Positions 1 to 53,878 of a stretch of 53,878 nt of DNA are shown here, piece after piece. Position 1 is the first letter of the stretch; the number at the start of each line of letters is the position of its first letter. The stretch is from Leptolyngbyaceae cyanobacterium (lineage in GTDB: Bacteria > Cyanobacteriota > Cyanobacteriia > Phormidesmidales > Phormidesmidaceae): contig JBHJHA010000006.1 of NCBI GenBank assembly GCA_050331235.1, positions 1 to 53,878 of the forward strand, read 5' to 3'. Both the position numbers and the translations under genes were made by a program. The notes under the pieces are model-generated. The model was given only the letters and a program-made list of their open reading frames with translations, ran no database searches and was not told the origin of the DNA.

Positions 1-671
1 ACAACTAGGGCTTCTTGTGCCGGATCTGACAAATCGTCGTTCTGCACTTGCAATACATCGAGAATGATCTGCTTGGCAGTAGCGATATCATCGCCGTAGC
101 CAATGCCAATGTCGTACTGCAGGCGGCGCTTTTCGTAGGCGGTATTGACCGTGACTGAGTTAGTGAACAATTCACCATTGGGGATCACTACCCGACGCCC
201 ATCATAGGTGCGAATGGTCGTTGCTCGGGTCTGAATCCGTTCGACCGTGCCCTCATAATCGCCAAAGACAATTTGGTCGTCTAGCTGAAAAGGCTCGGTC
301 AGCAAAATTAAAATGCCCGCGAGAAAGTTTTGCAATACGTCGCGAAAGGCAAAGCCAATAGCGACCCCGCCGATACCTAAGGTGGCCAATAAATCAGCAG
401 GCTGAAAGCTGGGAAAGACGATAGTCAGGGCAATCAACAGACCCAGAATAATCAGTGCGCCTTGGGCCAAACGACCGAAGACAAGGCCAAAATTGCGAGA
501 CTTTTTACGCCCACTTGCAAGCCGTTTGACCAAGTTGCGGAGCAACCGAGCCGCAATCCAAAAAATGACGAAGACAATGATGCCTAAGATTAAGCTCGGC
601 AACAGCTTGATGGCATACTCCGTCATGGAAGCAATCTTTTGCCAGGCTAGCGAGAGGGAAACGTCATCCAT
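1..671 (-). CDS. Small-conductance mechanosensitive channel (MscS family), 3' end runs off window
   Basis: Not in the ORF track. Manual translation from ATG at 671: MDDVSLSLAWQKIASMTEYAIKLLPSL...LGIGGVAIGFAFRDVLQNFLAGILILLTEPFQLDDQI...EGTVERIQTRATTIRTYDGRRVVIPNGELF, which is the MscS TM3 and beta-domain signature. Confidence 0.9.
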   Translation of the reverse strand, partial: MDDVSLSLAWQKIASMTEYAIKLLPSLILGIIVFVIFWIAARLLRNLVKRLASGRKKSRNFGLVFGRLAQGALIILGLLIALTIVFPSFQPADLLATLGIGGVAIGFAFRDVLQNFLAGILILLTEPFQLDDQIVFGDYEGTVERIQTRATTIRTYDGRRVVIPNGELFTNSVTVNTAYEKRRLQYDIGIGYGDDIATAKQIILDVLQVQNDDLSDPAQEALV

Positions 672-791
672 AGCGATATGAATCGATAATCAATATTTTC
701 CCGAATCTATCAAACGGCTCTAATCCACGAAATCTATCCGCAGACAGTCGTTCTACCCTGAAATCATCGATGGCTGGAGCGATCGCTCAAC

Positions 792-1823
792 TTACAGCAC
801 AAACAGCAACATCACAGCTAAGTAAACACCGTAAAGGCCAACCAGGACTCCCACCTCCCACAGCTCAAAGCTGTTATCCTGCTGCCCCCATTGGATAAAG
901 GCAGCATACACTCCCCCCAAAAGCGCGACAAAAAATAGATTAACGGCAAATAAGCGACCATCTTGAATGGGCACATTGACCAGCGCCAAGGGAAAAAAGG
1001 CCAGGGTCATGGTGGCAATATTATCGGCAATGACGCTGGTGGTCGCCGCCGTGACCTGGCCGCTGCGGGCAATGCTCCAAGTGGCAAAAACCTCGGGGGC
1101 AATACTCAGGGTGGAAGTGATCAACAGTCCCCCAATCAGCTCTGAGATGCCCAAAATTGCGACAATGTTTTCAGTCGCAACCACAATCAGATAAGCCCCG
1201 ATCGCCAGCGCGAGCATACCGCCGATCGCACCCCAAAGTTCTGGGGGATGCCACTTGACTGGCTGCGGCGGCTGGCGTTTTCGACCTAGTGCCTGCCCCA
1301 CATAAATCCCGTAGGCAGCCAGCATGATCCACCCGTCAATGGGCTGTAGTCCTCGCCACGATGGGGGAATTGTGAGGATCGCGGCGAGGGCAATCACGGC
1401 CAAGTAAGGGATCGCTTGAATGGTCAGGGCCTCGGGCTTGACGCGCAAGGCCCGCCAAGAGTCGACGCGAGTCAGCCGAGACGTTGATCGGGGCGATCGC
1501 GGCCCCTTGTAACCATTCATTGAGTCCTGAGGAGACTGGGTTTGAGAGGCTAGATACGCCACGCCGACGATCGCTGGTACCGAGATGATGTTGCTGCCGA
1601 GCAAATTACCGAGACCGATGTCTGACAACCCCTTTAGCGCGCTCGCCGAGTTAGTCCCAATCTCAGGACTGGCTGTGGCCAACGCCACAAAGGCGGCCCC
1701 AGCGGCTTCGGAAAACCCCCAGCGGGTCCGTAACTTTTGTAGCGGTACCGAAAGCCGGTCAGCTCCCCAATGGGCCGCAAAAATCGCTCCCATCAGCAAT
1801 GCACTCCACAGCAGTAAGCCCAT
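792..1823 (-). CDS. Ca2+/cation antiporter (CaCA, YrbG-like Na+/Ca2+ exchanger family)
   Basis: About 10 hydrophobic helices; alpha-repeat motifs ALATASPE...GNLLGSNI and STLSIAPE...VIADNI. Confidence 0.85.
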   Translation of the reverse strand: MGLLLWSALLMGAIFAAHWGADRLSVPLQKLRTRWGFSEAAGAAFVALATASPEIGTNSASALKGLSDIGLGNLLGSNIISVPAIVGVAYLASQTQSPQDSMNGYKGPRSPRSTSRLTRVDSWRALRVKPEALTIQAIPYLAVIALAAILTIPPSWRGLQPIDGWIMLAAYGIYVGQALGRKRQPPQPVKWHPPELWGAIGGMLALAIGAYLIVVATENIVAILGISELIGGLLITSTLSIAPEVFATWSIARSGQVTAATTSVIADNIATMTLAFFPLALVNVPIQDGRLFAVNLFFVALLGGVYAAFIQWGQQDNSFELWEVGVLVGLYGVYLAVMLLFVL

Positions 1824-1911
1824 AGCTGGTTACGTCTCATAAATACAGCATCATCCAGCACGGGGACGCGCGCCCCCATCCATTAGCGTTTGTTCCAGTC
1901 AGCGAATGAGC

Positions 1912-2694
1912 TCAGGCCCATTGCAACATCAACGGCGGCAGCCAACCAAAGCGAACACCAACGGCCAAGACAAAAACCGCAACAGAACCGACTAAGAAAC
2001 TAATATCCAAAGAATCAATTTTCGGGAGGTTGAGCTTTTTACGGCGCTTAGTGGCCGAAAAGCCCCGCATCTCCAACACGCTCATCATTGGCATCGCCCG
2101 CCGCAGAACTGAAATGATCGTTGGCACCATCAGCAATGGGATGCCAGTAATCCACGTCATCGGATTGCGAATCTCCAGGTCGACACCCTTAGCCCGCATA
2201 GCGTTGGCAATGCGAAACACATCGTCGGCACTACGATACACCAGCAAAAAGACATACTCCACCACGAAACAAATAAACTCAGGTAGCCCTAAGCCCCTGA
2301 GGCCATCGGCAAGCTCTTTGACGGTCATCGTCGAAACGAGGCTGACGCTGACAAATAAAGCCGCCGACCACGCCAGAGAAAGGCGACCCCCAAATGCCAA
2401 GCGTCCACTATATTCCAACCCTCCTGAAGCGATCAGTTGGCCAATAATGGGAACTAGCACTAAAGCCAAAATATTCGGCAGTTGCAATAGCCACAAAACC
2501 AAGAGAAATCGCTTGGGCATTTGGGAAATCAGAGCCAGCAAGAGTCCCAAAACGGTCATTCCCAACATCCACTGCCAGGTAGGAGCAAAATACAAAAATA
2601 AGACTAAAAAAACGAACATCAAAATCTTGATACGGGCATCTCGGCGGTGCAAGATCGTATCTTTGTCGTTGTAAATAATGGGGACACGAGCCAT
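1912..2694 (-). CDS. ECF transporter transmembrane (T) component, CbiQ/EcfT family
   Basis: LHRRDARIKI N-terminus; coupling-helix motifs AMRAKG and LEMRGF; its ATG directly abuts the ATPase stop (TAAATG). Confidence 0.88.
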   Translation of the reverse strand: MARVPIIYNDKDTILHRRDARIKILMFVFLVLFLYFAPTWQWMLGMTVLGLLLALISQMPKRFLLVLWLLQLPNILALVLVPIIGQLIASGGLEYSGRLAFGGRLSLAWSAALFVSVSLVSTMTVKELADGLRGLGLPEFICFVVEYVFLLVYRSADDVFRIANAMRAKGVDLEIRNPMTWITGIPLLMVPTIISVLRRAMPMMSVLEMRGFSATKRRKKLNLPKIDSLDISFLVGSVAVFVLAVGVRFGWLPPLMLQWA

Positions 2695-4410
2695 TTATGC
2701 GACCTCCTGTAGTGACGTGGATGCAGCTTCGACAACTTTGACGCTGATGGCTCTACCGCCTAGCCGTTGAGCGGCTTGGGCAGCCATGGGCGGACACACT
2801 GACCATTGGGCTAGCTGCTCCCAGTTTTCCGGGGCAAATACCCGATGCAGGCTATCCTGCATAGCAATCTGGCCATCGTAAATCACTGAAACGGTGTCTG
2901 CGACATGGCAGGCAAAATCCATAGCGTTGTTGACCAAAATGATGGCTTTGCCCTGTTCTTTAAGTTTAAAAATCAACGCTTGTAGATGCTGACGCGAAGG
3001 CGCATCGAGACTAACGCAGGGTTCATCGAACACCACTATGTCAGGATCGAGGGCGAGTGAGGCAGTAATCGCTACGAGCTTGCGATAGCCCATGGGCAAA
3101 GCGGTGGGATCTTGCTCCAGCAGTTTTTCGTCGAGCTGAATGCGATCGCACGCCCGTTGCGCAGCCTGCTCAATATCCCCATCACTGTACCGCTGCTCTT
3201 TAGAAAACCACCCAGTGGACCGATACTGACGGCGCTCTAGGGGAAACTTGATTTCGGCTAAAACCGTACGCTCACTGAGCTGTTCATCAGGGTTTTGCTG
3301 CGCGGCCCCAATGCTGTTAGCCAGATTAAAGACTTTTGCTTTCGTTGTCGGCTGGCCACATACCGTGACAGTGCCAGAAAGCGGTTTGCATATGCCCATC
3401 ATCAGCTTTACTAGGGTCGATTTTCCAGCACCGTTACCGCCTACGATGGTGTGCACTTCCCCCCGACGTACCTCTAGGTTGGCGTTCTCAATTGCGCGGG
3501 TGCCGTCCTCGTACTCATAGGCCACGTTCTCCAGTCGCAAAACGGTTTCACCAAAGGACGGATCGTCGTCTGCGGTTGGCTCCGGGAGCGGCCCAATTTG
3601 GTCAGCCGCTTGCGACAGCTCATCCAGGCTCAGTGGTGCAGACGAAATCCCTACGGCCTGTGCCACGCGAGTGTAAATGGGGATTTCTACCTGAGCCTCG
3701 GCAAGCAAATTGTGATCGCGCAGCAGCTCACTGGCTTTGCCGTACCCCATCATCTTGCCGTCTTTCAAAATCAAGGCCTGATCGGCAATTTCTACGATTT
3801 GGTTGATGTCGTCTTCGACCACGACGATGGTCGTATCCCCAGCCAAATCGACCATGATTTCGCGGACATCTTGACGAGTTTTGGGGTCGAGCATACCGGT
3901 CGCACTGTCAAAAATGATGACGGCGGGCTGCATCGCCAAGATCGCTGCGATCGCAATCCGCTGTTGCTGTCCTCCCGAGAGCTCCCAAGTTCGCCGATTT
4001 TCAATTTCGTCGGGCGCTAAGCCCACTTGAGAAAGCAAATAGCGAGCGCGATCGTAAGCTTCCCCTTCCGGCACAGTTTGGTTGAGCAGAGGCGCCATTA
4101 CTTCGTGAATGACTCTGACCTGGGTAAGTTGTGAACTGTAATCTGCAAACACTAAACCTACCGACTTTGCCATTTCATAGCCAGCTGTTTCGGCCGGATT
4201 ACGATTATCAATTTCCAGAGCCCCTGCCAGGGTGCCTCCGGTAAATCTAGGGGCAAATCCGGCCAATATGCGACAGAGGGTTGACTTGCCCGCTCCCGTG
4301 GGGCCAATGACGCCTAAGATTTGTCCCCGTTCCAGGTGAAACGACACATCATCTAAGACCTTGCGATCAGAATCGGGATAAGAAAAAGAGAGATTTTCAA
4401 CAGAAATCAT
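2695..4410 (-). CDS. ECF transporter fused tandem ATPase (A-A')
   Basis: Two ABC domains with Walker A GPTGAGKST and GGNGAGKST; LSGGQQQR signature in domain 1; adjacent to the T component. Confidence 0.9.
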   Translation of the reverse strand: MISVENLSFSYPDSDRKVLDDVSFHLERGQILGVIGPTGAGKSTLCRILAGFAPRFTGGTLAGALEIDNRNPAETAGYEMAKSVGLVFADYSSQLTQVRVIHEVMAPLLNQTVPEGEAYDRARYLLSQVGLAPDEIENRRTWELSGGQQQRIAIAAILAMQPAVIIFDSATGMLDPKTRQDVREIMVDLAGDTTIVVVEDDINQIVEIADQALILKDGKMMGYGKASELLRDHNLLAEAQVEIPIYTRVAQAVGISSAPLSLDELSQAADQIGPLPEPTADDDPSFGETVLRLENVAYEYEDGTRAIENANLEVRRGEVHTIVGGNGAGKSTLVKLMMGICKPLSGTVTVCGQPTTKAKVFNLANSIGAAQQNPDEQLSERTVLAEIKFPLERRQYRSTGWFSKEQRYSDGDIEQAAQRACDRIQLDEKLLEQDPTALPMGYRKLVAITASLALDPDIVVFDEPCVSLDAPSRQHLQALIFKLKEQGKAIILVNNAMDFACHVADTVSVIYDGQIAMQDSLHRVFAPENWEQLAQWSVCPPMAAQAAQRLGGRAISVKVVEAASTSLQEVA

Positions 4411-4517
4411 CTGAGATGTTCAACCTCGAACAGTTGATGCTTGACGGCATTCCACGTCCTTGAATATTTGGCTCTGTGATCGATTTAGGGATCCGCTATC
4501 GACCTGACCACAAATTC

Positions 4518-4621
4518 AAAATAAATCAAAGCAGAGCTTGCCCCACTTTGATTATTTTCAAAAAAGTGTTCCTTATTCAACAAAAGAAGCACGCACCATT
4601 CGTCTTTTGTTGAATAAGGAA
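4518..4621 (-). terminator. Tandem stem-loops between the ECF S gene and the ATPase gene (terminator or mRNA-stabilising element)
   Basis: Perfect 19-bp inverted repeat TTCCTTATTCAACAAAAGA (4569-4587) / TCTTTTGTTGAATAAGGAA (4603-4621), followed on the minus strand by CACTTTTTT. A second imperfect hairpin lies at 4518-4558. Confidence 0.7.
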
Positions 4622-4649
4622 AAATGAGCAATCACAGCATTACTCGCGA

Positions 4650-5249
4650 TTACATGCGAATCCGAAAACGAGTTCGTGCAGTAGTGCCGCTTTCACGCTG
4701 AGCAGGGGAGTATCCCAACAAACGCTCCACCCGACCATATAGGAGAGGAACAACCATCAACAAAGGAATCGCGCCGAGAGCAATGCCATGAGTAAACGTA
4801 TTTCCTAACAGGGCCCGTAGAGCGACAGGGAAGCCTTCTTCACCAAAAATCATCAGAGCGGCTGCCTCAAAAGCGGCCTGTACAGCAGCGCCAACGATCG
4901 CCCCAAACACAAGCAGCATTTTGTTTTTCGGCTGATTTCTAAAGATGTAGCCGGCAACCGCAAAGCCAACTATGTAGCCGATAAAACCAAACGGATCGTC
5001 TACCTCGTAACCCTCAATCAGATCTAGAAACCCTTCACCGACTGCAGCCCCGAACCCGGCAGCCCAAGTAGGTCCACCTAACGGCAAAAGTGCAATAATT
5101 GCGTAAACGATAAAGAAAGGCTTCCAGTCAATATCAACTGGAATTTCAGGAATTCGCTCAAAAATCAGGAGTCCAATTGCAAATAGAACGGCAGTAATAC
5201 CAGTAACTGTGATCAGTTTTACAAAGCTTGAGTTATTCGAATTTGCCAC
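4650..5249 (-). CDS. Putative ECF substrate-specific (S) component
   Basis: 199 aa, about 6 TM helices, glycine/alanine-rich (GFGAAVGEG, GAIVGAAVQ); GTG start with GGAGG SD; first gene upstream of the ECF A and T genes. Confidence 0.75.
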   Translation of the reverse strand: MANSNNSSFVKLITVTGITAVLFAIGLLIFERIPEIPVDIDWKPFFIVYAIIALLPLGGPTWAAGFGAAVGEGFLDLIEGYEVDDPFGFIGYIVGFAVAGYIFRNQPKNKMLLVFGAIVGAAVQAAFEAAALMIFGEEGFPVALRALLGNTFTHGIALGAIPLLMVVPLLYGRVERLLGYSPAQRESGTTARTRFRIRM

Positions 5250-5989
5250 CTTAAACCTCCAGCAGCGCGTAGTTTCAAGCTGGCAGGTAGGGATTCAGGT
5301 AGCATCGTTCGGACTCAATATCCCAACCAATACTAAATGAACCTTTCGACAAAATCTAAAACTTTATAGGTTTCATCGGTGTCCGCCAACATGTCTATAA
5401 AGTATTGGAAGTGAAATTTATCAATCTTTAATAGACGTCAAAAATTCAATTAATTGGATATTAAATCAAAGAATCTACGTCTACAGCGTCAATTTAAATT
5501 CCTTTTCTATGCCCCTTTAGATACATTAGGTCCTCCAACTTTGAGTAGAATTCAATAGCAATTCATCTTATATTGCTTGCGTTAAGGAGTATCGGACTTC
5601 AGCAAAACCGTATCGATGAGATGATTGGTTGAATAAAACGCAATCATCTAGACCTTTAGTTCCAGAAAGGCTCATAGATATTCATCGTCTAAACCTTGAA
5701 AATTTGATATCAGATTATAAGTCCTCTATTGATTGCAACTGACGATTGTTGAGAGTTAGTCAGTTTTCTGAAAAATTAATGTTCCAGGTCTCGCATCAAT
5801 TAATCCACCATAATTGGAGGCCTGATTGCTGAAGGCCGCAATCAGGCTGTGTGGCATAGAGCCATAACCACTAGGCTGATGGACGCGAGAAAGCACCCGC
5901 CATCGCCTAGAGCCGTTGAGCACCAGCGAAATTTGATTGGGTCGTCATCCTAGTGCGGTGTGGGGACATTTAGCAGCGCGCCCTCTTGC

Positions 5990-7087
5990 TCAGGCGTTTG
6001 TCGCCTGCTGGTGGATTAATTTCTGCACACTGATCAGAGCTCGATTAAGCTCCGGGCCTTTAATCTGAGGTTGGTTGAGATAAGCTGCTTGTTCTTGCTC
6101 AAGCATCAACACATCTTGAGCGACTAAGCCGTCTAGCAGCCCAGTGGCAGCGCCAAACATCCTGTTTTTGACCCAGCGGCGAAATGCGATAGGCAGCTTA
6201 TGGAGCCGATGAAAGGGTTTTAGTGAAGTGAAGTGAATTAAATAAGCGTGGGTGTGAGTTAAGTCAACGGGGCAAAACAGACAGCAAATTTTGAAGTCTT
6301 GGCCCAATGTCGCAACCCAGTGGGGATAGACATAGCTGACCCGCAGCTCTTCTGGGTGGAGCTGCCGGAGGGCCGGAAAGAACAGCTGCGACACCGACCA
6401 AATCTTGTCAATGCGATAGTAGCTCTGAGCATTGTAGAGCACATCTACACGCTGGTCGGTGGTCTCTAGGTTGGCCAGAACTGGATCAGCCCAAGCTTGT
6501 AGGTCGTCGTGTAGACGCCCATGGTACATGTCTACCAAATTCTCAATCAGAAAAGAGTAATGGGCCTTAACGTCAATGATGGCAACGCTAGCAATGTAGT
6601 TGAGGTCATCCCACTCGGGCAGTTCCATGGGTTGGATATCTTCCCGGATAAGCCGTTCGCGATCGCCCGGAAATAGCCAGATAAACCCGTCTTGTTCTCG
6701 CGCAGGGTAGGTTTTGACCTGACAGCTAGGAAGCTTTTGATCAGCGGCCAAATAGGGAACGTGGGTGCAGTGGCCGGCAGCATTGAACTGCCAACCATGA
6801 TAAATACATTCCAAGTTGCCCTCGGTGACCTCGCCCTCGCTCAGCTTGACCTGGCGGTGGGGACAGCGATCTTCAAGGGCCTGAATGTCACCGTTGGGTC
6901 CCCGAAACAGCACGATCGCCTCACCCCACAGCACCACGCCATGGGGGCGATCAGTCACCTCCGTGGAGCGAGCGACCACATACCAGTGATGGGGATTAAT
7001 GCCCAGCGATCGCACATCTTGGCGGCCCGCAGGGCGGCTAGCAGCTTCAGGGGTCGATTGAGAGGGCAAAGCAACCATGGCGGACAT
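5990..7087 (-). CDS. cruH: Rieske non-heme iron oxygenase, probable chi-carotene C18 hydroxylase (CruH-like)
   Basis: Rieske CPHR...CIYHGW; mononuclear Fe motif ENLVDMYHGRLH; immediately downstream of the cruE-like gene. The symbol rests partly on context. Confidence 0.65.
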   Translation of the reverse strand: MSAMVALPSQSTPEAASRPAGRQDVRSLGINPHHWYVVARSTEVTDRPHGVVLWGEAIVLFRGPNGDIQALEDRCPHRQVKLSEGEVTEGNLECIYHGWQFNAAGHCTHVPYLAADQKLPSCQVKTYPAREQDGFIWLFPGDRERLIREDIQPMELPEWDDLNYIASVAIIDVKAHYSFLIENLVDMYHGRLHDDLQAWADPVLANLETTDQRVDVLYNAQSYYRIDKIWSVSQLFFPALRQLHPEELRVSYVYPHWVATLGQDFKICCLFCPVDLTHTHAYLIHFTSLKPFHRLHKLPIAFRRWVKNRMFGAATGLLDGLVAQDVLMLEQEQAAYLNQPQIKGPELNRALISVQKLIHQQATNA

Positions 7088-7157
7088 AACTCCTCAAAGG
7101 TTTTGAGCGAACATTTTGAGTGGGGTCGGTCTGAGTTTGTGTAGAAAATCTTAGCAG

Positions 7158-9116
7158 CTAGATTTTGAGGGCACCCTCAGGATTAACCGACAAAATGGGA
7201 CGTCGCTGGGCACCTTCTTGATGCAGGATGGTATTCGCCGCCATCAGGCCACTACTCACGGCGCGTTCCATCAAGCCGCAGGGAAAGGGCATCTTAACCC
7301 AGTCACCGGCAAATAATAAGTTAGATGCAGCGGTTTGGGTGGCAGGGCGATTGGCAAAGCTTCCAGGAGGATATCCGGCAAAGTTTTTTTGATTGACCAG
7401 CTGCATATGTAACAACTGCGCCTCCTGCAATTCCGGAACGATTTCAAACAGCTCGGCCCGAAACGTCGCTAGCAGCTCCTCTTGGGTCGGAAACTCGGTC
7501 TCTTTATAGCCGTAGGCATGCAGCTCCACAACGCTGCCCCCGGTTCTTTCCGCCCATTGGATGTAATCCTCCTGAATACGGTGATATAGGGTGATGCTGT
7601 CGGTCAGGCGATAGCCAGACAACGACGCAAACAGGCTGTGGTTCCACTCAAAGTCTCGATCAAACCAAAAGCGCCCCACCGCAAAGGGATCGGCCACCTG
7701 CAGTTCATTGACTTGGGTGACCACAGTGGGTTCTATGGTGCCAGTAGATAGCGATAGCAAATGCTTGATTCCAGGAATATCAGCGGCCAGCACGTAATAA
7801 TCAGCCTCTAGGGTTTCAGTCGTACCGGGTGCAGACTCATCCATCACGGCCAGAAGCTGAACGCGATCGCCTTGGCGGTCAAGCACCCGATAGCGGGTCA
7901 GATTATCTTGAGCTGGTCCGCTCAGCACTGTGCCGTCGGCGGCATACATCGCGCCATGGCAGGGACAAGCGTAGCTTCCATCGACGCTGGCATTCACCGT
8001 TTGATGCACGGTACAGCCCTGGTGCGTGCAGGTCAAAGAGAGTGCTTCCTGGCTGCCAGGGCGATGGCTAAACACGCGATCGCCGCTGCCAAAGTACTCA
8101 ATCTCTGCGGTACTGAGTAACGGATTGCGATCGACCCAAAAAGGAGCCAGATCTTCAGCGATCGTACCCTGTCGATAGGTGACGTGGCTAATCTGGCCAT
8201 CCTGCCAACCGAGCTGATTGACCATGGCTCCCGTGATCACCTGCCCCCCATTCTCCCGAATGGCGTTGGCAATGGGATCGACTAAGCTCCGCCCCATATC
8301 CTGACAAGTTCCATTGAAAGCCAGCCCTTCTGGGTTGCCAAAAAAGTAGAAGTGGAAAAACTGCATCAGTTCGCCGACACTCATGGCGTCGGGCGCATTC
8401 ATCGTAGCTTTAGCAAAGGGAAGGAAATAGAGATCAAACAGCCCTTGGGGAAAATCTTCCTTGACCCATTCCGTTACGGAAAACTGATCCAGCCGCTCAA
8501 AACTTTGGGGAATCCCAAAGCCGGTAATTTCCCGAAAGACTTGCAGGTGCTTGAAGTTGGTCAAGTTAATCCCCCACTTCAGCCGATTAGGCGAGTTCAC
8601 CGCGAGGTCAACGATATTCCAAGGAAAGGCTGAATGGCTGGGGCGGAAGTCTTCTGTCTGGTAGCCATCTTTATAAACGACAGAGTAGTAGTCCAGCGAT
8701 TTAAAGTTCCGGCGGACCTGCAGCTCTTCGACCACGCTAAAGAGGTTGTAATACTGCGGGAAAAAGCCATGGAACCCGTGTTCCATCATGAGCTGCTCAT
8801 CCCCTACCTGCACTGGCCAGCTAGCAATCTTGCCACCAAGCTGGGGCGATCTTTCCAAAAGCGTCACCTGAACGCCGCGCTGACTGAGTTCATAAGCGGC
8901 AGCGAGTCCGGCCAGACCACCACCCACCACCACTGCCTTAAGGTCGCGTCCTGGCTGGCGCGGGAGATCAAGCGTGTCTTTTTGATGCACCGTGGGCTCA
9001 GGTTTGCTAAATCGGGAGTAGCCTAATCCGGCAGCAAGGGTACCAAATCCAAAAAGTTTAAGAACACTGCGACGCGACAGGGTTTGCAGAGGAGAAAGTT
9101 CCGGAAGTGGGGACAT
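7158..9116 (-). CDS. cruE: FAD-dependent carotenoid desaturase/methyltransferase with inserted Rieske domain (CruE/CrtU family)
   Basis: GGGLAGLAAA FAD motif, EHGFHGFFPQYYN, internal Rieske CTHQGC...CPCHG, C-terminal FAGDW...LMERAVSSG. Start placed at ATG 9116 (MSPLPEL). Confidence 0.8.
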   Translation of the reverse strand: MSPLPELSPLQTLSRRSVLKLFGFGTLAAGLGYSRFSKPEPTVHQKDTLDLPRQPGRDLKAVVVGGGLAGLAAAYELSQRGVQVTLLERSPQLGGKIASWPVQVGDEQLMMEHGFHGFFPQYYNLFSVVEELQVRRNFKSLDYYSVVYKDGYQTEDFRPSHSAFPWNIVDLAVNSPNRLKWGINLTNFKHLQVFREITGFGIPQSFERLDQFSVTEWVKEDFPQGLFDLYFLPFAKATMNAPDAMSVGELMQFFHFYFFGNPEGLAFNGTCQDMGRSLVDPIANAIRENGGQVITGAMVNQLGWQDGQISHVTYRQGTIAEDLAPFWVDRNPLLSTAEIEYFGSGDRVFSHRPGSQEALSLTCTHQGCTVHQTVNASVDGSYACPCHGAMYAADGTVLSGPAQDNLTRYRVLDRQGDRVQLLAVMDESAPGTTETLEADYYVLAADIPGIKHLLSLSTGTIEPTVVTQVNELQVADPFAVGRFWFDRDFEWNHSLFASLSGYRLTDSITLYHRIQEDYIQWAERTGGSVVELHAYGYKETEFPTQEELLATFRAELFEIVPELQEAQLLHMQLVNQKNFAGYPPGSFANRPATQTAASNLLFAGDWVKMPFPCGLMERAVSSGLMAANTILHQEGAQRRPILSVNPEGALKI

Positions 9117-9465
9117 GTATTCCGCAATCGATAGACAGTACGTAAAGTTCGAGCTAGTCAACCACCGGCGAGTGGGCAATCATCGCTTATGACCATGCCG
9201 CAAAAACTCGCTAAAACAGGCGATATCTAGGAATTTCTTAAAATATATGGCGTAAATCTTAACAGGAGTCCGAAACCTTAGAGCGCCGCTTTTTTTATTA
9301 TTCACTGACGACTGATTAATCTTTTTTATAATTGCCGCTCAAGGTCTCCTATTTGCCTAGGGGTCGGTTTATCCAACGTCATGGGAGCGATCGCCAAGAT
9401 CCCCCCCTCACTGACACAACAGGGATGCTCCTAGTGGCTAAGTACGGAGTTCTCGCCCAAGAGGA

Positions 9466-11232
9466 TTAGTTGGTGGTGATTTGCTCCATGGTGCTGGGGC
9501 CTGACTCAGATGTCTCTGCTGGGACATCCGGCAGGCTGTCTTGATCGTCAGCGGGGGCAGCTGAAGGTTCCCCAGCTTCGATATCTGGCAATAACTCAGC
9601 ATCCACCGCATTCGATGGAGCGATGGTTTCTAGCTCCCCTTCGACCTCTGCATTGGCGTCAGGTTCCCGTTCACCTCCGCGGGTATTCGCAATCCCGACC
9701 GTGGACAGGGTCAACACTTGGGGGGGCGTTGCGTCAGGGGGATAGACCAACTCCACAACGACGTGACGCTTCGCCTCCGGCGGCAGCGTCAAGCGTAAAA
9801 TCGGCTCCCCCTCTTCCCCTTGGCGCTGCACCACATGGACATACTGGGTCTGTGGGCGATCGTCAGCATCACGGTACTCAACTCGGACAGTTCCCCGGAA
9901 AAAGATCCGGTCAACGGGATTGCGCAAAAATCGGAGCCCGTAGGTGAGGGTTTCATCCTGCAGGGGGGTCTGCAGCCGGAGGTCAATCCGTTGTGGTCGG
10001 TCAGTATCGTTGTAGAGTGGTAGCTCTAATTTGTAGTGAATTCCATAGTTGCCGTGAGCTCGATAGGCGGTATCTGGGTAGCGAGCCAACATCGGCGCAC
10101 TTTGAATCTGCTCCGTGCCAAAGGTGTTGTAGTCAACCGTACTAATGACATAGGAGATCGCCTCTCCTGGATCAGGAATCGTCAGCTGTGTTGCGCTATC
10201 GCTGTCTACAGCACTGGCCTCCCACCGCGACCCTTGGGCAACCCCGGCAACCCGACCATAAAAAAAACGCCCTTCACTGTTGCTTTTAGCATACTCTTCC
10301 GGATTGGTTGGGGCAATGTCTCGGGGACCCGCCAGATCGCCATTGACCAATAGTCTGAGCCACTCTTGCAGGGTTGGCGCACGCTCCTGACCCGCTTGGG
10401 TACGGGGGGCATACATCGCTAAGGTCGCTGCGTAGATCGGTCCATCGCTCGTGAGGTGCAGTAAGAGCGATCGCCCATTGATCGGCAAAGGGCGATCGCC
10501 GCCCCGGGGGATGACCGAAGCTACCGGGGCACTGTCATATCGGTTGTTCGGCGCTCCCGGCAAGACCGAGCCTGGGGGCAACGTCGCATCTGCAGCAAAC
10601 GGTAAACGCCGCAGGGGAATCGGAGCATTGATCAACAAATAAGCCCGCTCTGGGGGAATGACAATTTGCCGCGGCCATTGGGATTGGCGACGGCGCTGCA
10701 AAATATCGGTAACGGTACGGCTGCCAGGGCCAGCAAAGACCTTACCGTCAGGATTGAGACGGAGCGCAGGCAACTGATTAAACGGGGCTTCTTGGCTGAG
10801 ATAGCTCACGCCTTGATCAATTTCCACCGTCACGGGCTCAGCATTGGGATTATAGATAACGCCACCCACAAAAAGCGTCCGGCGATCATCGGCGGTTACG
10901 CCCCGGGCTACGTGGTGGGCAAAAAAATCGAACCGGCCCTCAAACGCATAGTCGAGGTGGGCTGAGCCTTGGGCCATCTGCTCTGGCGGGAAGGTCGACA
11001 GTAAGATGCCCTCTTGCTGAATCAGTTCTGGACTGTTGCTATTGAAGACAGGAACTTGATCGAGCTGCCCTGGCAAAGGGCGAACGTCGTGATAGAGGGT
11101 GAACTCATTGGGGATTTTTGGAAGGGCTTGTCCTTCGATCGCGGGAACTGCAGCAATCAGCGGTGAAATCTGAGGCGGCGGCGCGATCGCAACAGCTTGA
11201 GCCAACGGAAGCCAGGCAAGTGCAGTTAACAT
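9466..11232 (-). CDS. DUF3370-family cyanobacterial protein
   Basis: VRPLPGQLDQVPVFNSNSPE...EGILLSTFP, HGNYG and YPPDATPPQVLT motifs; signal-like N-terminus from ATG 11232; acidic tail. Confidence 0.75.
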   Translation of the reverse strand: MLTALAWLPLAQAVAIAPPPQISPLIAAVPAIEGQALPKIPNEFTLYHDVRPLPGQLDQVPVFNSNSPELIQQEGILLSTFPPEQMAQGSAHLDYAFEGRFDFFAHHVARGVTADDRRTLFVGGVIYNPNAEPVTVEIDQGVSYLSQEAPFNQLPALRLNPDGKVFAGPGSRTVTDILQRRRQSQWPRQIVIPPERAYLLINAPIPLRRLPFAADATLPPGSVLPGAPNNRYDSAPVASVIPRGGDRPLPINGRSLLLHLTSDGPIYAATLAMYAPRTQAGQERAPTLQEWLRLLVNGDLAGPRDIAPTNPEEYAKSNSEGRFFYGRVAGVAQGSRWEASAVDSDSATQLTIPDPGEAISYVISTVDYNTFGTEQIQSAPMLARYPDTAYRAHGNYGIHYKLELPLYNDTDRPQRIDLRLQTPLQDETLTYGLRFLRNPVDRIFFRGTVRVEYRDADDRPQTQYVHVVQRQGEEGEPILRLTLPPEAKRHVVVELVYPPDATPPQVLTLSTVGIANTRGGEREPDANAEVEGELETIAPSNAVDAELLPDIEAGEPSAAPADDQDSLPDVPAETSESGPSTMEQITTN

Positions 11233-11844
11233 AGGCCAATCGTAACGGGACACAAAAACACGCGATGTGCTATTTGCGAGGGCAAGAGAAGATAGGAACC
11301 TGAGCGCTCGATAGTTGATTGCTCGCAAAGACAGAAAATATCCGTGACCCATCAGGTCATGGGGCAACGAATGCCAATGTGTAAAAAAGACTCAATTTCA
11401 GGAAGTACGGTTTCAGAATGCCCTTAATCCTTTCCTAACTAGTGCCGAATATCAAAATATCATCCCGCCAGCCTTGAATCTTAAGTATTTTGGAATAATC
11501 TGTCGCAAATGCCCTATCAGCGCTGCCTATCGGCGATTGGCGATATCTCTAACACAGAAGCCTGGACCGGTATTGGGCGGCTGGCAGTCGGGTCTTTACG
11601 ATCCTTGATGGCGGCCCGCCGATTCAATAAAGGACATCTTGAATCCAGCTCCCGATACCTTGAACCGGCCCCCACCTTACGACTGACATCAGATCAATTC
11701 GCATGCGGCTAAATCGCAGCAGTGGGTGAGCATCGGGATCAGGCATAGTGCTTCCCTAGAGCTACCTCGTCGGCCTAGTTGTCATCTCCCTACGAGGCGG
11801 CAGGTAAGTTGACGTATGGTGAATCGGAGAGGCTTCCCGGTGAC

Positions 11845-12597
11845 ATGAATCTGACTGCTCCCCCGTCATTAGCCTGGCCCGACCCAGGTGAGGTCCATAT
11901 TTGGCAGCTACCCTGTGCAGCCGCACAAGCTGCCAAACCGCTGTGGCAATCTTGGCTCAACCCAACGGAACAGGCCCAAGTAGAGCGCTATCGCCGGGCG
12001 CCCGATCGCGATCGGGCCATCCTGAGTCGGGGAGGGCTGCGCTACCTGCTGGCCAGCTACCTCAATGAGCCCCCCCACGAGCTTCAGCTAGCCACTCAGT
12101 GCCACGGCAAGCCTTACCTGGTCAGTAATGCTGACGCGATTCAGTTCAACGTCGCCCACAGCGGCACATGGGTAGTGTATGGATTTACTCGCCAAGCTCA
12201 GATTGGCGTCGACGTGGAAACGGTATGTCCGAGACCGCGCCAATCTAGCTTGATCTAAAAATGCCTCACCCCCAGCGAACAAGAAACCCTGACTGGTAGC
12301 GAGGCCATGCAGCTACAGGGCTTTTTGCAATACTGGACCTTGAAAGAAGCCCATCTAAAGGCAACGGGCTGGGGCTTAGGGTATCCCCCGCAAGCAATCG
12401 AAGTCGCCTTACAGCCATGCCCTCGTGTGCTGTGTCCGGCCCCAACTGATAACCCCGCAGCCCAAACTTGGTGGGTGCAGCTCTGGCAGCCTGAGCCGAC
12501 AACTATCGCCGCAGTATGCTGCAGCGGCGCCCAGCATCATCTAAAAATTCGTTCTTTAAACAACTCTGGGCAATCCGCTAAGCAAGACCTTACTTAA
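11845..12597 (+). pseudogene. Sfp/HetI-type 4'-phosphopantetheinyl transferase interrupted by an in-frame TAA (12256-12258)
   Basis: HGKP, FNVAHSG and IGVDVE lie before the stop and WTLKEA after it, in the same frame (...SSLI*KCLTPSEQ...MQLQGFLQYWTLKEA). Confidence 0.8.
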
Positions 12598-12677
12598 ACG
12601 GCCGGTAAGGGAAGGCAACTTCATCAACAGTACTAAGACATAAGACATCGCTAAGCTGCCCCCAGTGAGCCACAGGA

Positions 12678-13829
12678 TTAGTCCATGAGCACTTCGACTC
12701 GGACTGGACCAACGCCAGCGAGGTGTAAACCAATTTCCCGAGCAGCGGCAGCAGATAGATCAATCACGCGCCCGTGGGAAAAGGGCCCCCGGTCGTTGAT
12801 TCGGACAATTACCTCACGGTTGTTATTGGCATTAATCACCCGCACTCGAGTGCCAAACGGCAAGGTTCTGTGGGCTGCGGTCAAAGCATTTTGGTTGAAC
12901 CGCTCGCCGCTCGCAGTTTGCCGACCATGGAAACCAGGACCATACCAGGACGCTTGACCGGAAAAGGTCGACGCGACCCCCCAATTAGCGACTGCAACGG
13001 TAGCTTCGGGCTCGGGCTCGGGTTCCCCTTCCACTTCCGTCAGGGCCTCGGCCCCCCCCAGCAAACTCCGCAAACGATTAGTCGCGTGCAAGGCATCGGT
13101 GCCATGCTGGCCGGTAGTGTTGAAGTAGTAGGTAGCGTTGTTGACGAAAACCAAAGGCTCATCAGCTAACAGCACGACGTACTCTTCGAGGTCCTCGTCC
13201 CAGCGGACGGCAATATCAGCAGGATTGCCTTCAGCTTGATAAAACGCATCAATCTGTCGCGCTACGGCCTCAGCGCGATGGGTCGGATGAGCAGCCTCAC
13301 CTAGATCGGTGGTCGCCTTGGACAAATCAGCGGAGTCGGGTTCAGCCGGAGCGACAAAGGTAAAAACGGGCAGGTAATCAATGTATAGAATGGCCGTATC
13401 GCGCCCTTCCATAACGTGATCGGTGATGCGAAATAGATCAGACAGCTCGGCGGAGTCGGCGGACAGGCGAGCGGTGGTGCGATCTCGGGGAACTTCCTCG
13501 GTGGCAGGAGTGTCTAGAGCCTCGGTGACCGCTTCAGCCTCCATCTGCATAGCAGCGGTGTTGTCTGCCGCCGTCGGGTCTGAGTTTCCTGTCTCGGTTG
13601 GTGCCGCAGGCGTCGCCCATTTACTGAGATCAGCGCCATCGCTGGTTGAGGTAGCCGCGGTATCGGTCTCTACAATGCTGTCCTCAAGCAGCTCTGCTGA
13701 GTTGGTCGACGTTTCCTGTAAATTCGCATGAGCACTGCCCTCGAGCTGCTCAGCACTTGCTGCCAAAGGCATACCAGCGGCACACATAAGAGCAGCCGTC
13801 GTAAAGCTACGACAAAAGTTCTGAATCAT
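12678..13829 (-). CDS. rlpA: Septal ring lytic transglycosylase RlpA-family protein
   Basis: C-terminal DPBB domain [21 protein letters not shown]...[11 protein letters not shown]...VRINDRGPF...IDLS; signal peptide and acidic linker. Confidence 0.9.
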
Positions 13830-14423
13830 ATTTGTTCACGAGAACTCAACATAGCAGGGTAAGTGACAGCAGCCAGACAATGACTTGCTGGAGCTAGGGC
13901 GTTGCGAGGTTCCCTAATTGAACCGGTCGCCCCAGCGACTATCACACCCGCTTCGACATGACCCTCAAGGGGTTTCTTTTGAACGACCCGTACGTTAGCA
14001 CGAAGATTTTGATTGGCAATCCGCAGAGAAGCGATCGCAATTTCCAAAAATCCAAATTGTCAACTTTCCCAAACTTTCTGGAAAACCACACGATCCCGAT
14101 GAAGTGGTTGGTTTAGGTTTTATTGTCGACTGTGCAGCGGTCAATAAAACTTATCGATAGAGAATCCAGTGTTTTGGAAATGCAATCCTTTTACTCAGCG
14201 GTTCTCTTCAAGAAACAGCGATCGTTGTCGGAATTTATGCAAATAGTTGAGTTGCCAGTTGTAAGGACAAACTCCTCTGAGTTCAGCCGTTTTATAAGTT
14301 TCGATTATCTCAAAAATCTTTTTTATTTATCAAAAGCCGGCGTTTGCCAATAAGTCAGACAATGGTGAGAATCAGTCTTTGAGTGATGGCAAAAAGGCTG
14401 TTTTCTAATTTAAGGAATAAAGC

Positions 14424-15476
14424 ATGGATTATCGCGAGGCCGGGGTTGATGTTGCCGCAGGCAGAGCATTTGTTGAACGCATTCAACAAATGGTCAGCAG
14501 TACCCATCGACCTGGAGTGCTCGGAGGCTTAGGGGGGTTTGGCGGTTTGTTTGAACTGCCGGTGGGATATCAACAGCCGGTGCTAGTTTCGGGCACTGAT
14601 GGGGTCGGAACCAAACTCAAGATCGCTCATACCCTCAATCGTCATCGGACAGTCGGGGTTGATCTGGTCGCAATGTGTGTCAATGATGTACTCACCAGCG
14701 GTGCGGAGCCGCTATTCTTTTTAGATTATTTAGCGACTGGCAAGCTCAATACCGAGCAACTAGCCGCTGTTGTTGCAGGCATTGCCACGGGATGTCGCCA
14801 GGCTGGTTGTGCCTTAGTGGGGGGAGAGACTGCAGAGATGCCGGGTTTCTATGGGCCTGGAGAATATGACCTCGCTGGATTTTGTGTCGGCATTGTCGAA
14901 AAGGCTGATATTTTAGACGGTTCGCAAGTAACGGCTGGGGATGTTGCCATTGGGTTAGCCAGCAGCGGTATCCATAGTAATGGCTACAGCCTGGTGCGCA
15001 AGATCATGGCTGAGGCTCCCCGTAACGATGGCACAGCGGGTTATGACTGGCAGGACTGTCCCAAGGAACTAGGCGGGCAAACGTTAGCAGATAGTTTATT
15101 GACCCCGACTCAGCTCTACGTCAAGCCAGTTTTGGCAGCTCCAGCAGCTGGGCTCACCATTCACGGCATGGCCCATATTACCGGCGGTGGGTTACCGGAG
15201 AATTTACCTCGCTGCTTGGGCGATCGCCACACTTTACAGTTACAGACTGACAGTTGGCCAATCTTGCCCATTTTTGACTGGTTGGCCGCGGCTGGCCAGG
15301 TAGCTCCTGCGGCCATGTTCAACACGTTCAATATGGGTATCGGCTATGTGGTAATTGTGCCAGCAGATCAAGCTGCCCCAGCGATCGCCCATTTCCAGAC
15401 AGAGGGGGTGGCCGCTTACCAGATTGGTGCAATCATCCCCGGCGACGGCAGCCTAGTGGGGATACCGGGACTTTAG
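14424..15476 (+). CDS. purM: Phosphoribosylformylglycinamidine cyclo-ligase (AIR synthetase)
   Basis: [51 protein letters not shown]. Confidence 0.97.
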
Positions 15477-16204
15477 GGCGTGGCGACAGCCCCTGACAAC
15501 AAAACGACTTCGCTGCTATCAACAATAAATGCTCCAAATCGACTATTGCTGAGGGTTTGGAGCATTTGTGCTGCCGCTTGGGGGTCAGGACTCTGAGCAG
15601 CCAGTAGGAAAGGTCGCTCTTCGTACACAGCTAGTCCGATGGGCTGATTCAGCGCCTGCTGGAGCTGTTTGGCAATCTCCGGGTTATTGCCATAATCAAC
15701 CAAAACGGCATACCCTTCGCCTAAGAGTTCGGGACCATAGGCAACCTCAACCTGGGGTGCAGGGTCGGTGGTGGTCGGATCAGTTTCGATGGGGGTCTCA
15801 GGCACGGCCTCTGGGGTCGGCGCGGGTAAGGGCTCTACAGGTTCTGCGGCGATGGTCTCAGCCGTAGCGACCTCGCCTGGGGCAGCCGGTCGGGCCACAA
15901 AGGCTTGGACACTTTCTACTTCAGTGAGATATTGGGCCCAGGCATTGGCGTTTTCTAAGCTTGTGAAGCCGCCAGCACGGACTACCACATCATCTAAATA
16001 GCGGCAAACGCTGACCACGGTTGTCGTTGGGAGCAGGTTTTGAATGCGATCGCGGGCTTCCACGGTCTCGCCCTGCACCAGCAAAATGTATTCATTGGCG
16101 TTGGGCGGCGCACAAGGGGGAAACTCATCCGCCCAAGCTCGCGGTGCCGCTGAGCTGCCAACCAGCACCAATAAAGCCAGTCCCCACCGTTGAAGTGTTT
16201 TCAT
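15473..16204 (-). CDS. Hypothetical exported protein
   Basis: Signal peptide ([15 protein letters not shown]...AWA), Cys pair, Pro/Glu-rich linker; start placed at ATG 16204. Confidence 0.65.
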
Positions 16205-16403
16205 GCTAGGTATTGTCTCACCGCAGCGAACAGCAAATCGCATATCATCCAATCTAGCTCCCTATATTGACACATCCTTTCGGGATTACCACCCTCTGTA
16301 GAGGCTTTGTAACGCTAACTTCCAGCCAATACGCTAAATCAGGGGGCCCCAGAGCCCAGCCGGCAGCCCCAAGTTCACCCAGAACCATAGCCCAAAGACG
16401 CTA

Positions 16404-17552
16404 CTAACCATCCACCACTACCGGGCTAGGAGACGGCTGGTTCAGGGGTTTTGTTTCTGAAGCAGCCCGCCTTGGCGCCCCACGCCGTTCGGCCATCAGC
16501 TTGGGCCGGAGATAGAGATTTTCTAAGAGCACGGCGGCCCCAGCGATCCATGGCGGAACAATCAACGCGCCGATGATCCCTAACACCTGGGTGCCCCCCA
16601 ATACGGCCAACAGCTGATAAAGCGGGTGCACGCCCACGGAGGTACCGACCAATAGCGGATCTAAAATATACGTTTCTAAATTTTGAATGACGACATACAA
16701 AATTAAGACCCACAACACCATCCAGCCACCCTGGGAAATCGCGACGACCAAGGCTGGAATTGCACCCAAGATGGGGCCTAAAAACGGAATGAGATTGGTA
16801 AATCCGGAGATGGCACCCAGGCCCAAGGCAAAGTCTGATAAGCCTAAAATGCTTAGGCTCACAGTGGTCGCTAGGGCCAGCATCGTAGAGACCAAAAGGC
16901 GGCCTCGAATATAGCTGCCCATCCGATTGCTAATCGGGCCAACTTGAGCCGCCATGCGATCATCCCAAGGCTGCGGCAGCAGACGCACGAAATTTTTTAC
17001 TAGGGTGCGGCTATCGGCCAGCATGTAGCCGGATAAAAACAATGCCAAGATGACGCTAAAAAAGCCGCCTAAGATGCCGGTAGTCAACCCATAGGACCGC
17101 ACTAGCAGTTGCTGGCTGGACCGAATCACCCAGCGAGTGAGACCTTGAATATCGATAAATTGATCAACCAGTTCGCTGGCAAAGTCAGGGCGTTCATCGT
17201 TGAAGGACATCACCCATGACTCAGCGTAGTCGAGCACTTGACGTAAGGAAACGGGAATCTGGCGAATCAGCCGTTGAATTTGCTCTACAACGGTAGGGCC
17301 CACCCACAGAGCCACTCCGGTAATGAAAGCTGCGATCGCGAGATATGTCAGCACCACGCCCAACCAGCGAGGCACTCGTAAGCGCTCTGCCCAATCCACC
17401 ACGGGAGCGATCGAAGCGGCTAGGACAATGGCAATCATCACAAGTAAAAACAAACTTCGCAATTGCCAGAGCAGCGCCAAAGTCGGCACGGCCAGCACCA
17501 GCAGCGCGAGGCTGCTGAGGGAAAAAGAGATGCGCTGTTCGGTATGAGCCAT
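16404..17552 (-). CDS. AI-2E family (PerM/UPF0118) transporter
   Basis: Multi-TM; LIPFLGPILGAIP, QNLETYILDP, GVHP and GIIGALIVPP motifs. Confidence 0.9.
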   Translation of the reverse strand: MAHTEQRISFSLSSLALLVLAVPTLALLWQLRSLFLLVMIAIVLAASIAPVVDWAERLRVPRWLGVVLTYLAIAAFITGVALWVGPTVVEQIQRLIRQIPVSLRQVLDYAESWVMSFNDERPDFASELVDQFIDIQGLTRWVIRSSQQLLVRSYGLTTGILGGFFSVILALFLSGYMLADSRTLVKNFVRLLPQPWDDRMAAQVGPISNRMGSYIRGRLLVSTMLALATTVSLSILGLSDFALGLGAISGFTNLIPFLGPILGAIPALVVAISQGGWMVLWVLILYVVIQNLETYILDPLLVGTSVGVHPLYQLLAVLGGTQVLGIIGALIVPPWIAGAAVLLENLYLRPKLMAERRGAPRRAASETKPLNQPSPSPVVVDG

Positions 17553-17992
17553 TACAGGTGGCCTATTGCCAAGCTAGGTCTGTCATCTTTAGATCTATAA
17601 CAGATATCTCAGTTCAAGGAGTCGACTGCACTACAAGGCCGTGGCAAAGGGGCAAGGGTCACGGACTAACTCCGGCTCAACATGGATGGATGACTGACGG
17701 GCTGATATCGCTGCCACCTTCGAGGCTATGTTCCAAAAAAGACTGAAGCGGTCTCATGTCTGGTCAAGCTGCATGTGAGAATGAACTGACCCAGTCGTTG
17801 ATTACGGGTGTCCTGTTGCTAACGGCTGAGTTTTTGGAATACTGAGTTTACCTGTTGGCGAAATTACGGTCATTGCCTAGCGGTCAGGTGTTGCCATCGG
17901 CTATTAGCGATTGGGTTCTAGCACCGACCCAGAGCATGACCTAAACCGGCCAACTTTAATGACTCATTTATGGTTAGGAGAGTATAAACCGC

Positions 17993-18538
<546 letters not shown>

Positions 18539-18543
18539 AGACT

Positions 18544-18629
18544 GCGTGGTGAGTGCTGAGCGCTCACTCCACGCTGAGCAGTAGCTTAATATGAATGGAT
18601 AACCCAATCGCCTCAGCGGTGATTGGGTT
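18544..18629. terminator. Hairpins between the convergent cysC and trehalase genes (likely bidirectional terminator)
   Basis: GCGTGGTGAGTGC..GCGCTCACTCCACGC (18544-18574) and AACCCAATCGC..GTGATTGGGTT (18601-18629). Confidence 0.55.
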
Positions 18630-20188
18630 TACGCGTCTTCGGCGTACAGCGACAGCAACTCTAAGATGACGCCGTTGGTCCAGCCAAAGCCAATTTCGTT
18701 AGAGCTGTAGCCAAAATGAATTTCGTCAGAAACTTTGGCTGAGCAGCGCTCCACATCATACTTTTCAAAAATTGTGCCCGAGCGTTCAAATTCCTGAGTC
18801 ACTAAAGCGATGAATTTGTGCGCTAGGCGTTTGGCCTCTGGGTGAAAGCCATACCGCCGCAGACCGTTTACCGCAAAGTATTGCAGCGGGGCCCAGCCAA
18901 AGGGAGCATCCCACTGATTGCCAGAAGCCTGAGTGCTGGTGAGTAGGCCCCCGTCCGCCTCAAACCGGGGCAAGTTGTTAACTACCCGCTGGGCCTGTTG
19001 GGGGGAGGCAAGGCCGGCCCACAGTGGCATAAAGGTAGTGACAAACTCATAGGGGCGGCGGGCCTCAGTACAAAAGTTGTAGTCAAAATATTGCCCCGCT
19101 GCCTCATCCCACAAATATTGATCAATGCTCTGGCGGCGCTGTGCTGCTCGCTGCTGCCAAGTTTCGCTCGAGTCTGGCTGCCCAATGAGCTGATGGATTT
19201 CCGCAATGTGCTGTTCCATCTGATAGAGCAGCACGTTCAAACACACGGGTATGTAGTGGATGATGTCAGCACTGAAGGGACCAAAGCGATCGCTGATATC
19301 AAAGCCCGACTCGCGCATGGAGCGATCACCCTGGTAAAACTTTTCCGTCAGCTGGTCGGCAGCGGCATCATAAAAAATGCTCACATCGTAATCTGTAACC
19401 GTATGCTCCCGATAGTAAGCGGCCACGCGATCGTAGTGGGTACGGCCATCTTCGTCCCGTTCTGATACGACCACCTCGGGCGCTGGCCCGTGCCCTAAGG
19501 CATTGTAGTGGGAGAGGCCAGTAGCAGCGTTCAGATGGGGCGGCACCGTCCAGTAAAAATAGTATTGCTCCAGTAAAGGCAGATGCGATCGCAGCCAGTC
19601 TACGTCGGGGCGCGCACGAAACACCCGCAGCAACATCGCCGTCAGCAAAGGCGGGTGAGAGCGCCCGAGCATATAAGTCCGATTACCGTTGAGTACGGTG
19701 CCGTAATGATCGATTTCGTACAAAAACAAATCGACCATGCTGCGGGCCAGGTCATACTCTCCGTCATGAAGTAAGCCAACCACGATGAAGTAGCTATCCC
19801 AGCCGTACATCTCATTAAACCGACCACCCGGTACCACATAGTCCTGGGGGAGATAGAGCAAACCGTGCTCGGTAATTTGATCGCTCTCCGCTGGCAGCAC
19901 CCGCAGCTCGATTTGGGCCAGCTCCGCCGGGGCTAAGACCTGAGCGAGGTCAGCTTTAACCCGGTCAATGTCTTCTTTTTGCGAGATGTATACCGGCCAG
20001 GAAGTGCTCTGGGCGTGGGTGACTTTAGGATCTTTAGCTGCCGCGAGGATGTGCGATCGCGTCCGAGTCAGGGTGCTCCAGGTCTGCTTGATGTACTGGC
20101 GTAAAGCGGCCAGACGTTCAGGGGTAGGGAGAGCAATTGCGGGAGGATAGGACGATAGAGTCACAAGAATCCTTAATGCAGGTGTCAA
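18629..20188 (-). CDS. treH: Alpha,alpha-trehalase (GH37)
   Basis: VPGGRFNEMYGWDSY, RESGFD, QWDAPFGWAPLQ, FEKYD, GFGWTNG. Confidence 0.93.
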   Translation of the reverse strand: MTPALRILVTLSSYPPAIALPTPERLAALRQYIKQTWSTLTRTRSHILAAAKDPKVTHAQSTSWPVYISQKEDIDRVKADLAQVLAPAELAQIELRVLPAESDQITEHGLLYLPQDYVVPGGRFNEMYGWDSYFIVVGLLHDGEYDLARSMVDLFLYEIDHYGTVLNGNRTYMLGRSHPPLLTAMLLRVFRARPDVDWLRSHLPLLEQYYFYWTVPPHLNAATGLSHYNALGHGPAPEVVVSERDEDGRTHYDRVAAYYREHTVTDYDVSIFYDAAADQLTEKFYQGDRSMRESGFDISDRFGPFSADIIHYIPVCLNVLLYQMEQHIAEIHQLIGQPDSSETWQQRAAQRRQSIDQYLWDEAAGQYFDYNFCTEARRPYEFVTTFMPLWAGLASPQQAQRVVNNLPRFEADGGLLTSTQASGNQWDAPFGWAPLQYFAVNGLRRYGFHPEAKRLAHKFIALVTQEFERSGTIFEKYDVERCSAKVSDEIHFGYSSNEIGFGWTNGVILELLSLYAEDA

Positions 20189-20196
20189 AGAGTGGA

Positions 20197-23025
20197 CTAA
20201 GCACTCACGAGCAGCGCGGTCGGAAACTCCGACAGCAGACGCCCTACGGATAGCGAGGAGCCACCCGAGTGGGATTGCCCGCTGAGGCTATCAATCCATT
20301 TCAACGGCTCAAGGCTCGTGAGGTCAAGGGCGGTATCTTGCCAAACGGCCTCACCCAGGGGAAAGCGACCCGGTTCACAGAGGGAGACGGGAAACCGGGG
20401 CACCACAGTAAGCGCATACTGGCTGCCGGCGCGCCGCAAAAAGGCAATGACATGGTTATCATACTGGCCGGTAACCCGCACAGGAATATAGTCACCACTC
20501 TGAAAAATGTCACGATGGGCAACGCGGGTAGCCAACGCCTCTGCCGTCAAAAATAGCTTGATACGGCCATCTTCTGGATAGTTGGTGAGATTTTTGAGCA
20601 AGCCTGGACGATCGCTCGCCGCCCATTTGCGTAATTCCTGAAGTTCATGAAACCGATGCTCATAATCAACCGAGCGGCGATTGTCCGGGTCAACGAGGCT
20701 GAGATCCCACATCTCTGTGCCCTGATAAATGTCAGGCACGCCGGGGGCGGTCATTTTGAGTAATTGCTGCGATAGGGAGTTGATCATGCCATAGGCCGCA
20801 ACTTGCTTTTGAAAGGTTCTCAATCGCACTAAAAAAGCGTTTTCATCGTCGGGGGCCAAGAGGGCATCGATAAACTTAAGGTAGCCTGCCTCATATTCCG
20901 TATCGGGTCGCAACCAGGCTGTATGCACTTTAGCCTCCCGCACAGCCTTGATCGCAAAGTCTTTAATCCGCTGCACAAACTCATCATGATCAAAGGGCTC
21001 AAAGGGAAAGGCTCCGACGAGGGTTTGGTAGAGGGCATATTCATCATTGGCGTCGGGGCAGGCGCGATCGCCCGACACAGTCTTGTACTGCTGATTAAGC
21101 GGCTTCCAGGCGTTAACCTCCATCGCCCACTCATCGGGCATTTCTGACAGCACATTTAGCCGGGCCCGCACATCTTCGCTGCGCTTGGTGTCATGACTCG
21201 AGGACGTATTCATCGAGTGGGGCCAGTAGGTCACCTGCTGCTGATTGAACGCATGGAACTCAGGCAGCGTCACGCCAAACCGATTGGGTGAGCCCCCCAC
21301 TTCATTGAGCGAGAGCAGTCGATGATACACATACAGCAGCGTGTCTTCCACGCCCTTAGCCATGAGCGGTCCCGAAAACTGCTGCATCCGCATGACAAAT
21401 TGCGTCCGTTGGGCTCGGTCTTCTTCCGTGAGCCAGTCTTCATGATTTTGGAGAAACAAGTCGCCAATAAAGTCCAGCTCATTTACATACTCAGGCACAT
21501 GGCGTTTAGCCGCCTGAATGACACGTTGAATGTAGGTGCGATTGCGTTCGTTGAGGCGATCGCCCGTAATGTAAGTTCGATAAACTGGGAACACCACCAG
21601 CACCGCAATGATCGATCGCCGCAGCCCGATTAGAGTAAAGTCGCTGGCATACCGATAGTGACTGGCAATCTGCTTCAGCATGTTGGCGAGATTTTCAACA
21701 TCCCCAGCCAAATTTTTATCCACAATGAGTTGCTTGCAGCGCAACTCTTGCTCTTCATAGGCTTCAAACTGACGGGTAAACTCCTCATAAAGGCGGGAAA
21801 AGGCAGCTTCGTGGTCAACCTGACAAAACAACCCATTGGCATGGTTGAGAAACTCATAGCCCGTGGTGCCCTGCACAGGCCAATCTTCCGGTAAAGTTTC
21901 GCCCGGCTCCAGGATTTTCTCAACGATGATGTAATGGTCACCCAGATGTTGGCGCAGCCGCTCTAGATATTGCTGCGGGTTATAAAGGCCGTCAATGTGG
22001 TCAATTCGCACCCCGTCGATCCAGCCAGCATCCATGAGTTCTTTGGTGAACTGGTGAGTAATCTCAAACACTTCTGGATCGTCGATGCTGAGGCAAATCA
22101 GCTCATTCACCGTAAAAAAGCGGCGGTAGTTGAGTTCCTCGGCCCCGACCTTCCAAAACGACAGGCGAAAGAATTGCTCCGACAAGAGGGCATCTAATAG
22201 ACCAAAATCTCGGGTTGCGGAGGCGGCATCCTGAGCCTCTGCCTCAGTTGCAGGCGATCGCGTGCCATTGAAAATGGCCAGATTGTCTTCGATAAAGGCC
22301 TGAACCTCAGGATTGGACTGATAGAGCTCCCATAGCAGCCCTTTCACAAAGGCGACTTGGTCGCGATACTGCTGACCGGTGCTGTCCGTAGTCGTGCTCT
22401 TGACTAGATAAAGAATTCCCAGCAGCTTAATGAAATCAGGATGCTCTCGACCGAGGGCAGTTTCTAACCGATCAATCTGGTAAGTGACGAGCTGAGTATA
22501 AGACTCGATACGGAGCGGAAACCGAAGAGCGTAGTAGTTGATAGTCAGTTCCGAACTATCGTAGTCGAGGGTGAGTTGGCCATTTTCTAAGCAGCGACCG
22601 TAAAAGTCACCCAGCATCGGAGCCAGGACTTTGCCCATAATGTCTTTATAGGGGTGCTCCCACTGAATATCAAAGAAGTTGAAATAGTCAGAATTGGGGC
22701 CATATTCCATCACATCCATGAGGAAGGGATTGCTACTGTCATAGGCCATGTGGTTGGGCACGATGTCTTGCAGCCAGCCCATGTCGGCTGCGTGGAGAGT
22801 TTTGACCAATGCCTCAAAGGCGGGGCGATCGCCCAACTCAGGGTTGATCACGCGGGGATCGACCACGTCATAGCCGTGGGTACTACCTTCACGAGATTTA
22901 AAGATGGGGGAGGCGTAGAGATCAGATATGCCCAGCGCCTTGAGATAAGGCACCACTGCTTGAGCTGATGTAAAAGAAAAATCAGGGTTGAACTGAAATC
23001 GATAGGTGGCAACAGGAATTCTCAT
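20197..23025 (-). CDS. treY: Malto-oligosyltrehalose synthase
   Basis: PVATYRFQF, GSTHGYDV, DIVPNHM, RIDHIDGL, HDTKRSED, SLVDPDNRR. Confidence 0.96.
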   Translation of the reverse strand: MRIPVATYRFQFNPDFSFTSAQAVVPYLKALGISDLYASPIFKSREGSTHGYDVVDPRVINPELGDRPAFEALVKTLHAADMGWLQDIVPNHMAYDSSNPFLMDVMEYGPNSDYFNFFDIQWEHPYKDIMGKVLAPMLGDFYGRCLENGQLTLDYDSSELTINYYALRFPLRIESYTQLVTYQIDRLETALGREHPDFIKLLGILYLVKSTTTDSTGQQYRDQVAFVKGLLWELYQSNPEVQAFIEDNLAIFNGTRSPATEAEAQDAASATRDFGLLDALLSEQFFRLSFWKVGAEELNYRRFFTVNELICLSIDDPEVFEITHQFTKELMDAGWIDGVRIDHIDGLYNPQQYLERLRQHLGDHYIIVEKILEPGETLPEDWPVQGTTGYEFLNHANGLFCQVDHEAAFSRLYEEFTRQFEAYEEQELRCKQLIVDKNLAGDVENLANMLKQIASHYRYASDFTLIGLRRSIIAVLVVFPVYRTYITGDRLNERNRTYIQRVIQAAKRHVPEYVNELDFIGDLFLQNHEDWLTEEDRAQRTQFVMRMQQFSGPLMAKGVEDTLLYVYHRLLSLNEVGGSPNRFGVTLPEFHAFNQQQVTYWPHSMNTSSSHDTKRSEDVRARLNVLSEMPDEWAMEVNAWKPLNQQYKTVSGDRACPDANDEYALYQTLVGAFPFEPFDHDEFVQRIKDFAIKAVREAKVHTAWLRPDTEYEAGYLKFIDALLAPDDENAFLVRLRTFQKQVAAYGMINSLSQQLLKMTAPGVPDIYQGTEMWDLSLVDPDNRRSVDYEHRFHELQELRKWAASDRPGLLKNLTNYPEDGRIKLFLTAEALATRVAHRDIFQSGDYIPVRVTGQYDNHVIAFLRRAGSQYALTVVPRFPVSLCEPGRFPLGEAVWQDTALDLTSLEPLKWIDSLSGQSHSGGSSLSVGRLLSEFPTALLVSA

Positions 23026-23037
23026 GGGACCTTTCCA

Positions 23038-24909
23038 CTAATGGTTGGCACGATGAAAGACAGCCACGCTCAGTGGCGGCATCTTAACACTGATGGCTTC
23101 GGAAAACTGTTCAGGTAACAGGCAGCCAGGCCCCCGCCAGCGTTGATCGGCGGAGTCCAACTGCTTTTGCCAATCGGTACTCATTTCACAGGGCGGATGG
23201 ATGGAAGCGGAGTTGAAATTCATCCAGATCAGCACTTCGTCTGGCCCGTGCCAACGCCGCACCCCCAACCAGCGCAGGGCCTCATCAAATTCGACATTGA
23301 TCGCAGCGCGGTCAAAGTTCAGCAGCGGTGGCAGAGAACGGCGCAGGGCCAGCAGCGTTTGATAAAACTCCAGCAAAATGCCGTGTTCGCCCTGTTGGCG
23401 CTGCTCCCAATTGAGGGTGCTTTGCACAAAGGTTTCTAGACTCGCTGCGTCGGGAGGATCTTGGTCTTGGTGGAAAGCGGCGAACTCGCGCTTGCGCCCC
23501 GCCCGGACCGCTTCCCGCAAATCCGCATCAGTATGGTCGATGAAGTACAAAAAGGGAGCGGTTTCACCATACTCTTCACCCATAAACAACATGGGGATCG
23601 CCGGAGCCAGCAGCAAATTGGCCGCGGCCAGTTTGAGTCCGGCAAACGTGGTTAGCTGTGATAATCGCTCTCCCAACATGCGGTTGCCAACTTGGTCGTG
23701 GTTTTGGACACAAACGACAAATTGTGAACCGGGGCGATCGCTGACATCGTTCCCGTGAAAGCGTTTACGAAAAGGTGAGTAGCGCCAATTGTAAACAAAA
23801 CTCCGACGCCAAGCCGCGGCCAGATGCTCTAGTTGGCCAAAATCGGCGTAGTAGCCGGTGGTTTCTGCGGTGAGTAAGGCATGTACTGAATGATGAAAAT
23901 CATCACTCCACTGGGCGTCGATGTCGTAGCCGCCCTGGGAGGACTCACGAATGATACGGCCATCGTTGAGATCGCTCTCAGCGATCAAGTAGTAGGGGCG
24001 CTGTTGCACTTCGGCTAGCCGGTCGACGGCCGTCGCCATATCCGCCAAAATATGCTTCGCGCCATAGTCATAGATGGCGTGGATGGCATCGAGACGCAGG
24101 GCATCGATGTGAAACTCCCGCAGCCAGTACAAAACATTTTCGATGCAAAAGTCACGCACACCAGTGCTGTAGGCATCGTCAAAATTGATCGCGGCTCCCC
24201 AGGGAGTGTTGTAGCGCTCAGTAAAGTAGGGACCAAAGTCGCGGGTATAGTTGCCCTCGGGGCCAAAGTGGTTGTACACCACGTCGAGAATGACGGCCAT
24301 GTTGAGCTGGTGGCAGGCGTCGACCAAGCGCTTGAGACCAGCCACCCCGCCATAGGAGGTTTGCACAGCATAGGGGTAAACACCATCATAGCCCCAGTTG
24401 CGATCACCAGGAAACTGTGCCACCGGCATTAACTCGACAGCGTTGACACCCAAGGTTTTGAGAGCATCCAGGCGGGGAATGATGGCCTCAAAGGTCCCTA
24501 GGGGGGTGAAGGTGCCAACATGGAGCTCGTAGCAGATATATTGCGCTAGCGGTAAATTTTGCCACTCGCTGTCGGCCCAGGTATATGCGTCGTGAGCCAT
24601 GACCTGCGAGCGGCCATGGACCCCCTCGGGCTGGTAGCGGGAAGCCGGATCGGGGCGCTCAACCTCACCATCAGCGGATGCCAGGACAACCTTGTACAGC
24701 GTGCCCGGAGGCACATCATCCACCGTGTTTTGCCAATAGCCGCGATCGCCCTTGGCCAACGGCACTAAACGGGGGGTAGAGGTCTCGGGGGAATCCCAAA
24801 TTTTGACCGCCACCCCCTGCAGGAGCGGCGCCCAGACGGTAAACTCACAGCGATTATTCGTCAGGGCGATCGCCCCTATCTGCCTGCCCATACTGCCCGT
24901 CCTTACCAT
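23038..24909 (-). CDS. treZ: Malto-oligosyltrehalose trehalohydrolase
   Basis: YELHVGTFT, RNWGYDGV, DVVYNHFGPEGNY, RLDAIHAI, QNHDQVGNR. Start uncertain (24909 or 24891). Confidence 0.95.
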   Translation of the reverse strand: MVRTGSMGRQIGAIALTNNRCEFTVWAPLLQGVAVKIWDSPETSTPRLVPLAKGDRGYWQNTVDDVPPGTLYKVVLASADGEVERPDPASRYQPEGVHGRSQVMAHDAYTWADSEWQNLPLAQYICYELHVGTFTPLGTFEAIIPRLDALKTLGVNAVELMPVAQFPGDRNWGYDGVYPYAVQTSYGGVAGLKRLVDACHQLNMAVILDVVYNHFGPEGNYTRDFGPYFTERYNTPWGAAINFDDAYSTGVRDFCIENVLYWLREFHIDALRLDAIHAIYDYGAKHILADMATAVDRLAEVQQRPYYLIAESDLNDGRIIRESSQGGYDIDAQWSDDFHHSVHALLTAETTGYYADFGQLEHLAAAWRRSFVYNWRYSPFRKRFHGNDVSDRPGSQFVVCVQNHDQVGNRMLGERLSQLTTFAGLKLAAANLLLAPAIPMLFMGEEYGETAPFLYFIDHTDADLREAVRAGRKREFAAFHQDQDPPDAASLETFVQSTLNWEQRQQGEHGILLEFYQTLLALRRSLPPLLNFDRAAINVEFDEALRWLGVRRWHGPDEVLIWMNFNSASIHPPCEMSTDWQKQLDSADQRWRGPGCLLPEQFSEAISVKMPPLSVAVFHRANH

Positions 24910-25080
24910 AGCGACCCAATGAATTGCCGCCAACGGTGGGCGGCAATCAGAAATCCCTTCAAATTTAGGGTGTTCTTGAGAAATGTTGAATCGCTCGCAA
25001 GGTAGAGTCCTCGATGTGACCGCACGGCCTAGGCACGGTGACTGAAGCCATCGTGGAAACAGGGACCGGACGCCGGAACG

Positions 25081-25782
25081 CTACGGGGAGGCGGCTAAAG
25101 CGTGGGTGACGGCCGCCTCAGCGTGGATTTGGGTAGTGGGAAACAGCGGCACAGTGGCGTCGTCAGACCGCACCAACAGCTCCAACTCGGTGCAACCTAA
25201 AATGATGCCCTCGGCCCCCTGGGCAATCAGTCGCATAATGACCTCAGTCAGGCGCTGTCTGGAGTCCGGGTTGACGATGCCAAGGCAGAGCTCTTGGTAA
25301 ATGATGTCGTGCACCAGGGTGCGATCGCCCGCCTCAGGAATCACCACTGACAAGCCGTGATTTTGCGTCAAACGTCCGCGATAAAAGTCTTGCTCCATGG
25401 TGAAACGAGTGCCTAGCAAGCCCACCGTTTGCAGCTTGCCAGCCTGAACTCGGGCCGCTGTGGCGTCGACAATATGCAAGAACGGGATATTGATATTCGC
25501 TGCAATGTCGGGGGCGAGCTTGTGCATCGTATTGGTGCAGAGCAACACACAGTCAGCGCCAGCCCGTTCGAGACTTTGGGCCGCTGTCACCATCACCTGG
25601 GCCGCTGCGGACCACTGGTGTTGATGCTGGAGCGCTTCGATTTCGGCAAAATCCACAGAGTACAAAATGCTCTTGGCGGAATGCCAGCCTCCAAGCCGCT
25701 GTTTCGTCGTTTCGTTGATGATGCGGTAGTAAGCCAGGGACGACTCCCAACTCATACCGCCAATCAGCCCAATGGTTTTCAT
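25081..25782 (-). CDS. Aspartate/glutamate racemase family protein (RacX/YgeA-like)
   Basis: MKTIGLIGGMSWESS; catalytic-site motifs CTNTMH and LGCTE. Confidence 0.92.
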   Translation of the reverse strand: MKTIGLIGGMSWESSLAYYRIINETTKQRLGGWHSAKSILYSVDFAEIEALQHQHQWSAAAQVMVTAAQSLERAGADCVLLCTNTMHKLAPDIAANINIPFLHIVDATAARVQAGKLQTVGLLGTRFTMEQDFYRGRLTQNHGLSVVIPEAGDRTLVHDIIYQELCLGIVNPDSRQRLTEVIMRLIAQGAEGIILGCTELELLVRSDDATVPLFPTTQIHAEAAVTHALAASP

Positions 25783-25786
25783 AGTG

Positions 25787-27073
25787 TTAGCTGATGTAAT
25801 AGTCGCGGGTGCCACGGGCGCTGTGGGCCGCTTCCAAGCGCTCTAGGGCATGGACATACGCCGCCGTTCTTAAGGGAATAGCGAGAGATTGCGCCCGTCG
25901 CCAGATTTGCTCGCCTTCTTCTACAATGCGCGACTCTAGTCGCTGATTGACCTCTGCTTCGGTCCAATACAGGCCGCTGCGATTTTGCACCCATTCAAAG
26001 TAGCTGACGGTGACCCCGCCCGCGTTGACTAGGATATCGGGAAATACATGGATACCGTTGTCTTCCAAAATGCGATCGCCCTCGGAGCTAATTGGCCCAT
26101 TGGCGACTTCAAAAATATAGCGAGCCTGGACCCGGGCGGCATTCTCCGCCGTAATCTGATTTTCCAGCGCCGCGGGAATCAAAATATCCACATCTAGCGT
26201 CAGCAATTCCGCATTGGTGAGGGTGTCGTGATCGTTCACCAGGGTACAAACAGAGCCTTCACAGAAAACAGCTTGCAGGCTGCGGGTAGAAGCTTTGTGC
26301 TGCTGCAAACTGGGAATGTCGAGGCCGCGATCGCAATACACGCCCCCCTGGGAGTCGCTGACGGCCACCACTGTGTATCCAGCTTCGAATAGCAAGCGCG
26401 CCATCACGCTGCCGGCATTACCAAATCCTTGTACGGCAACGGTCGTATCGGCAGGGGGCTGATCAAATTTGCGCATCATCGCCTGCAACACATAAAACGC
26501 CCCGGTCCCCGTAGCGCGATTGCGCCCCTGACTGCCCCCCATGCCCAAGGGCTTGCCCGTGATGACAGCTGGAGCGAGTTGACGGCGGATAATGCTGTAT
26601 TGATCCATCATCCACCCCATAATCATGGGGTTGGTGTAAATATCGGGGGCGGGAATGTCAATGTCCGGGCCGATAAAATCGGCGATCGCATCGATATAAC
26701 CGCGACTCAACCGCTCTAGCTCAAACTTGGAGAGCGCTTTAGGATTCAGGGTAATCCCCCCCTTAGCACCGCCAAACGGCAGGTTCACAGCGGCACACTT
26801 AAAGGTCATCCAAAACGCGAGGGACTGGACCTCGTCAATCGTCACATGGGGATGAAACCGAATCCCTCCCTTGGTAGGACCGCGGGTGTCGTCATAGCGC
26901 ACACGGTAGCCCTCAAAAACCCGCAGCGACCCATCATCCATGCGGACAGGAATAGAGACCTTAAGGCTCGCTTTTGGGAACTTTAACCGCTCGCTGGCAT
27001 CTGCGGAAATGCGGGTATGTTTCAGCGCCCGCTCGAGCCGCTGGCTCGCGTCAGCCAGCAGTGCAGCCGTCAT
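25787..27073 (-). CDS. gdhA: Glutamate dehydrogenase (Glu/Leu/Phe/Val dehydrogenase family)
   Basis: GPTKGGIRF, MTFKCA, GGAKGG, PAPD, VQGFGNAG, NAGGVTVSYFEW; GGAGG SD. Confidence 0.92.
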   Translation of the reverse strand: MTAALLADASQRLERALKHTRISADASERLKFPKASLKVSIPVRMDDGSLRVFEGYRVRYDDTRGPTKGGIRFHPHVTIDEVQSLAFWMTFKCAAVNLPFGGAKGGITLNPKALSKFELERLSRGYIDAIADFIGPDIDIPAPDIYTNPMIMGWMMDQYSIIRRQLAPAVITGKPLGMGGSQGRNRATGTGAFYVLQAMMRKFDQPPADTTVAVQGFGNAGSVMARLLFEAGYTVVAVSDSQGGVYCDRGLDIPSLQQHKASTRSLQAVFCEGSVCTLVNDHDTLTNAELLTLDVDILIPAALENQITAENAARVQARYIFEVANGPISSEGDRILEDNGIHVFPDILVNAGGVTVSYFEWVQNRSGLYWTEAEVNQRLESRIVEEGEQIWRRAQSLAIPLRTAAYVHALERLEAAHSARGTRDYYIS

Positions 27074-27394
27074 AGCACCTCCAAAAAGATAGGAGTCAAC
27101 CGCTCAATCTAGCCGTTAAGACTTGCCAAAATTGATGATGACCCAGACCCGTTGATCATCATACGGGTCTTTGACTGTCCTAATTCTCAATAGCCGGGGC
27201 AGTGTGTTGTCAGCCACCAAAATAAATTGTCATTACATGCTAAGAAACTTAAAAAACTCTGACTGGAAAATTTCTTGGTGGTTAGCGTGAGGGAATAATG
27301 CTTACCAAATTGTCAGGCAAGAAACTGCGATTCAGATTATTAGGTTATCTCACTCCAGCTGTTACTCAGCTCTAGGGTGTATCTACAGGCTTCC

Positions 27395-30300
27395 ATGTCT
27401 AACTTTAAGCGCGAGTCAATTTCGTCTGTCCAGGTTCAGCATTACTATCATCACCTTTCTCCCCAAACTGCTGCCCCCGATTTAAATGCTCAAATCTGGT
27501 TTGCTGGTTTGCCGGCGGCGGCCCTGTTGATTGCCCCACAGGGAACGATTATTGCCGCCAATGCGTTGGCTGCGCAGCTGTTGGCTCAGTCTCAATCGGA
27601 GCTGATCCATCAGAGTCTGGCGAGTCTTTTTCCCGCGGTGGCAGGCGACCAAAGCTCTCCTGTGAGTCGGCTTGAATGTCGTAGTCCGGGGCAAGTCACC
27701 GGGTTGAAGGGAACAGGGGAAGTCGTCAAGCTCCAGTTTCGCGTAATTACCGACCGCGACGATCAGGCGCATTTGCTGCTTTTGTCTGAAGCGGATACAA
27801 CCCATTTTGCCCGTGTCTCAGCACTGATTGACGCTTATCTCAAGGCCTTGCAGGGAGACACGGAGGCGGTACGACCAATCAATGGGGCGTCCGCTGCGCT
27901 GGAAACAGAGTCAACCGACCGCGATCGCCAGAGCCATGCCGTGGGGGCAAACCGATTTATCCTGGCTCCATTACCGGGGCATGCAGAGCCATGCCTGCTG
28001 CGATTGACCCCCGAGGGGCAGCTAACCGACGTCAATGACGCCTGTTGTCACCTCTGGGGACAGCCCGCCTCAGCGCTGGTGGGTCGCCACGTGAGCGAGT
28101 TGTGGCCGGAGCAACAGGAGCTGATCAGCCGACAGTGGGCGCAGATCAACCAGTGTACGCCTCGCGATCCGGTGCTTGTGCAAGCACACCCGACCGTGAC
28201 CGCGACTGGTCAGACCATCCAGCATCAGTGGATTTATCAAGCCCTATTTGACGACCGCAACCAGCTCCAAGCCGTGCAAGCCGTAGGGATAGAGTTGGGC
28301 GGACACCCCAGGGACACCCCCCTCATCGCTGATTACGATCAGCAACTGGCCCTATTTTTCGCCCAGGCGATCGAAGGGTGCTTTTTCATGATGCTGGATG
28401 AGCCGGTGCGGTGGGACGACTCCGTAGATAAGGAGGCGGTTTTAGACTACGCGTTTGCTCACCAGCGGATCACTCGGGTCAATCAAGCCCTCCTGCAGCA
28501 GTATGGCTGTACCGAGTCGGAAGCGATTGGACAGACACCCAATGACTTTTTTGCCCACGATTTGGCGACGTGTCGATTGGTATTGAGACAGCTCTTTGAT
28601 GAGGGGCATTTGCATATCAATACCCATGAGCGCAAGGCCGACGGCACCCCCATGTGGATCGAAGGGGACTATATCTGTCTCTATGATGCGCAGGGGCGGA
28701 TTACGGGCAACTTTGGAGTGCAGCGGGATGTCACGCATATCCGAGAGGCGATCGCGGCGGTCGCCCAGAGTGAGCAGCAATATCGGCTCTTGGTCGAAAA
28801 TCAAACGGACTTTATTGTCAAAACTGATGTCGATGGCAACTTTTTGTTTGTCAGCCCCTCCTATTGTCATCTCTGTGGTTTACCCACAGAGGAGCTACTC
28901 ACTCAAACCCTTTTACACGGGCGGCACCCAGAGGATCAGGCCGCCACGCAGTGGGCCTTGGCGGCGCTGCACTTTCCGCCCCACACGTGCAAGCTCGAGC
29001 AGCGGCTTCAAACGCCACGGGGCTGGCGATGGTTGGCCTGGACTTATACGGCAGTGTTAGACGAAGCGGAAAACATTATCGCCGTGGTCGGAGCGGGGCG
29101 GGATGTCACTGAGCGCAAAGCGATGGAGTCGCAGCTGCAGCAGTCAGAGCGACAGTTTCGCAATGTGTTGGAAACGCTGACCCTAGTGGCCATTATGCTC
29201 GATCGCCAGGGCAAGATTTTGTTTTGTAATGACTACCTACTGTCGCTCACGGGCTGGAACTGCGATGAGGTACTGGGGCAAAGCTGGGCCGAGCAATTTT
29301 TGCCCGCTGACATTCGTCCAGTGCTACAGCAGTGGCTCCAGCAAACCTTTGAGCAGCAGATCTTTCCTAGCTATTACGAAAATGAAATTGTGACCCGCGA
29401 GGGCGATCGCCGGCTCATCGCATGGAACAACACGGTGCAGCGCGATTCTGCCGGTCAGGTCCTCAGTTTGACCAGCATTGGCGAAGACATTACTGAGCGC
29501 AAACGCACCCAAGATCAAATCTATGAGCTGTCCCAGCGGCTATCCTTAGCGACTCAGTCGTCCCAGAGCGGGGTCTGGGATCTGGATATCGCCACCAATC
29601 AAGTGGTGTGGGATGAGCGGATGTATGGGATCTATGGCTTGTCTCCCGCCAAGCCCAAGATGACCTACAGACGCTGGCAAGCGCGGGTGCATCCCGATGA
29701 CATCGCTGTGGTGCGGCGATCGGAGCACCAAATTGAGCAGGGCTCTAACAACCTCTATTGTGAGTTCCGCATTGTTTGTCCCAACGGGAATATTCGCCAT
29801 ATCGAAGCTCACACCTGTGTGTTACGTGACAAGCAGGGCAACCCTCGCCGGTTGATTGGCATGAACCGGGATATCAGCGATCGCAAAGCAGCCGAATCGG
29901 CCCTAGCGATGGCCCATCAGCAATTGCAGGCGCTGATGCAAAACTCGCCAGCGATCGTTGCCCTCTTTGACGAAAATGGCTCCTACCAGCGGGTCAACAC
30001 CATCACCAGTCAACTTTTCAATCAACCAGCGGCGGCGATCGCCGGCCGGACCTTTAGCGAGATTCACCCGCCAGAGATGAGTGCCTTACTGACCGCTCGC
30101 CTCCAACAGCTAACCACTACTCAGCAACCCCTCGTCGTAGAAGATCGATTGACCACCAGGGATGGCGATCGCTTCCTTCAGTCCGTTTTGTTTCCGGTTA
30201 TGAGTCGCCCTGACCAGCCCGACCTCTTTGGATGGATCGCGACAGACATCACTGAACTCGTGCAGGCCAAAGAACACCTTCAACGGCAGGCCGAACGTGA

Positions 30301-33226
30301 ACGACTACTGCGGGAGATTACCACCAACATTCGCCAGAGTCTCCATCTCAAGACGATTCTCAACAGTACTGCCGACAGTGTTCGTGACTTTCTAGATACT
30401 GATCGCGTGCTGATTTATCGGTTTAACTCCGACTGGAGCTGTCGCATCTTAGTCGAGTCTGTGGGCCCCCAATGGATCAAGACCTTGGATCTCGATTTGA
30501 TGGATCCTTGTCTATCAACGACTTGGGTCGAGCCCTATTTACAGGGGCGAGTGAGCCAAATCACGGATATCGACTCAGATGAAATCGTCCCCTGTCATCG
30601 AGCCTTCCTCAAGCAGTTTCAGGTGCGTGCCAACCTGGTGCTGCCCCTAGTGGTCGACGATCAGCTGTGGGGACTCCTGTGCATTCACCACTGTCGATCG
30701 CCGCGGCAGTGGTCACCGGAAGATGTCGTATTTGTTCAACAGGTTTGCGACCAGGTGGATATCGCCATTCAGCAAGCCAAGCTACTCCAGTCCGAAAAGT
30801 CCCGTGCCCGACGTGAGAGCCTACACCGCCGGATTACCCAAGACATTCGCCGAAGTCTGGACATTGAGACGATCTTGCAGACTACCGCCGATGAAATTCG
30901 CGCCTTTCTCAAGACCGATCGCGTGCTCATTAACCGGATCGATGCTGAGTCCGGCGATCGCCAGATTCTGTCACAGTCATTGGCAACAGACATCGCGCCG
31001 ATTGAGGCTCAGGATGCAGCCTGCCCCTGTCTAGACCAAGGCCGAGCCGAGCTGCTGCTGCAATATCCCTAATTACCGATCAACCATACGCAGCTTGATG
31101 CTGATTCCACTGGTGATCGTGACTTATTTGACCGCTACCGCACACGGTCGATGTTGACCCTCCCGCTCATGGTTGAACAAGCGCTATGGGGCACCTTGTG
31201 CATCCACCAGTGCGATGTGGTCCGGCAGTGGCAAACGCATGAAATTAGCTTTGTCCAGCAGCTTACCGACCAAGTGGAAATTGCTCTCCAGCAGGCGCAA
31301 CTGCTCTTTCAAACCACCGTGCGCGCCCAAAGAGAGCAGGTACTGAATGAAATTGTCAGTTCCATCCGTGACAGCCTCGACTTACAGGCAATCTTAGATC
31401 GCACGAATCAAAAGCTTGTGGCAGCCTTTGATGTCAATCGGTGCATCATCGCCTTTTGCGACGGGCAAGCCGAATACTTAGAGTATTTTTCAACGGCGGC
31501 TCAGGTCGGGACAGACGCCCTGGTGGGCCAGCGCATTCCGCTGCAAAATAATCCCCATGCTCAGGCAGTTTTGGCCCAGGTAGCACCGCTGGCCATCGAC
31601 GACATTATGACTGGGCCCCTTATGACTCCGGCGTTACAAAAGATGGGGCAGCGGCTCAACATCCGAGCCTTGCTGACAGTGTCCATCCGTGATGGTGACC
31701 AAATCAAAGGACTCCTCTGCGTGCAAAGCAATGTGCCCCGCAAGTGGACTAGCGACGAATGTCAGTTGATCAAGCAGGTGGCCGACCAGTTAGCGATCGC
31801 CATTCAGCAGGCAGAGCTATATCAGCAGGCCCAAGCGGAACTGGCCCGACGTCAACAGTTAGAAACCCAACTGCGGCAAGCGGCGCTCCACGATAGTCTC
31901 ACGGGCTTACCCAACCGCGCCTTGTTTTTAGAGCGGTTGCAGCTAGCGTTACAGCGGTTTCAGCGGCGACTACATCCTCACTTGACAGCCGCATCAGCCC
32001 CGATAGAGTTTGCCGTGCTGTTTCTCGATTTAGATCGGTTCAAAGTCATCAACGACAGCCTGGGTCACAGTTTTGGCGATCAGCTATTGCAGCTAGTGAG
32101 CGTGCGCCTGACGCAGTGTTTGCGCGGTGTGGACATTGCCGCGCGGCTAGGGGGAGACGAGTTTGTCGTGTTGCTAGAAGAGCTCACAGAACCGCAATTT
32201 GCGATCGAAGTGGCACGGAGAATTCACAATGTCTTGGAAGACACGCCGATCATGATCGATGGACGAGAGATTTTCATCCGCGTGAGCATTGGCATTACGC
32301 TGGTCACCCACTACCACGCCACCCCGGAGCAGATCTTACGGGATGCTGACATTGCCATGTACAAGGCGAAAAAAAGCAACCGAGAGTATGTGGTATTTGA
32401 TGCTTCGATGCATGAGATGGCTTTACAGCAGCTCAATATCGAACACGACCTGCGTCATGCCATTAAACGCAATGAATTGCGACTGTTTTACCAGCCCATT
32501 GTTGACCTCAAGACAGGCCAGATTACGGGGTTCGAAGCCCTGGTGCGCTGGCAGCACCCAACCCGAGGACTACTGTATCCCAACGCTTTTGTCGAAGTGG
32601 CTGAAGATACCGGGCTAATTTCTGCCATTGATCTCTGGGTGTTGCAAATGGCCTGCCATCAGCTCAGCAAGTGGCGTCAGCTCAATGCCCAATTTGCCGA
32701 CCTAACGATGAGCGTCAACCTGTCAGGCAAACAGTTTTCACAGCCTAATTTGATTGCGCAAATTGATCAGGCCCTAGCCCAGGCCAATTTACCCGGCGAT
32801 CGCCTCAAGCTAGAAATTACCGAAAGTGTCTTGATCACGAACAACACCCTAGCCGTGCAGATTTTGCATAAGTTTCGCGATCGCGACATTCAAGTATGCA
32901 TGGATGACTTTGGCACGGGCTATTCATCCTTGAGTTATCTGCACCAGTTTCCCGTAGACATTTTAAAGATTGACAAGTCCTTTATCCTCAATTTGGGATC
33001 TCCCCAAGTGAGCGATCGGGACTATGAGATCGTTAGAGCGATCGTCAACTTGGCGCTCAACCTACACCTCACAGTCATTGCGGAGGGCATTGAAAATGAG
33101 GAGGTGATGGCCCACCTGCGGGCAAATAATTGCCAGTTGGGCCAGGGACATTATTTTTCTCAAGCGGTGGATGCGGATACGGCGACCCAGCTACTGCTCC
33201 AGGCCCCATTTACCGTAACAGGTTGA
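27395..33226 (+). pseudogene. Multi-PAS / cyanobacteriochrome GAF / GAF / GAF / GGDEF / EAL photoreceptor diguanylate cyclase-phosphodiesterase, split by an in-frame TAA at 31070-31072
   Basis: ORFs 27377-31072 and 31151-33226 are in the same frame with 26 open codons between them, and the stop falls inside the second GAF. GGDEF, EALVR and DDFGTGYS are intact. Confidence 0.8.
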
Positions 33227-33431
33227 GCGATCTCGCCAGCATCAAGGCAGCGCGGCGGGTTAAGCAACGGGGAAATAGGCCACTAGCGGAGAAAGCCGAT
33301 CTCAGAAGCGACATAGACCACTTCATGCAGCTTACGTTACTGAGGCAATCGCGACTCACACTGTAGAATCTAGTTTTGGGCATTTGTGATTTCAATGCCT
33401 AGACCCCAGAGACAAGAGGAGAGCGATCGCC

Positions 33432-36119
33432 GTGACCAACAGCTTCAATGCTAAGACCACCCTCAGTGTGAACGGCAAAGAATATATCTATTACAGCCTG
33501 CCTGAGGCTGCTAAAGATTTAGGTGAAATCAGTCGCTTGCCCTTTAGCCTCAAGGTGTTGTTAGAAAATTTGCTGCGCTATGAGGATGGTCGGACAGTCA
33601 CGGCTGAGCAGGTGCGGGCGATCGCGGCCTGGCTAAAGACCCAGAGCTCAGATCAAGAAATCGCCTACCGACCGGCCCGGGTACTGATGCAAGACTTTAC
33701 TGGGGTGCCGGCTGTCGTTGACTTGGCGGCCATGCGCGATGCCATGGTCAATCTGGGCGGTAGGCCCGAGGCCATCAACCCCTTGTCGCCGGTCGATTTG
33801 GTCATTGATCACTCCGTCATGGTCGACAGCTTTGGCAGTGACGATGCCTTTGGCACAAATGTTCAGCGAGAGTTTGAACGCAACGGTGAGCGCTATGCCT
33901 TTCTCCGCTGGGGGCAAAGCGCCTTTGACAACTTCCGGGTGGTGCCCCCCGGCACGGGAATCTGTCACCAAGTCAACTTAGAGTATTTGGCACAGACCGT
34001 CTGGACTAAAGAAGAAAATGGTGAAACGATCGCCTACCCTGACACCCTGGTCGGCACAGATAGCCACACCACAATGATCAATGCCTTAGCTGTTTTAGGT
34101 TGGGGGGTCGGCGGCATTGAGGCCGAAGCGGCTATGTTGGGGCAGCCCATCTCAATGCTGATTCCTGAGGTAGTGGGCTTCAAGCTGACTGGCAAACTGC
34201 CCCAGGGGGCTACTGCGACCGATTTGGTGCTGACCGTGGTGCAGATGCTGCGCCAAAAAGGGGTAGTCAGCAAATTTGTAGAATTCTATGGGGATGGTTT
34301 AACGCACCTCACCCTCGCCGATCGCGCCACCATCTCAAATATGGCTCCTGAGTACGGTGCTACCTGCGGCTTCTTCCCCATTGATGCTGAAACCTTGCAC
34401 TACTTAGAGTTTTCGGGACGCGAGCCCGACCGAGTAGCTTTAGTCGAGGCCTATGCTAAAGCGCAGGGACTATGGCGGGATGAGAAGACCCCCGATCCGA
34501 TCTTTACCGACACCCTAGAGTTGGATTTGGCCACGGTGGAGCCTTCCCTGGCGGGACCCAAGCGGCCCCAAGATCGAGTTTTGCTCTCGCAGCTAGCCGA
34601 GCAATTTATGACCGCTGACTTTCCGACCTTTAGTGGTTTGTCTTCCTACGCCGAGAAGCGCTCGGTTCCCGTAGCAGGAACCGAATACGAACTGACCGAT
34701 GGGGCCGTGGCGATCGCCGCGATTACAAGCTGTACCAATACGTCCAATCCGTCGGTCATGATCGGGGCGGGTTTGGTAGCCCGTAAAGCCCGGGAAAAAG
34801 GACTCACTGTTAAACCCTGGGTCAAGACATCACTCGCTCCCGGCAGTCAGGTAGTCTCTGACTATTTAGAAAAAGCGGGCTTGCAGGCTGACCTGGATGC
34901 CCTGGGCTTCAACTTAGTGGGATATGGCTGCACCACTTGCATTGGCAACTCAGGGCCACTCCCGGCGCCGATCGTCGATGCCATTCACGAGCAAGATCTG
35001 GTGGTCGGAGCCGTCCTCTCTGGTAACCGCAACTTTGAGTGCCGCGTCAGCCCCCATACCAAGGCCAACTATCTGGCCTCACCGCCTTTAGTTGTGGCTT
35101 ATGCGATCGCGGGCAATCTAGCCATCGATCTTCAGCAAGATCCCATTGGCCAAGATCAGTCTGGTCGCCCCGTCTACCTCAAAGATATTTGGCCCACCAC
35201 CGAAGAGATCAAAACGGTCATGACCGAGGCCTTGACTCCAGACATGTTCCGCAGTCGCTACAGCAACGTGTTTACCGGAACTCAGGACTGGCAAGCGATC
35301 TCTGCGACAGAGAGTCAAACCTATGACTGGCAGGGCGACAGCACTTATGTGCAAAATCCACCCTTTTTTGCCGCCATGTCACCCACGGTGAATGGCAATG
35401 GCAGCACCCAGATCCAAGGAGCCCGGTTGCTGGCACTGCTAGGCGATAGCATCACGACCGATCACATTTCTCCCGCGGGCGCGATCAAAACCGATGGCTC
35501 CACCGGGCGTTACCTCCAAGACCACGGCGTTCCTGTGAGTGAGTTCAACTCCTACGGTTCCCGTCGAGGCAACCATGAAGTCATGATGCGTGGGACCTTC
35601 GCCAATATCCGCTTGCAAAATGAACTGGTGCCTGGGTCATCTGGAGGCGTCACTCGCTACATGCCCGCCGGCACTGAAATGTCAATTTACGATGCAGCAA
35701 TGCAATATCAGGCCGCTGGCGTTCCCCTGCTGGTAATTGCCGGTAAAGAGTATGGCGCCGGCTCCTCGCGGGACTGGGCAGCCAAAGGAACTCGTCTGCT
35801 GGGGGTCAAAGCAGTCATTGCGGAAAGCTTCGAGCGCATTCATCGGTCTAATCTAGTGGGCATGGGGGTCCTACCGCTGCAATTTGAGGCGGGCACCACT
35901 CGTCAAACCCTTAACCTAGATGGAACCGAAACTTTTGACCTGACCGGCCTCAGCGATGGTATTCAGCCTGGAATGATGCTGACCCTCGTGGTACATCGCG
36001 CCAGTGACGAAACGACTGAGGTGCCGCTGCTTTGCCGCATTGATACCTTTGATGAGGTGGAGTACTACCGTAATGGTGGCATTCTTCATTACGTTCTACG
36101 GCAGCTTTTGGCAGCCTAG
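33432..36119 (+). CDS. acnA: Aconitate hydratase A
   Basis: [78 protein letters not shown]. Confidence 0.96.
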
Positions 36120-36379
36120 ATTTTCTGGCCTTCTTGCTCTGAATACTGCTTGGAAAATACCAGGTTCAGCATTCGGCGCAAGTCACCAATCTGATTTAAC
36201 CCAAAGTTGCGATCGCGGCGAAACATTCAAAGCTGACGGAAAAATTTCGATGTTCCAGGCATAGCTGTTGATTGATCAAAGATAAGAGGCCTGTCCTTTA
36301 GGTTTGGATCTTGTGAATCGCAGCATGAATATTAATACAATGGGGGCATTTTTTACATGGGCGATGGGTATCTGAATCT

Positions 36380-37702
36380 ATGACGCCAACGCTGAGGCTA
36401 TATGGGTTACTCGCAATGGGGGGAGTGATCGCGACGACGCTCGACGCCCTCAGTCCTAGCGCAACGGTCCTTTCATTTCCGCTAGAGGCGATGCTGTTTT
36501 TCGACGGCGTGGTGCTGCTGCTGATGGTGGTCGATTGGGCCCAAGTAAATGGCGCGCAGCGGGCTCAGGTGGCTCGTGAACCACTGCCCCGCCTATCGAT
36601 TGGCCGGGATAACCCGGTCACCCTCAAAGCTACAGCCCCCAAAGCGCCAGCACAGCTGCAAATCTTTGATCGTTACCCCTCTGACTTTGATGAGATTGCC
36701 ATGCCGCTGGCGGTAACGCTAGCGGCCAAAACAACACAAACCGTGACGTATCAGGTACTCCCTACCCAGCGCGGAGCATATGAGTGGGGCAATATTCAGG
36801 TGCGGCAGTTGGGGCCTTGGGGTTTGGCTTGGCGCAGTTGGTCAGTGCCCGCAGCTCAACCTGTGGCGGTTTATCCTGATTTGGTGGGGTTGCGATCGCT
36901 TTCAATTCAGCTAGCCATCCAGTCCACTGGCAGCGTCCGCCAGCGTCAGCGCCTCGGCATTGGCACCGAATTTGCGGAACTGCGAGAGTATGCCATTGGC
37001 GACGACCCTCGCTTTATTGATTGGAAAGCCACCGCCCGCCGCAGTGCTCCGTTGATTCGCGTACTGGAGCCAGAGCGTGAGCAATCCCTCATCGTACTGC
37101 TGGATCGCGGTCGTTTGATGACCGCTAAAGTCAAAGGTCTCGCGCGCTTTGACTGGGGGCTCAACGCGATGCTGTCGCTAGCTTTAGCCGGATTACACCG
37201 GGGCGATCGCGTAGGCGTCGGCATTTTTGATCGACAAATGCATACGTGGGTGCCGCCGCTAGGCGGTCGTCACCATCTGCAGCGTCTGATCGAAAAAGTC
37301 ACCCCCGTGCAGCCGGCCCTATTAGAATCTGACTATCTCGGGGCAGTCACCCAGGTAGCAACACAGCAACATCGCCGTGCCCTCGTCGTCGTGATTACTG
37401 ATGTCGTTGACCAAACCGCTTCAGCCGAGTTGTTAACCGCCCTGACCCGGCTTAAGTCAAGGCATTTACCATTTTGTGTCACCCTACGTGATCCGCAAGT
37501 AGACGCCCAAGCCCATGAGTTTACCTCCGATATCGTTGGAGCTTATGGCCGAGCCGTCGCCTTAGATTTGCTCGAGCAGCGACAAGCTGCGTTTGCTCAA
37601 CTCAAGCAGGCGGGCGTGTTAGTTTTAGATGCCCCAGCCAACCAAATTACGGAATCCCTAGTCGAAAACTATCTACGCATCAAAGCGAAGAATCGTCTAT
37701 GA
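36380..37702 (+). CDS. DUF58 / vWA-associated protein
   Basis: GTEFAELREYAIGDDPRFIDWKATARR and LLDRGRLM; N-terminal TM helices. Confidence 0.88.
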   Translation: MTPTLRLYGLLAMGGVIATTLDALSPSATVLSFPLEAMLFFDGVVLLLMVVDWAQVNGAQRAQVAREPLPRLSIGRDNPVTLKATAPKAPAQLQIFDRYPSDFDEIAMPLAVTLAAKTTQTVTYQVLPTQRGAYEWGNIQVRQLGPWGLAWRSWSVPAAQPVAVYPDLVGLRSLSIQLAIQSTGSVRQRQRLGIGTEFAELREYAIGDDPRFIDWKATARRSAPLIRVLEPEREQSLIVLLDRGRLMTAKVKGLARFDWGLNAMLSLALAGLHRGDRVGVGIFDRQMHTWVPPLGGRHHLQRLIEKVTPVQPALLESDYLGAVTQVATQQHRRALVVVITDVVDQTASAELLTALTRLKSRHLPFCVTLRDPQVDAQAHEFTSDIVGAYGRAVALDLLEQRQAAFAQLKQAGVLVLDAPANQITESLVENYLRIKAKNRL

Positions 37703-37804
37703 CCCAAAAATCGACCAAAGAGCCTGGTCGCTTGCCATACTCTCTGATCGATTTGTGGACAGCTCAGGCCTTTTCCTTAGCCTCAAGCACCCAAGCGTCG
37801 ACGA

Positions 37805-38572
37805 TTAGCGATCTGAGTCAGGGGTTTCCCGGTTATTGGGTGACTGACTGTCAGGAGAAATGATGCCGTCAGTGGGGGCTTCTGCTTCTTCATCCATCAT
37901 TTCTGGATTAATGGGAGCGCCCTCTACCTCAGTGCGGTTGTTAGGACCGTCAGAATCAGGGGAAATGATGCCATCAGTGGTCACTGCTTCCTCATCTGAG
38001 GTCATGCTTTCTGCATCGATCGCGCCTTCGCCGGGGACTGCCCGATTATTCGGCGAGGTGCTATCAGGAGAAATAATGCCATTGCCAGCGTCAGCATCCA
38101 TCTCGGTCTCATCAACATGGCCCGCTTCGCGATCGCCCACGTCAGAGGATGAGGCTTCTTCGCCCGTCATGGCTTCGTCGGTAACGCCTTCACCGGGGAT
38201 TACTCGATTATTCGGCGACTGGCTATCAGGGGAAATAATGCCGTCGGTAAGGTCGGGGTCAGCTTCCGTCATGCCATCGGTGTCAGATACGCCGTCATCA
38301 ATCACAGTCCGGTTGTTGGGTGACTGACTGTTAGGCGAAATAATACCTTCGATCAAATCGGGATCCTCAGCCCCGGTCACGGCTTCATCAACACCTTCAC
38401 CGGGGACCTCTCGATTATTAGGAGACTGACTGTCAGGAGAAATAATTCCTTCAGTGGTTTCCTCACTGGTTTCAGTCATTTCGTGAGCACCCTGGTGCAT
38501 ATCAGCACGGGCAAGCGTGCCCAAAGAGGCCGCGACCGTTGCAGAAAGAAAACAGAGAATAAAGCGATTCAT
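37805..38572 (-). CDS. Secreted acidic low-complexity protein with six GIISPDSQSPNNR repeats
   Basis: Signal peptide ending ARA-D; six near-identical 13-aa motifs separated by D/E-rich spacers. Confidence 0.85.
   Translation of the reverse strand: MNRFILCFLSATVAASLGTLARADMHQGAHEMTETSEETTEGIISPDSQSPNNREVPGEGVDEAVTGAEDPDLIEGIISPNSQSPNNRTVIDDGVSDTDGMTEADPDLTDGIISPDSQSPNNRVIPGEGVTDEAMTGEEASSSDVGDREAGHVDETEMDADAGNGIISPDSTSPNNRAVPGEGAIDAESMTSDEEAVTTDGIISPDSDGPNNRTEVEGAPINPEMMDEEAEAPTDGIISPDSQSPNNRETPDSDR
37829..38449 (-). repeat. Six dispersed 39-bp coding repeats (GIISP[DN]S[QTD][SG]PNNR)
   Basis: Copies at about 38411-38449, 38309-38347, 38204-38242, 38042-38080, 37934-37972 and 37829-37867; they differ mostly at synonymous positions. 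Confidence 0.9.
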
Positions 38573-39118
38573 AGAAATAGTACATCCAAAACTACTTGCT
38601 AGCTGGCAGTACAGCTTAGAAAGCCAGAAACAAAAAATACTCTTTAATTTCTGAAATCAGAGATGAATAATTGCTCCAAAACTGCCTTTAGCTAGCGAAC
38701 ATATGGATACCCTAAAGAACTATGGAGCTAGTTGAATGCTCCCTAGGTTAGGTCCACATCCGCTCCAAAGTTATAGATAGTTTAAGGATAAGCAAAAAGT
38801 GTATATCCCTCTATGCAACGGCTTCTAGCTGACGAGAGAAATACCATATCGTATTCTTAACCTTGACTGAGAACCTGCTGAGAGTTGGCTGAGTTTAGTT
38901 TCTCGGTATGCAGACCCGAAATTTTATTCGGTGTTAAAAGCTGTCAAGCTTCATGGAGATACCAACCCCTAAAGGCTAAAGTCAGGCTCTAATTTTGCTT
39001 TTGCTGCGTGAGTGCCATGGTGGTGATAAAGAAGACAGGGTTGATCCTCATGACCGCCCCTATTTCCTGAAGGAATCCGCTACGGTAGGGGATGCCGATC
39101 TTTCCTTGCGGGGCGTAT

Positions 39119-40468
39119 ATGGTTCAGAATCTTGATTTCCAGGGTTACAGCGATCGCCTACCGCCCCAAAACGTTGATGCAGAAGAGGCCATCTTAGGCG
39201 GGGTGCTGCTCGATCCAGAGGCGATCGGGCGAGTTATGGAGATTCTCAATCCGGATTCGTTCTACATCAGTGCCCATAAGACGATTTTTCGGGCAGCGAT
39301 TGATCTCCATAGTCGCGGCTTGCCCACCGATCTGATGACGGTCACTGCTTGGCTCAAAGACCGGGAGCTATTGGAAAAAGTGGGCGGCACCAGTCGAATC
39401 GCTCAGCTTGTTGATCGCACCCTCAGTGCCGCCAATATTGATCAATATGCCACCCTAGTCATGGAAAAGTACATGCGGCGGCGGCTGATTCAAATTGGTG
39501 GAGAAATCTCCCAACTCGGGTTTGAGGCTGATCAGCCCTTAGAAATATCCTTAGACGAAGCTGAGCAAAAGCTGTTTGGGATTACTCAAGATCGCCCCCA
39601 GCAGGCTCTCACCTCGACCGCTGATATTCTGATTGAAACCTTTGCCGAAATCGAAGAACGTGCCGAGGGCATTGTGTTGCCAGGTGTGCCCTGTGGCTTT
39701 TATGACCTCGATGCTATGACTCAAGGCTTTCAGCGATCGGACTTGATCATTGCTGCAGGGCGACCGTCGATGGGCAAAACCGCCTTCGTTTTGAACATTG
39801 CCCGCAATATTGCCAGCACGCAAAAGTTGCCAGTAGCTATCTTTAGCTTAGAGATGTCAAAGCAGCAGCTCGTCTACCGTTTGCTCTCGAGTGAACTGGC
39901 CCTAGAAACGAGTCGCCTTCGCACCGGGCGACTCAACCCTAATGAGTGGACTATTTTAGGTCAGGGCATTAATCAACTATCGGAGATGCCCGTATTTATC
40001 GATGACACTCCCAACATTTCGGTCAATGAGATGCGCTCTAAGGCTCGCCGGTTACAAGCTGAGCAAGGTGGGGCATTAGGCCTCATTTTGATCGATTATC
40101 TACAGCTCATGGAGGGCAGCAGCGATAACCGGGTCCAGGAATTATCCAAAATCACGAGATCGCTCAAAGGTTTAGCTCGCGAACTCAACGTACCGATCAT
40201 CTCACTATCGCAGCTTAGCCGGGGCGTCGAATCCCGCACCAACAAACGCCCTATGATGTCCGATCTACGAGAAAGCGGCTCGATCGAGCAGGATGCAGAT
40301 GTGATTATGATGCTGTATCGAGAGGAATATTACGATCCGGATACGCCCGATCGCGGCATCGCTGAAATTATCATTACCAAACATCGAAATGGACCAACCG
40401 GTACGGTAAAGCTCCTGTTTGAGCCGCAGTACACTCGCTTTCGTAACTTGGCCCAACCGCCTGCCTAG
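39119..40468 (+). CDS. dnaB: Replicative DNA helicase (no intein)
   Basis: LPPQNVDAEEAILGG, GRPSMGKT, FSLEM, IDYLQLM, SQLSR, RESGSIEQDAD, KHRNGPTG. Confidence 0.97.
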   Translation: MVQNLDFQGYSDRLPPQNVDAEEAILGGVLLDPEAIGRVMEILNPDSFYISAHKTIFRAAIDLHSRGLPTDLMTVTAWLKDRELLEKVGGTSRIAQLVDRTLSAANIDQYATLVMEKYMRRRLIQIGGEISQLGFEADQPLEISLDEAEQKLFGITQDRPQQALTSTADILIETFAEIEERAEGIVLPGVPCGFYDLDAMTQGFQRSDLIIAAGRPSMGKTAFVLNIARNIASTQKLPVAIFSLEMSKQQLVYRLLSSELALETSRLRTGRLNPNEWTILGQGINQLSEMPVFIDDTPNISVNEMRSKARRLQAEQGGALGLILIDYLQLMEGSSDNRVQELSKITRSLKGLARELNVPIISLSQLSRGVESRTNKRPMMSDLRESGSIEQDADVIMMLYREEYYDPDTPDRGIAEIIITKHRNGPTGTVKLLFEPQYTRFRNLAQPPA

Positions 40469-40549
40469 CGTAGCTAGATGGTTGATGAATGTCCCCAGTT
40501 TAAGGGACTGCCCATGACGGCAATCGGCCACATGCGTCGAGATCTTCGG

Positions 40550-40726
40550 TTATCCCTCGACGGCTGCTGCCTGCAAGTGCGGGCAGGAAGTGGCGCCAAA
40601 TCGCTCCCAAGTATTCTCTAAAAGGCCGTCAGACAACTGTGGATGGGGGGCTGTATCGGCAACGAATACGGTAATCGCGATCGCTAGCATGAGTCGGCCA
40701 ATTTTGACTTCTTTGAGAATTGCCAT
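40550..40726 (-). CDS. Small 58-aa hypothetical protein (below the ORF-track cutoff)
   Basis: MAILKEVKIGRLMLAIAITVFVADTAPHPQLSDGLLENTWERFGATSCPHLQAAAVEG*; GGAG just upstream of the ATG; basic plus hydrophobic N-terminus. Confidence 0.4.
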   Translation of the reverse strand: MAILKEVKIGRLMLAIAITVFVADTAPHPQLSDGLLENTWERFGATSCPHLQAAAVEG

Positions 40727-40890
40727 GGTACGCTCCGGGGGCTAAAACTGAGTAACCTCGATTAGTTGACACCAAGATACTCAGCCGCGCCGACGTAAAG
40801 AAGGAGCGAACCAGCCATCCCCTTTACCGAAAACGGCAAAGGTCAAGCCCCCCAGCGTGACGCCCGACGAGGATGCCACAACCACAGGCT

Positions 40891-41859
40891 CTAATATTCG
40901 TAATAGTCTGAGGTGGGGTTGCTGGGATCGGGGGCGATCGCCAACCACAGGGGAAACTGCAAAATCGACAGGGCGACCTTCCCCTCAGACTCGTCGATGA
41001 TGATCATCGGCAAGAAATTATTTTCCAGCAGGCGCTCCGCCCGTTGGGCCATGGGCTCCGATGACTCAAACAGCATGATACCGCTGCGGGTGCCAAAGTC
41101 AGCCCGCGTCACCCCTAGACAATCTTGAAAGCCGCGTCGCCAGTCTCCGAGCCGTTCGGGGCTCCGGGCAAGGACCAAGATGCGGAGGCGATCGCCATGC
41201 ATCGTATGCAAAATCGATATCGCTGCGGAAGCCACCAGCACATTTTGCAAGCGGCTATTAAGAGTCTTGATGGCGCCTCGTCCCGACTGATTAAAAAACC
41301 AATTGGCGACCCGGTCCGCATGAATCGGTTCAAAGGTCCGCCGGAGCTGCCACACCGGCCCATAATAGTCGGGGCGCAAGCGATATTGGTCCAATAAGCT
41401 TTGAACCCGCTCACCATCATGGATGTAGCGAGAGCTGATCGTTGCGGCAGGAGTCGGTGGGGGCTCGGGCTCGGGCTCAGGCTGTAGTGGTTGGGTAGCG
41501 CGCGAAGGGGCCGTGTTGGGTGCAGCCAATGATAGCTGCTCTGCGGAGGTCGCCAAATCTTGTAAACTGCCGACCAAATATTCTTTAAAGCTTTGAACCC
41601 GCAGTGCGAGGTCTTGTGAAGCGCCTGCAAAGGATGTTTTCATTTCCGCATCAATGCGATCGCGGCGGCGTTCGAGCTTTTCAATTTCTAGCTCTAGCGA
41701 TCGCTTTTTTCGCTCTAGATCAGTAAGCGCGGTTTGCACCATGCGAGACAAATCAGTTTGCACTCGATCTTGGGCCCGGGCAGATCCATCGGTGGTCTCC
41801 GTCGGTTGAGCAGCGCTAGATGGATAGGATGAGGAAGACTCGTCAGCAGCCATAAACAC
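40891..41859 (-). CDS. DUF3086-family protein
   Basis: Coiled coil followed by PDYYGPVWQLRRTFE and ERLGDWRRGFQDCLG; usual position after DUF3119. Confidence 0.8.
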   Translation of the reverse strand: MFMAADESSSSYPSSAAQPTETTDGSARAQDRVQTDLSRMVQTALTDLERKKRSLELEIEKLERRRDRIDAEMKTSFAGASQDLALRVQSFKEYLVGSLQDLATSAEQLSLAAPNTAPSRATQPLQPEPEPEPPPTPAATISSRYIHDGERVQSLLDQYRLRPDYYGPVWQLRRTFEPIHADRVANWFFNQSGRGAIKTLNSRLQNVLVASAAISILHTMHGDRLRILVLARSPERLGDWRRGFQDCLGVTRADFGTRSGIMLFESSEPMAQRAERLLENNFLPMIIIDESEGKVALSILQFPLWLAIAPDPSNPTSDYYEY

Positions 41860-41897
41860 TCAAAGGCACAGCAAAGTATCAACAGACCAGATATTTA

Positions 41898-42332
41898 TCA
41901 GACCGCATCCTCAGGTTTTGAGGGGACGTGCAACCTCAGCTGCGATCGCAGAGCTGCTGGATCAAACAAGATCGGTAAAAAATGAATGCTGTTGACTTCC
42001 CGAAAGTAGAACAAAATCGGTATAGATGTCCAAAAAATGTCCCAAGTTTCCCATTCATCGTAGGGAAATTGACGAATGCGATCGCTGCCGCGGTACACAT
42101 CTAACACCGAATCAGAGAAGACAAGCCGTAAAGTGTTGGCCTGATAAAGCAGAAAAAGGCCAAAGAGCAAAACGAGTCCTGCCAACCCTAAAAGAAGCTT
42201 ACCAAACTGAAAAAAGGCCACAGCAGCCCCTAAGAGGCCGCCCACAATCAGAAAGAGCGGAATTTTGTAGCTCGGTGCCAGAGTCGTGGAATTAGCGGTC
42301 GAAGAAACTGTCACAGCTTTTTGTATCGTCAA
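41898..42332 (-). CDS. DUF3119-family membrane protein
   Basis: Two TM helices; IRQFPY...W.IFW..PILFYFREVNSIHFLPILFD motif. Confidence 0.82.
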   Translation of the reverse strand: MTIQKAVTVSSTANSTTLAPSYKIPLFLIVGGLLGAAVAFFQFGKLLLGLAGLVLLFGLFLLYQANTLRLVFSDSVLDVYRGSDRIRQFPYDEWETWDIFWTSIPILFYFREVNSIHFLPILFDPAALRSQLRLHVPSKPEDAV

Positions 42333-42545
42333 CGGCAGAGTCGCAATCCCGTTCTGAAAGGCGATCGCATATCCCTATTGTAAAGGGTTTGTCTTCGCTA
42401 GCTGAAAGCCCCGTTTGAAGTCGGCGCTAAACCTTATTACTTGGGTACTGATACAGCGGCCAAGTAAGCCTAATAGTTAAATATGAATAGGGCCAAAGCC
42501 TCCAGAGTATAGAAGCAGCATCGACAACACAGTCCCAAACCGTGC

Positions 42546-43343
42546 TTAGAAGTTGCCCAAGACAGCACTGCCCGTCCCTTGGAACATAAGCCAAGAAAGG
42601 AAGAAATTACAAATAAAAATCGCTAGTAATGCCGTAACCACGGCCGTAGTAGTAGATTGACCAACGCCCTTAGCGCCGCCTGTCGTAGTCATCCCCCAGT
42701 TAGAGCCGATGACCGCGATTAAAATTCCAAAGACAAAAGCTTTAATCATCGACGAGACAAGATCCCAGGTGGAGAGAAAACTCTGGGCCGAGTCAATGAA
42801 GACAGTTTGGGAAATGCCGTACAGGTTAGTGGCAATCAATAATCCGCCAGTCATGCCCATGATAAATGACAGCAGCGTTAGCACTGGCAACATTAGGGCA
42901 CAGGCCACAACCCTTGGAATGACCAAGTAATCGATGGGGTCAGTCTTTAAAATCTGCAGGGCATCAATCTGTTCAGTCACCTTCATCGTACCGATTTCAG
43001 CGGCAAAAGCGGATCCCACCCGTCCCGCCAAGACCACAGCGGTCAGCACTGGAGCCAACTCGCGGGCCAGGGTCAGAGCTAGCACCCCGCCCACTGCAGA
43101 GCCCGCCCCAAAATTGATAAATTCGCGGGTGACCTGGATTGTAAACACCATCCCCACAAAGGTTGCTGTCACCAGCGCAATGAGTAGCGACTCTGGACCA
43201 ACGGCCACCATCTGGTCAAGGGTATTGCGCCGGTGAATCGGCCGTGAGATCAGATGAATCACGACCTGCCCAGTCAACATGACCGCCGCAAACGTACGAC
43301 GCCCCCATTTGCTAAGACTAGAGAACTGTAAAGCCTGGGCCAA
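42546..43343 (-). CDS. mlaE: MlaE/Ycf63 lipid ABC transporter permease
   Basis: RELAPVLTAVVLAGRVGSAFAAEIGTMKVTEQIDAL and GGAKGVGQSTTTAVV. Confidence 0.92.
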   Translation of the reverse strand: MAQALQFSSLSKWGRRTFAAVMLTGQVVIHLISRPIHRRNTLDQMVAVGPESLLIALVTATFVGMVFTIQVTREFINFGAGSAVGGVLALTLARELAPVLTAVVLAGRVGSAFAAEIGTMKVTEQIDALQILKTDPIDYLVIPRVVACALMLPVLTLLSFIMGMTGGLLIATNLYGISQTVFIDSAQSFLSTWDLVSSMIKAFVFGILIAVIGSNWGMTTTGGAKGVGQSTTTAVVTALLAIFICNFFLSWLMFQGTGSAVLGNF

Positions 43344-43630
43344 GCAAGCACCTCATGAATTGCGATTGCAGCTCAAACATCGACAGGTTGATCAGTGATC
43401 GACTCCGCCGACAGTTAAAGTGGCAAGGCCATTATATATAATGCTTCCGGCTCTATGCTGGCTTTACGGACAGAGGTCTGCCCTGATGAGAAGTTTGCTG
43501 TGGCGGGTGGCGATCGCGCTAGCCCCTTAACACGATGGGCAGTCAGCGATTACTGGCGAGAGACTTTAAAAAAAGAAACCGGATAGCAATCTCTACCCGG
43601 CTCCTGCAATAACGATGACAAGCCCAAAGC

Positions 43631-44017
43631 CTAGCGCTTCTTAATATCCTTCGCCATATTGCGGAACATATCCATACTCGTGTCGGTATTAGTGTTGGCA
43701 CTACGGCGCTCAAATTTAGGGGTTTCGCTTTGAGTCGACTCTTGGAAAGAGGAAGCCGTCTTCTGCTGTGCAGGTAAGCCTTTCTCGTCGAGTGTACGCA
43801 TATCCATCGCCGAAATTTGACGAACTGATTCCATCTCTTCAGTTTGACCTTTCTTGCGAGCAAAAGTCCGCTTCACGACTTTGCTAGAGCGCATGTAATC
43901 GATGTCGCCGAATGTCTTTGCTTCGTCGTCGCTTAAGAAAAAAGCACCGGTCTGCCGGGGCTGCGGAGCCCGATTTTGCTTATTACGGCCAAATAAGCCA
44001 CGGATAAAGCCAGTCAT
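43631..44017 (-). CDS. Hypothetical protein (128 aa, basic)
   Basis: Clean ORF with AGGAAAGG SD; FFLSDDEAKTFGDIDYMR and MDMFRNMAKDI segments look like conserved cyanobacterial motifs. Confidence 0.75.
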   Translation of the reverse strand: MTGFIRGLFGRNKQNRAPQPRQTGAFFLSDDEAKTFGDIDYMRSSKVVKRTFARKKGQTEEMESVRQISAMDMRTLDEKGLPAQQKTASSFQESTQSETPKFERRSANTNTDTSMDMFRNMAKDIKKR

Positions 44018-44433
44018 GAACCTTTCCTGAGTGTATGAGCGTTAATTTACTTATCGTAACGTTAAACATTAACTTATGGCTATTTTTCTCAGGAAGAGGA
44101 GTATTCGTTGGCCGGTATTTCTCCAAGCTGAACCTCAGCCTTGGCATGGAAAAAGGCTGGACTGGAACTTGCCTCCCTGAAAATATTAACCGTTCATGTA
44201 ACTGCCGCTACAGGCTTTTTGCTGACAGTTCTGGCGCGGGTAGCCTATCGGAATGGGGACGGCAAGAAGTTTGCCAAGGGCGATCGCCCTGACCCAGATT
44301 CAAGAGGATAGATAACTGAGAAGGCAATTCACGAAGCTTAAAGAGACGAGCGGATATAGTGGCCAGATGAGACAGCTGGGAGCGCGAGCCAGCGCCACTT
44401 TTTGCATTCGTGAATGTTGGCTAGCGTTGGATC

Positions 44434-45225
44434 TCACGCCGCAGTTGCTTTAGCGCTGGCAATTGCCTGCACTAGTTCGTAAAAGCCCTCGACTTCTGCT
44501 CCGTGGGTGATGAACCTAGGAAGATGCTGCAGGCGATCGCAATAGTGCTGCACATTCGCGACCCCCACTGATAACGGAAATTGATCAGCATCAAATAACT
44601 CTTCGTCATTAAGGCTGTCGCCAACGGTCACTACTTGTGTGCGCTTTAGTGTCGCAAACTGGGTCTTGAGCAGATGAGCTAGGCCTACACCCTTGTCCTG
44701 CTGCATAGGACGAATGTGGCATTGCACCGTGCTATACGTGAAACCCCAGCCGGCACGTTGACAAGCCGCCGCAATGTTTTGGCAGTCCATTGGCAACAGG
44801 TCGCCAATATCAAAGGTCCAGTCGGTCAGCCGGAAGCGATTATCGACCGAAGGACGCAGATCAGGCCACCAGGTTTGCAGTTGGACAAACATTTCAGCAA
44901 GCTGGTGGCGATGCTGATCCAAGGCTGGCAAATCAATAAGAGACGTTAGGTGTCCGGTGCCAGTCGCGACCCAGACCCCGCCGTTTTCGGCGATCGCTCC
45001 TGCCACGGGTAAATAGTGGCTGACGCTCTGGACCCAGCCAGCCGAGCGACCAGTCACGATATACGTGACCACGCCAGCAGCAGCCAGCGTTGTCAATGAC
45101 TGCAATAACTTGGGGGTAAATCTCCCTTGATGCGTCAGCGTTCCATCCATATCCGTGGCCACGAACTGAATGTCCTGTAGCTGTGACCAAGAAGATTCTT
45201 GCAGTCGCACCGGAGAATTTTTCAT
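44434..45225 (-). CDS. HAD-superfamily hydrolase (subfamily IIB)
   Basis: ATDMDGTLT, VTGRS, AENGG, DKG, VGDSLND motifs. Confidence 0.9.
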   Translation of the reverse strand: MKNSPVRLQESSWSQLQDIQFVATDMDGTLTHQGRFTPKLLQSLTTLAAAGVVTYIVTGRSAGWVQSVSHYLPVAGAIAENGGVWVATGTGHLTSLIDLPALDQHRHQLAEMFVQLQTWWPDLRPSVDNRFRLTDWTFDIGDLLPMDCQNIAAACQRAGWGFTYSTVQCHIRPMQQDKGVGLAHLLKTQFATLKRTQVVTVGDSLNDEELFDADQFPLSVGVANVQHYCDRLQHLPRFITHGAEVEGFYELVQAIASAKATAA

Positions 45226-45266
45226 AAACGTCCTACACTTTGGGGATATTGCATGGATTCAGGGAC

Positions 45267-46925
45267 ATGGCACAGCTTTCCCCCGATCAGCGAAATGACT
45301 ATTACCTGATCGCCGCTGCTCGTACGGGTATACACAAACCAATTTTGGCCGCGCTATACACCACGCAGGATAAGCCGTTGCTGACCAACGGCGAAACAGG
45401 GTTGGGCATCTTTCCAGCTAATCGAATTCCTTTGGCAGCGGTCAATACTATTTCTGAGCAAGTCCAGTATGCGGCTAACACCCTCCGGAGCTTAACCGAT
45501 CAACTCATCGTAGCGGGATGGCAGGGGTCGGATATCTGGCATGCTGAGGCTGGACGCTATCGCGATCGCTTCATTCAAGCCGTCGCTGAGGGTTACAACC
45601 CAACCGCGACCGATACCTCGGCAGCTCGACTCGAACCGGTAGAGCCCGATCAACTGCTCCAAGCCTATCTCGCCGATCTCGAAGCGGACTTCAGCGGCGA
45701 TCAGCTACCGCAAAATTTGGCGAGCCTAGATCAGGTCTTGCTGGCGTTTGTCGAGCGCGTGCCAGCGAACTTTGGCCGCCTCGAATTTCAACGACAGGCT
45801 TTATTAGAGGCTTTCCGCCTCTGGCGTAAATTGGACACGCCAGCCGAGGCGATCGCGGCCCTGGGCGTCGATCAAAACGCCCCCCTCGACGAAGATGCCC
45901 TCGACCGGGCACTGCTGGAATTTATCACCCAGGCTGACCGTTATTTTTCGGGCTATCCCAATCAGCGCGAGGCGTTGATTCGCCTGGTGCAACTGTGGCG
46001 CCAACTCGACTCTCGCGAAGCCGCGATTCGCATGCTGTCTAGCGAAGACCCCTTTGCCAATGAGACCAATCTAGAAATTCTTGATCCAGCGTTGATTGCC
46101 TTTACTCAAAAACTCCCTTCCCAATATCAAGGCCGTGGGGATCAGCGGTTTGCCCTCACCGAGGGCTATCGTATGTGGTACGAGCTAGACTCCCGGCCCA
46201 CCGCCCTACGTCATTTAGGGGTCAATCCCCAGGCCTTAGTTGAGAGCGCTGACAACGCCGAAACCATGGCGATCCTCGCCAGTCAGTTGGACCGGGCGCT
46301 TCTCGAGTTTTGGAATGCCGTGCCAACGCTCTATGCCGGCACTGAGCAGCAACGTGAAGCTTTGCTACGTACGGTCACCATCTGGCGGCGGCTAGAGGGT
46401 CGCATTCCTACCATTCAATCGCTCTTCATTGATTTACGACAGATGGAGCGGGCCGGTCCCGTCTCCGTTGACGCCATGCCGCCACCTCTACCGGCCATGC
46501 CGCCTCTCCGACCCGAAAGCTGGACTCCAGGCAACATCCAGCTTTCGGCTGCGATTATTCCCAGCGGGAATTTTACATGGGCTGAGGCTACGCGCGGCGG
46601 CACCCGCTGGCCGCCAGACCAAGCAACGGTCAATGCCATCGTCCGTATCGCGGCCCTAGCTCAAGAAGCCCGCAACCGCATTGGCCGACCGTTTCTCATT
46701 ACAAGCTGGTATCGGCCCCCCGAGGTAAATGCCCGCGTAGGCGGAGCAGTGATGAGTCGCCACATTATTGGCGATGCGATCGATTTTTATTGTAATGGGT
46801 TGACTGGGCGACAGCTGTACTGGGCGCTGGATACTTGGTGGCCCGGGGGCCTAGGCCGTTACACCAATTTCCCGTATTTGTGTCATCTCGATGCCCGCGG
46901 GAACCGAGCCCGCTGGGTCTATTGA
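45267..46925 (+). CDS. Peptidase M15A-domain protein with repeated helical N-terminal region
   Basis: C-terminal ITSWYRP..N..VGG...SRHI.GDAIDF...HLDAR Zn-peptidase motif. Confidence 0.82.
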   Translation: MAQLSPDQRNDYYLIAAARTGIHKPILAALYTTQDKPLLTNGETGLGIFPANRIPLAAVNTISEQVQYAANTLRSLTDQLIVAGWQGSDIWHAEAGRYRDRFIQAVAEGYNPTATDTSAARLEPVEPDQLLQAYLADLEADFSGDQLPQNLASLDQVLLAFVERVPANFGRLEFQRQALLEAFRLWRKLDTPAEAIAALGVDQNAPLDEDALDRALLEFITQADRYFSGYPNQREALIRLVQLWRQLDSREAAIRMLSSEDPFANETNLEILDPALIAFTQKLPSQYQGRGDQRFALTEGYRMWYELDSRPTALRHLGVNPQALVESADNAETMAILASQLDRALLEFWNAVPTLYAGTEQQREALLRTVTIWRRLEGRIPTIQSLFIDLRQMERAGPVSVDAMPPPLPAMPPLRPESWTPGNIQLSAAIIPSGNFTWAEATRGGTRWPPDQATVNAIVRIAALAQEARNRIGRPFLITSWYRPPEVNARVGGAVMSRHIIGDAIDFYCNGLTGRQLYWALDTWWPGGLGRYTNFPYLCHLDARGNRARWVY

Positions 46926-46999
46926 GACCTAATCACTCCTTGATACGCATTAGACTGTTTTCGGGAATATTTTTATTAGCGTTGTACAGGTTTCTCTCC

Positions 47000-47755
47000 A
47001 TGCAAGTTTCATCTGCTCAGACCCACCTCACCGTGGCCCAATCTTCCCCCCCTGAGCCCTCTGAAAATGCCGCTGGACTCAATCTCTGGATGGTGACCTC
47101 AGGGGTATTGCTGGTCTTGTTAGTTTTAGTCAGCGTTATCACTCAGGTACAGAACAATCGCCTGCGGAAAAAGCTGAAATTTGCTGATTATAAAAATAAT
47201 GAACTGCAAAAGCGGGTTAAGGTCGCCTCCAAAACGATTACCAAGATGGAGAAAAACCCTGACTTGGTACACTCGCGAGAGTTTAATTTGGACTATCTGC
47301 GAATGCGCATGGACGAAGAGATGTTTCACTTTCAAATTGTTAACCAGTTGAAAGTGAAGGTGAAGCAGGAGTTGGCTGCGGCGCTGCGTCCTCGCCAAGC
47401 CGAGAGTGGCATGGTCGGTGTTTCCAGTAAGCCGCGACAGATAGACCAGATTTTTGATGTGGTGTACAAGACCAGTGAAGCGTTGGGCTCAAAGACCCGT
47501 ATCCTCTTTCGTATTGAGATCAAGCTGGCAAAATTACCCACGCAGTCGACATCGACCACCATCAACCAGATTATTGAATGTATTGAAAACTTTCTCAGCC
47601 CTGAGGCTGAAGGCGGTACCTGGCAGCCCACCATACAAGGACGCCTCGCCAATATGCACTGGGATCAGAAGGCCAAGCCGACACCACTATTAATCTTGGA
47701 GCAGTCCGCTGAAGGGGTCAACGTCACTCTCCGCAGCACCTATAAGCCCGCTTAA
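47000..47755 (+). CDS. Hypothetical single-pass membrane protein
   Basis: TM segment LWMVTSGVLLVLLVLVSVI followed by a coiled coil; start placed at ATG 47000 to avoid overlap. Confidence 0.7.
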   Translation: MQVSSAQTHLTVAQSSPPEPSENAAGLNLWMVTSGVLLVLLVLVSVITQVQNNRLRKKLKFADYKNNELQKRVKVASKTITKMEKNPDLVHSREFNLDYLRMRMDEEMFHFQIVNQLKVKVKQELAAALRPRQAESGMVGVSSKPRQIDQIFDVVYKTSEALGSKTRILFRIEIKLAKLPTQSTSTTINQIIECIENFLSPEAEGGTWQPTIQGRLANMHWDQKAKPTPLLILEQSAEGVNVTLRSTYKPA

Positions 47756-47796
47756 CAAATCGCGTCAGGGCTGGGCTAAGCATGAACTTTTAGGGA

Positions 47797-48813
47797 TTAG
47801 CCCCCGGATGCTGAGCTTGAGCCCCATTCAAAAATAGCTGCTCCCCAGCTTAAGCCTGCCCCAAAGCCGGAGCAAGCAATGATATCACCAGGCTTGATAC
47901 GACCATCACGGACGGCTTCGTCAAGGGCGATCGCAATCGACGCGGCAGACGTATTACCGTAGCGCTCCATATTGCTAATGACCTTTTCGTCGGCAATGTT
48001 GAGGCGGCTCGCAACGGCGTCTAAAATGCGCTGGTTGGCTTGGTGTAAGAGCAGCCAATCAACATCTTGAGTGGTCAGCTCAGCACGAAAGAGCGCCTTT
48101 TCGATAATTTCTGGGACTTGCTTTACGGCAAAGCGATAGACCTCTTTGCCATTCATGCTGATGGGTTGGTAAGTCCCTTTCTGGGCCGTTTTACCGGGCA
48201 CCAGCATCTCGCCGGTGGCCTGATAGGGCAGATTGAGGCAACCATTGAGGGTACCGTCACTGCGCAGTTCAAACCCGCGCAAATGATCGCGATCGCTGGC
48301 CTGTAACACCACAGCCCCAGCACCATCGCCGAACAAAACACAGGTGCGGCGATCGTGCCAATCAGTCCACCGGGAAAGTACATCCGCGCCAATGACTAAT
48401 ACCGTTTGGTAAACCCCTAACCGCATATATTGAGCAGCAGTCACTAAGGCAAAAACAAACCCTGAGCAAGCCGCTGTCAGGTCAAACGCCACGGCCCTAG
48501 AAGCCCCCAAGCTAGCTTGCACCTGAGCTGCACTGCCAAATAAATCGTCAGGGGAAGACGTTGCGAGAATGATTAAATCAACCTCACCGGCCCCCATGCT
48601 AGCCATTTGTAGCGCATGGTGTGCAGCATCTGTCGCCAAACTGCTGAGCGAATCTTGGTGCGAAGCAACATACCTCAGCCGAATACCTGTCCGAGTTGCA
48701 ATCCACTCATCGGATGTCTCAACCATCTGGCTCAGGTCATCATTCGTGAGGGCGATCGGTAAGCGTGCTGAGCCGCACCCCACCAAAGACACCCCTAAAT
48801 TTGTTTGTTGCAC
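47797..48813 (-). CDS. fabH: 3-oxoacyl-ACP synthase III
   Basis: TSDEWIATRTGI, AACSGF, LFGDGAGA, HQAN, GNTSAAS, GFGAGL. Confidence 0.97.
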   Translation of the reverse strand: MQQTNLGVSLVGCGSARLPIALTNDDLSQMVETSDEWIATRTGIRLRYVASHQDSLSSLATDAAHHALQMASMGAGEVDLIILATSSPDDLFGSAAQVQASLGASRAVAFDLTAACSGFVFALVTAAQYMRLGVYQTVLVIGADVLSRWTDWHDRRTCVLFGDGAGAVVLQASDRDHLRGFELRSDGTLNGCLNLPYQATGEMLVPGKTAQKGTYQPISMNGKEVYRFAVKQVPEIIEKALFRAELTTQDVDWLLLHQANQRILDAVASRLNIADEKVISNMERYGNTSAASIAIALDEAVRDGRIKPGDIIACSGFGAGLSWGAAIFEWGSSSASGG

Positions 48814-48816
48814 AAT

Positions 48817-49851
48817 CTATTCTCCGTCTGTCGCAGGCATGGCCACCTTTTGGTATTGCGCCTGAATTCGGTCTAACACTTGATTATCGACAGCTTCTTT
48901 GGCCAAGCGAATGGCATTAAAAATGGAAGGGGCTTGCGAGCTACCGTGACTAATCACAGCAATTCCGGCTACGCCTAGCAATAAGCCACCCCCATGTTCG
49001 GCATGATCAACCCGTTGCTTAATGCGTTTGAGATTATCTTTCAAAACTAAAGTCCCAACCTTACCACGCACCCCCCGTGGGAGCTCTTCCCGCAAAATTT
49101 GTAGGACCGACTCACCCACCGCTTCTGCAAATTTGAGTAAGACATTGCCGACAAATCCATCACAAACGACTACATCAAACTGGCCAGAAAGCACATCGCG
49201 ACCCTCAGCATTGCCCACAAAGGGGACGACTGGATGATCGGACAGCAGCTGATGTGCCTGGAGGCTAACATCGTTGCCTTTGCTCGGCTCTTCCCCAATA
49301 TTCAAGAGGCCGACCTGAGGCCGTTCAACGCCTAAAACATACTTTGAGTAAACCGTTCCCATGACCGCAAACTGCTCTAAAAATTTGGGCCGGCAATCTA
49401 CATTGGCACCTACATCTAAGATGAGCACCGACTTGTCGGCCAATACAGTCGGAAATACTGCCCCGATCGCCGGGCGATCAATTCCTTTGAGGCGGCCCAA
49501 CCGGAGCAACGCGGCTGCCATGGCAGCCCCCGAATGCCCAGCTGAAACGACCGCATCCGCTTGTTGGGTCTTAACCAGATCCATTGACACATTAATCGAG
49601 GCTTTGCGCTTGCGACGTAAAGCACTCAAGGGTTCTTCGTGCATTTCAATGGCACCTTCAGCAGGCACAATGGTCAGACCATCGAGATTGCCTGCATTGG
49701 GAGTAGACGCTCGAATCTTGTCAGGATCACCCACCAGCAAGATATCCGCATCTAACTCAGCCTTGGCTCTGATGGCACCTACAATAATCTCAGCGGGTGC
49801 GTAATCGCCACCCATAGCATCTACGGCGATTCGAGCGCGAGTCGCTACCAT
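48817..49851 (-). CDS. plsX: Phosphate acyltransferase
   Basis: IAVDAMGGD, DRPAI, LDVGAN, LNIGEEPSKG, DGFVGN, SHGSS. Confidence 0.97.
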   Translation of the reverse strand: MVATRARIAVDAMGGDYAPAEIIVGAIRAKAELDADILLVGDPDKIRASTPNAGNLDGLTIVPAEGAIEMHEEPLSALRRKRKASINVSMDLVKTQQADAVVSAGHSGAAMAAALLRLGRLKGIDRPAIGAVFPTVLADKSVLILDVGANVDCRPKFLEQFAVMGTVYSKYVLGVERPQVGLLNIGEEPSKGNDVSLQAHQLLSDHPVVPFVGNAEGRDVLSGQFDVVVCDGFVGNVLLKFAEAVGESVLQILREELPRGVRGKVGTLVLKDNLKRIKQRVDHAEHGGGLLLGVAGIAVISHGSSQAPSIFNAIRLAKEAVDNQVLDRIQAQYQKVAMPATDGE

Positions 49852-49908
49852 GGACTGAATTCTGTAAAAAACTTAGAAGATTCTAGCAGACTACCTCCAC
49901 GCCCAACC

Positions 49909-50640
49909 CTACAATTCCTCTCCAGGTTCAACAATTCGTTGAAAGAGGTAGCCTGTACCACGAGCTGTGAGAATCAACTCAGGATTACTGGGATCCTCTT
50001 CAAGCTTTGCCCGTAGCCGAGAGATGTGCACATCAACAACACGAGTATCTACATGCCGTTCAGGGGTATACCCCCAGACCTCCTGTAAAATCTCAGCGCG
50101 AGAAAACGGCTCCCCAGACCGGCTGACCAACAGCTCAAGCAGGCTGAACTCCATTCCGGTTAAGCGGATGCGTTCGTCGCCCTTATACACTTGGCGTTTA
50201 TTGGTATCAATCCGAATGGCGTTGATAGAAATAACGCCTGAACTGGGGATGCCGGTCGCTTGACTTTTGTCAACCCGACGCAAAACAGAGCGAATGCGGG
50301 CTTCAAGCTCCTTTGGGGAAAACGGCTTAACGACGTAGTCATCTGCCCCCAACTCTAGGCCAGTGATGCGGTCAGCCACGTCCCCCAAAGCAGTCAGCAT
50401 AATGATGGGAATATCTGACTCTTTGCGCAACTCTTGGCAAACACCATAGCCATCGAGCTTCGGCATCATGACATCTAAAACGACTAGATCTGGACAAGCG
50501 GCATGAAAGGTCTCAATGGCCTCTTCGCCATCAGCAGCAGTCACCACATCGTAACCAATCATGGAGAGGCGGGTCTCTAAAATTCTGCGAATGCTGGCCT
50601 CGTCATCAACGACCAAGATTTTCTCTTTCGTACTTTCCAA
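49909..50640 (-). CDS. rpaB: OmpR-family response regulator RpaB (Ycf27)
   Basis: KEKILVVDDEASIRRILETRLSMIGY...WGYTPERHVDTRVVDVHISRLR...LILTARGTGY; TTG start at 50640. Confidence 0.95.
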   Translation of the reverse strand: MESTKEKILVVDDEASIRRILETRLSMIGYDVVTAADGEEAIETFHAACPDLVVLDVMMPKLDGYGVCQELRKESDIPIIMLTALGDVADRITGLELGADDYVVKPFSPKELEARIRSVLRRVDKSQATGIPSSGVISINAIRIDTNKRQVYKGDERIRLTGMEFSLLELLVSRSGEPFSRAEILQEVWGYTPERHVDTRVVDVHISRLRAKLEEDPSNPELILTARGTGYLFQRIVEPGEEL

Positions 50641-51020
50641 AGCGATTGCTGCTCCCAACGAATGCTCAACGGATCGATTGGCTCTTTACTGAGCAATATG
50701 TAAATTTAGCTTCGTAAACAACTTTTATGTACATTGATGTTAAGTCAAACAGTATTCTATGACGTTTGCGATCTCTCTGAGCCTCTACGGTTCAGCTTTC
50801 TAGCATTTCTTAAGATTTAATTAGCAGTCGACGGCAAAAATATAACGTTCGAAAAGGTGATTTGATGTAATCCCAAATCTTGTCGATAGGCAAAGTTTTG
50901 TCCCTGAGATGGCAATGCTAAGGGGTTTGACAACTGCTGATATCGGTTCCCGTATTAAGCAATTAGTGCCAGTAAAGAGCGGTTAGGCACAATAGAGATT
51001 AAGGCTTTGAGGACAGTTGA

Positions 51021-52280
51021 TTGAATTACCGTTATTCCGGAGCGGCGGCGATCGCCCTAGTGATCTCGGCGCTTAGTTTGACAATATGGCGAGGGACCGC
51101 CACGCCAGCATTGACCGATACGGCACTAGCGACAGAGCCCCCAACGACGGCATCCTCAGCGCTATCATCTACGGCTTTTTTGGTCGTCGCCGGGGGAGGT
51201 ACTCCTGCCTATAACGAGATTGCTCTGGAGAAAAACGTCCAATACTTTCAGCGGACTCTAGCGCATTTAGAGCGAGAACTGACAGCGGCAACGGTCTTTT
51301 TTGCGAATGGCAACACCGATGAAGCTACAGTTCGATATCTCGACTTGTTCGGTCGTGAGCGGTTCAAAGTTCCCGACATTCCTCACTTGGCTGGGGCCGC
51401 CAACGCGGAAAATGTGCGCACTTGGTTAACGGCTTATCCTCAAACTGAGCTAGGACGTGAGCATTGTCCGGCCTTTCTATATTTCACAGGACACGGCTGG
51501 CTGAATGAGGAAAACCCCAATGATAATGCCCTCATTCTCTGGGAGGAAGCACTGTTGTCGGTACAAACGCTCGCGCAAACCTTAGATCAATGGCCTGTAG
51601 AAACACCCTTCGTGACGATGATGGCCCAGTGCTATGCCGGAGCGTTAGCCAATCTCATTTACGAAGGTGGCGATCCGTCTCAGCCCGTGTCGGCCCAAAG
51701 CCGGTGTGGTTTCTTTGCCACAATCAAGACGCGGCCATCGGTGGGCTGTACCCCCCTAGTAAATGAAGCCGACTATCGTGACTATAGCTCTAGCTACTTT
51801 GCCGGGTTAAGCGGTCGCGATCGCGTCGGCAATCCCGTTGCCTCTACAGACTACAACCAAGATGGTGAGGTGTCCTTTGCTGAGGCCCATGCATTTGCCA
51901 AGATTGATGGTGAGACTTCCGATTGGCCGATTTCGACCTCCGAAGCGTGGTTACAGCGACAGGTATCCCCAGCAGAGCGAAACCGTGCTTTAGCACAATC
52001 AATTAAGGATTGGCTGGCTGTAGCCAGGCCCGAGCAGCAGGCTGTCATGGGGCAATTGGCAGAGAAACTAGGCTACGACTTAGAGGCTCCGTTTAATACA
52101 CTAGCGATACCGGAGTCTACTTTCCTGGGAACCTCACAGGAGGTTTTAGAGGCCTATCACATGCGGCTAAAGATGACCTTATTGGCGGTGGCGGCAGAGG
52201 GGATCATCCGCGATCGCAATGCCCCCGAGGAAGTGGCTATCCTCAACCAACTATTGACCTGCGAAGCCGGTACCTGGTGA
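51021..52280 (+). CDS. Exported caspase/hemoglobinase-fold (clan CD, C13/C14-like) cysteine peptidase
   Basis: Signal peptide; LYFTGHG and MMAQCYAG fit a His-Cys dyad. Confidence 0.7.
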   Translation: MNYRYSGAAAIALVISALSLTIWRGTATPALTDTALATEPPTTASSALSSTAFLVVAGGGTPAYNEIALEKNVQYFQRTLAHLERELTAATVFFANGNTDEATVRYLDLFGRERFKVPDIPHLAGAANAENVRTWLTAYPQTELGREHCPAFLYFTGHGWLNEENPNDNALILWEEALLSVQTLAQTLDQWPVETPFVTMMAQCYAGALANLIYEGGDPSQPVSAQSRCGFFATIKTRPSVGCTPLVNEADYRDYSSSYFAGLSGRDRVGNPVASTDYNQDGEVSFAEAHAFAKIDGETSDWPISTSEAWLQRQVSPAERNRALAQSIKDWLAVARPEQQAVMGQLAEKLGYDLEAPFNTLAIPESTFLGTSQEVLEAYHMRLKMTLLAVAAEGIIRDRNAPEEVAILNQLLTCEAGTW

Positions 52281-52285
52281 GCACT

Positions 52286-53059
52286 CTACATAAACGAAGA
52301 GAGCGATCGTCGCTGGCGCACATCAGAAGTGTTAACCAAGCTATCTTGGGGCCAGTCTAAGCGATGCTCCGTCTGTTCTGACACAATTGTCACCTCAGAG
52401 GTCTGAGCCGTGGGAGGCAAGGGCTGTTGAGGCATAGGCGCAGACTGGGCTCGTGAGTCGGCCTGTGGCTTAGACTCAGACTTAGCGACCAGTGGCTGCT
52501 GCGGATTATAGACATCGAGCTTACGCGGTGAAGCAGGGGCCTGGGTTTTAGAGATTACGGCACGGCGGGGCGCTAGCCGACGGTGGGATTTGGCGAAGCT
52601 TCGGCGCTGGGCGGAGCGACGGGGACGGCGGGGAGCCTTGAGAAAGAGCGAAAGGAGACAGCACCCACCCGCACAGCTGCTGACTAATACCAATAGCGTC
52701 CACCCGGAGACCTGAGGGGCTTCAGGAGCAGCTGGCGGCGGGGTCGCAGGATTGATCACCGCGGGAGGACTATCGGTCGCAGCAGCGTCCGTCGTGTCAG
52801 CCCCCGCCTGCAGTTCATGGGGATAAACCTCAGCCGCCGGCGTTGGGGCTGATGATGGACTGTCCAGCGGCGTCTGGAGAAGCTGACTGTAAGCCAGCAG
52901 GGCGATCGCCAATAAACCGATCCAAATACTCGCCAGCACAATCAACGGTCGATAAGTCACCAGCCGCCGCCACAATCGCCGCTGTCGAAACACTGCTGGC
53001 ATCCTTGCGGAAGGGGAACGATGGGGAGTGTAAGAACCGTTGGGAACGCGACCTGACAT
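52286..53059 (-). CDS. Hypothetical membrane protein
   Basis: Two TM segments with a Pro/Ala-rich linker and an Arg-rich region; start uncertain. Confidence 0.6.
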   Translation of the reverse strand: MSGRVPNGSYTPHRSPSARMPAVFRQRRLWRRLVTYRPLIVLASIWIGLLAIALLAYSQLLQTPLDSPSSAPTPAAEVYPHELQAGADTTDAAATDSPPAVINPATPPPAAPEAPQVSGWTLLVLVSSCAGGCCLLSLFLKAPRRPRRSAQRRSFAKSHRRLAPRRAVISKTQAPASPRKLDVYNPQQPLVAKSESKPQADSRAQSAPMPQQPLPPTAQTSEVTIVSEQTEHRLDWPQDSLVNTSDVRQRRSLSSFM

Positions 53060-53182
53060 ATCAAGTACCCCGCGAACAGACATTTGCCATTTTAAGCGCA
53101 GTGTTAGGGTTCGGCCAGCCTGCACACTATTCTCTACATCACTATCTGAGCCCACCGCAGCAGCGAGCTGAAGGGGTCCAAA

Positions 53183-53878
53183 TTAATAGCGAATGCGCGG
53201 ATCAATATACGCATTGAGAATGTCAATCAAAATGCTGACCAAAGCGACAATCATGGCAAAGAAAACCATCAACCCCTGCACAACAGGATAATCTCGCTGG
53301 GAAATTGCTTCGTACAGCCGATTGGCAAGTCCTGGCCAAGAAAAGGTCACCTCTGTCAGCACAGCCCCGCCGAGCAAAGACGCAAACGTTAACCCCAAAA
53401 CCGTCACAACCGGGATGAGAGCATTTTTCAGGGCATGGGAAACCACAATCCGATGCTCGGGAATGCCCCTAGCGCGAGCAGCTTCCACATAGTCGGCCCG
53501 AAGGGTTTGCTTGAGATTCACGCGCACAATCCGTTCAAACACACCACTGATGAGGATGCCTAAAGTCAAGCTCGGTAGCGCCAAATGGTGTAGCGCCGTT
53601 AGCAAGAGGTCGATCCGTCCTGTCAGCAAACTGTCAAGCAGGTATAAACCAGTCGCCCCCCCCGGCGGCGATGCTCCCAGCGGAAAGCGCGTGCCAATGG
53701 GAAACCAGCGCAACTGAACCGCAAAGAGTAGCTGGAGCAACATGCCAAACCAATACATCGGCACAGCATAGGTAATGATGCCAAACAGTCGCCCACCCCC
53801 AACCCAGGGTGAGATGGGGCGGGAGGCCGCGGACGCCCCCACAGTAAACCCACCACCTGCCACGCCTACCAATGCACA
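53183..53878 (-). CDS. Dipeptide/oligopeptide ABC transporter permease (DppB/OppB family), 5' end outside window
   Basis: HLALPSLTLG, EAA loop DYVEAARARG...HALKNA, EVTFSWPG, DYPVVQG, DPRIRY. Confidence 0.92.
   Translation of the reverse strand, partial: CALVGVAGGGFTVGASAASRPISPWVGGGRLFGIITYAVPMYWFGMLLQLLFAVQLRWFPIGTRFPLGASPPGGATGLYLLDSLLTGRIDLLLTALHHLALPSLTLGILISGVFERIVRVNLKQTLRADYVEAARARGIPEHRIVVSHALKNALIPVVTVLGLTFASLLGGAVLTEVTFSWPGLANRLYEAISQRDYPVVQGLMVFFAMIVALVSILIDILNAYIDPRIRY

Follow-up and report, generated by a model that had tools for sequence, protein, structure and literature searches.

A group I-type ECF cluster with a conserved acidic S-component pocket and a linked CaCA exchanger in a Leptolyngbyaceae cyanobacterium: a possible importer of metal-phosphate complexes

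Known ECF importers carry vitamins, heme, cobalt, and nickel, and dedicated Ca2+ importers of prokaryotes are, to our knowledge, poorly characterized. Reviews reportedly name a calcium-linked ECF system in lactic acid bacteria; it did not turn up in our literature search, which returned no paper on DUF8171 (PF26509) and none on a calcium or phosphate ECF, and the novelty of the ECF cargo proposed below is provisional. As outlined in an excerpt of PMC10662466, group I ECF systems combine a dedicated S component with a T subunit and an A/A' ATPase. The cluster described here lies at one end of a 53,878-nucleotide stretch of contig JBHJHA010000006.1, the whole of which is called the window. It resembles group I systems in its operon of S, fused A-A', and T, in the six-helix S fold, in the Arg motifs of EcfT, and in the predicted docking through helix 1. 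It differs in that S belongs to no named family, the pocket is polyanionic, and one ATP site is degenerate throughout the family.

Open reading frames and family profiles bore out the original prediction of five co-oriented genes, S, A-A', T, CaCA, and MscS, all on the minus strand. The features of the locus are:

5399-5465, minus strand: four TTAA-like 8-mers at an 11-bp pitch (5425-5465), 5' of a -10-like hexamer (5399-5404)
4650-5249, minus strand: ECF S component of the short clade of DUF8171 (PF26509), 199 aa, GTG start
4569-4621, minus strand: perfect 19-bp inverted repeat directly 3' of the S stop codon, inside the S-A gap
4524-4553, minus strand: second hairpin with a U tail, terminator-like, between S and A
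2695-4410, minus strand: fused EcfA-EcfA' ATPase, 571 aa, TIGR04521 and TIGR04520 above cut-off
1912-2694, minus strand: EcfT coupling subunit, 260 aa, CbiQ/EcfT PF02361
792-1823, minus strand: atypical CaCA-family cation exchanger, 343 aa, Na_Ca_ex PF01699
3-671, minus strand: MscS-family channel, MS_channel PF00924, truncated at the contig end

The genes had been described as closely spaced. The T reading frame indeed abuts the ATPase stop codon, and the T-CaCA and CaCA-MscS gaps are 88 and 120 bp, but S and A are separated by 239 bp, which is not short. RNA folding of the S-A gap gave a z of -4.3. The inverted repeat 3' of S likely stabilizes the S mRNA, and the terminator-like hairpin would yield S in excess of A and T; the count of terminator-like sites in the region does not exceed chance. 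An Rfam scan of positions 1-7000 found no riboswitch, consistent with the claimed lack of a vitamin riboswitch, and returned two sub-threshold sRNA matches (E 3.3-3.8) on a hairpin. Each of the 16 distinct loci in which S is complete has the order S-A-T: the window, 11 other cyanobacterial loci (one with a shortened ATPase), and 4 non-cyanobacterial loci. In another locus, G002, S is broken and the ATPase is missing, the S fragments of G668 and G765 were excluded from the counts, and L009, L015, L016, and L018, which duplicate other loci, were each counted once. Non-cyanobacterial context was drawn from plasmid records and short contigs only; a contig scan gave one locus and a first metagenome scan gave none. 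Stromatolite metagenomes from a single study contain the DNA of the window and may include its source, whereas no RNA data set was listed as containing it.

A precomputed PF26509 match (Atlas name DUF8171) covers the S protein and 48 of 54 matches. The S protein had been placed outside the known vitamin S families, and the ECF S-family HMM search agreed in finding no assignment: no HMM for RibU, ThiT, FolT, PanT, or BioY scored above cut-off, PF07155 was weak (20.3 bits against a cut-off of 26.7, with E < 0.01 in just 4 of 45 members), and no PDB sequence matched. Membership in a vitamin or Co/Ni family was rejected on these negative profile and PDB sequence searches. Also rejected was the database and Atlas name MreD, as the S gene sits in S-A-T operons and TIGR03426 was weak in 1 of 45 members. 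The AF2 model of S (pLDDT 92) was compared with solved structures, and the top 15 VIA matches were all S components or BtuM, with a best Z of 16.5 and rmsd of 2.5 to 2.8 Å over 158 to 164 residues (best match, 2.5 Å over 158 aligned); Foldseek alone gave no match at E <= 0.001. We conclude that S, as modeled, has the six-helix fold of an ECF S component.

The nearest folds are those of vitamin S components (ThiT, RibU, the PdxU2/HmpT-type 4hzu, FolT, PanT, and BioY; Z 11-16.5), from which S differs by its 9 to 16% identity, its sub-cut-off PF07155 score, and the lack of a riboswitch at this locus. CbiM/NikM proteins share the fold (4m5c, Z 12.9; 5x3x, Z 9.9) and, like the cargo we infer for S, theirs is of metal type. 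Unlike them, S lacks a PF01891 match and, as had been noted of the CbiM/NikM MHI N terminus, the Met-His start present in CbiM controls; the window cluster has no CbiN/NikN-type gene, and the S family has 12 conserved acids against 1. A separate CbiM is encoded elsewhere in the genome.

An AxxxA motif in helix 1 serves docking onto T according to an excerpt of PMC11109136. The window protein carries T16-x-x-x-A20 instead, and its relatives have A-x-x-x-A in 45 of 91 cases and small-x-x-x-small in 73 of 91. Complex prediction for S with T scored 0.69 against 0.00 for the best control, with at least 84% contact agreement between runs and a partner pLDDT of 82, and helix 1 belongs to the predicted interface. 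The docking mark is reached by 116 of 157 solved pairs and 2 of 215 mismatched pairs; because solved ECF complexes exist, the pass may reflect likeness. The T subunit itself matches PF02361 at 68 bits, and both of its X-Arg/Lys-Gly motifs, K169-G170 and R210-G211, are invariant in 11 T proteins. We conclude that S is predicted to dock on its own T subunit.

The ATPase departs from the canonical arrangement. One of its sites is degenerate, with a first Walker B without the catalytic Glu, a first H-loop without His, and a degenerate second signature; in addition, the second H-loop has Asn in place of His. All 15 of the unfused relatives compared have such a degenerate site, and two catalytically intact EcfA domains are not found among short-clade ATPases. 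It is conceivable that the module is no longer an ATP-driven importer and that S, on an ATPase scaffold that has lost strength, serves as a facilitator or as a membrane sensor: both H-loops lack His in all 11 cyanobacterial ATPases, and 5 of 16 fused relatives are ATPase-T single chains with a decayed S. We regard this as very unlikely, as all 15 unfused proteins retain Walker A, the Q-loop, and the Walker B Glu at the second site, a pattern suggesting that selection keeps one site working. The degenerate site lowers the standing of the system as a canonical ECF but not that of one that works like an ECF.

Two acidic segments of S, residues 31-43 and 71-88, had been proposed to bind substrate. 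Conservation was high: among 91 sequences (mean identity, 50%), 12 Asp/Glu columns are at least 90% conserved, and 11 of them map to L1, outer H3, L3/H4, and H5 on the helix map of the model, that is, to the predicted pocket side. The acids are thus conserved, as the original proposal required. The acidic set is E31, E35, D39, D41, E72, D76, E79, E82, D84, D85, and E128, along with invariant K43 and N150. Among control families, CbiM had 1 conserved acid (n = 30) and BioY had 0 (n = 30), or 1 when a 17-member subset of BioY at 60% identity was used. A halophile bias was considered as the origin of the acids and is unlikely, since they are conserved in cyanobacteria, actinobacteria, and alphaproteobacteria. 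The acids would point into the pocket and hold one or more metal ions.

Conserved Phe and Tyr residues accompany the acids, and polyamine-binding proteins have pockets of acids plus aromatics. The ligand might then be an organic cation, for example a polyamine or a cationic phosphoester (phosphocholine or an amino-sugar phosphate), bound metal-free by carboxylates and aromatics with the CaCA exchanger as a passenger; the phosphatases that neighbor the sister clade (see below) would suit a phosphorylated organic substrate. We consider this improbable. Eleven acids are more than such ligands need, no polyamine or choline gene was recognized near short-clade loci, and the repeated recruitment of CaCA genes, with overlapping or nearly abutting frames, would be left unexplained.

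Linkage to CaCA genes had been expected to recur, and it does so in cyanobacteria, where a CaCA gene lies directly 3' of T in 8 of 13 loci (5 of 13 have no adjacent CaCA), but not in the 4 distinct non-cyanobacterial loci read, none of which has one next to T. T-linked CaCA genes occur in both cyanobacterial S clades, as two unrelated CaCA types, and the T and CaCA frames overlap or nearly abut in G717, G922, and G1083. Common descent of the ECF-linked CaCAs was not supported, as linked and free copies are intermixed in a quick tree. Like the exchangers YrbG and NCX_Mj, the window protein scores above cut-off for PF01699 and has two alpha repeats, each with its Glu retained; unlike YrbG-type proteins, it has other residues at the flanking Ser/Asn/Asp positions, in a comparison for which we assumed the residue roles at the NCX_Mj ion site, and its TIGR00367 score is far under cut-off (60 against 180 bits). 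The window type is restricted to 13 of 401 genomes. Because its close plasmid relatives adjoin CDF or P1B heavy-metal exporters in 5 of 5 cases read, Ca2+ specificity is not safe. We conclude that the proposal of an uncharacterized ECF with a hard-cation pocket stands, with S in no vitamin family, the acids conserved, and the CaCA linkage recurrent among cyanobacteria; of the three outcomes named beforehand as counting against it, none appeared in full.

The heavy-metal relatives also bear on another possibility, that the cargo is not Ca2+ but a hard metal in short supply (Mn2+, Fe3+, or a lanthanide) and that the atypical CaCA acts as a safety valve. Tyr81/Tyr92 and His/Asp154 are conserved near the acids, an NRAMP-like gene lies two genes 3' of T in L014, and an excerpt of PMC11126600 describes iron-related physiology in Synechocystis as being under PhoB control. 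Against it, the alpha-repeat motifs of ECF-linked CaCAs are unlike those of heavy-metal-linked ones, and apart from the ArsR of arsenic operons no metal regulator or lanthanide-type dehydrogenase was found beside the short-clade loci read. This reading seems quite unlikely.

The neighborhoods of the S family also carry a phosphate signal that the first reading of the sequence had overlooked. All 4 haloarchaeal records, which represent 3 distinct loci, contain PhoU. A Pst operon, PhoX, two PhoD, and arsenic genes also occur there, and the haloarchaeal S proteins cluster in one clade with the S of the window (SH-aLRT 99). A 148-aa membrane protein 3' of T in haloarchaea has no Pfam match. The Rubrobacter locus has no phosphate gene; the cyanobacterial loci are related to one another, and those of haloarchaea form a single lineage. 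The genome of the window has its own PstS genes and encodes PhoX and PhoD.

The SphR (Pho) box lies upstream of the promoter and comprises two to four copies of YTTAAYYW separated by 3-bp spacers (excerpts of PMC1906773 and PMC13226834). Pho-box-like triplets (p <= 0.05) were found 5' of 10 of 13 cyanobacterial S genes, versus 5 of 40 control intergenic regions. Among the 10 significant cases, 8 score better on the strand opposite to S, and in 2 the site may belong to a divergent regulator gene. Upstream of the window's S the matrix is non-significant (p 0.64, rank 880 of 3027), as it is in G1083 (0.34) and G747 (0.69), and it ranks three true pho genes of the window's genome poorly (290, 359, and 2596). 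The 8-mer array at 5425-5465, weak and non-significant by the matrix, is in phase with the arrays of the two closest relatives. In most cyanobacterial carriers, the SphR/Pho system would set phosphate-responsive expression.

The long sister clade of DUF8171 (about 290 aa), misannotated as "cell division protein FtsQ," is homologous to the short clade (hhalign 99.2% over 186 columns) and shares the S-AA'-T order, an acidic conserved set, and E31, E72, and G80. It differs in its extra C-terminal helices, in a different set of 10 conserved acids, and in ATPases that keep the Walker B Glu and His at both sites (6 of 6). Its neighbors also differ: a PHP, HAD, ComB, or IMPase phosphatase lies beside S in 7 of 7 loci (the seventh by eye from open reading frames) and RpiR or LacI regulators at 3 of 7, compared with CaCA or PhoU in the short clade. 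A Haloferax volcanii microarray supplement (PMC6560208) includes the long-clade locus; its comparison, an sRNA mutant against the wild type, was uninformative.

Free Ca2+, the cargo favored at first, is the main rival and, in our view, unlikely. Such an importer might, for example, supply Ca2+ to PhoX and PhoD, which require it, or to secreted proteins that bind Ca, while efflux through CaCA would keep the balance. The eleven carboxylates and the CaCA linkage suit it, a gene for a Calx-beta/RTX protein lies 3' of the G083 locus, and PhoX/PhoD in the window's genome and beside a haloarchaeal locus would explain the Pho boxes as well. But importing and exporting the same ion from one operon would be futile, Ca2+ influx is normally downhill, so that there is a need to spend ATP on import only where external Ca2+ is very low, and the sister clade is under sugar-phosphate-type rather than metal regulators. 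The hard-cation pocket itself held up, and because the wider family points to phosphate, a metal-phosphate cargo is preferred over the free ion.

We tentatively propose, at a probability of about 40%, an importer of a Ca- or Mg-phosphate or phosphoester complex with the CaCA exchanger expelling the metal. In its acidic pocket, this group I ECF importer likely holds a divalent metal of the hard type, Ca2+ or Mg2+, which probably enters complexed with phosphate or a small phosphoester. The metal would bridge to the phosphate group, whose oxygens K43 and N150 may contact, S would topple in the membrane with the single intact ATP site driving release, and the downstream CaCA would export the co-imported metal. 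Against a phosphate cargo, eleven acids and one Lys fit a cation better than an anion, ECF systems are slow micronutrient carriers, and PstS genes are already present in this genome. Joint entry of metal and phosphate would resemble Pit (PitA) symporters, which transport MeHPO4 complexes (excerpt of PMC2797804); with an unrelated fold and a different energy source, this is analogy and not membership.

If correct, a carboxylate-cage S component would extend ECF transport to a new class of cargo, whether metal-phosphate complexes or a hard cation such as Ca2+. In alkaline mats and soils rich in calcium, a means of taking up phosphate bound to metal would be of consequence. The family assignment also corrects many "FtsQ" and "MreD" misannotations. 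The small, well-modeled S with 11 testable residues, the one-site ATPase, and natural S-A-A' and S-T fusions offer material for the study of energy coupling. More doubtful is the fuller proposal of a first ECF S component in which a hard-metal-ion cluster in a polycarboxylate pocket captures phosphate or phosphoester, wired to the Pho regulon and served by a metal-expelling exchanger and a one-site ATPase that decays fully in some lineages to a single-chain S-T, which would form a natural gradation from toppling transport driven by ATP to toppling without it.

The MscS channel had been taken for an osmotic valve of the system, a role that did not hold up as a conserved one: it directly follows the cluster in this genome alone, and in G717 and G002 the genes resembling MscS are kilobases distant from the cluster. 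The G1164 locus is cut off by its contig end. MscS was therefore rejected as a conserved partner and is probably outside the conserved unit. The ends of the window contig and of contig C5 are 88% alike over about 146 nt, and two contig-end differences in reads match C5. The MscS gene probably runs on into C5, where glutamate synthase then comes after it, and the cluster would therefore end at MscS.

The five genes within positions 1 to 5249 share one orientation, as originally predicted, and encode the substrate-binding subunit (S), fused ATPase and coupling subunit (T) of an ECF importer, a CaCA cation exchanger and an MscS channel.

4650-5249, minus strand: S component, open reading frame
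2695-4410, minus strand: fused ECF ATPase, open reading frame; ECF NCBIfam models over cut-off
1912-2694, minus strand: T subunit, open reading frame; Pfam/NCBIfam identity confirmed
792-1823, minus strand: CaCA exchanger, open reading frame; Pfam/NCBIfam identity confirmed
Within 1-5249, minus strand: MscS channel, last of the five genes, cut by the contig end; Pfam/NCBIfam identity confirmed

The ATPase and T genes abut as described, while the remaining gaps measure 239 bp (after S) and, downstream of T where they had been called short, 88 bp and 120 bp. Folding of the 239-bp gap 3′ of S gave two hairpins, a perfect one of 19 bp and one resembling a terminator, which would favor S in excess. 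An Rfam search found no riboswitch, in agreement with the earlier claim, and BioY and CbiM are encoded elsewhere in the host genome. Gene content, together with the relatives that genome searches brought up, marks the host as a cyanobacterium. Window positions 1-150 overlap L183:1-146, at the ends of contigs C6 (the window) and C5, with mismatches resembling contig-end errors; the two contigs are probably adjacent, and the MscS gene probably ends on C5, ahead of glutamate synthase. Upstream of the cluster, 740 bp away on the same strand, lie genes for a Rieske oxygenase and a Rieske-containing CrtI/CrtU-like flavoprotein (5990-9179, minus strand) that were not observed at other loci. We conclude from its gene order, its fold and the motifs of T that the cluster is a group I ECF system, with a non-canonical ATPase.

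No curated family reached its cut-off for S; the top match, PF07155, scored 20.3 bits against the 26.7 needed and was matched by 4 of 45 relatives, and the precomputed label is PF26509 (DUF8171). The AlphaFold model of S (pLDDT 92) had S components as its best structural matches, with a Z of 16.5 to 4hzu_S and ThiT. Modeling of S with T gave a score of 0.69 (best control, 0.00), above the tool's mark, which 116 of 157 solved pairs and 2 of 215 mismatched pairs reach; contact agreement was at least 84% and partner pLDDT was 82. The run included calcium, which the score does not cover. Because solved ECF complexes exist, the modeled pairing is best taken as likeness rather than binding. A literature search of partial coverage found no study of the DUF8171 S family, and an earlier account of a related calcium ECF system is possible. 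We conclude that S lies outside every characterized S family and that the system is real and well defined; its substrate is a proposal, one open to a sharp test.

The short DUF8171 clade containing S is rare, with 54 proteins from a word search and representation in 3/401, 2/173, 2/52 and 8/389 genomes of overlapping cyanobacterial samples. Named relatives come from actinobacteria, Rubrobacter, haloarchaea and alphaproteobacteria. In a quick tree, S and two close cyanobacterial relatives joined haloarchaeal and Rubrobacteraceae proteins (SH-aLRT 99), and the other cyanobacterial S clade stood apart. Because cyanobacterial S proteins fall in two separate clades, the tree suggests that cyanobacteria acquired short-clade S twice.

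The acids of S were conserved in an alignment of 91 distinct relatives, as expected for the carboxylate-rich pocket first proposed. E35, D39, D41, K43, D76, E79, G80, D84, E128 and N150 were invariant and E31, E72, E82 and D85 nearly so; topology and a helix map would place these residues on the L1 lid, outer H3, L3/H4, H5 and H6, the substrate side. Under equal treatment, the S family had 12 conserved acids versus 0 to 1 for BioY and 1 for CbiM, the strongest result of the analysis. A metal-binding pocket of some kind in S is probable. Mn, Fe or a lanthanide, overlapping the hard cations of the original prediction, is an unlikely cargo, and an organic cation ranks next after it.

The proposed CaCA linkage held within cyanobacteria, where CaCA lay directly 3′ of T at 8 of 13 distinct loci with S and T, and did not extend to the 4 distinct non-cyanobacterial loci (0/4). 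The eight were the window, G1164, G1083, G922, G717, G747, G002 and G083 (G002 being counted despite a broken S and missing ATPase); no CaCA was directly 3′ of T at G972, G967, G571, G419 or L014. Seven of the eight used the window's CaCA type, which was present in only 13 of 401 genomes; the linked CaCA of G083 is of the YrbG type, and G002 carries both. The window's CaCA shares both alpha-repeat Glu residues with YrbG/NCX_Mj but departs from them at flanking positions. We conclude that CaCA is genuinely and repeatedly linked to the ECF genes, in each of the two cyanobacterial S clades. The suggested MscS osmotic valve fared otherwise, adjoining the cluster at the window only. The G002 copy (L006:7364-9877) is decayed, with S broken after about residue 135 and running into T and the ATPase gone; both its CaCA genes are intact. 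All five plasmid relatives of CaCA that were read lay near CDF or P1B exporters, though they form a separate subclade. At L113-L115 and L118-L122, a CaCA subclade, most members of which carry a His within repeat motif two, adjoins ZntA-like P1B ATPases, CDF exporters, ArsR/SmtB and lspA and is likely a heavy-metal rather than a calcium exchanger.

Outside cyanobacteria, an Mrp antiporter was downstream at the Rubrobacter locus, and neighbors at haloarchaeal loci were PhoU, Pst, PhoX, PhoD and arsenic genes. Every haloarchaeal locus also encodes, after T, a 148-aa membrane protein (L008:12142-12588, L010:12235-12681, L011:12146-12592) that had no match in a Pfam search and is a possible accessory ECF subunit. 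A Pho-box matrix was seeded with the SphR consensus, taken from PMC1906773 and PMC13226834, with 12 of 21 pstS/phoX upstream regions as its training set. Triple boxes (p<=0.05) preceded S at 10 of 13 cyanobacterial loci versus 5 of 40 control regions; the three failing were the window (p 0.64), G1083 and G747. The window, G1164 and G1083 nonetheless have phased TTAA-like repeats and a -10-like element that line up with one another. Because the better-scoring strand opposed S in 8 of the 10 matches, activation, repression and some other regulator are all possible. The long DUF8171 clade is homologous to the short one (hhalign, 99.2%) and likewise acidic, and 7 of 7 loci read had an adjoining phosphatase, with RpiR or LacI regulators in 3/7; these loci are non-independent samples. 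The long clade of ECF S components (L019-L025; P0117 family) numbers at least 2670 proteins, many of them misnamed "cell division protein FtsQ" in databases, whose operons contain PHP, HAD, ComB or IMPase phosphatases and RpiR/LacI regulators; this clade is likely a sugar-phosphate ECF, and a copy on H. volcanii pHV3 is tractable.

Because the acid cage needs a cation while the family is tied to phosphate genes, we favor an importer of metal-bridged phosphate or phosphoester, with CaCA removing the metal (probability roughly 0.40). The acids would call for a cation, and the phosphate ties for holding an anion inside the cage; a metal bridging phosphate or phosphoester would meet both needs, and CaCA would expel the metal brought in with phosphate, a role that would not be futile. 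Pit transporters offer a precedent for such joint cargo (PMC2797804). Import of free Ca2+ to load PhoX/PhoD would account for much of the same data, but Ca2+ entry seldom requires ATP, and we regard it as a doubtful second to metal-bridged phosphate.

Every unfused short-clade ATPase (15/15) was without Glu in the first Walker B and without His in the first H-loop and had a degenerate second signature. Because of these losses, one ATP site is dead, unlike in long-clade ATPases, which kept Glu and His in both halves (6/6). Moreover, Asn replaced the second H-loop His in 11/11 cyanobacterial short-clade ATPases. That the cluster is a non-pumping module is the least likely reading. S-ATPase fusions gave 16 matches, five of them S-decayed ATPase-T single chains, a call made by eye for three. 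These five, P0065, P0068, P0070, P0073 and P0074, are about 660 to 700 aa long with no recognizable Walker A and are candidates for an ATP-independent ECF derivative.
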